From positions 186,001 through 250,000 of the forward strand of contig OW569389.1 of NCBI GenBank assembly GCA_937625935.1: 64,000 nt of DNA, read 5' to 3'. Shown in pieces: positions 1-64,000 of the stretch; within the stretch, counting starts at the first letter, position 1; every line of letters starts with the position of its first letter. The notes beneath the pieces were generated by a model. It had not been told where the DNA came from. It was given only the letters and a program-made list of their open reading frames with translations, and made no database searches. The stretch is from Tetramitus jugosus. Taxonomy: Eukaryota; Protista; Heterolobosea. Both the position numbers and the translations under genes were made by a program.

Positions 1-123
1 AACGACGAAGGCAATGTCGCTCGAAGCTCATCCATCTTCTACCTCCTATTCAACCTTGCGTGTTGTTGTTGAGTGGCTAAAAACACGATCAGCAACCGTA
101 CTTTCCGTGTGAAATAATAAACA

Positions 124-1743
124 ATGTTATTCACAAAGAACAAGGGCAATGATAGCAGTGCTGAAGGGGAAGATGATTCTTCACAAAAGTTTGAATCTGG
201 GAGTCGAGGGCATCTATCACCGAAGGCAACAACACAAGATCCTACCAAGTTATCAATCTTGAAGCTTCTCTTGTTTGTATATTATGATTTTAGTTTGATT
301 CTGGGACTCATGTATGGAATGGGCTTGCTGTTGCCGACTCACGTGGCTCAAATGGTGGCTCCAAGTGAGAAAGCGTTTCTGTTGGCTACTGCGGGTATCC
401 TTTCTGCTGTGATTGGAATTATTTGCTCCTTTTCGACTGGTATCTTATCTGATCGTATCAAAACGAGGATGGGAAAGAGAAAGCCAGCTGTTCTTATTGG
501 AACGTTGATGATGTCCATGTGCTTGGGTGTGAGAGGTTTATTGACTGACTTGAAACAATTGGTCACATTCAAAATTGTTCTTTACATCATGTTATATTGT
601 GTAGAGACTGCTGGAATGAGTATTGCAATTGCAGGTTATAGGTCATTGCTCCCTGAAGTCATTCCTGCAAGTCAAATGGGAATTGCGAGTGGCATGATTG
701 GATTTGCCTCGGCCCTCGGTATCGTTGTGGGAACATTAGGTTTTGGAGCAGTGTATGGATTGGTTCCCTTATGGATCAACATTGTGGTTCTGATGGTTAT
801 GATCTGGTCTGGTTCATTGGTTCTCTTGGTATCATTCAAGGAACCTGATGAAAATTATAGTAACCACAAGAACAATAATAATAAGATAGGGGTGGCTTCA
901 ATCAATTATGAATCATATGTGACTGATGGAGATGAACAGGACCATGAAGAGGATGAATTGGACAAGTTCATGGATTCAGTTCTGAATGAAGAACAAGCAC
1001 CAATCGAGTCAAAATCTGAGAGTTGGAAACAAAAGTTGTTGAGGGTTGTGTGGTACGAGAATCCATTAGTCCAGTGGAACTTTCTCTGTTCATTCTTGAG
1101 TCGATTCATGTTTTATTGCACATTGATGACAATTCAAGGATACTTAATTTATTTCTTTACTGACACATTCCATATGCAATTTTCAATACTGTTCTGGAAC
1201 AATGTGATTAGTTCTCCTGTCCGAGCATCATCAGTCTACACCTCTACCCAGTTTATTTCAAGTTTGTTCACCACTGCATTTTGTGGATCAATCAGCCACA
1301 AGGTCGGAAAGAAGACTGTAGTTTATGTGAGCACTGCAATTATCGTTTGTACGGCCAGCGTACAGGCATTCACTCGATCATACTCACTCTCTCTCGTATT
1401 GTCCATATTTACTGGACTGGGTTTAGGTATGTTTCAAGCGATTGATCTCAGCATTACGATCGATTCTCTTCAGAGCAAATCCAACATCGCAAGAGATTTA
1501 GCAATCGCACATTTAGCAATGTCTGTGCCGAAGATGATAACATCACCTTTGATAGGATTAATCATTGGAGCATTCGATAAGTTATTTGAGCAGAACATAG
1601 TGGTCCGCACACCTCACTTTGGTTACACAGTGGTGTTTTTGATGGCCGCGTGTTTCATGATGCTGTCTGCTCTGTTCATCTCCCTAGTCAGAATTCCAAA
1701 ATCCTCTCCTTCTAGAACCAAGGTTCAACCAGTTGTTAATTGA
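124..1743 (+). CDS. Major facilitator superfamily transporter (12-TM, sucrose/GPH-like)
   Basis: 539-aa ORF with two bundles of about 6 hydrophobic helices around an acidic central loop; MFS motif A-like GILSDRIKTRMGKRKP. Confidence 0.85.
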   Translation: MLFTKNKGNDSSAEGEDDSSQKFESGSRGHLSPKATTQDPTKLSILKLLLFVYYDFSLILGLMYGMGLLLPTHVAQMVAPSEKAFLLATAGILSAVIGIICSFSTGILSDRIKTRMGKRKPAVLIGTLMMSMCLGVRGLLTDLKQLVTFKIVLYIMLYCVETAGMSIAIAGYRSLLPEVIPASQMGIASGMIGFASALGIVVGTLGFGAVYGLVPLWINIVVLMVMIWSGSLVLLVSFKEPDENYSNHKNNNNKIGVASINYESYVTDGDEQDHEEDELDKFMDSVLNEEQAPIESKSESWKQKLLRVVWYENPLVQWNFLCSFLSRFMFYCTLMTIQGYLIYFFTDTFHMQFSILFWNNVISSPVRASSVYTSTQFISSLFTTAFCGSISHKVGKKTVVYVSTAIIVCTASVQAFTRSYSLSLVLSIFTGLGLGMFQAIDLSITIDSLQSKSNIARDLAIAHLAMSVPKMITSPLIGLIIGAFDKLFEQNIVVRTPHFGYTVVFLMAACFMMLSALFISLVRIPKSSPSRTKVQPVVN

Positions 1744-1965
1744 GAGTGTACATTAGTATAATAATAATAATTGTAAATTATTTTAGTTAAACCATAGCAT
1801 AATTGTTCGCACACTACACTTGCTACACACAGTCGTATCTCATGGCTTCACGTTTTGCAGTAGCCATCTCCCTCTTCAAAGAGAAGTTGTCAACTCGATT
1901 CGAATTTTCAGAGCGACAGGTCAGAGCCAACAATAAAAAGCGATCAACTTAGCCGAAATAAAGGT

Positions 1966-3438
1966 TTATATTTTTCTCCATATTTGCTCCATCTGAGTCT
2001 TGTATTCCTCGAACGTACAATTTGAAATCTGTTGTTGAATCGTTTGAAACAGTGACAAGTAATGATATAGATTGTGCATCGTTAACAAAACTTCTGCCAA
2101 CATTTCATGCGTGTTCAACAAGTGATGAATATAGGCGCGAGTGTGATTCTTACAGGCCCAACATGGACAAGTGTTTGAAATGGGTGTAAAGTCCCTCACG
2201 TACTCCACACTTCTCAAATTGAGTTTCATAATGTCACTCGAAAGAGCAGCAGTAGCAGCAACATCCTTGCTAGGTGATGATGAACTAGGTAAAAGAGGAT
2301 AAACCGATGCATAACCAAGTTCAGAACACACAAATGGATACGTCGCATCAAACAAGTCCATTCCACGATAGACACACTCGAGCACTTCTAATGGATGATC
2401 CATTCCCTGTATCACTCTCAACACACCACCGCTCAAGTTGTTCCTGGTCTCGATTCGTTCGTGAACCATGCGAACACTGTTTGACAGTGCAATGGATTGA
2501 TCATGAGGACTCATTTGTGTCAAATCTCCAAACAAGACAGCTCTAATGTTGTTGTTCTGAGTCTCACTCGTAACATCACTATGACCAGCATTGTTTGCTT
2601 CATTTTGTTGTTCTTGTTGTTGTTGAGATGACTTGTTTGACGTGGTCAACAACAACATGGAATCAATGGCCAATGGCAAATGAGAAGCATGATGTTCCAA
2701 TGATGCCGTACATTGCATCAATCCATGAATAGGAATCGATGATGAATGATCCTTCTTATTCTCATTCACTTGTTCTTGTTGCTTCTTGTACCAATTGTTG
2801 TTTCGTTGAATGGCCTTTGCAAATCTCTTCTTGTTATAGGCATTGATCAACAACGGTTCTCCATTGCCATTACCATATCCATTGTCATGCATCATCACAT
2901 GAAAATCACTACCCAACTGTTCCACTGCACTGATAAACTCTGAATCGGACAATTTCTTTCTACCGGATTCAGTGTCACCCATGATACCCTTGTCATTGAA
3001 GAGTTGAGTGTTGGTGGGATACTGTGCATCTCGAATGGACAACATGAGACTATAGGAATCAAAGTTGAAGAATTTGTGAAGAGTTGTCTTCTTGTTTGTG
3101 GTGGTGGTGATGGTGGTGGTAGTGGTGGTGGATGTCGTTTCATTTGCTTGTTCATTCATCATTGACTCATCCGCATTTTCAGCATTGTTGTTGCCAGAGA
3201 AAATGGAGAGTGGATAATTGTGCATGAGATCAAAGAGGTTCAATTGAATAATTGCACTATTCATGCCACATGCGTCCAACACCAATTTGAAGTTGTCGTT
3301 GGTCAAGTGAGGAATGGTGCCTCTTCTGGTGTGAATGGAGCATATGGGAGTGGCGTGTGACTTGTTGTGAATGGTGAGTTTACCTGTTCTGTAGAATGCA
3401 TTCTTGTCGGTGGGTGATGAAGATGGTAGGAACTCCAT
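1966..3438 (-). CDS. QTRT2: Queuine tRNA-ribosyltransferase accessory subunit
   Basis: TGT fold: N-terminal TP...TRRGTIPHLT, GMDLFDATYP, zinc site CPCWAC...RAYIHHLLNTHEMLAEVLLTMHN; lacks the catalytic DSGGFQ motif of QTRT1. Confidence 0.9.
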   Translation of the reverse strand: MEFLPSSSPTDKNAFYRTGKLTIHNKSHATPICSIHTRRGTIPHLTNDNFKLVLDACGMNSAIIQLNLFDLMHNYPLSIFSGNNNAENADESMMNEQANETTSTTTTTTITTTTNKKTTLHKFFNFDSYSLMLSIRDAQYPTNTQLFNDKGIMGDTESGRKKLSDSEFISAVEQLGSDFHVMMHDNGYGNGNGEPLLINAYNKKRFAKAIQRNNNWYKKQQEQVNENKKDHSSSIPIHGLMQCTASLEHHASHLPLAIDSMLLLTTSNKSSQQQQEQQNEANNAGHSDVTSETQNNNIRAVLFGDLTQMSPHDQSIALSNSVRMVHERIETRNNLSGGVLRVIQGMDHPLEVLECVYRGMDLFDATYPFVCSELGYASVYPLLPSSSSPSKDVAATAALSSDIMKLNLRSVEYVRDFTPISNTCPCWACKNHTRAYIHHLLNTHEMLAEVLLTMHNLYHYLSLFQTIQQQISNCTFEEYKTQMEQIWRKI

Positions 3439-3594
3439 TTTTCACAAAGGTGGTGTTGCTTTTCTTGTTTCTTTTTTGATTGTTGAATGATCAATGGTGT
3501 AATTGAATGTTCAATCAAGAAAAACCGGGGAATGATTTTGTCACCTGATGGCATCTACAACTTCAAACGAGGAGAAATAACAACAAAACAAGAG

Positions 3595-3967
3595 ATGAAC
3601 AAACTGAGTGGTAGTTCATCAAATGGAGCTACTGCAGGATCGAAACAGAGAAGAGGAGGATCAGTAGATGAGGACAAGGTATTCCAAGGTCTCCAGAAGA
3701 AGCAACGATGTAAATTATGTGAGCAAGAGTTCTTTGTGGAAGAGTTGCCAGGTGCAATCTCTTACAATTCAGTTTTGAAACTGCGACAAAAGTATGGTTC
3801 AGTTGTTCTCAATACCTTTCAACCAAGTTGACAATTAACACTAAATTCGTCTTGCAAGATGGGGGAAACAAGTTCATATTCCCTCTGCTTCCTTGAGATA
3901 TCAACGAGTAAAACTCTGCGTATTCTGCTCTCAGTTCTTTGATGACGCCATCGACGTCAAGCAATGA
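3595..3967 (+). CDS. Small putative zinc-binding protein (CxxC...CxxC), 2 exons: 3595-3791, 3859-3967
   Basis: Intron 3792-3858 (GTATGG...CTAAA...CAAG). Splicing keeps the frame and gives CKLC...LRQKWGKQVHIPSASLRYQRVKLCVFCSQFFDDAIDVKQ*. Confidence 0.7.
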
Positions 3968-4036
3968 TCAATTGCTAGTATCATGACCAAGTAAATCATA
4001 ACCATGTTGAATAATAATTGTTTACTTTGTTAGGTT

Positions 4037-5565
<1,529 letters not shown>

Positions 5566-5712
5566 GATTGTTCTACTTGTGTTCTTTCGATAGTGTTGTA
5601 TGAATGGTTGTTTTGCTTTCTGTCAGAAAACTGCGCTTTTTTCTCAAGGCTTGATCTTCTTTTCGTTTGATTTTCTATTTTTATTCTTGTAACCAACATT
5701 TTCCATCAGACT

Positions 5713-7635
5713 TTACAATTTCAAGTGGAGATATTTCGTGCCATTGTTTGTATTCAGGTAATGTTGTCCTTCGAGTTGTTCCTGCAACATGTACTTTTGT
5801 CGATACTTTGCCAATGTTTCCTCAGTATCCTCATCAGAGAGTTCTTCACTCACAAACGAGTCTGAGAGTCCTCCCTCTGAAGAGAATGAGTGATCTTCGT
5901 CAATTTTCCCCGTCAAAACCTTGCTGGAGTTCTTGCTCTTGTTAATCTGATCGAATCTGATTGACATGGATCCATTTTCTACCTCTTCCACCTCTTCCAC
6001 CTCCAACGACTGATTTTGGAGTTGACTATAATCCATAGGCTCCAGAGGATCGACGTGCTCCCTTATGCTAAGAGGTTTCTCAGATGTCAACTTAGAAACA
6101 TGAGCCTTGAGAGAGATTCTCAACTCTTGGAGTTCGAGATTGAGTTGAGAGTTTTCGTGTCTCATCAATCTCTGGTCCCTTATCAGCTTTTCATTTTCTC
6201 TTTGCAACACCTGAATATTGTCAATTTTGACAAAATCATCACAGATTGATTCCGTGGCAAGCATGATAGACTTTCGGCCACAACAGATGTTCGAGAGCTT
6301 TTTGTTCCATGAGAAAGTAACATCTACTACAAACTCGTTCACTTGTTGAGTCGAAAGAATTTGGCTGGAAGGGAAAGGTGCAGAACCTATGCAGAAAACC
6401 TTGCTCGTCTCGGTCAAGCATAAGACATACTGACTATTCTGGCTCTTGAATAGATGAGAGAAACAACTACTTACGTGCAAGAGAGTAGGATATTGGAAAA
6501 AGTGACCATTGGGTAACTCACCCCAGTAGTAAACGCTTCCAGATCTACACAAACAAACCATGAATCTCCCACAACAAATAAAATCCTTGACTCCTTCCAC
6601 TCCATGCACTGGTTTTGATTCAATAGAAATCGATACAGGGTTCTTATGTCCTAATTGACCGTCCACACCGATTCCAAAACTGTGGAGTTTACCTTCTTCC
6701 GTGATGAATGCAACATAGGTGTCATTACAATGAAGTTTAGAAACTGAGAGATCATCAATTCTTTGAACAGCCTGTAAACTATTTGAATTGGCCAAAGAAC
6801 TAAATGATCTATTGAGGATATCAACAGGTCCTTTGAACAATAGACCATGTTCCTCTGTGTATATGCAATAGCTATTTTGATTCGATGTAATTCCTCTAAA
6901 TCGGACTTGACTCTCGGTAATAGATATGCTCGATGATTGAAGTAGGTGGATGTATGGAATAGAATGAATATGAATAGACCATTGATTTCTTCTCCATACA
7001 CATGTGGGAGTGGAACTACGAATCTGATGACTCACATCACTCGAGTTAAGTAGATGTTGACTGTGATGCTGGAAATGGATCCGATAAATCGAGCTAGGTA
7101 GTAACACAATGATACAGGAATCAGTGCATGCTATATCAACAATCTTTTCATTCAATTTTTTGAAGTAAGAGATCAATAGGGGCCCAGTTTGTATTTGAGA
7201 GAGATTGAGCTCCACTGGTTCAGTGTAATCCATCATATGAAAACTTCCGTAGAGATCCAAGCAATTGTCTGAATATTGAATCACAAACATGTCCTGACAG
7301 CAATAAATGTTGACAATGTTTGAGTGATGAGTAATAGGAAGTGGATAAATGTTCGATTCCCCGTTGGATCGGACACACAATGCCAATTGTGCTAAGTAAC
7401 GTTGAGATTCATTCTCTCGAGTGAAACTAGAGAATTGAGAATGAGTATTATGGAATTGAGAAATTCTCGTATTGCTACTGTTTGAATGAATTGAATGATG
7501 GGGAAGGTGATTCACATCCTGTTTGGTGGCTGTCTCCGAGTCCTTGTTCAACAAAAAGAGATCTGTAGAGAAGGAAGAGGATAGAATTGAACCATACATT
7601 GGGAATGAGACATCATCAAGCCTGATGTTTTCCAT
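5713..7635 (-). CDS. RCC1-like repeat protein with C-terminal coiled coil and acidic tail
   Basis: RCC1-type repeats GKLHSFGIGVDGQLG and CCGRFMVCLCRSGSVYYWG; heptad-rich LQRENEKL...LQELR. Confidence 0.65.
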   Translation of the reverse strand: MENIRLDDVSFPMYGSILSSSFSTDLFLLNKDSETATKQDVNHLPHHSIHSNSSNTRISQFHNTHSQFSSFTRENESQRYLAQLALCVRSNGESNIYPLPITHHSNIVNIYCCQDMFVIQYSDNCLDLYGSFHMMDYTEPVELNLSQIQTGPLLISYFKKLNEKIVDIACTDSCIIVLLPSSIYRIHFQHHSQHLLNSSDVSHQIRSSTPTCVWRRNQWSIHIHSIPYIHLLQSSSISITESQVRFRGITSNQNSYCIYTEEHGLLFKGPVDILNRSFSSLANSNSLQAVQRIDDLSVSKLHCNDTYVAFITEEGKLHSFGIGVDGQLGHKNPVSISIESKPVHGVEGVKDFICCGRFMVCLCRSGSVYYWGELPNGHFFQYPTLLHVSSCFSHLFKSQNSQYVLCLTETSKVFCIGSAPFPSSQILSTQQVNEFVVDVTFSWNKKLSNICCGRKSIMLATESICDDFVKIDNIQVLQRENEKLIRDQRLMRHENSQLNLELQELRISLKAHVSKLTSEKPLSIREHVDPLEPMDYSQLQNQSLEVEEVEEVENGSMSIRFDQINKSKNSSKVLTGKIDEDHSFSSEGGLSDSFVSEELSDEDTEETLAKYRQKYMLQEQLEGQHYLNTNNGTKYLHLKL

Positions 7636-7773
7636 GATTAATGCTGTAAAATCACCCGCAACTCAACTACGACAATGTTCGGAAGAGAAATTGGCGCGGA
7701 TAGCGACTTTATATGGTACAGGAATTCGATTCTTTTCACATCGTTTGTCACATCAATCAATATAATGACGCCA

Positions 7774-8613
7774 TTATTTTACCATTAGTGGTCCGTCAGG
7801 CAACAGAGAGTACACTGGTGAGCTGCCTCTCCTTCTCCCTAGAAAATCATCAGTTGACGCACTACCTGGGTACAACCACTTGAGAGACAATTGAAAAACA
7901 CCGAGCAATGCACCAATAGCATTGGGAACAACAATGGAAGAATCACCTAGACTGAATCCGTACAGTGCCCACACGAGAGAACAACCTGTTCCTGCGAGAG
8001 ACATGAGCAACGGAATCGACTGTGCATCTCTCTTCTGAATCACCTCTCGTACGGAGGCCAACGGACTACCAAACATGAGAATCGAACACATGGCTGCCAA
8101 ATAACCCAACTGTCTCACCTCTTGTTCATGATCATTCAGTGCAAACATGACATAGACCATGGAAAGCAAGTAAAACAACAGAGCAATGGAACATTGAGTC
8201 AAAAACGAATCACGATGACTCGTAATCCTAAAATAAAGATAATTGTAGTAACTAGCAAACAAGAATCCCACAAAATTGACCAAAACAAGAGTGAAATTAT
8301 CGCACAGAACACCATAGGTCACCCACAAGAGACAATTGATGAACATGGCCAGGTAGGGCAATGGACTCGCAGGTCTTTGAACCATGGAGTTACTATTAAT
8401 AATGATATTACTGTTATTACTGCTATTGTTATTGTTGTTGTTATTGGCATATACGCTGACAGCATTTCTCAATGATTGGAATGGTGAGAGATAGAGTGCA
8501 AAACTGAGTAGTGTTCCAAGTATTGATAGTATCATTTGAGTGTTGTTTGAAGAAATCAAGGAAGCTGCCATGACATTGGTCGCTGTGATTGTCTTTGTTG
8601 CTTCATCCACCAT
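7774..8613 (-). CDS. SWEET: SWEET (MtN3/saliva) sugar transporter
   Basis: Two MtN3 units: LYLSP...SPLPYLAMFINCLLWVTYG and MFGSPL...W.LYG...IVVPNAIG; 7 TM. Confidence 0.92.
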   Translation of the reverse strand: MVDEATKTITATNVMAASLISSNNTQMILSILGTLLSFALYLSPFQSLRNAVSVYANNNNNNNSSNNSNIIINSNSMVQRPASPLPYLAMFINCLLWVTYGVLCDNFTLVLVNFVGFLFASYYNYLYFRITSHRDSFLTQCSIALLFYLLSMVYVMFALNDHEQEVRQLGYLAAMCSILMFGSPLASVREVIQKRDAQSIPLLMSLAGTGCSLVWALYGFSLGDSSIVVPNAIGALLGVFQLSLKWLYPGSASTDDFLGRRRGSSPVYSLLPDGPLMVK

Positions 8614-8877
8614 AGTTTCACGTGTTTCTTATTATTGGTTTGATTTCTCTCTGTTTTTGTTTGGATTGCGATGGAACGTCGGAGGTGGAAAAATAAACTT
8701 ACTTTTTGAGATCCATTGGATCGGCAAAAAAAAACAACCACAAGAACATACAAAAGCACAGCATTATTCACCCATTTCATCCATTTCACCCATTTCCACC
8801 ATCATTGAATTTGAATGCCTCTTCTTTCATGAAAAACATCCCTGATGCAATTGCCTGCCCTCACTTGATACAGTGTC

Positions 8878-11376
8878 ATGAAGAGAGAAAGATTATCCAG
8901 CGACGACAACAAAAACAACAATCACAACAACAACAACAACAATAATAATAATAACAACAACAATCATAATCATAATAGTGCATGCAACAAGAGAATAAAA
9001 TTTTCAGAACAACCATCTCCTCTCCACTCATCCATTTCATTGAATACAACAACAACAACAACAACAACTTTACCGCAAAGTCAAAAAAACAACAACAATC
9101 AACAATTACATCAACTGCAACAACAATACTTTAATAATCAAATGGATTATCAAATGAACTTTGACAACAATAATCCTATTGTTCATTATCAAAAAAAATC
9201 AACCATTAGAGCAATAGGAGACCTTCCCATATCAATCATTTTACACATTCTTCAATTCTATGAATTTTCATTGGAGAGTTGGTTGAATGATGAACACAAT
9301 AAGCACAGTAGTTTTATTAATAACATTAACAATGCTTCTGATGATGACTATGATGATGATGATGATGATGGCATGAATCTAGGTACTGTACAGCAACAAC
9401 AACAAGAACAACAACAACAGAGTGGTGGTGGTGGTGGTGGTGGTAGATGTAGGACACTGTCATTGGATTTCAGTAGTCCCAATCAATTTTTTTGGAACAT
9501 TTGGCAACAACATCGTCAACGAAAACAAATTGAAATTATGAATAATAATACGAGTAGTAGCAGTAGTGATGATATACAATTCAATGCATCATCATCAGTA
9601 ATGTCACTCACTCATCGTCAACCTAGTGATCTAGAATCATTGTTCTTGAAAAGTGGAAATATTCCCGTTTATGATATTGACAGTGAGATGATGGTCAAGT
9701 CATTCAACAATTATAATAATCATAATCATAATAATAATAATAATAACACCAATAACAATCTTCATTTTGATCCAATTGATGACACAAATTTTCCTCATCG
9801 TGTTGCTGAACTAGTGGGCTACTCTTATGATTTCAACTCTATTTACAATGAGAATAATGATCATCACATGAACAACAATCCTCACAATCATAATAATAAT
9901 AATAGTGACTCAATCATGATTGACTTGTTAGAGAAACATGTACCAACAAATGCAAATCATTGTACAACACTATTGACCAGGGCTCTCTACGGACGATTCA
10001 CTCGAGATTTTACTCGAACTGTGTATTGCATCTTTCCCAGCATCAAGATTCAAAGTGATAAGAATAATGATCAGCAACAAGAGTCATTTTCATTAAGTGT
10101 ACCATTGATCAAAATGATGCATGTGCGTGAGAGAATCAATGCACTAAAGTATGTCATGGGTGCACAACGCATCATTGAATGGATCAATAGAAGAAGCAGA
10201 AGAAGATTACAACAACAACAACAACAACAGGAGTGGTCTCAGCAGAGAACAAATGTAATGAATGATATTCAACTCACATTGAAGTTGTTGAATCGAAAAC
10301 ATGTTCGCATCACAGTTCAGAGCTTGTTGCGCATGAGTCACAAGTTGATACATGTGAATGCTTCGAATCTCGATTTGAATGATCAAGATTTCTGTTTGAT
10401 GAATGATTCTAGTGATAATAGGAGTATGAATAGTAAGAGTAATAATAGGAGTGAAAACGAGAATAATAGGATGAAGAAATATAGTTTGACGAGTATGGAT
10501 CTATCGAGGAATAAAATATCGGATCAAGGTATCATTCAACTGTGCCATCACACAAGAGGAACATCATTTTTGAGACGTATTGATCTCAGTAGGAACGATA
10601 TTGGTGATGCAGGTGCATCCACAGCACTCTTCTCCCATCTCCATATTCAATCTCTCAATCTCAGTCACAACAACATTACGGATCATAGTGTTGAACGGTT
10701 GGAGAACAATCGAGTGTTGCAGAATCTTGATCTGAGTTTCAATATGATCAATGAGAGAGGTATTCAGAGCATCACACAATGTACTTCACTGAGGAAACTC
10801 TGTTTGAGATACATGTGCCTCAAGGACCCTTGCATGTCCTTCTTTTATCACCTTCCTCATTTGCAAGAGTTGGACTTGTCTCACAACTCAATTACAGACG
10901 AAGGAGCCGTCACACTATCCAATCTATCAAACTCTCTCGTGACACTGCACCTAGGGTTCAATCACTTGACAGGCATTGGTGCAGGTGCACTGTTCAAGAG
11001 CACTCATCTGCAAGTTCTGTCATTGAACAACAACAGAATCTATTCTGATGCACTCAAGACACTGCTGTTCAACAATTCACTCACGCACCTCGATCTCAGT
11101 AACAACATGATTGATGATATCGGTGCAATGGTGATCACACGGAGTCGGTCACTCAAATCAGTCAACTTGGCCAACAATAACATCACAGTGGATGGTGCGA
11201 GACACTTTCTCCTGTGTCCCCACATGAAATTCAATTTGAGATCCCAGCAGACGAACGAACCTCAACAACAACAACAACAACAACAACAACAGTTGCAACA
11301 GAACCCATCCACTGCGTCATCATCACCGAATCGTTTCGCTCCATCTTCGTCTTCAGCAAATGATGAAATCTTCTGA
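8878..11376 (+). CDS. F-box-like / leucine-rich repeat protein
   Basis: F-box-like IGDLPISIILHILQF; about 10 tandem ~24-aa LRRs (LDLSxNxIxDxGA); long poly-N/Q tracts. Confidence 0.8.
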   Translation: MKRERLSSDDNKNNNHNNNNNNNNNNNNNHNHNSACNKRIKFSEQPSPLHSSISLNTTTTTTTTLPQSQKNNNNQQLHQLQQQYFNNQMDYQMNFDNNNPIVHYQKKSTIRAIGDLPISIILHILQFYEFSLESWLNDEHNKHSSFINNINNASDDDYDDDDDDGMNLGTVQQQQQEQQQQSGGGGGGGRCRTLSLDFSSPNQFFWNIWQQHRQRKQIEIMNNNTSSSSSDDIQFNASSSVMSLTHRQPSDLESLFLKSGNIPVYDIDSEMMVKSFNNYNNHNHNNNNNNTNNNLHFDPIDDTNFPHRVAELVGYSYDFNSIYNENNDHHMNNNPHNHNNNNSDSIMIDLLEKHVPTNANHCTTLLTRALYGRFTRDFTRTVYCIFPSIKIQSDKNNDQQQESFSLSVPLIKMMHVRERINALKYVMGAQRIIEWINRRSRRRLQQQQQQQEWSQQRTNVMNDIQLTLKLLNRKHVRITVQSLLRMSHKLIHVNASNLDLNDQDFCLMNDSSDNRSMNSKSNNRSENENNRMKKYSLTSMDLSRNKISDQGIIQLCHHTRGTSFLRRIDLSRNDIGDAGASTALFSHLHIQSLNLSHNNITDHSVERLENNRVLQNLDLSFNMINERGIQSITQCTSLRKLCLRYMCLKDPCMSFFYHLPHLQELDLSHNSITDEGAVTLSNLSNSLVTLHLGFNHLTGIGAGALFKSTHLQVLSLNNNRIYSDALKTLLFNNSLTHLDLSNNMIDDIGAMVITRSRSLKSVNLANNNITVDGARHFLLCPHMKFNLRSQQTNEPQQQQQQQQQQLQQNPSTASSSPNRFAPSSSSANDEIF

Positions 11377-11457
11377 TGGGAAGACAAACGATAAAACCCA
11401 TCCAAAACAATAACAATAAAATGTTTGATTGTATTTGCGAAAAAGTAGTGTGTAAAT

Positions 11458-12149
11458 TTATTGAGCAGCGGTTGATTGAGATTTGGATGAGGATGAGGAT
11501 GATGATGATGAATTGACTTGATTCACCTTGACCTTTGTCTTGTCTTCCTTCAACAACTCTCTTTCAATTTGTTGCAATTTGAGGAGTGCATCCCTGTCTG
11601 CCACTTCTCTCTGAATGGCAGCTGCAATCACATTCTTTTGAATCATTTTATCAATAATGAATGACTTGTTCTTTGAAATCTTTTGACCAGAGTTTATAAT
11701 TTGAAGAACGTCACCTACATCGGTCTCATTTTTTGGATCATCAAAACTAATCCATTCATGTGGCATTAGTATTATTATTATTATTCGGTTCATTGATCAT
11801 TTTGTTACATTGATTATTATTATTGTTGTTGTTGTTGTTATCATCATGTATTATTATTATTATTAGGTATGTTGATTGTTATTGTGATGATGATGCGGCG
11901 AACCAATGAGTAATCGTCGTATTTTGGTCAAATGTCAATGATTGAGAGAGCAGTGAATATGAAAAATGTGAGTTCATGTTGTTCTCCACACAAAAAATCA
12001 AATTTTGATTATCAAAAAACAACATACAATATCCTGGTCTTACGGCGAACATGCACTCTGTATTTTTGATTATAGTACTTGGAGTATGTCTCCAAGATGC
12101 CAGTCTTTGTCATTCTCTTGCTGGTCACAATTCCGATAAACTTGGACAT
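11458..12149 (-). CDS. MRPS17: Mitochondrial-type ribosomal protein uS17, 2 exons: 12149-12028, 11746-11458
   Basis: Exon 1 (absent from ORF track) MSKFIGIVTSKRMTKTGILETYSKYYNQKYRVHVRRKTRI; phase-2 intron 11747-12027 (GTATGT...TTAG); exon 2 FFDDPKNETDVGDVLQIINSGQKISKNKSF matches the bacterial uS17 pattern G.V.S..M.KT...KY...D..N....GD.V.I....SK.K.F. Confidence 0.88.
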
Positions 12150-12272
12150 GATTAGTTTGTGTGTTGCGTTTTTGTTTTTTTTGTGTGCAAAAAAGTTTCT
12201 TCCGCTCGTTGAAGAATTCGGGGAAATAGAAAATTGTATTCATCAAACGACTGTCTAAGAAAAGTCAATGTG

Positions 12273-13817
12273 TTATCCATCGAGCAGGAAGGGAGGTCTT
12301 GTTCGAACAGATTTGGAGAATCCAGACGAAGCAGACTTGGGAGCCAACGTTCCATTGTCCTCCATTTTTGATGGCTGAATGTGGGTGGCTCGATAGGTGG
12401 TAAAATTGACCAAGGAAGATTGTAGTACAGGATTCTCCCTCAAATCTGGATCCTTCATCTTTGGGACGATAAGGGTATCATTGTTCCGAATGAATCCACT
12501 CGCTTGTGCCTTCTTCTTGACCTCCTTTTTCATTTGCTCAAAGGGAATTTCTTCATTGTGAAATCGCAACTTTTCCCCGTTGTGGAACCTCTGTGTTGTG
12601 GTGATCATTGTATTGGGGTGATAGAGACTATCATAAGCCACAGGATCTCGTGCTTTCATCGTCTTCAGTACAGAAGGGTGTATGGTACTGGGATCATCGA
12701 CTTGTGATTTCACGCTGAAAGAGTCCATCGGTCTTGTTGAGAGACTGTTTGTTAAAGATTGCTCTGTTAATCGAGGAGCCCCACTACCCCCACTCACAGG
12801 ATATTCGCTCTTACTATATGCAGTCCAATTGTCTTTTCCTTTCATTGTTGTGGCTTGTTGGAGATGTTTCAAGACTTGATATGATTCTTTCGGTCCAAAA
12901 TGATCCATCCCGTACAGGTTCGTCCGATAATACTTCTTAGACGAGACAGCAGAATTACTAACAGTATCTCTGTATGTTGATTTATAGTTCTTACTACTAT
13001 GAAAGTCTACATCAACCACCCCAGTTGGACCCACTTTGGTTTGTCGTCTATTGTCCGAGAAACCTCCGGCAAACATCTTGTTTCTTAACTTATTGTTATG
13101 GTCATACAACTCATCAAGACTGGAGGGTAGTTGAGAATCTGCGATAGGTTTTCGGTTATGGAATGTACTAGTAGTTGTACTCATCTCCCTCGGTCCTTCT
13201 CCATCGTTCTCATATTCCACAGGATATCTAACCTTCATTGTTTTGAGAACCCGATCTGACACCACTGAGTGAGATTTCGGGTACTGTTTAGGAATGTAAC
13301 CTTTAACATTGGTAGTATGTCCATTCGGAAGTGATTTTTCGATAATAATACTAGTATTGTTGTTTTGCTTTTGCAAAGCTTCGTTCATACTGGTACTTTG
13401 TTGTTGATGATGAATTACAGAATTCTCTTTCTTGAAGGAAGATTTGGACATACTCTGTCGGTGAACGTCGTTGACAAATGGATCAATTAATCTATCCTTG
13501 TATTGTCTTACTTCGTTAGTGCTGAATGTTTGTGGGTTTCTGTGTTGGGAATAATTGTCTCTGAGAGGTCGAGGTGACTCGATAGGTTGATATGCAGTCT
13601 TGTTCGATGTGTGCCCTGTGCTAGTGGCTTTGGATTGACTCCATGAAGAAGAAGGTGTTGTTGATTCTGATCTTTTCTTACTTCTAAAATGGTTGGGATA
13701 CAAGATGCTGTTCGTTGTCGAATATATGCTCAACAGATTTCTCGATGGTCCAGCACTATTCAAATCCACCAATCCACATGGAGCAGAATGAGCTCTCGGT
13801 ATGTAGTTGCTATTCAT
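12273..13817 (-). CDS. Probable axonemal microtubule inner protein (SAXO4/PPP1R32-like)
   Basis: Basic, low-hydrophobicity 514 aa with Mn-motif-like units (STTTSTFH, STYRDT, TTTQRFH, TTYRATH), repeated [SG]GF[SI] motifs and an internal repeat VLKTMKxRxPVxY. Confidence 0.5.
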   Translation of the reverse strand: MNSNYIPRAHSAPCGLVDLNSAGPSRNLLSIYSTTNSILYPNHFRSKKRSESTTPSSSWSQSKATSTGHTSNKTAYQPIESPRPLRDNYSQHRNPQTFSTNEVRQYKDRLIDPFVNDVHRQSMSKSSFKKENSVIHHQQQSTSMNEALQKQNNNTSIIIEKSLPNGHTTNVKGYIPKQYPKSHSVVSDRVLKTMKVRYPVEYENDGEGPREMSTTTSTFHNRKPIADSQLPSSLDELYDHNNKLRNKMFAGGFSDNRRQTKVGPTGVVDVDFHSSKNYKSTYRDTVSNSAVSSKKYYRTNLYGMDHFGPKESYQVLKHLQQATTMKGKDNWTAYSKSEYPVSGGSGAPRLTEQSLTNSLSTRPMDSFSVKSQVDDPSTIHPSVLKTMKARDPVAYDSLYHPNTMITTTQRFHNGEKLRFHNEEIPFEQMKKEVKKKAQASGFIRNNDTLIVPKMKDPDLRENPVLQSSLVNFTTYRATHIQPSKMEDNGTLAPKSASSGFSKSVRTRPPFLLDG

Positions 13818-14113
13818 CTTCTTTTCTATCCTTACTGAGTTCTTTAGGTGAGTTGCTTCTGATTGTGGTCAACAAAACCTGGCTCTACTTGTAGATGAAC
13901 TGTTACCCGAATCAAAGTCCCAACGGACAGCTCAATAATTTATCCGCTCAGGTGTGTGAAAAAGATCATGATCTCGGACTACGGAGGGAATAACACGACA
14001 CCTTTTGGAGGAACAAACCCAGCATTTATCCACCTTTTTTTCCCCTTGCCAATTAATTCCACACAAACAAATCCAACACACAAACAAAACACAACACAAC
14101 AATAGGAAAAACC

Positions 14114-15462
14114 ATGGCTCTCCCATTGATTTTAGCAGCAACTTCATTTGCTTCCATTCTCTTGCAAAGAAACAAGGCATCATCTGTTTCTGTTCAACAA
14201 CAACAACAAAAGAAGAGACCAATGCCGTCTCAGAGTGAACTCAGACAGGCATTCATTGCAGTGTACGATGATCTCAAACACTTTTTGTTGAATGAATGCA
14301 AGGATCAATATGCACTTCCAGAAGAACACGTTTCCTACATTGCAAGAGTATGTTCACACACACACACACACACATTCACCCATCATCATCTCATTCAATA
14401 ACATGAATACAACAAAAAACAACAACAAAAAAACACAAACACACACATATGCTAACACAATACAAATAGTTGATGGACTACACTGTTCAAGGTGGAAAAT
14501 TGAATCGTGGTCTCTCTGTTGTGGAAACAGTCTTGTACATGCAGCCTGATGCAAGTGATGAAACACTGTACAAGGCAAGAATTGTTGGATGGTGCATTGA
14601 GTGGCTCCAAGCATTCTTCTTGGTCGCAGATGACATTATGGATGCTTCCATCACCAGAAGAGGTCAACCATGTTGGTACAAGTTGGAAGATGTGGGAATG
14701 GTGGCTTGCAATGACTACTTGATTCTCGAATCTCAAATCTACCGTATTCTCAAGCACTATTTTGCATCTGAATGTGACAGCAGCAGCAGCAGTGAGAATA
14801 CTCATGCAGTGTATTATCAATTGTTGAACCAGTTCCATGAGACAACATTCCAAACAGAGTTGGGTCAATTGAACGACACTCGTATTCAATTGTTGGACCC
14901 AGAGACGAAGCAATTGGATCTCAATCGTCTCAACATTACCACCTACAATCACATTGTCAAGTACAAGACATCGTACTACAGCTTCTATTTGCCGATCGTG
15001 TCTGGGTACATCTTGTTGGGACTGTCGGAGCAAAAGAATCGTCAACTCTTCCAATTGACTGAGAATATTTGTATTCAAATGGGAGAGTACTTCCAGATTC
15101 AAGACGATTTCTTGGACTGTTATGGCAGTCCAGAGGTCATTGGAAAGATTGGACGTGATATCGAAGAGGGCAAATGCTGTTGGATTGTCATTCAAGCATT
15201 GAACAAGTGCACCACTCCAGAGCAGAAGCAAATTATTCAGGATCACTATGGAAGAGACAATGAGAATGATGTGGCCATTATTAAGCAACTGTACTCTGAT
15301 TTGGATATTGTGTCCGTGTACAAGCAGTACGAGTCAGAGACATGCAAGCAATTGACCTCATTGATTGATGATTTGGTCAAGAGGCAACAAGTGTTGGGTG
15401 TTCATGTCAATGGACAAGTCTTCCACAGTTTCTTGGACAAGATTTCCTCCAGAACAAAGTAA
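14114..15462 (+). CDS. FDPS: Farnesyl diphosphate synthase, 2 exons: 14114-14347, 14470-15462
   Basis: GGKLNRG, FARM QAFFLVADDIMD (FF chain-length determinant of FPPS), KTSYYSFYLP, SARM FQIQDDFLD; intron 14348-14469 GTATGT...GCTAAC...TAG, phase 0. Confidence 0.95.
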
Positions 15463-15571
15463 CTTCATTTAGTTATGTTGAATTGCATCATATAAAACAA
15501 ATGAATTCCGATCGATTACGGATTGGGAAATCACATTTTGAAAAATTGATGAACATGAATGATTATTCTAC

Positions 15572-15597
15572 TGTGTGTGTGTGTGTGTGTGTGTGTG
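15572..15597. repeat. (TG)n microsatellite between converging FPPS and Rab6 3' ends
   Basis: Perfect TG run seen directly. Confidence 0.9.
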
Positions 15598-15618
15598 TTT
15601 ATTAGAGTCAGATGACAC

Positions 15619-18085
<2,467 letters not shown>

Positions 18086-18123
18086 TTTCATGTCTAGTCT
18101 CTATAGTCTACTACTGTCTGTAT

Positions 18124-19393
18124 TCATTCACTGTTTGTTTGGATGCAAATGTCACACAAGTGTATGTCAAGTGAGGCTTGATACAATCGCTGTGGCATCT
18201 CATTGTTCTTCAATACAACAGAATAGATTTGTTCCTTACCATAGTATGGAGCCAGATAGAGATAGAAATGGTTATCACTCACCTCAAACGAGGAATTCTT
18301 CTTTGGTTGGAAAATAGAAGCAAAGTTCAGGTCCATTCGGATGTGAGAGTTTAACATTGTCCATTGCAAGGTCAAACAATCCAATATATAGAACAGAATC
18401 TCTCCATTGGTTCTTGTCGTCTTGGTGGGTTCACTTTCTTGCAACACGAGTATCTTTGGTTCTGATCCCCTGATCACAACTACTGATTTTGGACAACTTG
18501 GCTCCCAGCTACCAGGTGCTTTTCCAGTTGCATTCACCTTTTGCCAGCCTCTACTCTCCTTGCTCAAGTCAAATGTCCAAAGATCATCAAGGGTAGAACC
18601 ACAAGCTTCATTTGTCCAAAGATCTCCAAATTCAGCACCACCATACATGAGCAGCTTTTGCTGACTTGCCAAGTGAACCAGAGTGGACTTGCCTCGTGAA
18701 CTTGGCTCAACAGCTGAATTCAATTTTCGCCATGAACCCAATCGAACATCGAAGCGATAGAGACCATTGATGCCTCCAAATGCCACCAAGTAAGGCCCGG
18801 TATCATCTAGAGCTTGATCCATGGTACTTGTTCGACAATACTCTAAACTCGTGTATTCGCCCTCACCATCTCCTTTTTCTTCACTAAAATGAAATGGAGC
18901 AGCAACATCAATGAAATTCCACTCCTCTCTGCTCTCCAACGAATTAAACTCATACACATCCCCCAAATAGCCTTCAGCACCTCCGAATTGATATGCCCTC
19001 TCATCCCCATCTGACACTACAGCAAATGATCCTCTGCTCGTTCGATGTTCGTCATTAGATGGGTGATGGAGAAAGAAGGGTTAAACAGATTAATGTTATG
19101 GCACTAACTAGAGTATGACGACTCACAACTACTTACACTGCCGTATAGTATCCATATGCGGATTCCAATTTTTTCACTTCTGCCCACTTCATGCTCTCCA
19201 TGTCTAATTCATACAGCTTTTGCCATTCTCGATGAGTACTTAGGAAGAACCATGAATTCCCACATTGGAACGAGTGAGTTGGTCTTGAGGGATCATGTTT
19301 CCATATAATCTCATGATCCCAGTGGTTTCTGGGAGAATTTGTGTTCCAGTTCTCGCAATGCTTGGTGCATTCTCTCACGAACGGTGACTTCAT
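18124..19393 (-). CDS. Kelch-like beta-propeller protein, paralog A, 2 exons: 19393-19137, 19033-18124
   Basis: Kelch-type YQFGG, VAFGG, LMYGG...DDLWTFDL..W; phase-2 intron 19034-19136 (GTAAGT...CTAAT...CAG). Confidence 0.75.
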
Positions 19394-19454
19394 TTTGTGG
19401 GGAACTTGTCTTTTGGTTTTTTTCTTTATTCTGCACGTTTTGACTGTGACTGGT

Positions 19455-20673
19455 TCAGTCGAAGGCAATGACAATATCGCACAAGTGTCCCTGAAGTGAT
19501 GCGTGATACAATCGCTGTGGCATCTCATTGTTCTTCAAGAAAATGTAATAGATTCGCTGATGACCATGCGGCGAAGCCATATAGAGGTAGCACTGATTTC
19601 CATCCAACGACGAAGAGTACTTTGGTTGGAAGATAGAGGCAAATATCAGTTCCATTTGAATGTGAGAGTTGAATCTTGTCCAGTGCAAGGTCAGGCAATC
19701 CAAGAAGTAAAACACAATCTCTTTTCTTGTCATAGCGGTATCACTCTCTTGCAACACGAGCATCTTTGGCTCGGAACCCTTAATCACCACTACTGATTTG
19801 GTACGAGCAGTGTTTGACGAGTTGTTGTTACAATTCTCTGGTGCTGTTCCAGTTGCATACACTCTCTGCCAACCCCTTCTCTCCTTACTCAAGTCAAATG
19901 TCCACAAATCATCAAAGGTCAAATCACAAGTCGACCATTTCCACAGAGCATCCAGTGTAGCTCCACCGTACATGAGCAACCTTTGCTGACTTGCCAAGTA
20001 AACCAGAGTGGACTTGCCTCGTATCTTTGGATGAACAATAGAGTGCAATTTGGACCATGATCTCGATTGGATATCAAAGCAACATATGCCATTGAGATCA
20101 CAAAATGTCAATAAACAAGGCCGTCGACAATTCCTACTACTACTACTGCTTCTGGCCTCCTCCTCATCCTCCTCCACCACATTAGAATCATTGTTTGCAC
20201 TTCTATTCTTGTTCGACATCAATAATGGTTGTTGTTGTTCTTCAACTAGCTCACAATACTCTAAACCCGGGTGTTCGTGCTGATGATAGAATCGAAATGC
20301 ACCTGCAGTTCGAACCAAATTCCACTGTCTGTTCCTCTTCACAGAAGAATCAAATGCCAGTACATCTTGGATGGGACTACTGAACAAGGGCTCACAACCT
20401 CCGAACCGATAGGCTCGCGCATGGCCATCAGACACGATCCGAAACGAATCACTTTCAATGGTCTGTCAGTGATGCATTGCTTGAGCGAAAGCATGACAGA
20501 GAATACCACCTTACATACCTAGTGCTTCGTGCGTGTAGGTTCATCTCTGTCACTTGTGCCCACTTGATTCTCTCCATGTCCAATTCGTTTCGCTTCTCTC
20601 CCTCTTCATGAAGACTCAGGAAGAACCATGAGTTGGAACACTCTTTTTGGTGACGATTGGAACCAGCACTCAT
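19455..20673 (-). CDS. Kelch-like beta-propeller protein, paralog B, 2 exons: 20673-20519, 20451-19455
   Basis: Colinear with paralog A (NSWFFLS, RGKSTLV, DDLWTFDLSKE, KNNEMPQRLY); phase-2 intron 20452-20518 (GTATGT...CTGAC...AAG) at the equivalent position. Confidence 0.75.
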
Positions 20674-21089
20674 GCTTTTGGAGGTTTACTGAGATCAAAC
20701 GTATCCAACCTCTAATTCTTCCTCGGTAGCAGAACTCTCATAAACAGCACAATGCAGAAACGAGTAAATATTTACTTAAACTTTGCAATTTATACTTTAT
20801 TTACATCATTTAATGATATTTCGTATATACGACAATTAATTTGATTGTAATTATAGTATTTATTAAATAATATTATTTTTAATCGTTGTGTATTACGTTA
20901 ATAATAAGCATTGTTTGATGTCTCAAGCAAAATTTAGGCTCGATAAAATGTTCCACTGGTTGAATGGCTGGGGCCACAAGCAACACTTTGGGCAGTTCTT
21001 GAACCTTTGGAAGAACAAAGCAAACACGAATTCAGTAGTTCAAATTCGAATCGTTTCAATATTTCAATAACAGCACGACTTGTAGATCC

Positions 21090-24000
21090 ATGTTGAGTCG
21101 AGATGATGACGCACGCGACTCATTGAGTAGTAGTCGAGGCAGTGTTGTTGGAATCACCAAGATAATTTTGATGAACAATAGGAGACGAAGAAGAAAGGAA
21201 GGAGTAACACCAACAACAGCTACATCTAGGTCATCATCCTCTCTTCAACTACGCCAGGAAGAAGAAGCAGAAGAAGACCTGAGTGCCATGACAACAAGTT
21301 CACAACAACAACAAGAGTATGGATTTAAGTTCAATCCAGTACACAACAGTAACGATAATAATGATCGAATCATCGGAAGAGAACAACAACCACAGCAACT
21401 ATTGAAGAACAAGCATACGACTGTTCACCATCATTATCATCATATGGGTGATTCAAGTGAGGAAGAAGACAACACACCGATTCGTATGCCAGAACAATAC
21501 GAAATCTCTCCTCACGTCTCACACATCAAAGCCATGGTCAAAGTACTAAAGAGTATCACTGATGCACCATTGAATAATCACACCACTCCTAATTCGACTC
21601 TTAACAACAGTACAATGACTCTAGCAACAGGAGGAGCAGATATCCATTCTATTCACACGAGTACAACAATGGACAGCAGTCATCATCTTCCAATGAACAA
21701 TGCGACAACAACAACCACAATGAATGGCTCATCTGACCTGTTGACAGGTAGACCTACAATGAATCAATTGATTCTATCCATGTCTTATCTGAGAGACCTC
21801 GATTTAACAGATGTGAGTAATCAGTATGCCATTGTTGAATCTCATGGCATCGTACCACTTCTCAAACTCTTCTCCTTTAAGCAGAATGACGAGATTCGAA
21901 TAGGAGCTGCCTCTATTCTCAGTATTCTGTCCAAGAATAGTCGCATTCAATTGAAAATTGCAGATGAGACAGGAGTGTTGTTACTACTAAAGGTATTGAG
22001 CGAGAATGATAGTGCTCGATCATTGACTGACTCTGAGTATCCACATACGGACTCTTCTTTGCCGTCATCCAGTAGAAGACACAGAGTCCAACCATCCTCA
22101 AACTTGCCCAGTGCTCGAAATCAAAACTCAAACGCGAACACTAATACTGGCATAAGACAGCACGGGCTAATGACATGCAACAATGGAAAAACAAAATCAT
22201 CTGAAGACTTCATTGTATTCCAGTGCTTAGTGTGTGAAATACTGGCCAACTGCTGTGAGAGAGTCATTGTTCGAAGAATTTTTCGAAACAATCAAGGTCT
22301 TATGATCATACTGTCCTTCCTGAGACAACATGGGCATTTCTTTTCTCGCATTGACGGTCACCATCATCAATCTGAAGCCAGTAGAGCTAGAAGCATCAAA
22401 CTGAAGAACCTGAGTACATTTCTCAAGAGAAATCACCCCTCGTATTCTCAACCAATATCTTCTTTCAAGAGAAAGAAACTGAACGAACAACTACTGATTA
22501 TTCATAGTTCTATTCGAGTCTTGTGGAGCGCACTCAAGAGTAAGAAGAATCAGGAGATACTGAGAAGACAAGAAGGGATCAAGATATTGTCCTTTTTCTT
22601 GGAGAGCATTATGCAGTACTACATGTTCTACCTGTCACAACAATCTCTCAACAATCTCGCTTTTGAAACGGGCGCTGAGGGTCCGTTGAAGTTGGAATCT
22701 CCGATCAAAAGCTTAGTCCCTCTCATCGGATGTTTCATGAGGTGTGCTGAGAATACTAGAGCGAGAAGAGAGATGGAAGATAGTGGAGTTGTTGACAAAC
22801 TATTCAAAGTCGCTCAAACACTGAACAAGAACGTCGAATATGGACAGGAGTTGGATTTACAGATTGTTGTTGCAGGACTGATCAATGAACTATGCTCTGA
22901 TGATAGTGCGAGAAAGAAATTAAAATCTTATGGAATTACATCTATATTTGGACAATGGATCAGGCAATATGATGGAACAGAGAAGTTAACACCATCATCA
23001 AAGAAGAGAGTTGTGTATTTGCTTGAGTTGTTGACGGGAGCTTTGTGGAAGAGTACCCAATTGGAAGTTAATTCAGTGGATCTTATGAGATTGGACATGA
23101 TGATCATTCTCGTCAATCTTATCTCACAGAACAACCCACTGTTCGAGAATTCTTTGCAACAATCACTTGGCAACTGTGAGAACATTGTGAAGATATCGTG
23201 TACAGGAATCATGTCCAATTGCGCACGCTTACCTGAGTGTCGAGAAGAGATGCATAAGACAGGTGTTGTAACAATTTTGTGTCAGTTGTTTAGTATCTCG
23301 GCTTCTACTCCACTGTTAGTCAATTGCTTAGATACTTTGGGTTTCATTGCTGATTCATCTGATATTTTAGGAGTAGTGTTGGAGGAGAATGGTATGAGAG
23401 CAATTTGGACCATGTTGCGAAGTGATAATCCACCTGTTCAAGCTGCTGCAGCTAGGGCCATTTGTAATTGTGTTAATAATCCTGAAGTAGCTGCCAGGAT
23501 TGGAGAAATTTTTGTTAGTGGAATGGCAGCTCTCGTGAGAACGCTTGAACAGAGTAATGATCATCAAGTGGTTGGATACTGCTGCCAAGCGATTGCTAAA
23601 ATGAGCTTGTATGAGACAAATCGAGCAGTGTTAACTGAAGAAGGAGCACTGTTGCAACTGTCTCGTGTGTTACAAGCCACTCGAATTCAATTCGATGAAG
23701 TAATTAACTTCATGGGTCAATCCTTGTACTGTAAGACACAAAAAAGTCACAACAATCATGGTGTATCTGGAAGCAACACTCCAGTGTTGACCTATTCTAT
23801 CGATAAGATTGATAGTTTGAATTTGAACAGTCCCGTTCTGAATAAGAGACTATTGGATATCTTGTTTGTGAAATCTCATGCATCAACGGCAATAGGAGAA
23901 CTTGCCAAGAGAAAGGGAAACAAGACTAAGTTGTATGAGTATGGAGCCGTGGAACCACTAGTAGAAAACTTGATGCTCCATCCATTTTTGCAAGCTCACT

Positions 24001-24515
24001 TTATGGCCAATAATGATCAAACTGTGGACAACTTCACCATGATTGAGATTGTTGGCAAACACAATTCAAAAACCAACTCCTACAACCAATCTGAGGTTGT
24101 CACTAATCCTCCATTGTCATGTACACCTCCCTTCACTTGTAACAGTACTGTTTGTGCAAAGAATTCATTGAAAATGGCTTCTTTGATGGTCCCTGATCTC
24201 GACTGCTACTATTGTCATCTATTCAGAAACAGTTCTTATGCTCTCAGCATTCTCTCCGAAGAAAAAATAATTGCAATCGCATTGAGGATGTGTAACTGTG
24301 TTTCATTATTAACGAAACTATTGAGCTCCAGGAATGATGACCTCCAAATTGCAGCTGCCACTTGCGCCAGCAATATTCGAAAGTATCATGTGAGTGCGAC
24401 GAAGGTAGCGGGAAACACAACATTGTTGGCTCCACCGACAATAAGACCGTCGTTGAAAAGTAGAGCCTCTGTAGTGTCGTCCTACAGTATGAGAAACGAA
24501 GATTTAGACTTATGA
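21090..24515 (+). CDS. ODAD2: Armadillo-repeat outer dynein arm docking complex subunit 2 (ARMC4-like)
   Basis: ARM repeats with ARMC4-like segments LRDLDLTDVSNQYAI, GMRAIWTMLRSDNPPVQAAAARAICNCVNN...FVSGM, NRAVLTEEG and terminal LQIAAATCASNIRK; exact start uncertain. Confidence 0.75.
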   Translation: MLSRDDDARDSLSSSRGSVVGITKIILMNNRRRRRKEGVTPTTATSRSSSSLQLRQEEEAEEDLSAMTTSSQQQQEYGFKFNPVHNSNDNNDRIIGREQQPQQLLKNKHTTVHHHYHHMGDSSEEEDNTPIRMPEQYEISPHVSHIKAMVKVLKSITDAPLNNHTTPNSTLNNSTMTLATGGADIHSIHTSTTMDSSHHLPMNNATTTTTMNGSSDLLTGRPTMNQLILSMSYLRDLDLTDVSNQYAIVESHGIVPLLKLFSFKQNDEIRIGAASILSILSKNSRIQLKIADETGVLLLLKVLSENDSARSLTDSEYPHTDSSLPSSSRRHRVQPSSNLPSARNQNSNANTNTGIRQHGLMTCNNGKTKSSEDFIVFQCLVCEILANCCERVIVRRIFRNNQGLMIILSFLRQHGHFFSRIDGHHHQSEASRARSIKLKNLSTFLKRNHPSYSQPISSFKRKKLNEQLLIIHSSIRVLWSALKSKKNQEILRRQEGIKILSFFLESIMQYYMFYLSQQSLNNLAFETGAEGPLKLESPIKSLVPLIGCFMRCAENTRARREMEDSGVVDKLFKVAQTLNKNVEYGQELDLQIVVAGLINELCSDDSARKKLKSYGITSIFGQWIRQYDGTEKLTPSSKKRVVYLLELLTGALWKSTQLEVNSVDLMRLDMMIILVNLISQNNPLFENSLQQSLGNCENIVKISCTGIMSNCARLPECREEMHKTGVVTILCQLFSISASTPLLVNCLDTLGFIADSSDILGVVLEENGMRAIWTMLRSDNPPVQAAAARAICNCVNNPEVAARIGEIFVSGMAALVRTLEQSNDHQVVGYCCQAIAKMSLYETNRAVLTEEGALLQLSRVLQATRIQFDEVINFMGQSLYCKTQKSHNNHGVSGSNTPVLTYSIDKIDSLNLNSPVLNKRLLDILFVKSHASTAIGELAKRKGNKTKLYEYGAVEPLVENLMLHPFLQAHFMANNDQTVDNFTMIEIVGKHNSKTNSYNQSEVVTNPPLSCTPPFTCNSTVCAKNSLKMASLMVPDLDCYYCHLFRNSSYALSILSEEKIIAIALRMCNCVSLLTKLLSSRNDDLQIAAATCASNIRKYHVSATKVAGNTTLLAPPTIRPSLKSRASVVSSYSMRNEDLDL

Positions 24516-24602
24516 TTCAGATTTCCTAATGCCCTGTCAAACATATCAAAGAGGGAACTTAGAATCCTCTAAGCATTAAAGTTCCTAACTATTGTTTGAT
24601 AA

Positions 24603-27225
24603 TTACTTCATTGCAGCTCTCATTCTCATTGCCATTTTTTGATAGTACAGCGCTTTGGATAAGTAATCCTCTTTTCTGTAGTCCACACCCTTAGAAAGAA
24701 TTTTCCTGGATCGTGTCACTTGTACATCGTCACGCGCCAAGTGTTGCCCATGTAGTTTACTCATTGTTAGGTATGTATTTCCTAGGTTTGTGAGAGCTTG
24801 ACTCTGAACTTGTATTTGATTATACTTTCGTCCAAGGTCCAGGTACTTTTCAAAGTATTCGATTGCTTTTTCGAATTCACTTCTCTTGAAGTAGATGTTT
24901 GCAATTTTGAATGCAATTCCTAGTTGATGTACTCCGATGTTATCTAATCTTCTTGTTACTATTCTGTCCAGAGGACTTGATCCCACATTCTCCTCGGCAA
25001 TCATATCCAAACTCTCATTTAAGGCAGTGCAAAGCACTTCCAAAGCCTTGTCATACATAAAGTTAGCCTCGTAAGAAGAACCAATGATTGCATAAACTTC
25101 CAACAAGTCTTCGTTGTCTTGTTGTGTTCTATTCTTCATCATGAATATCAATCTTCCCTTGGTCTCCCATGTCTCAATTGCTTGTTCGACCATATTGATC
25201 GATTCATAGAGTGTTGCAAGGTTAGTCAACGCTATTAAATGAGAATCCATGTAGCAATTATCCAATGTAAACTTCACAGTTCGTTTGTACAAAACAATAG
25301 CCTGGGGATCTCTGCCCGTCAAGTGATAAATACTTGCCAACAGAGAATAGAGTTCCGCATATACTATCCTCGGTTTTGTTTGTTGTTCCTTCGGATTACC
25401 TGTTCGATGTGAGTCCAAGTACCTCAAAGTCTCTTTGGCAACCTGCTCGGCCTCTGAATAATTCTCTTGCAAAATGAGCTGTCTAACCTTCTCAACTTCC
25501 GAAAACAACAATGTATGTAACTGTTGTTCGGCTGGAGTGACCTCCTTGTGAATGATATCAAATACTTTGAGAGAGGTTGACTGTAGTGATCTATCGTCCA
25601 TTAAGTCGATTGGTATTGTCATCTTCTCTGTAGATAATAAATTTCTGGGAGTTTGAATTGCGTCAGGAGGTTCAATCCGTTTGTTTGTAATTGTGTCTCT
25701 CTGGAGCAATTTCTCTCTCATTTCCTTGACATCAGGTCGAGAATTTGATCGATAAAGCGGAGCAGAACGTGATAAACCTCTAAGAGATTCCATTAATTCT
25801 TCTTGCTCACGATAAATATGTTGAATAATTGGATCGTCATTTAGAAACCTATCATCTAAAGGATAAATCTCGGATGGTTGCTGTTCACATTCCGTCATTG
25901 GATAGTGCAATTCCTCATTCTCATTATGAAATGCAGAATCATGAACTGTTGCTTCACTGTATCTGCCCCGAAGTGTCGTTGATGAGGCACTCTTCTTGAG
26001 CTTGCGAGTATTGGGAGCAGTCTCTTTTCTCTTTAGTATGTCAGAAGTGGCTCGAGGAATAGTGCTCTTTGATCGCACCCAATATGCCGATGCAGGCCTA
26101 CTAAGTGCTATTGTTCGGGCAGAAGCAGTCCTAGGACGACTCGTTGGTTTACGAGATGTAATTTCCGGTTGAGCTAGTGCATTGGCGTGCTTCCAAAACT
26201 GTTTTCTTTTGTCAAGATAGCTGAGGGTGGATGACACTAGGTCATAAATCTTGCTATCTTTGGATGAACCATCTATATCCCGCTGAAAGGTTTTGTCTTT
26301 CAACAAATTTTGAAGATACTTCTCGTCCTCGGTGAACTCACCTAACAACTTCCTCCGACTCAACTTCTTTTTATCAATACTATCGATCGTTTGTGGTTCA
26401 CCCATTTTGCCTGGATAATCTTCAGTCATATGAGGTGGCAGAGGAGATTTCATATCCTTCTCTGGTAATTTCAACATTTCTGCCATCTTCTGATCCACTG
26501 GTTTCGGAAACGATTGTTCGTATGATTTTAAAGCAAAGGTCGCTTCAGCTCTCGAAGGGATGTGGGCCATGCTGCTGCTTCTCGAAGGGACAAACTCCGA
26601 TGCATTACTAGTTGCTCCTGGACGAATTCCATAAGTCTCCATCAGATTTACACGTTGTCTTACGACATTCCCTAGTGCTCCATTATTGCATACCAGTTCT
26701 GCATCGAGTGCGTCTTGCTCAATGGATTCATTGATTGCAATTTTTGCTTTCCGTATTCCCCTCCTAAAATCCTGAATATCCTTTCGAAGTAAGAAACCCT
26801 TGTAATAGTAAACTAGTGCAAATTCAAATTTTCCACATGCATAGAGCGCCTCTGCTTTCTGAAGAAATCCCTTGTAGTACTTTGTGTCCAATGATAGCGC
26901 CCTGTCAGCATCATCAATCGCCTCATCAAATCTACCTAGATTCATGTAGCACTTTGATCGACTCACCAATGCGTTCTTATTCTGTGGATTTAATTCTAGA
27001 GCCTACAATCCAATAGAAAAAACTTGAGTATTCTCTTGGTCCCTTTCACACACATTTTGACTTTCTACTTACTCTTGTGTAGGCATTCTCCGCCTTCTCC
27101 CAGTTATGAAGTTTCATATTGATGTCTCCCTCTGCCACTGCACTCGATATCTTGGAGAACTTTGGGATATCTTCCTTTAACTCCTTTGCAGATCCAGTAT
27201 AACTCCTATACGTATCATCATTCAT
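24603..27225 (-). CDS. ODAD4: TPR outer dynein arm docking complex subunit 4 (TTC25-like), 2 exons: 27225-27073, 27002-24603
   Basis: AEGD...DKNALVSRSKCYMNLG...KGFLQKAEALYACGKFEFALVYYYKGFLLR...GIRKAKIAINESI, LLGEFTEDEKYLQNLL and YLDKRKQFW are TTC25 hallmarks; intron 27003-27072 GTAAGT...TAG, phase 0. Confidence 0.85.
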
Positions 27226-27449
27226 ATTACTATTTTCAATCGTGTTTTCATTAACAAGCTGAACTGCGAGAACCAATAATCGCTGTTGTTCAAAGAGTTC
27301 TTTAACGACAATCTTTTCTTTTCCCGCCACACATATCATCCAATCAATCGTTTAGAACCTTCGTGAATGAGAAATCCGTAACAGCGGCGTTAATTCATAA
27401 TTCTCCTCTCCGCCCAAAACAAAACAATTCAAAATTCAACAACAACATC

Positions 27450-28700
27450 ATGCAAAGAGAGAAAAAGATGAAGAATCAACCCAACAACAACAATAACAAA
27501 ATCAATTATAGCAAACTCATATCCAATGCTCAATCATTACTTGTGAAAAAACAATTTGAAAACACAATTCTTCAATGCATTTCCATTCTCTCCTCCCATC
27601 ATCACATCAATAATGATCACAATACGAATGATGATCATCATGTGAATGAAAAACAAAATTTTTCAGAATGGACACTGTCTCAATTGTCTCAACTCTCACT
27701 AGCACGACGTCAATTCAATCAAAATTCTTCTCCTACTACTACTACTACTACTACGACTACTTCTACTTCTACTACTACTACTCATCAGAACATCATGAAT
27801 AATAAGAATCAAATGATTGAAAATCATTGTTTATCAATGATTAGTCAGAGTTTGTTTGAATTGAATCAGAATAGTTCCATTTACTCTATTCGAGTCTTGT
27901 CTTCCTTTTACAATAATAATAAGGATAATAATGATCAGAGTACTAATGATGTGCATGATGAAAAGAAACAAAAGAATGAATATTGGAAGTATTGTTCATT
28001 TGAATTGTTGATTGAATTGTTGCAAATGTACATTTTTAATGAGAGTTTTGAAGAGGCGGATGAATTGTTGGAACATGTCATGCATCTCTCATCCTCAGCA
28101 GAACAATCATCATCATCATCAAATAATAACAACAATAACAATAATAATAATAACAATAATAATAACAATAATAATAATAACAATAATAATAACAATGGTA
28201 ATCAATCAATGATTCTAAGTCAATTGAGTGAATCTCTGTTGCAAAAGAAGCAACAAATGAGATCACAATTGGAAAAACAGGAGAGAGCCATGGAGAGAGA
28301 TGCACAATTGGAGAGAGCCATGCTTCTTCAACAACAACAACAACAACAATATGAATACGAACAACAGCAAGAACAACAATTGGAACAAGAACAATTTCAG
28401 AATGAAACAATGGTCACAAGTAACAATGACAACAATACATCGAGTGCAACTACAACCACATCTGCGAGTAGACGGACGATTGCCAATACAGACAAGAAAT
28501 CAAAGACAACTTCAACCACATTCATGGGTCGATTATTCTCATTTGCGAAACAAACAATTCATGTCATATCCAATGAACGAGAGACTGCTACGCTCTTGTT
28601 GCTCGTGGTTATTGGTGGATTCTTCTTGCTCTACTTTAGAAAGAGTTGGTTTACGCGAGATTTGAGAGAAATGATCAAGATGGCCTCTCAATTCTTTTAA
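27450..28700 (+). CDS. Tail-anchored membrane protein, PEX26/APEM9-like
   Basis: Helical N-terminal blocks AQSLLVKKQFENTILQCISIL / CLSMISQSLFEL / SFELLIELLQMYI; single C-terminal TM (LLLLVVIGGFFLLYF) followed by a basic short tail. Confidence 0.5.
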   Translation: MQREKKMKNQPNNNNNKINYSKLISNAQSLLVKKQFENTILQCISILSSHHHINNDHNTNDDHHVNEKQNFSEWTLSQLSQLSLARRQFNQNSSPTTTTTTTTTSTSTTTTHQNIMNNKNQMIENHCLSMISQSLFELNQNSSIYSIRVLSSFYNNNKDNNDQSTNDVHDEKKQKNEYWKYCSFELLIELLQMYIFNESFEEADELLEHVMHLSSSAEQSSSSSNNNNNNNNNNNNNNNNNNNNNNNNNGNQSMILSQLSESLLQKKQQMRSQLEKQERAMERDAQLERAMLLQQQQQQQYEYEQQQEQQLEQEQFQNETMVTSNNDNNTSSATTTTSASRRTIANTDKKSKTTSTTFMGRLFSFAKQTIHVISNERETATLLLLVVIGGFFLLYFRKSWFTRDLREMIKMASQFF

Positions 28701-28748
28701 CACGCACAATATATTAGCTTATTATTTAAATCAAAAAGTCATGTCATT

Positions 28749-31431
28749 TTAATAGAAGAGAGTGACCAAGTTGGGATTATTGTTCATGATCTCTTCCCTT
28801 GTGACAATATTTCGGTCAAGGTTGCGCGTAATCCGAATATCCAGATGCTTGAGTGTCGGTATCCGTATCGTTGGTCTCTCCATGAACACGCAACAATCGA
28901 GATAGAGTTCTTCCAAGTGTTGATACGAGACAAAATCAGCACCTTCCTGTTCCTCTGCTGCCTCTTCCACAACAATTGTGGTTGTTGTTGCCACATCTTG
29001 CGATGAAACATTACTCGTCTCTTGCTTGTTCGTCATACTTGTCAATGACGCACCACTCTCATCCACACTATTCTTGTTGTTCATACTTGTGTTCACTTGA
29101 TCAATACTACTACTACTACTACTTGTGATAAAAGTCTCTGTTGTCTCTGTTTCTCTCACCTGGTGCGATAATGATGATGATGATGATGATGAATTCCGTT
29201 CTGTTTGTCGACAAATAAACTGCGGATTTCTCAATTGTGAACAACTACTGAGTGACAATAATCTCAAATGATTGGACACTCTGCGTTGTGTAATATTGGA
29301 TTCAATGACTTGATCCGTGACTGCCGTATACGCCAAATCCAGTGTCTCCAAATTGGGACAATGCAACTCTGGTGCCGTCAAATTTCTACTATATCTAAAA
29401 TTGAGATGTTCGAGGCATTGGAGACGAATACATGGTGAAATCAAGTGCCTGCACTCTTTGAGCAATAGTACTCTGAGATGAGACAATCGATGGAGCAGTG
29501 ACTGTAGTCCATCATCCGTAATACCCGTTCCAGTCAAATCCATTTCTATTAAATTTTCACTTTCGAATGATAGTGGTGATAGTGGTGATAGTGGAGAGAG
29601 TGGTGATGGTGGTGAATGCATATTGTTGTTGTTGTTACTGTTGTTGCTTAATGAACTGAAACTTCGAGTAAACGTAATACTGGTCATGAGTTCACAATAT
29701 GATAGATTAATACATCTCATATATCCACTATTATTATTATTATTATGATTGTGATTATTATGATTATTATTATTATGATTGTGATTGTGAGCATCTTCAG
29801 TCATCATCATCATTAATTGATAATTTTTACTATTGCGACTATTCTGATTTTGATAGTAGTAGGATGAATGTGGAGAAGAGGGTGATGTGGAGAGAGCAGA
29901 GGATACAGGTGATGAAGTCGAAGAGGAAGAGTAGGATGCTGCTTGAGTACTACTACCATCAATATGATTGTTGTTGTTGTTGTTATTATTATTATTATTA
30001 TTGATGCTTGCACTTCGACTTCTTCTATTGTTATTGCTATTGTTATTGTTGTTGTGAATGAGACTGTTGCTTCTGCTCGTGTTGGACACACTGTGCTGCA
30101 ATGAGATTTTTGGGTGTTGGAGACCACAGCTCACCAACGTCAAATCTTCAATGACTTTACAATTTTCAAAAATGGTGTTCAACATGTCATCGTTCAACTC
30201 ATAGAACTGTTCCAATCTCAACACTGTAATTTGCTTGAAGCTGAAACAAATGGTATTGTGTTTGAATTAAATTCTTACTAGAATACAAAAAAAATAAATA
30301 CAAAAAAAGTAATTACCTCGTAATAAAGCTCAATGCCTCACTAATGACATCGATATTGATGGGAATGTTTCCAAAAAAGACATTCTTATTGACAGACACC
30401 ATCTTGACATTCTGAAACGACGAAAACACAATTTCTCTCCACCATTGACACACATTGGTCAACGCGGGGAAAATATCCGCAAATGTCAAGAACTGAAACA
30501 CTTTTCTGTGCAGGACATCCGACATTTGATAAATGGGATTTTTTTCATCGCGATTCAGATCAAAAAAGCGCGCCACTTCTGTGTCCTCATGGAACAATCC
30601 ATAATGTTCCGCTACTCCGTCTAGAAAGGCTTGAAGGCCCAGCAATCGTTTACTAATGTTGATTTCTTTCATGTTACCAAACATGATTTTGGGAGGTAGG
30701 GATGGCACACTGATCATGACTCGATTTCCACCACTACCATTACTATTATTATTATTATTACTATTATTATTATTATTAATACCACTCAGATTCAAATTAA
30801 AATCAAAATAATTGTTATTGGTAATGGATGCTCTAGGTGATAATATTGGTTGTTGTATTTGTTGTAATTGTTGTTGTTGTGTACTTGACAGACTCAAATG
30901 ACCACTGCTGTTATTACTACTACTACTACTACTACTGTTATTATTGTTAATAGTTGTGCATAGAGTGGTTAAATGCTTGTGCAAATCATGAAATTCACTG
31001 TATCTCTTGGCAACAATCCAACTTCGTTTCGTTGTCATTTGATTCTTACACACTCGAATAAAATAAACAGTGTATACTTGACCATCTGATGATGTACCAT
31101 TATTACTATTACCACTATTGTTATTATTTGTTGTATTGTTAGGATTGTTATTACTATTGCTTGTATTGTTAGTCGTATTATTATGATTGTCCTTGTCCTT
31201 GTTGTTGTTTCTCTTGAGATTGATCCCTGGTAAGAAATCTTGAATCAATTGATTGGTTGTTTTTTTTGCCTTGGTATCTGTGCTTTCAATCTTGAATTGA
31301 CAATTGAATCCAGAAAAAGAAGATGAGGGAACAAATGATGTGGCATTGTAGTGACTCAATGGTTGATTCACTAGCAATTGTCCGCTCTTGACTCGTTTAT
31401 GTCGACTGTTGACTGATTTTTTATGAAACAT
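28749..31431 (-). CDS. PX domain - F-box - LRR protein, 2 exons: 31431-30317, 30240-28749
   Basis: PX: YTVYFIRV...WIVAKRYSEFHDLHKHL...PSLPPK...KRLLGLQAFL; F-box: IYQMSDVLHRKVFQFL...TNVCQWWREI; Cys-containing LRRs; intron 30241-30316 GTAATT...CAG, phase 2. Confidence 0.8.
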
Positions 31432-31663
31432 GTAATGTTGTTATGGTTGTTATGGTTGTTATTGTCTTTTGTATGATTGTATGGTTGTATGGTTGTTAGG
31501 TCTCTATTTTTGATGCAGGATGACGTTATTGTTGTTGTTGTGATTGTTGTAGTGACAGTGATTGCTCTGTCTCGTTTTGGTGTTTTTTTTTGCTTTTTTT
31601 TCGCGGGTTTTTCGTTGTCGGTGATAATTGAATTCTCCGTGAGTGAAAAGGTGAAAGGGTTTA

Positions 31664-32278
31664 TTATTGTGTTCTTTGTTTCTTGTTACTGTTCTTGTTA
31701 TTTGACTGCTGTTGTTGTTTCCGTCTTGTTCTCTTGTTGTTGCTATTCTTCTTCGTGTCATCATCATCATCATTTTCATCATTCGTCTTCTGCCTCTTCT
31801 TGTTTTTTCCACTTTCATTCTTTGCGTCTGCTGTTGTTGCTGTGGAATCATTTTCATCATTGTCATGTTTCATGTGATGATATCGAACAGCAGTCTTATT
31901 TTCATCATTTTGTTCATTGTTTTCATCACCATCCTCATCATCATCCACAACAACACCAAACTTTCTTCTCACTGATTTCAACTGATCATTGTCTTGTTCT
32001 TGTTGTTCTTGTTGTTGTTGTTGATCAAAATCAGAAGTCATTGTATAGTATGAATAAATACTTGATTGATCATCAAAAATAATATTTTGATATTGTTGAT
32101 TTGGTTGAGATTGTGCAGTGTTCTTGTTGTTGTTGTTGGTTGAATTTTGAAAGAGAGGATTGACCCAGTGTTCATCATTGCCTGATGATTGAGTAGATGA
32201 TTCATTGGATTGTTGTGGAGTAACTCTCTTTTTCATAAACTGGAGACCACGTGTTGTGGATGATAATCCCTTCTTCAT
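31664..32278 (-). CDS. Nuclear exosome cofactor MPP6-like protein
   Basis: N-terminal LSSTTRGLQFMKKR (MPP6 LS...L.FM.R), HWV, RRKFG; charged low-complexity tail. Confidence 0.55.
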   Translation of the reverse strand: MKKGLSSTTRGLQFMKKRVTPQQSNESSTQSSGNDEHWVNPLFQNSTNNNNKNTAQSQPNQQYQNIIFDDQSSIYSYYTMTSDFDQQQQQEQQEQDNDQLKSVRRKFGVVVDDDEDGDENNEQNDENKTAVRYHHMKHDNDENDSTATTADAKNESGKNKKRQKTNDENDDDDDTKKNSNNKRTRRKQQQQSNNKNSNKKQRTQ

Positions 32279-32786
32279 GTTGTGTTGATTTTAAAGTGTT
32301 GCTTGTTTTTTCGGCCTGAATGGGCGAATGAAAAAATTGTTGCTCTTTATTTTTGTTGAACGACAATTTCTCCTCTCTTGAGTGTATTCAGTGTGCACAC
32401 ATGGTGAGAGAAGACAACCACAGAGAAATTCAAGGGTGAGAGGTTGCAATATTGCAGTGGAGTATCTATAGTGCTCAAGCCAAAGCTAGAATTCCGGACA
32501 CTTCGCTTTGAACTTTGAACTTTGAAAAAAGTATTTAGCGCCAAAAAGCACGCAATCCTTGATCACTTGCTCTTCTTGTTGATCAAACAACACATTTTCT
32601 GTCTGAAACAAAAACGGTTAGTGTTTCAGAATACAACAACAACAAGCAACAACAAGCAACAACACCAACTCGTTTTCTCCATACAACACCAACAAAAACT
32701 CCACCCTCTACCAACAAACAATCCACCACTCACAAAAAGTCATCATTGGAGTTGATTATTGATTGAGATAACAAGCATTCAAGAAA

Positions 32787-35700
32787 ATGACCATTTCACC
32801 TGAACAATATGGACAACGTTTAGCTCAATTGCTCGAACAAAAAGGTAAGTCATTATCACTCAAATTCTCTCACCACAACTATTGCACTTTATCATCACTA
32901 CCACTCCACACAACATGTATCACTGACACTTTTTCACCACCATTTATCACTCACTCATTCACAATGAACAAATGAACAAATGAACAACAGATGTCATCAA
33001 GCTATACAAGGTGTTGCTTGCCATCAAGGAAAACATTGAAATTGCATACACGAGTGAATACAGATCACTGTTGATGCACGTTCATGACAAACTGCTATTG
33101 ACATTGAGAGTGATTGAACCAGAGGTGTCATTTGTGGAGACTGCTGATGAACAACAGAGACTTCACATACCAGAGGCACAACGAGTCAGAAACACTGTTC
33201 TTGAAATTTTGTTGAGACTCCCATGCAATGAAGTATGTTGTTATTGTTGTTGTTGTTGTTTCTTCACACTTTTATTCTGACTGATTTGACAATGTATGAC
33301 ATGTGTATGTATGTACATATATTAACCAACCAATAACAAACCAATAACAACAGCACATTAGAGATTATGCATTGAGTACAGTGATTGCAATGATACAAGT
33401 GTTGATCAATGACAATGAAGACAATGCAGTGTTGGCCATGAAGATTATGATTGATTTGCACAAGGCTTCTTCAGTAGATCGTTCTCAATTCGCTCAACAC
33501 ATGCAACCATTCTTTGATTTTGCTATTCAAGTGTATGGTGATGCACCTAGAGTACTAGCCAAGTACTTTAAATTGTCAGCAACTACTACCACCACTACCA
33601 GTGCTACTACTACTACTACTGCCAATCCACCACCCACTTCTTCTTCACTATTGTTGTTGGATGATACACTACTCAATAGTCAAATCATGAGTGGTAGCAC
33701 TGCTGCTGATGAATTTGGTGCAGCAGAATCACTCGCAGATGACACTGAAATGGAAAGCACTACGAGTAGCAATCAAAAGAGTTCTGCAGCTTCTTCCAGT
33801 AGTCAATTACAACAACAAGGCAACAAGAGAAAACGATTGGTTTCCTCTAGTAGAGAATCATGTAAATTATTGGTTGAGATTCCACTGTTGCTATTGTTGT
33901 TGCTCAACTCTGAACTAGCAAAGAAGAATATGAGCAGTCTGGTGACAAAGATTGTAGAGAGTTATTCAGTTCATGTGCAACCACCGAGTTCACCTTCTCA
34001 TCCCTTTAGACAACAATACTTGGATTTTATTCATGCGAGACTCAAGACTCTATCCTTCTTGGTGTATGCCTATCGGACCAATCAAGCATGTTTTGCAGAC
34101 AAGGAAGTGTTGGTCAAGATTGGCATTGACTTGTTGATGCAATTTCCAAACGAGTTGACCTCATTGCGCAAAGATTTGCTCTTTTTGATGAAGCACATGA
34201 TTGATTCCAAGCACTTGGAGCTTCAAAAATTCTTTACGCCCTACATTGAGCAATTGTTGGACGAGCGAGTGCTGTTGGGATTGAATCGATCGAGTTTTGA
34301 GACGTTGAGACCATTGGCGTACAATATGGTGGCCGATTTGATTCATCAAGTCAAAATGGAGCTCACACCAGCACAAATCACAAAGAGTGTCATATTTTTT
34401 ACTCGAGTCATCTATGATCCAACACTGTCACTGAATCACATACAAATCATGTCTGCCAAATTGTTGGTCCATTTGATTGAGAGCATTTATTCGACTCATG
34501 GCGCACGGAAGAATAGCAGTGATTATTCGAGCGACTCAGCGAGAGATATTGTGATTCATTTGCTGTCTTCGTTTGTGACAAAATTGAAGACCTTGTCCAT
34601 TACGATCAATCAGTTGAAAGAGATGGACAATGAGCAGAGCAGCACCAATAGCAGCAGCAGCAATACGAGAGAAGTGTCTACAACAATGAGTAATGAACTG
34701 CAGCAGACACAACAACCACAAACACCATCCATATCGGATAGTGCTTCTTCTTCGGATGAACCAATGAATGCTGGTGAAGGAGTGTCGCATGGTGATAAGG
34801 ATTCATCAGACGACACGTCATCATCATCGACCAATCAAGCTGCTGACGATGCCAAGCATGATGGAAGTCTGGAGTGCGTCGTTTACAGTACCTACAAGCA
34901 CAATACTCCACTGATTGATGATGTGAATCACTGTAGGGCAATGTTCCGAACATTGCTCGTCGGATTGAAGAATGTCATCTATGTGATGAAAACAGGATTG
35001 AGCAGTCCAGGGCTAGACGCAAAAACAAATCCATTCACAGGCGAATTGAAATTATTTATGACACTGTTCAAGCATGGATTGGACTGTTTCCCTGTTTATA
35101 CGATTGGTGCTCCCACGGAGCAGTCACGAGGTGACGAGAAGCAAGGTCTCGACATATTTTCCTCCCTGTTCACCATATTACCTGTACATACGTTCGTAGA
35201 GATTTTTAAGGAACAGCTTCCATACCTCTATGAGAGAAGCATCGATAATCCAATATACTTGGACATACCTTCGCACTTTTTGTCCAATCAAACCATTGCC
35301 GGTCAATTCAATGGTCTTGTACTCGACTTTTTGTTGAGTCGGATGGACAGAATGGCAGGAAGCTCACCAGAGGCAACGACCATGCTCAAACTGTTCAAGA
35401 TTGTCATTGGTTCTGTTGTTTCGTTCCAAGATGAGGAGTTGTGTCTCACGTTCCGACCATACCTCTCTCCTATTGTCAAGAAATGTTTGACATGTGCATC
35501 TCAGAGCAAAGAATCTGTAAATTACTTTTTGACGCTGAGGGCTTTGTTCAGGAGCATCGTGAGTGGCAAGTTTGATACATTAATCAAAGAGTTTGCCATT
35601 CTCGTTCCTGATATATTGGACAAATTGACCGAGTTTTTAAGAGGTTCCTACAAACCAAATGTCAGGGAATTGTTTATTGAGTTGTGTGTTACGATCCCTG

Positions 35701-38700
35701 CAAAGTCACACACTCTAGGACCACATTTACCAATACTTGCACGTCCAGTTCTGCTCGCATTACAGTCCGAAAAGGACGACTTGGTCGTGTATGCTCTGAA
35801 GAATTTGGACATTTGGGTGAACAGTATGCGGATTGAATCATTAGAGCCAATACTGAAGCCTGTTATGCCAGATTTGCTCTATTCACTATTTTCACATTTG
35901 AAACCAGCCCCCTACGCTTATGGAAATTTGGCAATGAGAATCCTTGCCAAGTTGGGTGGTTTCAATCGCAAGTATCTCATGCAACCTTCTCTCATGAAGA
36001 TTAACGAGTATGGAGAGGATGCACTAAAAGTCAAAGTGGAGTTCCACAAGGCGCAGGAGGATGTAATGCATATTGATGTGCCACAATATTTGATGCCTGA
36101 GCCCGAAGATCTCTACTTGTCACTAGATTCGATGATTGAACTTGCACGTACAACCATCATTAGTTCCTCTTCTATTGAGTCTCGGCTCGAAGCGTTCAAT
36201 TTCTTGAACGGTTGCTTATTTTGCTTCTTGGACTTCTCTGGTGATGTATCGAGTGAATTCAATCCTCGAATTGTGGTACCAATGGCAAAGAGAACTCAAG
36301 GCAAGACAATCAATTTGTACTCGTGCAACAACTATTTTGATCCTTATAGTATCGATTCCAAATCAGATACCAGGCAAACTCAAGGCAAGAAAACAGCTGA
36401 GTGTGAGCTACTGAAATCGATACTAGTTACGATCATATCTCTCTGTCATGATGAGCAACTTAAGGATAGAGTACGGGAAAGCATGCTCGCTTTGAGTAGA
36501 CATTTTGCCTTGCTTTCGATGACCTTATCTTCTCAAACACAAAACTCATCCCATAGCTTGAATCCAGAGTTATTCTTGGATGCGATTGTGGAGGTATTTT
36601 GTGCTGAGCGATTGGATGATTGTCCTGAATCTTCTGCAGAATTAGTATTGGAGGAGTTTATTACGACTATAGATGTCATGTGCAACTACAATGATGAACT
36701 AGTGTCTCGTTTCGATGTTTGGAGAAAGTTAGTTGCAAGATTCCTTCACTGTTGTTCTCAGAAAGAATGGTACAAAAAATGTGCTGGTTGCACGGGAATA
36801 ATGAATTTGTGCCAAAATTTGCCTTTGTGTGTATTGAGAGATCACGATCTTGATTTTGTGAAGAAATTAATCTTCATTATCAAGGATTCGCCTTCTCAAA
36901 TTGAGATGTTCACGGTTGACGAAGCGAACAAAGCACTGGAGATGGTGATTCGAGTGTGCTTTTCGGGTACATTGGCACCTTCGACAACTGCACTCAGTTC
37001 TGTGGATCAGAAGAGAATTCACGATTTGACTCTTGTTCTCGTTTCTGAGTTGTCGAGTGCTCATGCTGCTGTTAGAGCCACTGTCCAATCTTTGATCAAG
37101 TTGGTATCAGAGTTGTCTCACAAGAGCATTACGGTCTTGTTAGATCCATTCAGAGGTAGTCTGAACAGTTCGATTCGTGATGACAGACTCAGTCAGCTAT
37201 CCATACATTTACAAACTGGTTTTTGTGAGGCTGTAACCTTCTTCCTTTCATTGGATCCTCCTCTTCTTCATCTCACGCCACCTATTCGGAAGATTGTAGA
37301 TAAAGCGTTGGCAATTGTGTCAGGCAAGAAGGAGGAGCAGGGCAAAGAGGCAGAGAGACGCATGGCATGTTTGCGTTTGATGAAAGAAGCGCTCAATTTT
37401 CCAGACCTGAAAGCATCAGAGCATCAGCAACTGCGTAACAAAATTATTGAGGTATTCTTTGGTTGTCTGGACTCGCCCAACAAAGAAGTAGTCGATATTG
37501 CGAAATCTGGACTAGCGGCTTTTATTCTACAGCAAAGGTTGCCAAAGGAGCTGCTCCAATCAAGTTTGAGACCAATTCTTTCAAACCTCAACAACGTTCA
37601 AAAGTTGACCCTTGATGTTTTGCGGACATTGTCTCACCTGCTTGAGCTGTGTACGAGCTACTTTAGCGTCAAACTTGGTGAACAACTGGAGGGTCACTTG
37701 AGAAAGTGGGAAGAACCATCAAAGGTGACTCATATTGCTGACAAATTCGAATCTTTACAAGTGGCTGCTCAAATTTTATCTCTCTTCTCGCTGCTCCCTC
37801 CTGATGCCAAGAAGTATCTCAAGGACCTTGTTCAGCTCACATTGCAACTCGAGAACATATGGCACGAGTATTGCACCGAGTACTCTAGTCCATTTAGAAA
37901 ACCACTTGCCAAGTTCTTGAATCAGTACCCAGAAGAAACCTTGAACTATTTCTTCCAGCCTGTCACGGAGAAGGATTCAACTGCTGAGTCTTCAAGTAAT
38001 CAAGTTGTATTGGACTCGGATGAGTCATTCAAATTGTTTATTTTTGTGCTGCTATTGAAGTCATCAGGTAGATTAAGAAGTGCTACACAGAACGCTGGAG
38101 AGTTGTTGATATCCGCACTGAATAGGAACTTGGAAGACGAACAAGCTCAACGTCACTCCTCCTTCAAAGTATTGTACATCATCAAAGTATTGTCTAAACT
38201 GAATCCAGAATGGTTGGCCAAGCCACAGAACAAACATATATTCGACCAGATGGTGACAGTTTGGAAATCAACATTTGATAACAGCAAAGCACGCAACATT
38301 GCTGTGTTTGATCAAATCGAGACCAAGAGAGTCAAGTACATGCTCCAATGTTTCATCAACTACGCTCTGCACGTACAATCTGATGTTGAGATTCCTTATC
38401 TCATGTTGAATGCCTTCTCAGATCACGTAATGATCGATTGTACATTCGTCAGTAGCTTCTTTGCTAAGGAGCTCCCTAAATATTCGGTGTCAAACAAGAA
38501 GCTTCTCTTCAAGAAGTTCATCGAGGTGTTCAACAACAAGTCTGTCTCTCTGAAGATTAAGATTCTTGGATTGCAACATATTATTATTCCTACGCTTGCA
38601 GCTACATTTGACCGAAAAGAGGGAGATGACGCAATTGATGATGAAATACTCGATGCAATTATTAAGGATATGCTTGGTATGGAGACTGTGGCCGATCATC

Positions 38701-41700
38701 TTGGTGAATCATTACGAGTGGAGCTCTTACAGTTAACTACGCTTCTCGTACAGTACTACCTACCAAAGAAGATGGTTCACTATAGAAAGCACATAATGAG
38801 GTTCACTCTCGAACATATTCACTCCTCAAAGCAAACAGAAGAAAACACAGCCACAAGACAGTGTGGTTATTTGTTGGCTGCTTACTTTATCAAAGCTTTC
38901 GAGACACCGGAAAAAATTGTCACATCAGTTTATGTTAATCTATTGAAGGCCCATCAAGTCGATGGCAAAGCTACGGTCAAACAAGCATTAGATATTCTTG
39001 TTGAGGTTCTGCCGACAAGACTGAGCAATCATAAGAACCCACCTTGGATCAGTTGGACTAAAAAGATATTGACTGATGAAGTTCACACGCAAGCACAAAT
39101 CATTCATATCTGGCAATTGTTCGTTCGTCATCCAAATGTTTTCTATCCTTTCAGAGAAAATTTCATTTCGCGAATGGTCAACTCTTTGAACAGAATTGGT
39201 GCAACAAGTAGCCCAATGGAGTACAAAAAGTTGTCTATTGACTTAGCAGAGCTTATTCTCCAGTGGGAGGAAAAACTGATCGACAGTGGTCTGTCCACCT
39301 CTCCATATGAAACCATTACGACTGAACCTGACACTCAGAAGCGAGCTATTCAAGAACTTGGGAAAGACACTTCTTGCCTCGAACCGACTGAGGAACCTGC
39401 ATCAAAGAAATCAAAGAGTGAAGATGGTGAGGCAAAAACTACCCAAGAATCTCCAAATGTTGTAATCGAGTATCGTACTCCAATGGAGGAGGTTGACCTT
39501 TTGATTAACTTTTTATCAAAGATATCCTATTGCGTGTTTGCAAACTCTAAGAATGAAGACCGAAGGAAACAAAGAGAGCTCTCTGCACGAAGTGTAGAGT
39601 TGATCAAGAGAGCCTCCAAAATATGGCCTGCTGCCAAAATTCATTATGTGAATATCGAGAAATTTATTCCTCGTGTGCTCGAATCTGCCAAACAGCAAGC
39701 GAGAGCGGAAGTTGCAGCCCTGACAAACACATTAGTTCTAATGAACTTGGCAGTAGATCACAGTATTTTGGATCTGAGCAGCTTTGCAAAGTTTGCTCCA
39801 TGCTTACCTCGTTATATGCATCTCTCCAATGAGGAAGTGTTGGATGGACTCGCCAATTTGTTTAACAAATTACTGACAGTGTATCCCTACAACTCGAACT
39901 CTCAAATGGATGTTTTCTATCACATGACGTGGACAATTTTGAAGGAGAGCATCAATGCACCTTTGAATAATATGAATATGCCAACAGATGGAATCAGTGG
40001 TGTGTTAGTGGTGCTCCAAATTATGTGCCAGCATGCCTCAGACAAGGAGAAACAGGAATTCTCTGAACCTGTGCATCGTCTCTTTGGTAAACTACTGTTC
40101 TCAGAACATATTCATACGACAGCAAGTCAATTCAAGGTCGCTCATCAGCAACAGGCTCAATCTGGCTCGAACACTGCCCAATCTAGTTCCAGACAGTTGC
40201 TCTACACAGTAACGAAGGAGAATACGACACATGTTCGTGCCATTTTGATGTGTCTTGACTTCTTATCAGATGGAGTTCATGAGCAAGTTATTCGAAAGCC
40301 ATTTTTGACATCAATGTCGAACATTATCAGCAAATCTAATCAGATCAATAGTGAAATTGTGACTCATGCGATGAAAAAACTGAAGAATTGGCTTTTGTTC
40401 AGCAATCCAACACCAGAAGTCAAACGATATGAGCTCTCTCCACCACAAAAGAAACATTTTCTTGATGCAATGGTCTCCTCAGTTCAAACCACAGCATCAC
40501 CAGAGTTCACAGAAGAATACTATTCGTTGCTGTTATCATTGTACCAAGATCAGGACCTGTTGAACAGTGATACTTCGATTGCTCAAAAGATTGAATCAAC
40601 ATTCATGTCTGGTCTAAAGTATGACTCTGCAAACACGAAAAAACTCAAGTTCATCAATGTTCTGAATCAACGACTTGGTAAAACTGTTTTCGAGAGACTC
40701 TCCTTTATCATGCAGAGTCACAGATGGGAAAGCTTGAATGACACATTCTGGATCAAGTACGCCTTGGATATTTTACTCGATTCAGTGAATGAAAATTGTG
40801 TCTTATCTCTTGAAGACTCGTTAAAAATGATGCCATTGGAAAGTGAGGACAGTGAAGACGCAAAGATGGACGATGGAGAATCAGGTACTACCTTGAAGTT
40901 CAGTGAACCAGCACAGGTAATTCTCAGAGAACATGCACGATTCATCTTGGCACACAAAGATCAGAAACTAGGATCTGTGGTTGCTCCGATACGCGATCTG
41001 GCGAGCAGAGAAGGCGTGAAGCTATCTTATGATATGTGGGTTTCACTTTTCCCTCATGCATGGAGGTCACTGACTCCTGCTGAGTCTCAGAGCTTGCAAC
41101 AACCTTTATTGACCTTGTTGGCTCGAGACTATCACTCAAAGCAATATGTGAAATATCCAAATGTGATTCAAGCACTGTTAGAAGGCATATCAAAGTGTGA
41201 GCCGAAGATTACTATATCTCCAGAGATGCTCAAGTTTTTAGGCAAATCGTTTAATGCTTGGAATATTGCTATTCCGATGATGGAGTCTGAATTACAAACG
41301 ATGATCACTAATGGCTATTTCGACGAGCGAACTGAAAGATTTTGTAATGCACTGGCAGAGTTGTACAGAGTGCTTTCTGAGGAGGATATGTTGTGTGGTG
41401 TTTGGAGCAACTATGACGTGTCTGAACACACCAAATATTTGTTCTCACTTGAGCAATTTGGATTATGGGCTGAAGCACAAGACGCTTTAAAGAATGCTTT
41501 GTTCAGTCTCCAAAAGGGAACAATTATCAATCGAAGAATGACAAACTCTGAGTTGGGAGTATGGGAGGAGCACTGGCTCGCATGCGCCAAGAAGTTACAA
41601 CAGTGGGATGAGTTAACAAAATTTGCTAAAAACTCCAACAGCAACTCCACTAGCTTGATGCTTGAATGCTATTGGAAGAACGGAAATTGGAAACAAATTA

Positions 41701-44700
41701 AGGATGTGTTTGCAAAATATCCTACCGCTGAGAATCAGATGATGAAGATTTATAACATCAGTGTGGCAATCATGGATGACAAGGACAAAGATGTTGACTA
41801 CTTCCAAAGCTCAGCACAAATCGCACTCCAGAGATGGTGTGCTCTCCCTCAATTCCTCTGCTCAACACATATTGCAATGCTTCACAACTTCCAACAGCTG
41901 TTTGAATTACAGGAATCTCACCAGTTACAAACAGATAGCATGAATTCATTTGGACCGAACGAGCTCAAATCATTCTTAAGCACTTGGAGAGATAGAATAC
42001 CGAACAAGTGGGATGATATTACTATGTGGAGCGATATCCTTACTTGGAGATGTCACTTCTTGAAGTACATGTCCAAGAAACTCGAAAGCAACAAAACAGA
42101 TCAAAAGGGAGATAAAAACGAACAAAATCGAGTGTTGTGCTTAAATGAAGCGATTTGGACACAGAACAAGCTTGCGAAGATATGTAGAAAACAAGACTTA
42201 ATTGAACCTGCATTGAAATTGCTTGGTGAATCACAAAAGCTATTGAACACGTTGAAGATTGATTCCAACGAGAGCTTTGTGCGTATTTATGAGTTGTTGA
42301 AATGTTATATGAAGGACGGAAGATTTAGTGATGCTTTGGACTTGATTGATTCTGATAGCTCATCCAAATTCAAGACGAACCAAAAGATGGACATTCTGAG
42401 ACTGAGAGGCGAGTGTTTAATGAGATTGGGACGAAGAGATGAATCGTATCAAACCTTTTCGCAAAGTATCTCGTATTTCCCTCAAGACCCACGTTACTTA
42501 TCCCTTCCATCAACTACTTTGTCCCTTGGCAAAGTTTTCTTCTCGTGGGCCAAGATGCTCGATGATGTTTTCATTCAAAATTTGAATGCTCAAGCAAGTG
42601 GAAAACCACCTGTGACAGTGAACGGTATGCAGGGCATTGATATTGCTGAACAAGCAGTTGTTTCGTACATGCAGGCATTACGCTATTCAGGAGGCGCAAC
42701 CAATCATCAACAACACCAAATTGTTGGGTGGAACTGCCGACAACATATATCAAGAATTCTTTGGTTGCTGTCATACGATGAGGATCACAGGTTGGGCAGG
42801 GTAATGGAGAAGAGTAACAATGATATTCCAGCATGGATGTGGATCCCATACACACAAAATCTATTCTCCTTATTGCTCAGAAGTGAAACCGAGGCCAAAA
42901 TTGGTAAATTGATTCTGCTATGCATCAGCAAAAAGTATCCTCAAGCCATTTACTACAACTTGAGATCTGTGTACTTTGAGCTGCGTGAAATTGTTAAACA
43001 AAGTAGTTCTCAGGACAAAACAAAGCAACCTGAAGCGGAAGCTACAGCTATTGCCTCCGCTCTTGACCCAAAGATTAGAAAACACCATGAGGACCTTATG
43101 GGTCTTGTTTTACGAATTCATCAGTCAATGGTACATGAAGTGGAAGCTATTCTCAAAGAGCTCTGCAACAAGTTAAAGCCTGAATTTGAAGAAGAAGTGC
43201 AGCGTGCTCTAGAAATTTTATTGGCAGAGTGCTACAAGCATAATATTTATGCAGACGATTCCTTCAAACTTGACGACGAAGGAGACTTCAACATGAGCAA
43301 CAGCTCCTCCATACCAGAGTACATTGCTGATATGTGCAGAACCTTCTACCGACTATGTTTTGAGAATGCAGATCAACCGAATGTCAAGATGTCACAACTA
43401 CTGAAGGATTCACAAGAAGAGATAAGAAGGGGAATTGTGCCATCAATTGATGGGCCCCAGAATTTAGTCCAACTTACTGACGGTATTAAGCACTGGCTGA
43501 GAGTTCTACAAAAGCGCGTGAACCTTCTTCCAATCAAAATTCCAATGTCTACTCTCAGTCCTTTCCTATCAGATACAAATGTAACTGAGATTGAAATTCC
43601 TGGCCAGTATGTAGAGTTCGACAAGGAACCTTATACGGAGCAACATGAAAAGATTATGTACTTCTTGACCGATGTTGACGTAGTAAGAAGAAACAAAGTT
43701 AGTTGTAGAAGTGTCAGCATGAGGAGTCAGAGTGGAAAAGTATTTAAATATCTTGTTCAATCTATTGGACCGACTGAGAACCCCAGCTATGGTCGTTCTG
43801 AGGAGAGGATGTGGGCTCTCGTGCGTCACTTTAACAAACTTTTGGAGAAAGACAAGAGTACACATAAGAAACATTTGCAAATCTATGCTCCAACAATCAT
43901 TCCTCTCTCCCAACGAATTAGACTTGTACATGAAAAGCCAATGTACTCGTCCCTCGAAGATGTTTATATCAACTTCTGTGTAAAGGAGGGCATTAATGTA
44001 GATAAGCCTATATTGGACTACTGGAGTCAAGTGAATCAAGTGTGCATGAACCATCAGAAACACATTGTACCAAGAATGGATGCGTTTAATCAGGTGGTCA
44101 AGAATATTCCTGACGACATCTTATCCAAGTTCCTCCAGAAGACGTGCTTGAGCTGGAACGAATTTTATCAATTGAGGAAGAACTTATCGACACAAGTCGG
44201 TCTCTACAACGTACTTGAATACCTATTCAATATTCAAGATCGTTCCTTGCACAAGGTGATGATTGGAAGAAACTCTGGTGAGATGTTCCAGTTTGACTTT
44301 AGACCAACCTTTGACAAAGATACTGGGCGATTAGCCAGACAACAACTACCGTTCCAATTCTCTCGAAATATGGTCAATTTTATATCTCCATTCGGTATGC
44401 AAGGGTTCCTATTGAATAGTATGTCTGTGGCTTGTCATGGCTTGTCCACCAACTCTGACCACTTGGCATCGTTGCTTCGTTTGTACATTCGTGATGAATT
44501 GGTGTCTTGGCAGAGCATATCTGGTGGTACAATGGACTCCAAATTCTCCCAAAATGAATCCTTGTTGAGAGCAACTGTTCAGAGCAACGTGGACGATCTC
44601 ATGTCCAAGATTAGGGAAATGAGTCCTCAACCTGCCACTCGTGCTCCTTCAGCAAGTGAAACCAGCGCAGAATATGCGCCACCAACCGATCCTGTCGTAC

Positions 44701-44792
44701 CATTGAATGAAAAGATTATGGAGTTGATACAGACCGCGACATCCACGGACCAGCTCTGTCTGGTTTCTCCTCCATTGCACCCATGGTTCTAA
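32787..44792 (+). CDS. TRRAP: TRRAP/Tra1 PIKK-family pseudokinase, 3 exons: 32787-32844, 32991-33232, 33354-44792
   Basis: About 3900 aa; DNEDNA, ETLRPLAYNMVADLIH, RILAKLGGFNRK, LPKELLQSSLRPIL, FAT and PI3K-like domains (EIEIPGQY, EERM), FATC ...LHPWF; introns 32845-32990 and 33233-33353 restore the frame. Confidence 0.95.
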
Positions 44793-44865
44793 TTTTTGAG
44801 CTCTTCACAAATGTCCTCAAGGGCAAACAAAGTAAAACTTTATTTAACAACAAACGAGCTCATTC

Positions 44866-45309
44866 ATGAAGCTGCCAGCTTTGCCTTCTTATTCAGATAA
44901 GCTTCAGAAGATACTCTATGATGACAATATTCGGTCTCCCGTTACCCCACCACCAAAAATACATCTTCCCTCTCTTCAAGCGAGGAGCAAGTCCGTTCCC
45001 AATAGTATGAAGTACAGTTACGATCCGAAAACATCCACAAATTCTTCCTCTGTAACATCCATACGCAATGTTGATCACGAACTTGGTTACCATGCACCAT
45101 CAAGCACCAAGAAGGTCAAGTTTTCTATGGAAGAGAGACAACTCCCACCTCTGCAGAGAAACAAATCCATGACCAATCTGATCAAGTACCAGCAACTAAA
45201 GAAGCAAAATGATAGACGACGAATGGAGCTGGATGAGCTCCAGTTCCAATTAGCTATTTCTGAGTCACGAAACAACTTCAACAAAATTAGAGATGTCGCG
45301 CAATCGTAG
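44866..45309 (+). CDS. Hypothetical basic 147-aa protein
   Basis: ATG-initiated ORF filling the gap, three LPxL motifs, C-terminal coiled coil. Confidence 0.6.
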   Translation: MKLPALPSYSDKLQKILYDDNIRSPVTPPPKIHLPSLQARSKSVPNSMKYSYDPKTSTNSSSVTSIRNVDHELGYHAPSSTKKVKFSMEERQLPPLQRNKSMTNLIKYQQLKKQNDRRRMELDELQFQLAISESRNNFNKIRDVAQS

Positions 45310-45594
45310 TTGAATCGTTAATGGATCGCCTATTTTTAACTTGTGTGAATTTCCATCTCGAATTCTCACTTTCTATTGTGAAATGTAAGTCACTTCTCCT
45401 TCATAATGGTGATGGCCGCAGACGCACGCAATTTTTAGTCCAAGTATAGTCCTGTTAAGAACTCGAGTAAGATGTGCACTCAAGCTTCATCTGGTCCAGA
45501 TTAAGCAGCAAACAGCATAACAACAACAAACCAATTCAAACAACAGAGATAACATACTCACCACAAGAACTACATTAGGATAATAATTAAAAAC

Positions 45595-45801
45595 ATGAAT
45601 TTGTACTTTGCTTCATCCATCGCATTAGTTAGCTTGGGCTACATTGAATTGCGCTCCATCAACGAAAATCAAAACAAGGCCATGCAAAACAATATCAGCA
45701 ATAGCAATATCCGGCCGAGATCTCCGTCGTCGTGTTCATCTATGCCTAGAATCCACCGACAACCAGACATGCCACAAATTCGGCCAAACCAAGAGTTCTA
45801 A
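45595..45801 (+). CDS. Candidate 68-aa microprotein with hydrophobic N-terminus
   Basis: AAAAC-ATG context, CA-rich leader like other 5' UTRs in this window, AT-rich trailer. Confidence 0.35.
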   Translation: MNLYFASSIALVSLGYIELRSINENQNKAMQNNISNSNIRPRSPSSCSSMPRIHRQPDMPQIRPNQEF

Positions 45802-46007
45802 GTTTGTTTTTTGTCGCTTAACAGATGTGTATCAATTGATGATGCCAACTGTTCAGTTAAGAACTGAATATGCCCTCTTAAGAATGTAAATATGTACAGG
45901 AAAGAATAATCAGAAACAAAGTTTTTGTTTGACCACTATTGAATAGAAATAGTCATTTATTTCTCTCTTTCAATAAAGAAAACAAGATTTGTGTGTAAAA
46001 CACTACT

Positions 46008-46970
46008 CTAAAGTACATTTGCGTATTCGCTATTGTTGCTACTCAGATTGAGTTGCTGTTGCTGTTGCTGTTGTTGTGGGTTGTTTGTTTGGTTGCCATT
46101 TCTAATCTCCTTCACACGTTCAACCAATTGCGGCAAGATGACACCAGATGGCCCCTTCAAAAAATTGTAATTGTTAAGTTCGCTAAAAGATGTTGGCTCC
46201 AAATTGACTTCAATCAATTGCGCATTGCGTCTGGAGGCAAGTTCTGGCAGACCAGCAGCAGGATACACCTTTGCTGATGTTCCTACAATGATCAAAACGT
46301 CATCACTTCTCAATTTCTGTACCGCGCCGACAGAAGACGACCATTGATTCTCTGGCAGACTTTCTCCAAACAGGACAGCATCTGGCCTCATTGTACTCGA
46401 ACATCCCTCGACTTGACACTTGGGAGATGTTGTTGGCAAATCAATCAACAATCCATCATCAACAACAGCAGCGGCAGCAGCATCAGTTACTGATGATTCT
46501 GCCGACTGTGTAGGTGGTGTGTAAATGTGACCGTGAGCCAAGCATCGATGTCGTCTCACTGTTCCATGCACCTCAAACACACTGTCCTCAGCATTACCTG
46601 CTCTCTGATGTAATCCATCGACATTCTGTGTCACAATGCTCAACTTGTCTCCAAACACCTCTGTTTGTAGCTGTGCCAGTGCATAATGACCGGGATTTGG
46701 TCTTGCATGAGCAATTTCAGTATAGAAACGCTTAATGTACATGCTCCACGTAATACCAGGAGTCATCTTCCATCCCATTGGAGTTCCAAAGTAACCCATG
46801 ACTGCATAGCCCAATAATCCGCTCCATAGACCGCCTCCGCCTCGGAAGGTTCCAATTCCAGATTCAGCCGACATGCCAGCACCAGTGAAGAGTACGACAC
46901 GATTGGCTTTGGCCACGAGTTGTGCACACTTTTCCATTTGTTGTTGATCAATTGGTTGTTGTGGATCCAT
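46008..46970 (-). CDS. NAD-dependent deacylase, sirtuin class III (SIRT5/CobB-like)
   Basis: GAGMSAESGIGTFRG, YxxR (YIKR), PNPGH, TQNVDGLHQRAG, EVHG, RPDAVLFGE, GTSAKVYPAA. Confidence 0.9.
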   Translation of the reverse strand: MDPQQPIDQQQMEKCAQLVAKANRVVLFTGAGMSAESGIGTFRGGGGLWSGLLGYAVMGYFGTPMGWKMTPGITWSMYIKRFYTEIAHARPNPGHYALAQLQTEVFGDKLSIVTQNVDGLHQRAGNAEDSVFEVHGTVRRHRCLAHGHIYTPPTQSAESSVTDAAAAAVVDDGLLIDLPTTSPKCQVEGCSSTMRPDAVLFGESLPENQWSSSVGAVQKLRSDDVLIIVGTSAKVYPAAGLPELASRRNAQLIEVNLEPTSFSELNNYNFLKGPSGVILPQLVERVKEIRNGNQTNNPQQQQQQQQLNLSSNNSEYANVL

Positions 46971-47288
46971 TTGTGAAGTTGATTCAGGTTGCTTTACGCT
47001 CTTGGGGATCAACTTTTGTTTAGCCAAAAAAATTCTGTTCTTCTTGTTGAGTTCACTGGAACTTCCCGAGTCAACACGTATCCGATTATTGTATCCATTC
47101 AATCATTGATCACGTGTAGCTTTAACTTCTCTCAGGTGAGGAATCACCACAAGACTACCGGGTAGTGTCTTCCAAGCAGAAAACAACATGGACGGAATAA
47201 AAGCAAAAACACCGACATGTTCAGAAAACGAACCCAAAAAAAACAAGCACAATAACTAACACCATAAGCCGATTCAAACACAAAAGAG

Positions 47289-50200
47289 ATGGGAAATCAA
47301 TTGGCAGTGGGTGGTTCCCTACAGGAACTTCACTTGCAAGATTTGGGTGAAGGAATCGTTCAAGAGAGAACATTGGGTGGTGGACGTTTACTCAAGAGTG
47401 TTCAATGTTGGTCAGAAGATGTGGAAATGCCCGTCGTGGTCAAAGTTTATTTAAAAAAGGATGATGGACAACCGATGGCTCTTCAAACGTATCACGACAA
47501 ATTGAAATGTACGATGCTTGCTCCTTGCTTCTTTCTAATTGATGTTGTTTTGATCATCATATGATGAATGTTTTTGGTCAATGACTGACTCTGGTTATTT
47601 TTTGTTTGAAAATTGAAAATTGTTGTTGTTGTTGTTTGAATGTTTGAATGTATGTATGTACGTATATATGTATGTACAGTGTTGAGTGAAAAGCTATCGT
47701 TGAAAAATCAACCCAATGTACTCATGTATCATCGAATGGTCGAAACAGACAAGGCTGGTTATCTCATGAGACAGTACTGTTATTCGAATTTGGCTGATCG
47801 TATCAGCACAAGGCCCTTCTTTAGTAATTTGAGCAAAAAGTGGATTGCGTATCAGATATTGAGTGGATTGCATCAGATTCGACAAGCCGGTCTCGCACAC
47901 GGTGATATCAAAGCAGAGAATATTGTTTTGACAGGTTGGGATTGGGTGTTTCTCACAGATTTGGCACCGTATAAGCCAGTGACATTACCGGCGGATGATC
48001 CATCGAATTTTGCCTACTTTTTCGACACTGCCGAACGAAGAATATGCTTGATTGCACCAGAGAGATTTTCATCATCGTCGTCTGTACCAACTGGGGTCTC
48101 TTCTTCGTCGTCGTCGTCATCATCTACCTCACAGTCATCGTCTTTTACAGCAAACAACGAACAACAAGTAACAGAGCAAATGGATGTGTTTAGTGTGGGT
48201 TGTGTGTTGGCTCAATTGTTTTTGGATGGTGAAGCACTGTTTGATCTGTCTCAACTGTTGGCCTATCGCAAGGGAGAAACTGAACATTTGACAACATGTC
48301 TCAATCGTATCGAAGATACAAATGTTAGACAAATGATTGCCCACATGCTTCAATTGGAGCCCGAGAAACGATACACTGCACAACAATATTTGCAAAAGTG
48401 GTCTCCACGAGTGTTTCCTCCCTATTTCCAATGGGTTCACGAGAATATTTTGTCGCAAATGGTGCTCAAGAGTTGTGATGACCGTATTTCACTCATTGCA
48501 GAAAAGTTTGACACTTTGATTCAAGTGTTTAAACAGGGTATTGTTCCTGTCCACAATGTTGATCGAAATGAGGCTCCACCAAGAGCAAAATCAGAACAGG
48601 ACAGTAAAAGCGATGGGCAAGTGCAGCAACAAAAAGCGCTTATAACTGAAACACCGACGCAAGACAACCATATTGCCAATAACGAACATGCCAAGAATTT
48701 GAACAGCAATGATGGATCAACATTGAATGATATTATCGACAAGGCAACACAATTTAAAAAGGATATTGAAAAGAATAATCTCGCAATGAACGACCTGAAC
48801 GAACAACAACAATACGCACAAGAATACAACGAAAAAATGACACAAATGAAGCAAATGAAACAAAAATCAACGATTGATGTTCGAGCAAACCAAATGTCTG
48901 CAGTTCAGAGACCAAATCAAACCAATCTCTCAAATTCAAACAAGGGAACTGAAATCATTGCCAGTTTGCTCTGTAGCAGTGTCAGAAATGCTCGAATTGT
49001 CAGCTCAAGAGTGAAAGGCCTAATATTAATGCAACAGCTGAGTGATTTCGCATCAAACTATACGCGATTGCAGCGACTTGTACCATACACTTGTGTCATG
49101 TTAAATAATCCGTCTCCGCTAGTCAAGAGCACTGCGATTCGCACTCTAACCTATGTTCTAGCTAAGATTACAGAGTTCCCAGCGAGTGAAGCCAACTTAT
49201 TCAACGATTATATTTTACCTGCATTGAGACCGTTGATGAATGATCCGTCCGATATGGTGAAAGTGACATTTGCTGAACACTTACCGTTGCTGGCCTACGA
49301 AGCAAGAAGGTTTTTGGAAATGGGCGAAGTGATCAAGCAGAATGCCTGGCGCAACAACAATGCTCAAATTGGTAGTAGCTTCTTTGAGATGGATGGTGTT
49401 GGTATGAATACAAACACGATCAAGGGAACCTACGACGCTGATTTGAATATGCTGCAAGATGAAATTGGCTCGATTGCACAATTTTTATTTGTGAGTGAAT
49501 GCGCTGCAGTGAAGAGAGCTCTGTTGAAGAACATTATGCAACTCTGCATCTTCTATGGAACGCGAAAGGCAGTTGACTCTGTACTATCTATCGTGATCAC
49601 TTTCCTCAATGGAAGAGAATGGCGTCTCAGACACGCTTTCTTTGAGCAAATTGTGGGAATATCTGTATTTGTGGGACCTGTAAACTTAAACGACTTTATT
49701 CTTCCATGTATCATGCAAGCGTTACATGACACCGAAGAAGCAGTCATAGAGCAAGCGCTCAGTGGTGTTGTAGCACTCTGTGAGTTGGGTATGTTCTACA
49801 AGAGAACCTTGTTCGATCTGGCAAATAGGATTCGTCCACTCCTTCATCATCCAAACACATGGATCCGATATGATGCTGTTGCGTTTTTCGCAGCCGTCAG
49901 CAAACAAATTGGGCTCGCAGATACGAGCTGCTTCTTGTTGGATATACTGAGACCACATTTGAAAGACGAAATCTTTGTCGTTTCGGAAAGCTCCTTATTG
50001 CAAGCAGTGAAAGCACCAATTGCTCGACACTTGTATGAAAAGGTGCTCAGTAGCTCCTTTGATAATCTGCTGTCGTTGAATCACCTTGGTGATTCGTCTA
50101 TTGAGGCCAAAGTAGCTCGCTGGAAACAAATTTTAACTCTACCAGAAATGTCGACTGAAGACGCAGAAAAGCTCGATCTGATGAAACCTTTTATTGACCA

Positions 50201-52022
50201 GATTGCCATGTCACTTCAATCGAAGATGTACGATCAAAATATCAGCAGCAGTCACACAGAGTTGATTACGGGTGAACCTATCAAACTAAATCTTCAACTG
50301 CATACACACTACATTGCTGTTGAGAGTCCTTTTGCTCCACTTCAGCACCACACTGGCCCCAGTAATACATCCAATAGAACAAAGGAACAAAAGCCATTCC
50401 AACACGAGTGGAGCGCATTCTTCAACAAGCCAAACCCAAGGAAGATTGTTGGAGGAAATACATCCAACATTGGAGGCAGCTCCCCAATGTCTGTCTCATC
50501 ACCCTCCGGTCTCAGTGGCAATTCTATGGGATCTGGCATATTTACATCAGGAGTGTCTGGCCTGTCAAAGAAGGAGCTGAACCGATTCCGACCAACTGGT
50601 CAAATTTGTGCCCAGAGTCACGAACACAAAGGAAGCATTAACGAACTGGCAGTGCATGACAGTTTGAGTTGGTTCGTGAGTGGTGGAAACGATGGTACTG
50701 TTCGGCTATGGGATCTAAAACAGTCAGATCGTGACTACTCCATGGTCAGTAAGATGACTTGCCATGTTCCATCCAATGGAAAGGTGATGGGTGTAGCGAT
50801 ATTGAATCTTAACACGCCCTTAATTGCTGCTGGTACAGACACTGGTTGTCTGAGCTTGTTTTCACCTGAAACAGGGACTTCGATCTATGATATTCACATC
50901 TCTGAGCAAGGTACTCTCTTCTCTTCTCCAACTGACAGCCAACTGCCCTCCATCAATGTTGTCAGACCATTCACAATCAATCTCACACCTCTCCTCATGG
51001 TGGGCAATCAGTCCGGTATGATTGTGGGTATAGACCCTCGAATACGACGTGAGGCATTCAGATGGAAGAGCAGAGAATCAGTTCAACAAGGTCCGATCAC
51101 AGCCATTTGTGGTGAAGAGTCATGGATGGTCAGTGGAACGAGACGAGGTTTTATTACTCTCTGGGATCTTCGATTCCAGATATCTGTATTTACGAATAGG
51201 ATATCTCATACAAGGATCAATAGAATTGGAGTATACAATGAACCAACCAATAATAGTGCCCATGGTAGCGCCTCCCCTAGTATTTATGTTGCTGCGGGTA
51301 CTCGTGATGTGAAATTGTGGAATCTAGAATCGGGAAAGGTGTCAGCAGTGTATAGAAGTTTTGACAAACGTTTACCAGTTTCTAGTTCCTCCTCCACTAG
51401 ATCAACCAAACCTCAAATGAAGATGAACAGCTCGTCAACATCACTGGACTCGTCTGGATCAAGCGATGGATCTTCTACCCCTCAAGCTGACCCAATCAGA
51501 AGAAGATTGTCTGGCGCATCTGCCAAGGATCCATTTGCAATCAAGGAGTTGGAAAGAATCAACTGGGAGAGAGATGATGCGAACCCTCAGGCATCCTATC
51601 CGTTTGAAGTGAAAGCTCTTCATGTCAATCCGGATGGCAACTTTTTGTCTGGTAGTTCGGATTGCCGTATTCGGTACTGGGATTCCAACCATCCAGAACA
51701 ATCCTACATTCTATCTGGTTTGGAGACCACTGAAAGCAGTCTTTATCATGTACAGACAGATGTGCCAACCTCGGGTGTAATTGGTGGAAGTAGTGGCTCT
51801 GGGTTCTCAACCCCCAGTACCAATACTGTGAGCACAACAACAATCGTTGCTGAGACAATCAAAGCCCTTCCAAACCAATCACAATCGAGAAAGGGAGGTG
51901 CGTTCTCTTCACCAATTTCTACCAAGCACGTCGATACCATCACGGACATTAAGCTCGTCGGAACACATGCTCCCATGGTTCTTTCATCTTCCAGAGACGG
52001 TGTTCTCAAAATGTGGATCTAA
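47289..52022 (+). CDS. PIK3R4: VPS15 / PI3K regulatory subunit 4, 2 exons: 47289-47508, 47680-52022
   Basis: Myristoylation start MGNQL, DRISTRPF, HGDIKAENI, KPVTLPADDPSNFAYFFDT, HEAT repeats, C-terminal WD40 ending SRDGVLKMW; intron 47509-47679, phase 1. Confidence 0.95.
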
Positions 52023-52076
52023 ATCGAAAGCACCACTACATTAAACTGTAAATCTTGTTTTTATCCATCATATATT

Positions 52077-53123
52077 TTATTGCATCTTTTGAGAGCACAT
52101 GTCGAGCATGACGTCACCCACGGAACAAGTGGCCAAACACGATCCATCATTCACATTCCACAGCTTGACACATCCATCATTTCCTCCAAGAGAAGCACAA
52201 GTGCTGGCATTGACTGCATAGAGACAACTGACCACCTTTTCGTGTGCCTCTTCAATCTCCAGAGCAGCAGTGACGCTCGATGTTGGAGATGATGAATCAG
52301 AAGGCAAACTTCTCAAATCAAACACCTTCATATCACCCAAAACTCCACCAACAACAATTCTTTCACCACAGCTCGTCACACACATGGTCTGCTTACTCGT
52401 TCCCAAGAATGTGTGAATCAATCGATTGTTTCTCAAATCCCACAATTGAACTCTTCTGTCATCTCCCACACTGATCAATGTAGAGCTATGAGAGTTGTAA
52501 TGAATGTCGCGAACACGATCGCTGTGACCTTGTAGCTTATGAGTCATCACTGCATTGTTTTTGACATCGAATACACGAATGCTTGAATCAGCGCTCAACA
52601 CAAAGAGACGTTGATTCACGCGATCAGCCTTCAACTTGAAACAAGCCAAATTTTCATCCTCCATTTGGACAGTTTCCTCTGGTTGAGCATCATTTACAAA
52701 AGTTCCAGAAATTTCTGGATTTTCAGTTTCTCCTCCTTGTTGCGTCGCTGACAAAAGCTTTTGTGTGTTCCAAATTTTGAAACAACCATCGAAACCACCG
52801 GTAATAATTCTTCCATTGTCTCCAGTGGATGCCATCTCTGTACAACACATGACTTCTTCATTGTGAGCCTTGAATTGAACCACTCTCTCAAACACGCCAT
52901 TACTGCTCTGATTCACAATGGAACAAGTTTTATCATAACTGGACAACAAGAAATGATTATTGGACAATTGTTTGAGTGGAACAATGTTTGTAATGACTGT
53001 CGAGTGATGATTCATTGGTATGTCAGTGTGTGAAAGAGTAGAGTTGCTATCTGCATTGTTTTTGGAGTCAAAGGAAATTTGACGAATGACTGGTGCTTTG
53101 CCCACAATGTTTAATTGGAACAT
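52077..53123 (-). CDS. WD40-repeat protein
   Basis: Repeated GH/AH...D..[VI]x[LI]W[DN] motifs. Confidence 0.85.
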   Translation of the reverse strand: MFQLNIVGKAPVIRQISFDSKNNADSNSTLSHTDIPMNHHSTVITNIVPLKQLSNNHFLLSSYDKTCSIVNQSSNGVFERVVQFKAHNEEVMCCTEMASTGDNGRIITGGFDGCFKIWNTQKLLSATQQGGETENPEISGTFVNDAQPEETVQMEDENLACFKLKADRVNQRLFVLSADSSIRVFDVKNNAVMTHKLQGHSDRVRDIHYNSHSSTLISVGDDRRVQLWDLRNNRLIHTFLGTSKQTMCVTSCGERIVVGGVLGDMKVFDLRSLPSDSSSPTSSVTAALEIEEAHEKVVSCLYAVNASTCASLGGNDGCVKLWNVNDGSCLATCSVGDVMLDMCSQKMQ

Positions 53124-53632
53124 GTTCTTGATGTGTGTGTTTGTTTGATTTTTTTTGTGTGAAAGAAATTCTTGTTGTTGTGATCGGAGATTTGGTTCCC
53201 TGGCCCGACTTCAAGATCTGGGATCACTACTCTACTGCTTAAGTTTATTGAGTACTCTCAATAAACATGCGCACTGAATGTCACATAGAGTTCGATGACT
53301 ACTGATATCGTGTACTTGAACCATGTTTCCCGTCAAAAAGACCGTCTGTGAAACGCGGAGAGAGGTACACCTGACATTGGTGACCAACATTGACCCAGAA
53401 TACTGCTGCAATCATCCTAATTCAACGCATTGACCACCACCAACTCATTTGGGCACTTTGCATGACACTACCAGCATACATTGGTGAACTCTTGTTCACT
53501 GGTGCCGGCTTGTTCGGCATCCGCTCACCACAACCGTCATCACAGACTTTCCGTTTGAACACTTCAAAAATACTTGACAAGAACTATTCTTCTTCGATTT
53601 CTCACACACAAGAAAACCAACAAACCTTTAAC

Positions 53633-55426
53633 ATGGAATTGCCAAGGAAGAGATCAAATATTGCAAACGAAGACATATTTCACGAAGAGTTCTTGAACAA
53701 TGATGGAACCAGATATGATGACACGGATGATCATATGGCAGACGAAGATTTGACCCAACATCCAATGCAACAACAACAACAACAACAACACAGGAAGAGA
53801 TCCAAACGAAACCAAAACTTTGTTCGTCGCTCATTGAACTCCATTGCCGATTTTTATTATTCGATCGAAGGCTTATTCCTCTATGAAATTCCCTACTATT
53901 ATCACGAGAAGGAAACACTGTCTGTCAGTATCATTACTGCACTGTTGAATGCCATCTTGTTGATGTGTATATTGCTCAATCCGTACAAGCCCTATTGGAC
54001 ATATGGTGTGATCACTGTTCTCTCATTGCTTAGCTTGAACAATGCAGTTGCGTTTTTTATGGCCAGTAAGTCCTATCAGTTGATCCACGGTATTCAAAAG
54101 AAGGATCAATTGTTACAGTCGCTGAATAGTCATTGGGATGGAGACCAACCCTATTTGATTCCCAATGTTGCATTGGTTGGTAGTAACAAATCGATTCGAG
54201 AGAAACAATTGGATGCTCCTGTGCCTATTGAGTCAGAAGACGGTGTTCTGGATCATTTGGGAGAGGATTTTGAAGATGAGGAGGAAAATGATGGATCATC
54301 ATCGTCTCCACTGTTGCACATTGTTGGACCATTGTTGATCCAGTCCCTTGTTTGGCTGTTTCACTTCCTGACGTGCTCACTGTTGAAGAAGAGAGAACGC
54401 GTACACATTGGGTCATCGTCATCATTGATGAACGATCACTCGACTGTTGGTCAATCAAACGATCGTCATCCTTCGATGATGAACGGTAATAGTTCCAACC
54501 GAATCAGATCTCTTGAACTATCTGTTTGGAGTTATTCCTTGCTGCAGAAGAACCTGTTTTGCTTCTTCTCTCCCCTTCAAGTCCTATTGTGTACCTATTG
54601 TCTGTTTTTCAACTATAGTTGGACCAACAGTATTGTGATCATGTCGGCTTGTATGAGTCTGGGTGCAATGACTCACTTCATTCTAGGCAAATTTGAACAA
54701 AAGGAGTCCCATCAACGATTGATTAACTTTGAAGCCATGTACGAGCAACAACTCACAATGAATAAGCCAAAGACAGAATCAAAGTACTCTCCTCCAGCAG
54801 CTCCTTCAATTGCTGTTCAACAACAGGCTCAACCACACCATAGAGTCAATGTCGGAATGCCAAGAAGAGCCACTCTCACTGCTCCTGTGTTCAGCTCTGC
54901 TATCGCTCAGCCCTCTCCTCTTCAACATGCTTCTGCTCCCCAGTTGGAAGAAGCATCAGTGCTCACTGCTCAGGATACCAGAGCTCCCACCCCGTTATAC
55001 TACTTGAAACAGCAGTACGAACAGAAGAGAAGGGAAAGTTGGAGAGAAGCAAGGGTGAATGAATCATTGGATGAACTCAATCGACAAGCAGAATCCCGAA
55101 TGAGTGAAATCTCCACAGGTAGCTCGACCTCGACCACCAATCAAAATAGGCCTACTCAAAGATTATCCACAACAACCACCCCTGCATCAGAGCCAGTTCC
55201 TGTTAGTCGCATATCATCCATCAACGAGGAGGAAGCTCCCCAACTTGTCCACATCCCTGGAACAAGTAACACACGAATCAGTACCCTGCTCCAAAATGTG
55301 ATCCAACCCTCAACAACCAATAACTCTGGCTTACCATTGAGAGAGGATCAAACTGTAGGTAAGACAGAAGAAACAGCGAAAACCAAGAAGAACATTTTCC
55401 AAAAGAGCAAGCGCTCCAAGAAGTAG
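53633..55426 (+). CDS. Nur1/Mug154 (DUF2418)-like nuclear rim membrane protein
   Basis: TM pair then SKSYQL; ELSVWSYSLLQKNLFCFFSPLQV; TM pair then F.QK....LINFEAMYE; disordered C-terminus; start taken at MELPRK. Confidence 0.6.
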   Translation: MELPRKRSNIANEDIFHEEFLNNDGTRYDDTDDHMADEDLTQHPMQQQQQQQHRKRSKRNQNFVRRSLNSIADFYYSIEGLFLYEIPYYYHEKETLSVSIITALLNAILLMCILLNPYKPYWTYGVITVLSLLSLNNAVAFFMASKSYQLIHGIQKKDQLLQSLNSHWDGDQPYLIPNVALVGSNKSIREKQLDAPVPIESEDGVLDHLGEDFEDEEENDGSSSSPLLHIVGPLLIQSLVWLFHFLTCSLLKKRERVHIGSSSSLMNDHSTVGQSNDRHPSMMNGNSSNRIRSLELSVWSYSLLQKNLFCFFSPLQVLLCTYCLFFNYSWTNSIVIMSACMSLGAMTHFILGKFEQKESHQRLINFEAMYEQQLTMNKPKTESKYSPPAAPSIAVQQQAQPHHRVNVGMPRRATLTAPVFSSAIAQPSPLQHASAPQLEEASVLTAQDTRAPTPLYYLKQQYEQKRRESWREARVNESLDELNRQAESRMSEISTGSSTSTTNQNRPTQRLSTTTTPASEPVPVSRISSINEEEAPQLVHIPGTSNTRISTLLQNVIQPSTTNNSGLPLREDQTVGKTEETAKTKKNIFQKSKRSKK

Positions 55427-55955
55427 ACAATCCTATCGGTGGTCACTTATTTGTTCAAGGATGTCCTCAAGTGTAATCTTCCCGCTTCACACACCCACGC
55501 AAGGCATGAATAAATGACGACCATCTCTTTCTGTTTTGTACCTGCCGGTTCCCTTTTGGGTTATAGATTTTGCCCGCTCACTGTGTTGACAGCCAGACTG
55601 TGTGAAATGGCCTCCCCTCTTTATTTGCCGCCCCTCAGCGCCGGGCTAACATGAGATCCTCCAACCAAGCTTTGTTGTCTCACGATATCACAGGGTGTCT
55701 CTTTCTAAGCCTCTAGCCTGCTACCCAACCTTCCTTGCATTGTTGTCATTCCAATTCTCCCAAAACGAGAGGCAGCCGATATCCCACACAACACAACAAA
55801 ACGTTTTAAAAAACGAGTCATCTGCATGAACCAAAGCGACCTTGTTAGCTCTTATTAGACCGTCTCACTCCCATTCCCTCACATTTCCACTTATTAGAAG
55901 ATTTTATTCGAACATTAGACTTGCATTCCTCCAGTAATAATAATACGAATCAACC

Positions 55956-57650
55956 ATGACACCCACGCGTCATCCACCACATCATCATTCTCACCACCAA
56001 AACCATGATGGTTCTTCTTCACCTTCTCATCATCATGTGGTCCCTTCAATCGACGATTTGAAAACAAGCGACCATGAAACTTCTTTGAGATCTACACCTC
56101 CATTTTCTTCATCGACATCAACAGCAGCCACCACATCACCCAACACAACCAACAACAACAACAACAAAACTACAAGTAGTAGTAGTACTACTACAGCAAA
56201 CAATCAATCTCAATTATCCTTCTCGCATTCCAATCATGATAACAACAATAGTCAACAACAACAACAACGTCTCATTCAAATGCCACCCAAAATACTTGAA
56301 CCAGCCATGAACACTCTCAGTCTCGTTCATAGTCCAACAAGTGCCAGTCCAATGACTGACTATTGCTTCAATTTATTCAAGAACCAATTTTTTCAAACAG
56401 TCGCTTCACCAGTTGGAAGCAGAAACAGTAGTCCTATTCCATTCACATTCAATACGACTACTACACATGGTATGATTTGTGATCTTCATCATGGAACCAA
56501 CCACATGATTGGTTATGGTTTGAACAGTCCTCATCATCACATGAATCGCGCAAAGCTCACCAATTCCCCTCCTGTTTCCACTACTACTGCTGCTGCTGCA
56601 CAGATCATGACGACATCGTCATCTACAAGCATCAGTAGCAGTAGCTCAAGGTCAACCACCATTCACAGTCATCATCACCATAATCAGCCAGAAAAACACG
56701 TGTATTATCCTTCAATGAATGGTAATCATCACATGGTTGCTGAACATCCTCATCATTTCCAGCATGTCGACATTCAATCCTCATTGGATCACCACCCCCA
56801 CTATCATTCAAACGGTGAGAATGGATACAGTATGAATCCAAAAAAGAGGCGATTGCAATTGAACCCCATTTACACTGGTTCAAAATCTGGTCGACCTTCC
56901 GCAGTGAGAAGAGGTGTAGGAGCTGCCTCTGAGGAAGAAGCTGGATCACTTGCATATTCGAGCGATAGCCCCAAGCAACATGACAAAGATTCCAAGCAGG
57001 GCCCACACTTGAAGAGGCGAAAATTGGATTACGAAAGGAATAAGGGGGTTATAGACCACAATTCCAAGGAGGGGTACTCCGATGACGAAACAGACAGGTC
57101 CGGCGAATTTTCTCCGTTGGTTCAGCACCGGAATAATGGAGATTCATCGGAAGATGAAGGAGGAGAATCTGCCGAATTGGATGATCGTGTTGACGTGGAT
57201 GTTGACTCGTTGTCGGACGAGGACACAGATTACAATAATGATGAGGACGATGATGAAGATGATGATGAATACATTGAACAAGGAAACAATCACATTAGTC
57301 AGAAGAAAAGAAGGTCTGTCCTTACTGCAAAGGACAGAAGTCCAACAACAGACAGAGCAGCAAGAAAGAACAAGTCAGCCAATAACAATAACAGAAGGAA
57401 TACAAAGAAAAAGCCCAATACGAGTGCATCCTCAGGCTCCGATTCCACCAAATCCAAAAAGTTTAACAATGGTGTGTGGACACAGGAGGAGCACGAAAGA
57501 TTCTTGGAGGGTTATCGCCAATGTGGCAGAAATTGGTCACGCATCGCCAAAGTGCATGTGAAAACAAGAGAACGAACACAGATTGCTTCCCATGCTCAAA
57601 AATGGTTCAAGAAGTTACAAAAGTCAGGAAATGGTGATACAGCCAACTGA
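55956..57650 (+). CDS. Single-repeat Myb transcription factor, SHAQKYF class
   Basis: C-terminal GVWTQEEHERFLEG...GRNWSRIA..VKTRERTQIASHAQKWF; long disordered N-terminus with NLS-like KKRR and KRRK. Confidence 0.9.
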   Translation: MTPTRHPPHHHSHHQNHDGSSSPSHHHVVPSIDDLKTSDHETSLRSTPPFSSSTSTAATTSPNTTNNNNNKTTSSSSTTTANNQSQLSFSHSNHDNNNSQQQQQRLIQMPPKILEPAMNTLSLVHSPTSASPMTDYCFNLFKNQFFQTVASPVGSRNSSPIPFTFNTTTTHGMICDLHHGTNHMIGYGLNSPHHHMNRAKLTNSPPVSTTTAAAAQIMTTSSSTSISSSSSRSTTIHSHHHHNQPEKHVYYPSMNGNHHMVAEHPHHFQHVDIQSSLDHHPHYHSNGENGYSMNPKKRRLQLNPIYTGSKSGRPSAVRRGVGAASEEEAGSLAYSSDSPKQHDKDSKQGPHLKRRKLDYERNKGVIDHNSKEGYSDDETDRSGEFSPLVQHRNNGDSSEDEGGESAELDDRVDVDVDSLSDEDTDYNNDEDDDEDDDEYIEQGNNHISQKKRRSVLTAKDRSPTTDRAARKNKSANNNNRRNTKKKPNTSASSGSDSTKSKKFNNGVWTQEEHERFLEGYRQCGRNWSRIAKVHVKTRERTQIASHAQKWFKKLQKSGNGDTAN

Positions 57651-58034
57651 AGCCACTCAGATCATGAAGCATTTTCTTGTACAGTTCTGATACCAATAAG
57701 AGAGAGAGGAGGATTGATACACATGCGACACTAATTTTGAAGACCACCTCCAAGTGTCTCATTCATAATCCCATCTAACACTTTCACATTTTTCGTAAAG
57801 GTGTTTCACGTTATTTATTATTACTTACAGTTATCCTTGGCAATCATTCTCACCCAATGGGATCCTTTCCTTCCATGGCTCACAAACACATGGAACGAAC
57901 AAGTAAACTATTCATTTCTTCAAAATCAAACTTCAACGAACAGAGTGTGATACTCTCATATCATTCAAACAACAGTGTGCATCCTCTCTCATCTCATCAA
58001 CACAAGTGCAAATACTCAAATGTTCGATAATCTT

Positions 58035-58295
58035 CTACTTTTCTTGTCTTGTGCTCGATGACACTGATGACAATGATTCTCTCTCCAAAATCTTCTCCAC
58101 AATTCCCTCTTCCTTGATTTCCTTCAACAATTGTGCACGCAAATGAGCTTCTGTCTTGTCCTTGTACGACTTTTGCATATAATATTCAAGTTTCAATCCA
58201 TAAAATCCACCAGTGAACACACAAAACGTCATTCCAATCACCTTCCATCCCACATGGTTGCCCTGCTTGGTGAACGAACGAAGTCTAAACGCCAT
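58035..58295 (-). CDS. Small single-TM protein, possibly mitochondrial
   Basis: 86 aa from MAFRLRSF; one TM (VIGMTFCVFTGGFYGL) then a charged helix; divergent from CRNKL1. Confidence 0.55.
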   Translation of the reverse strand: MAFRLRSFTKQGNHVGWKVIGMTFCVFTGGFYGLKLEYYMQKSYKDKTEAHLRAQLLKEIKEEGIVEKILERESLSSVSSSTRQEK

Positions 58296-58458
58296 TTTCA
58301 CACTTTTTTCTCTAGGAATTGTTGTTTTTCCGAACAGTTTGTTCAACCAAATCACTGAATTATGCATATGAAAAACCTCCGACACCCAGAAAAAATACAG
58401 AGATCAATCGATTTAGAGAGCAACTCTTTTGTGTGTGAGCCAGAGTCGTACAAGCAAA

Positions 58459-60732
58459 ATGAGTGACAAACCAAAACCCATCAATTTCAACAAACTTGCC
58501 AAACAACATCAACAACAACAGCAGCAACAACTCGAACATCAAAATGCGCACTTGAGTCATCACAAACAACACAGTAGCACCTCAAGTGCTAGCAGTGGTA
58601 GTGGTGGTACTGTCATGAACAAACAACCTGCTCCCATTCAAATCACCAGTGAACAAATCATGAGAGAGGCGTATGATAAGCGAGCTGGTGATTCAAGCAG
58701 CAGTAGCAACAGTGTCAAGAGTGATAAAGCCATCATGAAGGCAACAGGAAAGGACAGTAGCAGTAATCAATGGATGGATCAAGATATTCAAGATGTTCAC
58801 GAGTTGGAAGAGTATCGACTACGAAAGCGCAAGGAATTTGAAGACAAGATTCGAAAAAATGATCGTCAGTCCATGGGTATTTTTGTTCGTTATGCCAAAT
58901 GGGAAGAATCTCAAAAACAGTTTGTGAGAGCGCGGAGTATTTATGAGCGGGCGTTGGAGATGGATGTGAGAAATGTGACCATTTGGTTGCGTTATTCAGA
59001 GATGGAGGCACGAAATAAGTTTATTAATTTTGCTAGAAATGTGTATGATCGTGCAGTGACTCTGCTGCCTCGAGTGAATCAACTGTGGTACAAGTATGTG
59101 TACATGGAGGAGATGTTGGGTCAGGTGGATCAGGCGAGAAAAGTGTTCGAGAGATGGATGCAGTGGCACCCGGATGCACAAGCCTGGAAATCCTATGTTC
59201 AGATGGAGGCACGATATGAGGAGTATGATCGTGCACGATTGATTCTGAGGCGATTTGTTCATGTACATCCATCAGTGGATTCGTGGCTCTATTTTGCAAA
59301 GTTTGAGACAAAGTTGCGCAATGTGGAGAATGCGAGAAAGGTGTACACGGCTGCTCTCAAGGCACTTGATGATCAAGCAACAGAAGAGTTGTTTGTTGCG
59401 TTTGCCAAGTTTGAAGAAGAGAATAATGAAGTTGAACGAGCGAGAACCATTTACAAGTTTGCACTGGACAATATCCCGAAAGCGAGGGCTCAGGAACTGT
59501 ATCGAACATTTGTCAATTTTGAGAAGCAGCATGGTGATAGAGAGGGCATTGAACAAGTGATTGTGAGTCAGAGAAGGTTCCAATACGAAGATGAAGTGAA
59601 GAAGAATCCTCATCACTATGACACATGGTTCGATTATATACGATTGGAGGAAGAAGGATGCATGGGTACCAATGTGAATGAAACTGATCGCGCCAACAGT
59701 GTACAACGCGCCAGAGAAGTGTACGAGAGAGCCATTTCTAATATTCCGCCCGTTCAGGAGAAGCGATACTGGAGACGGTATATTTATCTATGGATCAATT
59801 ACATGCTGTTTGAGGAGCTGATTGCAAAGGATGTGGATAGGGCACGTGAAGTCTATCAAGCATGCATGCAACTCGTTCCACACAAGATCTTCAGCTTTAC
59901 AAAGCTGTGGATCATGTTTGCCAAGTTTGAAGTGCGGCAGAAGAATATTGCGAATGCGAGAATGTTGTTGGGTCACGCCATTGGTATCGCACCAAAGGAC
60001 AAGATTTTCTTTGAATACACAAAGATTGAGATACGGTTGGGCAATGTGGATCGTGCACGAAAAATTATTGAGAAGCAACTAGAGTTCAATAGTGCCAGTT
60101 GTTCCGCATGGAAGAGCTATGCCGAGTTGGAGTATAAACTTGGAGAATCGGATCGAGCTAGGTCAATATTCGAGTTGGCAATTGATCAACCTGTTTTAGA
60201 TATGCCAGAGATCATCTGGAAGGCATATATCGACTTTGAGACAGCACAGAACAATCATGACCGGGCTCGCGCATTGTACGAGAAATTATTGTCAAGGACG
60301 AAGCATGTAAAAGTATGGCTCAGCTACATCTTATTTGAGGCCAATATTGAGCAAATTGATAAGGCGAGAGATATTTTCCAGAGAGCAATCAAGTACTTGA
60401 GATCTGGATCCATCGAGGAAGAGCAGCAAGCCGATCAAGAACTTGAGAGGAAGGAGCAATGTGTAATTCTATTGAAAAATTGGCTAGAGTTTGAAGAGAC
60501 ACACGGCACGAAGGAAACTATCGATCGAATCAAGCGTCGTATGCCCAAGTCAATCAAGAAGAAGAGAAAGATTGTGACGGAAGATGGAGGGTTGGCTGGT
60601 TGGGAGGAATACACGGACTACATATTCCCAGACGAAGAGAAGAAACCTGCTGCAAGCTCCAAGATATTGGAGGCTGCCAAACAATGGAAACTCAAAATGC
60701 AGCAATCGGCCAACAACAATAATCAAACATAA
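58459..60732 (+). CDS. CRNKL1: Crooked-neck / Clf1 / Syf3 HAT-repeat splicing factor
   Basis: NKQPAPIQITSEQIMREA, RKRKEFED, tandem HAT repeats, EKRYWRRYIYLWINY, GWEEYTDYIFPD. Confidence 0.95.
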   Translation: MSDKPKPINFNKLAKQHQQQQQQQLEHQNAHLSHHKQHSSTSSASSGSGGTVMNKQPAPIQITSEQIMREAYDKRAGDSSSSSNSVKSDKAIMKATGKDSSSNQWMDQDIQDVHELEEYRLRKRKEFEDKIRKNDRQSMGIFVRYAKWEESQKQFVRARSIYERALEMDVRNVTIWLRYSEMEARNKFINFARNVYDRAVTLLPRVNQLWYKYVYMEEMLGQVDQARKVFERWMQWHPDAQAWKSYVQMEARYEEYDRARLILRRFVHVHPSVDSWLYFAKFETKLRNVENARKVYTAALKALDDQATEELFVAFAKFEEENNEVERARTIYKFALDNIPKARAQELYRTFVNFEKQHGDREGIEQVIVSQRRFQYEDEVKKNPHHYDTWFDYIRLEEEGCMGTNVNETDRANSVQRAREVYERAISNIPPVQEKRYWRRYIYLWINYMLFEELIAKDVDRAREVYQACMQLVPHKIFSFTKLWIMFAKFEVRQKNIANARMLLGHAIGIAPKDKIFFEYTKIEIRLGNVDRARKIIEKQLEFNSASCSAWKSYAELEYKLGESDRARSIFELAIDQPVLDMPEIIWKAYIDFETAQNNHDRARALYEKLLSRTKHVKVWLSYILFEANIEQIDKARDIFQRAIKYLRSGSIEEEQQADQELERKEQCVILLKNWLEFEETHGTKETIDRIKRRMPKSIKKKRKIVTEDGGLAGWEEYTDYIFPDEEKKPAASSKILEAAKQWKLKMQQSANNNNQT

Positions 60733-60881
60733 AACGTGCATTTTTCCTAGTTCAATGAAGACATCTCGGATTGTCCGTTATGTCATCCGGAAAATTAACG
60801 CACAGTCCGAGGTAACTAGATTTCATGTTTGGGAGGTCATAAAAGATTTATCCACTCCAACTTCAAACTTGTACGACTACC

Positions 60882-61931
60882 ATGTTCACCCTTTTGTTTT
60901 CTTCACTTGAGGCTGCGTTGCAGGAAGAAGATCCCAGCCATGACAATGGCAGTAGTAGCGACAAGGATAAAAGCCTTGGTGGTGACATAGGAGAACAAAA
61001 ACAAGCAGAAGTTTATGCTCCTGCTAAGGAGCACAGGGAGATTGTTGAGTGCGAACCACAGAACAACAACAATGAAGATGAAGAAGAATTTGACTTGTTG
61101 GATGATGTTCATCAAGATTTTGATGTTGCGACCACACAGCAGGAAGAACGTGTCGGTGGTGATTTGAACCAGAGATGTGCGGTGGTCGACTTTTCTCGAG
61201 TCATGACTCCTGAATTGTTCCGTACAGTAGGAGAAGAACAAACACAGCCATCGTCCGAAGAAGCACAACAAGAAATTTCTCCTCTCTCGCCGCTTGACTG
61301 TCCCGCTCTTGCAACTACAGTTGAGGAGAATATTTTGGCGCTGCACGATGGCCGGGACAATGAAGCGCCATACAATGTACATAGTTCGCATGATGCCTCG
61401 CTCGTCGCCATGAGCGATGAAAGTGGAATTTTTGATTCTTTTGGATATGAAAGTGATCACTTATTGAATAATGCAAGGGATACAATCACAAACCCTGGTT
61501 CATCCCTATTTCAAGTCGATGAGCAGGAGTTATTGGATCAGCAAGATCGTCTCTTGCAGCACTTGTCTCAGCTGACTCAATTGTCGTTCATGAGAGACAT
61601 TAGTAGCAATTTTGAACAGGATCTTCTGAGGAAGCAAGACAGGGATAATTTGAAGCAAGTGGCAGAGTATTATCGTAATTCTGGTGATTGCTACACGAGT
61701 GCAAATGTAGCTGCGAAACATTATGCTCGAAATCAGAAGAGAAGAAGAGATTACTCTAGCAGTGATGATTCAGGAGAGGAGGAACCAAACAAGTGTGCAA
61801 AGCAATATCATGTTGAGTTTGGATCTCCTTCTGTGACGACAGTGGATGGGAGTGATCAGTGTGGAGGTGATTTGCTTCCCTCTACGGAAAAAAGTCATTT
61901 GTTGATGACCACGATGTTTATGTTTATTTAA
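60882..61931 (+). CDS. Hypothetical acidic, largely disordered protein
   Basis: 349-aa ATG-initiated ORF, D/E-rich, NLS-like KRRR. Confidence 0.55.
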   Translation: MFTLLFSSLEAALQEEDPSHDNGSSSDKDKSLGGDIGEQKQAEVYAPAKEHREIVECEPQNNNNEDEEEFDLLDDVHQDFDVATTQQEERVGGDLNQRCAVVDFSRVMTPELFRTVGEEQTQPSSEEAQQEISPLSPLDCPALATTVEENILALHDGRDNEAPYNVHSSHDASLVAMSDESGIFDSFGYESDHLLNNARDTITNPGSSLFQVDEQELLDQQDRLLQHLSQLTQLSFMRDISSNFEQDLLRKQDRDNLKQVAEYYRNSGDCYTSANVAAKHYARNQKRRRDYSSSDDSGEEEPNKCAKQYHVEFGSPSVTTVDGSDQCGGDLLPSTEKSHLLMTTMFMFI

Positions 61932-62029
61932 GTTTGTGAATATGTACAGTGATTATTGTAATCTAGGCGAAAAATATTACAATTTTGTTTGTGAAGGAAA
62001 TGATAATAAACCTTTACATAAAACTCTTA

Positions 62030-63457
62030 TTATTGTCCAGCAGTTTTACTACCCTGAGAAGACAACAGAATCAAAGTACATAGACAAACTACTATGTTAC
62101 CCACGTGGGTAATCGATTCATACATTTTTAGATCTGGGACTGCATATCGGATAGAAATGATAAGAATGACTGTAGAAAGGACCCTGATAACACCCTTGGA
62201 GAATTCGCTTGAAATGCTTCTTGTCTTCATGGTGAATAGTTCGCGTGCCGACCTCCATAGCAACATCCTCAATCTGGAGCTGGTTAGAATAGCAATGAGT
62301 GGGATGAATCCACAAACAAGAGCTACTTGTGGTAATAAGTCATGCACAAGATTCTTGTAGTAGCTTAATGAATCTTCTTTTGTAATCTTCTCTGGTTGAG
62401 GCGTCTCTGTATCCTCTACCAACAGTGTGATATTGTCATTTCCTTGCGGTTCATCCACTTCACTTGTTATGTTGCTTGAAGGGAGAGTGACATTTTCTAC
62501 TTTCTCGACATTCTCTATCACATTAACATCATTGAGAATGTCGTCGACACTCTCTTCTACCGTATCGAAGCTGTCTACATTACTCACATTAGTTGCCTCT
62601 GAAATTTCACTAGATAGCTCGACAGTCAAATGTTCGATATTGTTACTCTGATCTAATTGCTCTTTAGGTAGTGGGTCGCTATTGGTTCCGTATCTCTTGA
62701 CTTCAATAATAGGGGCAGAGCCGAACGTGCGCAAGAACATCTTGACAAAAGTGCTTGCAATTGAACCTTCCTTATTCTTGTTCTCAATCTCAGCCAGAGA
62801 GGATAACATATCTGAGACAGATTTGTGATGAAATGAGCAAATGGCATCTTGAGACCAAAAATCACTTGTGATGTTTCTGTAGGCATCAGAAGGTGAAGGA
62901 TATGAACTCGTACAATTTCTCTTTGCTTCAACATCTTTCACTCTTTCTTGGTTCAAAACATCTTGAATAAATTGAAATTGGCACCTTAAGCTCATGGAGA
63001 ACAGAAAAGTAAGGGCCTTGTTCTTCATTAGGGTTTGTTTTTCGCTCATACTTGCTCTATTAGCTTCATTCAAGTCATTGTACCTTATTTGCAATTGAAC
63101 AAGCTCTTTGGCCAGCAAGGATCCAGACCACCGAGTTTCATTGGTCGGGTGAAGCTCATGTACAACATCGAGCAATGTATTGTATATGTCAGGTTCACAT
63201 TGCAGCTGTAGTGCTTCCTTTTGCGCCAATATTAATTTTTCTCCGAAAGACTGTTCGCTTTGGTTGGCGGGGGAGTGATCGGCAGTTATTTTGGAGAGAA
63301 GTCCATTATGGGAAGCCATAATAAGTCCTTCATATTGAAGGAGAGACAAGTGGCAGTTGCTGGAAAGAGGGATCAGGCGGAGCTCTTCCCCTAAAACTAT
63401 TGAAACCAGATTTATGAAGAAACAAAGGGATACTATCAGCAATGAATGTTTACCCAT
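62030..63457 (-). CDS. Hypothetical membrane glycoprotein (signal peptide plus about 3 C-terminal TMs)
   Basis: MGKHSLLIVSLCFFINLVSIVLG signal peptide, several NxS/T sites, hydrophobic C-terminal helices. Confidence 0.7.
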   Translation of the reverse strand: MGKHSLLIVSLCFFINLVSIVLGEELRLIPLSSNCHLSLLQYEGLIMASHNGLLSKITADHSPANQSEQSFGEKLILAQKEALQLQCEPDIYNTLLDVVHELHPTNETRWSGSLLAKELVQLQIRYNDLNEANRASMSEKQTLMKNKALTFLFSMSLRCQFQFIQDVLNQERVKDVEAKRNCTSSYPSPSDAYRNITSDFWSQDAICSFHHKSVSDMLSSLAEIENKNKEGSIASTFVKMFLRTFGSAPIIEVKRYGTNSDPLPKEQLDQSNNIEHLTVELSSEISEATNVSNVDSFDTVEESVDDILNDVNVIENVEKVENVTLPSSNITSEVDEPQGNDNITLLVEDTETPQPEKITKEDSLSYYKNLVHDLLPQVALVCGFIPLIAILTSSRLRMLLWRSARELFTMKTRSISSEFSKGVIRVLSTVILIISIRYAVPDLKMYESITHVGNIVVCLCTLILLSSQGSKTAGQ

Positions 63458-63520
63458 TTGTGATTCTGTTTTGTTCAACTCCTTGAACAAATATTCCTGC
63501 AGAAAAATGAAAAAGTACAG

Positions 63521-63593
63521 CGCCCACCGAGGGGCTCGAACCCTCGACCACAAGGTTAAGAGCCTTGCGCTCTACCGACTGAGCTAGACGGGC
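63521..63593 (-). tRNA. tRNA-Lys-CTT: tRNA-Lys (anticodon CTT)
   Basis: GCCCGTCTAGCTCAGTCGGTAGAGCGCAAGGCTCTTAACCTTGTGGTCGAGGGTTCGAGCCCCTCGGTGGGCG: 73-nt cloverleaf with A/B boxes and a downstream T-run terminator. Confidence 0.98.
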
Positions 63594-63681
63594 TTGGATA
63601 TTGATAATTTCGCTAATATAAACCTAATTCGAAAAAATTACATGTTTTTACAAAGCCTCTATCGAAAATATCACCAATGGC

Positions 63682-63993
63682 TTGGTAGCCAATGGAGTCA
63701 AAGGAGCAGTAGCCGAGAAAAAAGCAAAAATTTATGTGAATCAAGTTAACGAAGATGTCTCACGACTCTCCTTCACCTCTTCACCACAACAAAAGCGAAA
63801 CAACAATGAGCGAGCGCCATCGAGAATTAAGCAGATGACCAAGGTCAAGTATCAGGTGGACCGCTTGGATGACCTATGTCCTAAGTGCATGTTGCAACAA
63901 GAGACAGTACTCCACTGCCTGATTAGGTGTCCACTGAAGAAAATAAAAGACAACAAAGTGAGAACCGAAATGGTTGTATTAAAGAGAAATTAG
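63682..63993 (+). mobile_element. Possible non-LTR retrotransposon fragment (zf-RVT-like CCHC motif)
   Basis: CPKC-x4-ETVLHCLIRCP at 63877-63933 matches the C-terminal zinc motif of LINE-type ORF2; no RT domain visible; window ends just after. Confidence 0.45.
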
Positions 63994-64000
63994 GGTTTGT

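What the first reader, a model, noticed from the sequence alone, without database searches (positions are those of the whole stretch)
21090..27225. ODAD2 (ARMC4) and ODAD4 (TTC25) orthologues are direct neighbours: a linked, animal-type dynein docking module in a protist
Seen: an ARM-repeat gene and a TPR gene converge with only 87 bp between their stops (24515/24603). Known: ARMC4 and TTC25 are subunits of the pentameric outer dynein arm docking complex of animal cilia (with CCDC114, CCDC151, calaxin), whereas Chlamydomonas uses a trimeric DC1-3 complex; the human genes are unlinked. Inference: this lineage has the pentameric-type complex, implying deep ancestry. Adjacency of two partners of one complex is unlikely by chance and may reflect co-regulation during flagellate differentiation, possibly with overlapping 3' UTRs.
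Basis: partly seen in the sequence, partly recalled or inferred. Interest (0 to 1): 0.8.

Follow-up and report, generated by a model that had tools for sequence, protein, structure and literature searches.

The report
Neighbouring ODAD2 and ODAD4 docking genes
Two adjacent genes in this heterolobosean-type protist encode relatives of the armadillo-repeat and TPR-repeat partners that help anchor outer dynein motors in animal cilia. The identification holds and at least the armadillo partner is old, but their tail-to-tail position looks like a local rearrangement rather than a designed module.

Summary
An intact 1141-aa ARM-repeat gene (+, 21090-24515) and a two-exon TPR gene (-, 27225-24603) converge with 87 bp between their stops.

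- **TPR gene.** It is an ODAD4/TTC25 orthologue. The match to human ODAD4 is collinear and includes the non-TPR linker (E 2e-31). The only other similar TPR genes in the genome are HOP and a DnaJ-TPR protein.
- **ARM gene.** It is a very divergent ODAD2/ARMC4 orthologue. A naive reverse best hit fails, because a generic ARM gene on contig 20 scores higher. HMM register, a tree (sister to the jakobid Andalucia ODAD2, 94/98) and the predicted fold (top six PDB hits are all ODAD2) place it in the family.
- **Age.** ODAD2 orthologues also occur in ancyromonads, malawimonads, jakobids and barthelonids, so it is ancient. ODAD4's spread was not surveyed.
- **Rest of the complex.** The genome also has unlinked DC2/ODAD1 and DC1/ODAD3 genes. 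It carries two OAD-beta heavy-chain paralogues, the complement of three-headed arms. That does not fit the published link between the pentameric complex and two-headed arms.
- **Adjacency.** Two relatives keep the genes 3-4 kb apart, divergent, with a PX-F-box-LRR gene between them. Acrasis kona and more distant taxa show no linkage. An 87-bp convergent gap is ordinary in this genome.

No RNA data exist, so co-regulation is untested.

The parts
21090..24515 (+). ODAD2/ARMC4-like armadillo-repeat gene: one exon, 1141 aa. The N-terminal ~220 aa are low-complexity. The ARM solenoid runs from about aa 221 to 1110 with four disordered lineage-specific inserts.
   Evidence: ORF. Best PDB sequence hit is ODAD2. 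The match to an opisthokont ODAD2 HMM is collinear. The tree places it in the ODAD2 family. The predicted fold gives ODAD2 chains as its top six PDB matches, TM 0.81-0.86 on the target for the top five and 0.79 for the sixth.
24516..24602 (.). 87-bp spacer between the two stop codons. It holds an ATTAAA on the + strand at 24575-24580.
   Evidence: Sequence read directly. The gap size is ordinary for convergent pairs in this window.
24603..27002 (-). ODAD4/TTC25-like gene, exon 2 (799 codons plus stop). It has N-terminal TPRs, a family-specific linker, a lineage-specific insert of about 225 aa, and C-terminal TPRs.
   Evidence: Translation. PDB best hits are ODAD4, at E 2.1e-31 for the single sequence and 2.7e-34 for a two-sequence profile. 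The six nearest Atlas clusters are all TTC25/ODAD4.
27003..27072 (-). 70-nt intron (GTAAGT...TAG), phase 0.
   Evidence: Sequence. L033 lacks this intron and reads through the same junction, and L001 has an intron at the same site.
27073..27225 (-). ODAD4-like gene, exon 1 (51 codons from the ATG at 27225). An in-frame upstream ATG lies at 27339.
   Evidence: Sequence. Conservation with L001 and L033 starts 12-13 codons after the ATG at 27225.

Best explanation
The two genes encode this organism's versions of ODAD2 (ARMC4) and ODAD4 (TTC25). [quoted passage not shown]

The organism is a heterolobosean-type discobid. It encodes a motile axoneme: 10 axonemal dynein heavy chains, DC1, DC2, CFAP91 and CCDC96/113. 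The likely role of the pair is to help dock outer arms on doublet microtubules when flagella are built. That role is inferred from orthology and was not shown here.

At least the ARM partner is ancestral to a wide span of eukaryotes and was lost or diverged beyond recognition in Chlamydomonas, ciliates and trypanosomatids.

The tail-to-tail adjacency is best read as a lineage-specific by-product of small inversions within an older four-gene neighbourhood (ARM, PX-F-box-LRR, TPR and a small gene). It is probably not a selected co-regulated module.
For: **ODAD4**
- phmmer against PDB gives human, bovine and porcine ODAD4 first (E 2e-31 to 2e-29). There are four collinear stretches, one of them the non-TPR linker.
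- A two-sequence profile gives 2.7e-34, against 5.5e-21 for the next hit, a designed TPR.
- The six nearest Atlas clusters are all TTC25/ODAD4.
- The only other similar loci in the genome are STI1/HOP and a DnaJ-TPR protein.

**ODAD2**
- A profile gives ODAD2 at 1.7e-29, against 8e-6 for the next ARM protein.
- An exhaustive search found only 186 hits. These include ODAD2 of fish, sponge, choanoflagellate, Fabomonas, Gefionella, Andalucia and Barthelona.
- An opisthokont ODAD2 HMM aligns in order. HMM positions 466-548, 643-968 and 974-1034 match aa 224-307, 540-961 and 1043-1103.
- In the ML tree the window clade (99.6/100) is sister to Andalucia plus P0140 (94.3/98). The generic ARM clade is separate at 100/100.
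- By Foldseek the top six PDB hits are all ODAD2 (E 1e-20 to 3e-10). The next hit, a designed ARM protein, is at 9e-10.

**Other subunits**
- DC2/ODAD1 lies on contig 29 and DC1/ODAD3 on contig 47.

**Lineage**
- The ARM clade includes Acrasis kona (accession prefix JAOPGA confirmed in PMC11589745).

**Synteny**
- L001 and L033 carry TPR(-), PX-LRR(-), a small gene(+), ARM(+).
- A. kona keeps PX-LRR next to ARM, with no TPR gene within 10 kb.
- L009, Barthelona and two ENA contigs show no TPR gene nearby.
- The gap size is ordinary.

**Biology of the pair**
- Gui et al. 2021 (PMC8595878) and PMC10139691.
Against: - **Reverse searches.** Oryzias ODAD2 and Fabomonas ODAD2 score higher on a different gene, G000:C20:449174-451082 (E 2e-27 and 1e-36). 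The window gene scores only 6e-14 and 9e-24.
- **Weak HMM score.** The window protein scores 141 bits against the ODAD2 HMM, where other protist orthologues score 384-855. It is a long branch, so a changed function cannot be excluded.
- **Possible biases.** The fold model used an alignment containing ODAD2 orthologues. The tree alignment was forced onto the ODAD2 HMM.
- **ODAD4 gaps.** No named ODAD4 sequence was available for a reverse search, and no ODAD4 phylogeny was made.
- **Adjacency may be more than chance.** Linkage within 4 kb persists in three genomes despite rearrangement. Several ODAD2 loci in other protists sit next to other ciliary genes. Some regional co-regulation is therefore not excluded.
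- **No expression or localisation data.**
Confidence: 0.7

Rival explanations
1. The adjacency is functional. Keeping the two binding partners tail to tail or close together gives coordinated expression during flagellum assembly, through a shared chromatin domain or overlapping 3' ends.
For: - The two products bind each other directly in mammals.
- Among the four docking genes located, the chance that two are direct neighbours is about 1e-3 with roughly 11,500 genes (my estimate).
- Linkage within 4 kb is kept in L001 and L033 despite inversions.
- A second adjacent axonemal pair exists on contig 7.
- ODAD2 orthologues elsewhere sit near CFAP91, a CH_2-domain gene, a CFA20-domain gene and CCDC39.
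- An ATTAAA lies 60 nt after the ARM stop, so the transcript could run into the TPR 3' end.
Against: - Orientation and order differ between relatives, so no shared 3' overlap or shared promoter is conserved.
- A. kona and more distant genomes lack the linkage.
- ODAD1 and ODAD3 are on other contigs, next to a Na/H exchanger and an RNase T gene.
- An 87-bp convergent gap is typical of this window.
- Across all protein complexes of a cell, one or two chance adjacencies are expected per compact genome. The pair was also picked after the fact.
- Unrelated genes such as Tra1 are syntenic too.
Confidence: 0.15
2. The window ARM gene is not the working ODAD2. The canonical ARM gene on contig 20 fills that role, and the window gene is a divergent paralogue with another function.
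For: - Raw reverse best hits from fish and Fabomonas ODAD2 go to contig 20.
- The 409-aa exon of the contig-20 gene hits bovine ODAD2 at 1e-59 in PDB.
- The window protein is a long branch with a weak HMM score.
Against: - Both contig-20 exons map to the same part of the ODAD2 HMM (positions 499-858). This is repeat slippage, not collinearity.
- Designed consensus ARM proteins score almost as well as ODAD2 (1e-45 to 1e-40).
- The contig-20 gene's orthologue P0264 and green-algal ARM proteins behave the same way, and green algae lack ODAD2.
- In the tree the contig-20 exons fall in a separate clade with 100/100 support.
- The window protein matches ODAD2 through to the C-terminal end, in sequence and in fold.
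Confidence: 0.1
3. The genes are relics without a present role, because the organism no longer builds outer arms or uses a DC1/DC2-only docking complex.
For: - A. kona, which has no described flagellate stage (my own knowledge), still carries an ARM homologue. It was called as fragments, and no TPR gene lies nearby.
- DC2 and DC1 here are most like the Chlamydomonas and Tetrahymena proteins, which work without ARMC4 and TTC25.
Against: - Both reading frames are long and intact. They are conserved with relatives at 50-58% identity over nearly the full length.
- The genome keeps 10 axonemal heavy chains including OAD-beta, plus DC1, DC2, CFAP91 and CCDC96/113.
Confidence: 0.05

Closest known systems
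Mammalian pentameric outer-dynein-arm docking complex (ODAD1-4 plus calaxin; PDB 7rro, 8j07)
   Same: Orthologues of ODAD2, ODAD4, ODAD1 and ODAD3 are encoded. The ARM domain model superposes on the solved ODAD2 chains (TM 0.81-0.86 on the target for the top five hits). ODAD4 shares the N-terminal TPR block, the linker and the C-terminal TPRs in the same order.
   Different: Sequences are very divergent, at roughly 17-18% identity for the ARM domain in the structural alignment. Both proteins carry large disordered inserts. Calaxin was not identified. The genome has two OAD-beta heavy chains rather than the single outer-arm beta chain per arm of two-headed animal dynein. In humans the two genes are on different chromosomes (my own knowledge).
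Chlamydomonas and Tetrahymena trimeric docking complex (DC1, DC2, DC3)
   Same: The DC2 and DC1 orthologues here are closest in sequence to the Chlamydomonas and Tetrahymena proteins (E 7e-76 and 1e-62). The heavy-chain complement, with two OAD-beta paralogues, resembles these three-headed species.
   Different: Those species are reported to lack ARMC4 and TTC25 orthologues (PMC8754002, PMC6952885). This genome has both.
Trypanosomatid docking complexes (PDB 9e78, 9e5c, 9y6s)
   Same: Same supergroup (Discoba). DC1 and DC2 homologues are shared.
   Different: T. brucei is reported to lack obvious ARMC4 and TTC25 orthologues and has a two-headed arm (PMC8595878). This discobid keeps both genes, as the jakobid Andalucia keeps ODAD2.
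Generic canonical ARM-repeat proteins (Vac8-like, beta-catenin-like; the contig-20 gene of this genome)
   Same: All are ARM solenoids. Raw similarity scores to the central ODAD2 repeats are high.
   Different: Their matches to ODAD2 are out of register and restricted to the central repeats. They form a separate clade. The window protein instead matches in order through to the C-terminus.

Membership tests
ODAD4 / TTC25 | N-terminal TPR block matching ODAD4 residues ~40-154 | tested here: met
   Stretch 1 covers query 2-119 against human 40-154, 80 bits, i-E 1e-21. A profile search gives 2.7e-34.
ODAD4 / TTC25 | Family-specific non-TPR linker following the first TPR block, in the same order | tested here: met
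   Stretch 2 covers query 190-275 against human 165-244, i-E 4.8e-4. It lies between the TPR blocks in the expected order.
ODAD4 / TTC25 | C-terminal TPR blocks collinear with ODAD4 | tested here: inconclusive
   Stretches 3 and 4 are in the right order but weak individually (i-E 0.97 and above 1).
ODAD4 / TTC25 | No better candidate in the same genome, and a reciprocal best hit | tested here: inconclusive
   The only other loci similar to it are STI1/HOP and a DnaJ-TPR protein. A true reverse search from a named ODAD4 could not be run because no reference id was available.
ODAD2 / ARMC4 | C-terminal ARM domain collinear with ODAD2 through to the C-terminus | tested here: met
   The opisthokont ODAD2 HMM matches in order over positions 466-1034. 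PDB stretches are collinear, including the last repeats.
ODAD2 / ARMC4 | Reciprocal best hit by raw score | tested here: not met
   Oryzias and Fabomonas ODAD2 hit the contig-20 ARM gene first. This is explained by consensus-like repeats matching out of register.
ODAD2 / ARMC4 | Phylogenetic placement inside the ODAD2 clade, apart from other ARM families | tested here: met
   The window clade is sister to Andalucia ODAD2 plus P0140 (94.3/98). The generic ARM clade is separate at 100/100. The position of the root within ODAD2 is unresolved.
ODAD2 / ARMC4 | Fold and repeat number of the ODAD2 ARM domain | tested here: met
   The top six Foldseek PDB hits are all ODAD2, with TM 0.81-0.86 on the target for the top five and 0.79 for the sixth, shorter chain. 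E runs from 1e-20 to 3e-10, against 9e-10 for the next hit. The alignment used for folding contained ODAD2 orthologues.
ODAD2 / ARMC4 | Pre-ARM N-terminal region | tested here: inconclusive
   The window protein scores 8.9 bits, which is not significant. Relative P0007 scores 44 bits over HMM positions 319-588.
Pentameric ODA docking complex | ODAD1 (CCDC114/DC2) and ODAD3 (CCDC151/DC1) present | tested here: met
   PF21773 matches lie on contigs 29 and 47. Their PDB best hits are Chlamydomonas DC2 at 7e-76 and Tetrahymena DC1 at 1e-62, with ODAD1 and ODAD3 also hit.
Pentameric ODA docking complex | Calaxin (CLXN) subunit | not tested
   No reference sequence or specific family model was at hand. 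The literature calls calaxin opisthokont-specific and reports an LC4 orthologue in Naegleria (PMC4415241).
Pentameric ODA docking complex | Association with two-headed outer arms, the correlation proposed by Gui et al. 2021 | tested here: not met
   There are two OAD-beta family heavy chains. L042 scores 1244 bits to DNAH17. L039 is 58% identical to DNAH9 and 52% to the Tetrahymena gamma chain, against 35-37% for OAD-alpha. Use of the two as alternative isoforms is not excluded.
Pentameric ODA docking complex | Location on the doublet at the base of the outer arm, and outer-arm loss on mutation | not testable with these tools
   Needs microscopy, proteomics or genetics.

The most novel reading that the evidence does not exclude
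Heteroloboseans have a mixed docking machinery. It would combine an ARMC4-TTC25 bridge of the 'animal' kind with Chlamydomonas/Tetrahymena-like DC1/DC2 and a three-headed outer arm built on two OAD-beta chains. If so, the ARMC4-TTC25 bridge belonged to the ancestral eukaryotic docking complex and was lost independently in green algae, ciliates and kinetoplastids. The proposed rule 'pentameric complex goes with two heads, trimeric with three' would then be wrong.
Probability: 0.4. Interest if true: 0.65.

Novelty: new member of a known kind. Interest (0 to 1): 0.4.

Why it matters
Reviews state that ODAD2 and ODAD4 have no orthologues in the classic protist models, and they treat the five-subunit complex as a vertebrate or animal feature.

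This work found clear ODAD2 orthologues in ancyromonads, malawimonads, jakobids and barthelonids. It also found an ODAD2/ODAD4 pair in a heterolobosean-type genome. Together these push at least the ARM partner far back in eukaryote history.

It also gives a free-living amoeboflagellate-type lineage in which the function of the pair could be studied outside animals. In that lineage the pair coexists with the gene complement of a three-headed arm, which allows a direct test of whether docking-complex type really tracks head number.

The adjacency itself is a minor curiosity.

Tried and rejected
- **Word-index searches.** These found only one close relative for each protein, both on one JGI contig. 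A housekeeping protein (crooked neck) gave no close named relative, so the organism could not be named that way.
- **Sequencing runs.** Only four runs hold the region. None is on record as RNA, and the intron is retained in their contigs. Expression, transcript ends and UTR overlap therefore could not be tested.
- **Metagenome scans.** A first call gave a machine error. Two scans for further relatives, with the TPR and ARM alignments, then found nothing.
- **Raw reverse best hit for ODAD2.** It pointed to the contig-20 ARM gene. I took this seriously and rejected it on HMM register, tree and fold.
- **Kelch-type N-terminal domain.** This is the mark of the third head in Chlamydomonas and Tetrahymena, from my own knowledge. 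I looked for it in the heavy-chain tails tested and found none. The head count therefore rests on paralogue number only.
- **SHIPPO-repeat family search.** It returned nothing anywhere.
- **Contig of P0131.** It was too short for synteny.
- **Upstream exon of the ARM gene.** None could be found.
- **Spliced models.** The TPR gene and the contig-20 gene were searched exon by exon. The joined proteins were not built or searched.


Full report
**The observation**

The + strand carries an uninterrupted 1141-codon ORF from the ATG at 21090 to the TGA at 24513-24515. The - strand carries an open frame ending in TAA at 24605-24603 and running up to 27002.

Reading the - strand upstream shows a phase-0 intron, GTAAGT...TAG, at 27072-27003. 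A 51-codon first exon starts at the ATG at 27225. The joined reading gives a regular TPR across the junction.

Relative L033 has no intron there and reads straight through the same junction. Relative L001 has an intron at the same site. The splice model is therefore supported without RNA.

Both genes are single copy in the 26.35-Mb, 56-contig assembly.

The spacing is not special. The nine convergent ORF pairs in this window have gaps of 38, 48, 54, 87, 98, 156, 222, 896 and 1215 bp.

**The TPR gene**

Exon 2 was searched by reference. The joined protein was not built.

- phmmer against all PDB chains puts human, bovine and porcine ODAD4 first, at E 2.1e-31 to 1.8e-29. The next hit is an engineered TPR at 1e-21.
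- The alignment to human ODAD4 has four stretches in the same order in both proteins. They are the N-terminal TPR block (80 bits), the non-TPR linker, and two C-terminal TPR blocks. An insert of about 225 residues sits between the linker and the C-terminal part.
- A profile built with the one close relative raises ODAD4 to 2.7e-34.
- The six nearest ESM-Atlas clusters are all named TTC25 or ODAD4.
- Within the genome, the only other loci resembling the protein are STI1/HOP and a DnaJ-TPR protein.

I could not run a reverse search from a named ODAD4, because no such sequence was returned by any tool.

**The ARM gene**

Forward evidence points to ODAD2:

- PDB best hits are human, porcine and bovine ODAD2, at 2.9e-23 to 4.8e-21. 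Their stretches are collinear and reach the last repeats.
- A two-sequence profile gives 1.7e-29 for ODAD2, against 8e-6 for the next ARM protein.
- An exhaustive HMMER search of 1.84 billion representatives returned only 186 hits.
- Look-ups named these hits as ODAD2 of fishes and a sponge, plus unnamed proteins of Salpingoeca, Fabomonas tropica (ancyromonad), Gefionella okellyi (malawimonad), Andalucia godoyi (jakobid) and Barthelona.

The reverse test failed at first. Oryzias ODAD2 and the Fabomonas protein score best on another gene, G000:C20:449174-451082 on the - strand. The window gene comes second or third.

That contig-20 gene has several short introns. Its exons were analysed separately. 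Its 409-aa exon hits bovine ODAD2 at 1e-59, but designed consensus ARM proteins follow closely at 1e-45 to 1e-40.

Four further tests separate the two genes:

1. **HMM register.** I built an HMM from seven opisthokont ODAD2 sequences. It aligns the protist orthologues end to end at 384-855 bits. It aligns the window protein in order at 141 bits. HMM positions 466-548, 643-968 and 974-1034 match residues 224-307, 540-961 and 1043-1103. Both contig-20 exons map onto the same central HMM region, 499-858. So do the contig-20 orthologue P0264 and two Pleodorina ARM proteins. That pattern is repeat slippage, not orthology.
2. **Tree.** An IQ-TREE analysis of the ARM domain puts the window protein and its close relatives in one clade (99.6/100). 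That clade is sister to Andalucia plus P0140 (94.3/98). The contig-20 exons fall in a separate clade of generic ARM proteins (100/100).
3. **Fold.** An AlphaFold2 model of residues 221-1141 has mean pLDDT 79 and pTM 0.77, with the solenoid mostly above 90. Four disordered inserts and a disordered C-terminal tail are evident. Its top six Foldseek PDB hits are all ODAD2 chains. E runs from 1e-20 to 3e-10, and TM on the target is 0.81-0.86 for the top five and 0.79 for the sixth, shorter chain. Designed ARM proteins (9e-10), beta-catenin, Vac8 and SPAG6 come after.
4. **No stronger candidate.** No other locus in the genome scores better than these two.

I conclude that the window gene is a fast-evolving ODAD2 orthologue. 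Two caveats apply. The tree alignment was made on the ODAD2 HMM, and the folding alignment contained ODAD2 orthologues.

**The organism**

One of the closest ARM relatives, P0129, lies on contigs with the accession prefix JAOPGA. That prefix belongs to the Acrasis kona genome, Heterolobosea, Discoba.

Together with the sister position to a jakobid, this places the window's organism among heterolobosean-type discobids. I could not name the genus, because a conserved splicing factor has no close named relative.

**The rest of the machinery**

- The Pfam ODAD1_CC model finds two genes, on contigs 29 and 47.
- Their best PDB hits are Chlamydomonas DC2 (7e-76) and Tetrahymena DC1 (1e-62). Mammalian ODAD1 and ODAD3 also hit.
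- Neither gene is linked to the window. Their neighbours are a Na/H exchanger and an RNase T gene.
- Twelve dynein heavy-chain genes are present.
- L042 on contig 21 is an OAD-beta chain. It scores 1244 bits to DNAH17 and 1102 to Chlamydomonas beta, against 650-690 for OAD-alpha chains.
- Its sister L039 on contig 26 is 55% identical to it, and the pairing has 100% support.
- Foldseek shows L039 is 58% identical to DNAH9 and 52% to the Tetrahymena gamma chain. Against OAD-alpha chains the figure is 35-37%, and against I1 chains 40-42%.

Two OAD-beta paralogues are what three-headed species have. Inaba (PMC4415241) reports that Naegleria outer arms look three-headed and that Naegleria has an LC4 orthologue.

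Gui et al. (PMC8595878) proposed that pentameric complexes go with two-headed arms. They noted T. brucei as an outlier that lacks ARMC4 and TTC25. This genome does not fit that rule. Use of the two beta chains as alternative isoforms is not excluded, though, and I found no Kelch-type N-terminal domain in the tails tested.

Calaxin, DC3 and LC4 were not classified.

**Is the adjacency meaningful?**

| Locus | Relation to the window | Arrangement |
|---|---|---|
| Window | this genome | ARM(+), TPR(-), unknown gene(+), PX-F-box-LRR(-), then Tra1 |
| L001 | JGI contig, 51-58% protein identity | ARM(-), small gene(-), PX-F-box-LRR(+), TPR(+), then genes collinear with the window up to Tra1 |
| L033 | more distant relative (Logan contig) | same arrangement as L001 |
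| L031 | Acrasis kona | PX-LRR next to ARM; no TPR gene within 10 kb either side |
| L009 | relative | ARM next to CFAP91; no TPR gene |
| L010-L012 | Barthelona and two ENA contigs | no TPR gene within the flanks |

In L001 and L033 the two docking genes are 3-4 kb apart and divergent. The looser arrangement is therefore the older one. The window's direct convergent adjacency arose through small inversions.

With about 11,500 genes, two of the four located docking genes being direct neighbours has a nominal chance near 1e-3. The pair was noticed after the fact, however. Over all known protein-protein pairs of a cell, one or two such coincidences are expected per compact genome.

I rate selection for the adjacency as possible but unsupported. 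A second adjacent axonemal pair, a dynein heavy chain and a CCDC96/113 gene on contig 7, is real. Several ODAD2 loci in other protists also have ciliary neighbours. A genome-wide clustering test would be worthwhile.

**Expression**

Only four runs hold the region. None is on record as RNA, and their contigs retain the intron. Co-expression and 3' overlap are untested.

**Comparison with the literature**

The nomenclature paper and several reviews state that ODAD2 and ODAD4 have no Chlamydomonas or Tetrahymena orthologues. No paper in the library mentions either gene together with Naegleria in a relevant way.

The finding is thus a new member of a known kind, with a modestly novel evolutionary implication.

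**Verdict**

Family calls and deep ancestry hold. 'Animal-type' and 'adjacency beyond chance' do not.
- Interest is 0.4.

Noticed in passing
G000:C20:449170-451800 (loci L021, L029): A multi-intron gene of near-consensus armadillo repeats with a coiled-coil N-terminus. It outscores the true ODAD2-like gene in reverse searches. It groups with green-algal 'Vac8'-annotated ARM proteins and the unnamed orthologue P0264. Its own function is unknown.
   Followed up: partly
G000:C21:243766-244752 (L042) and G000:C26:409351-410331 (L039): Two OAD-beta family dynein heavy-chain paralogues, 55% identical over 1000 aa. This is the gene complement of three-headed outer arms. The OAD-alpha chain was not identified among the other ten heavy chains.
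   Followed up: partly
G000:C7:147272-148255 and G000:C7:156301-156804: An inner-arm-type dynein heavy chain (3846-aa ORF) is followed closely by a CCDC96/CCDC113-family gene. This is a second adjacent axonemal pair in the genome.
   Followed up: partly
L009:6113-8323; L010:12936-14618; L011:13426-13830; L031:16179-18011: ODAD2 orthologues in four other protist contigs have another putatively ciliary gene as neighbour or near neighbour. These are CFAP91, a CH_2-domain gene, a CFA20-domain gene and a weak CCDC39 match. This may hint at general clustering of ciliary genes.
   Followed up: no
window 28749-31431 and L001, L031, L033: The PX-F-box-LRR gene is the most stable neighbour of the ARM gene across heterolobosean relatives. 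It is more stable than the TPR gene.
   Followed up: partly
L033:340-400: The ODAD4-like gene of relative L033 lacks the window's intron. It has an intron about 44 codons further on, which shows intron sliding or turnover between relatives.
   Followed up: partly
window 21500-27400: The DNA runs show many two-state single-base differences at about half depth across both genes. This is consistent with two haplotypes or strains in the sequenced material.
   Followed up: no
The 27363-28700 gene has no counterpart in L001, L031 or L033.
   Followed up: partly
L031 and L032 (Acrasis kona): The A. kona ARM homologue occurs on two contigs with near-identical structure and was called as fragments. A. 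kona has no described flagellate stage (my own knowledge), so its retention is curious.
   Followed up: no
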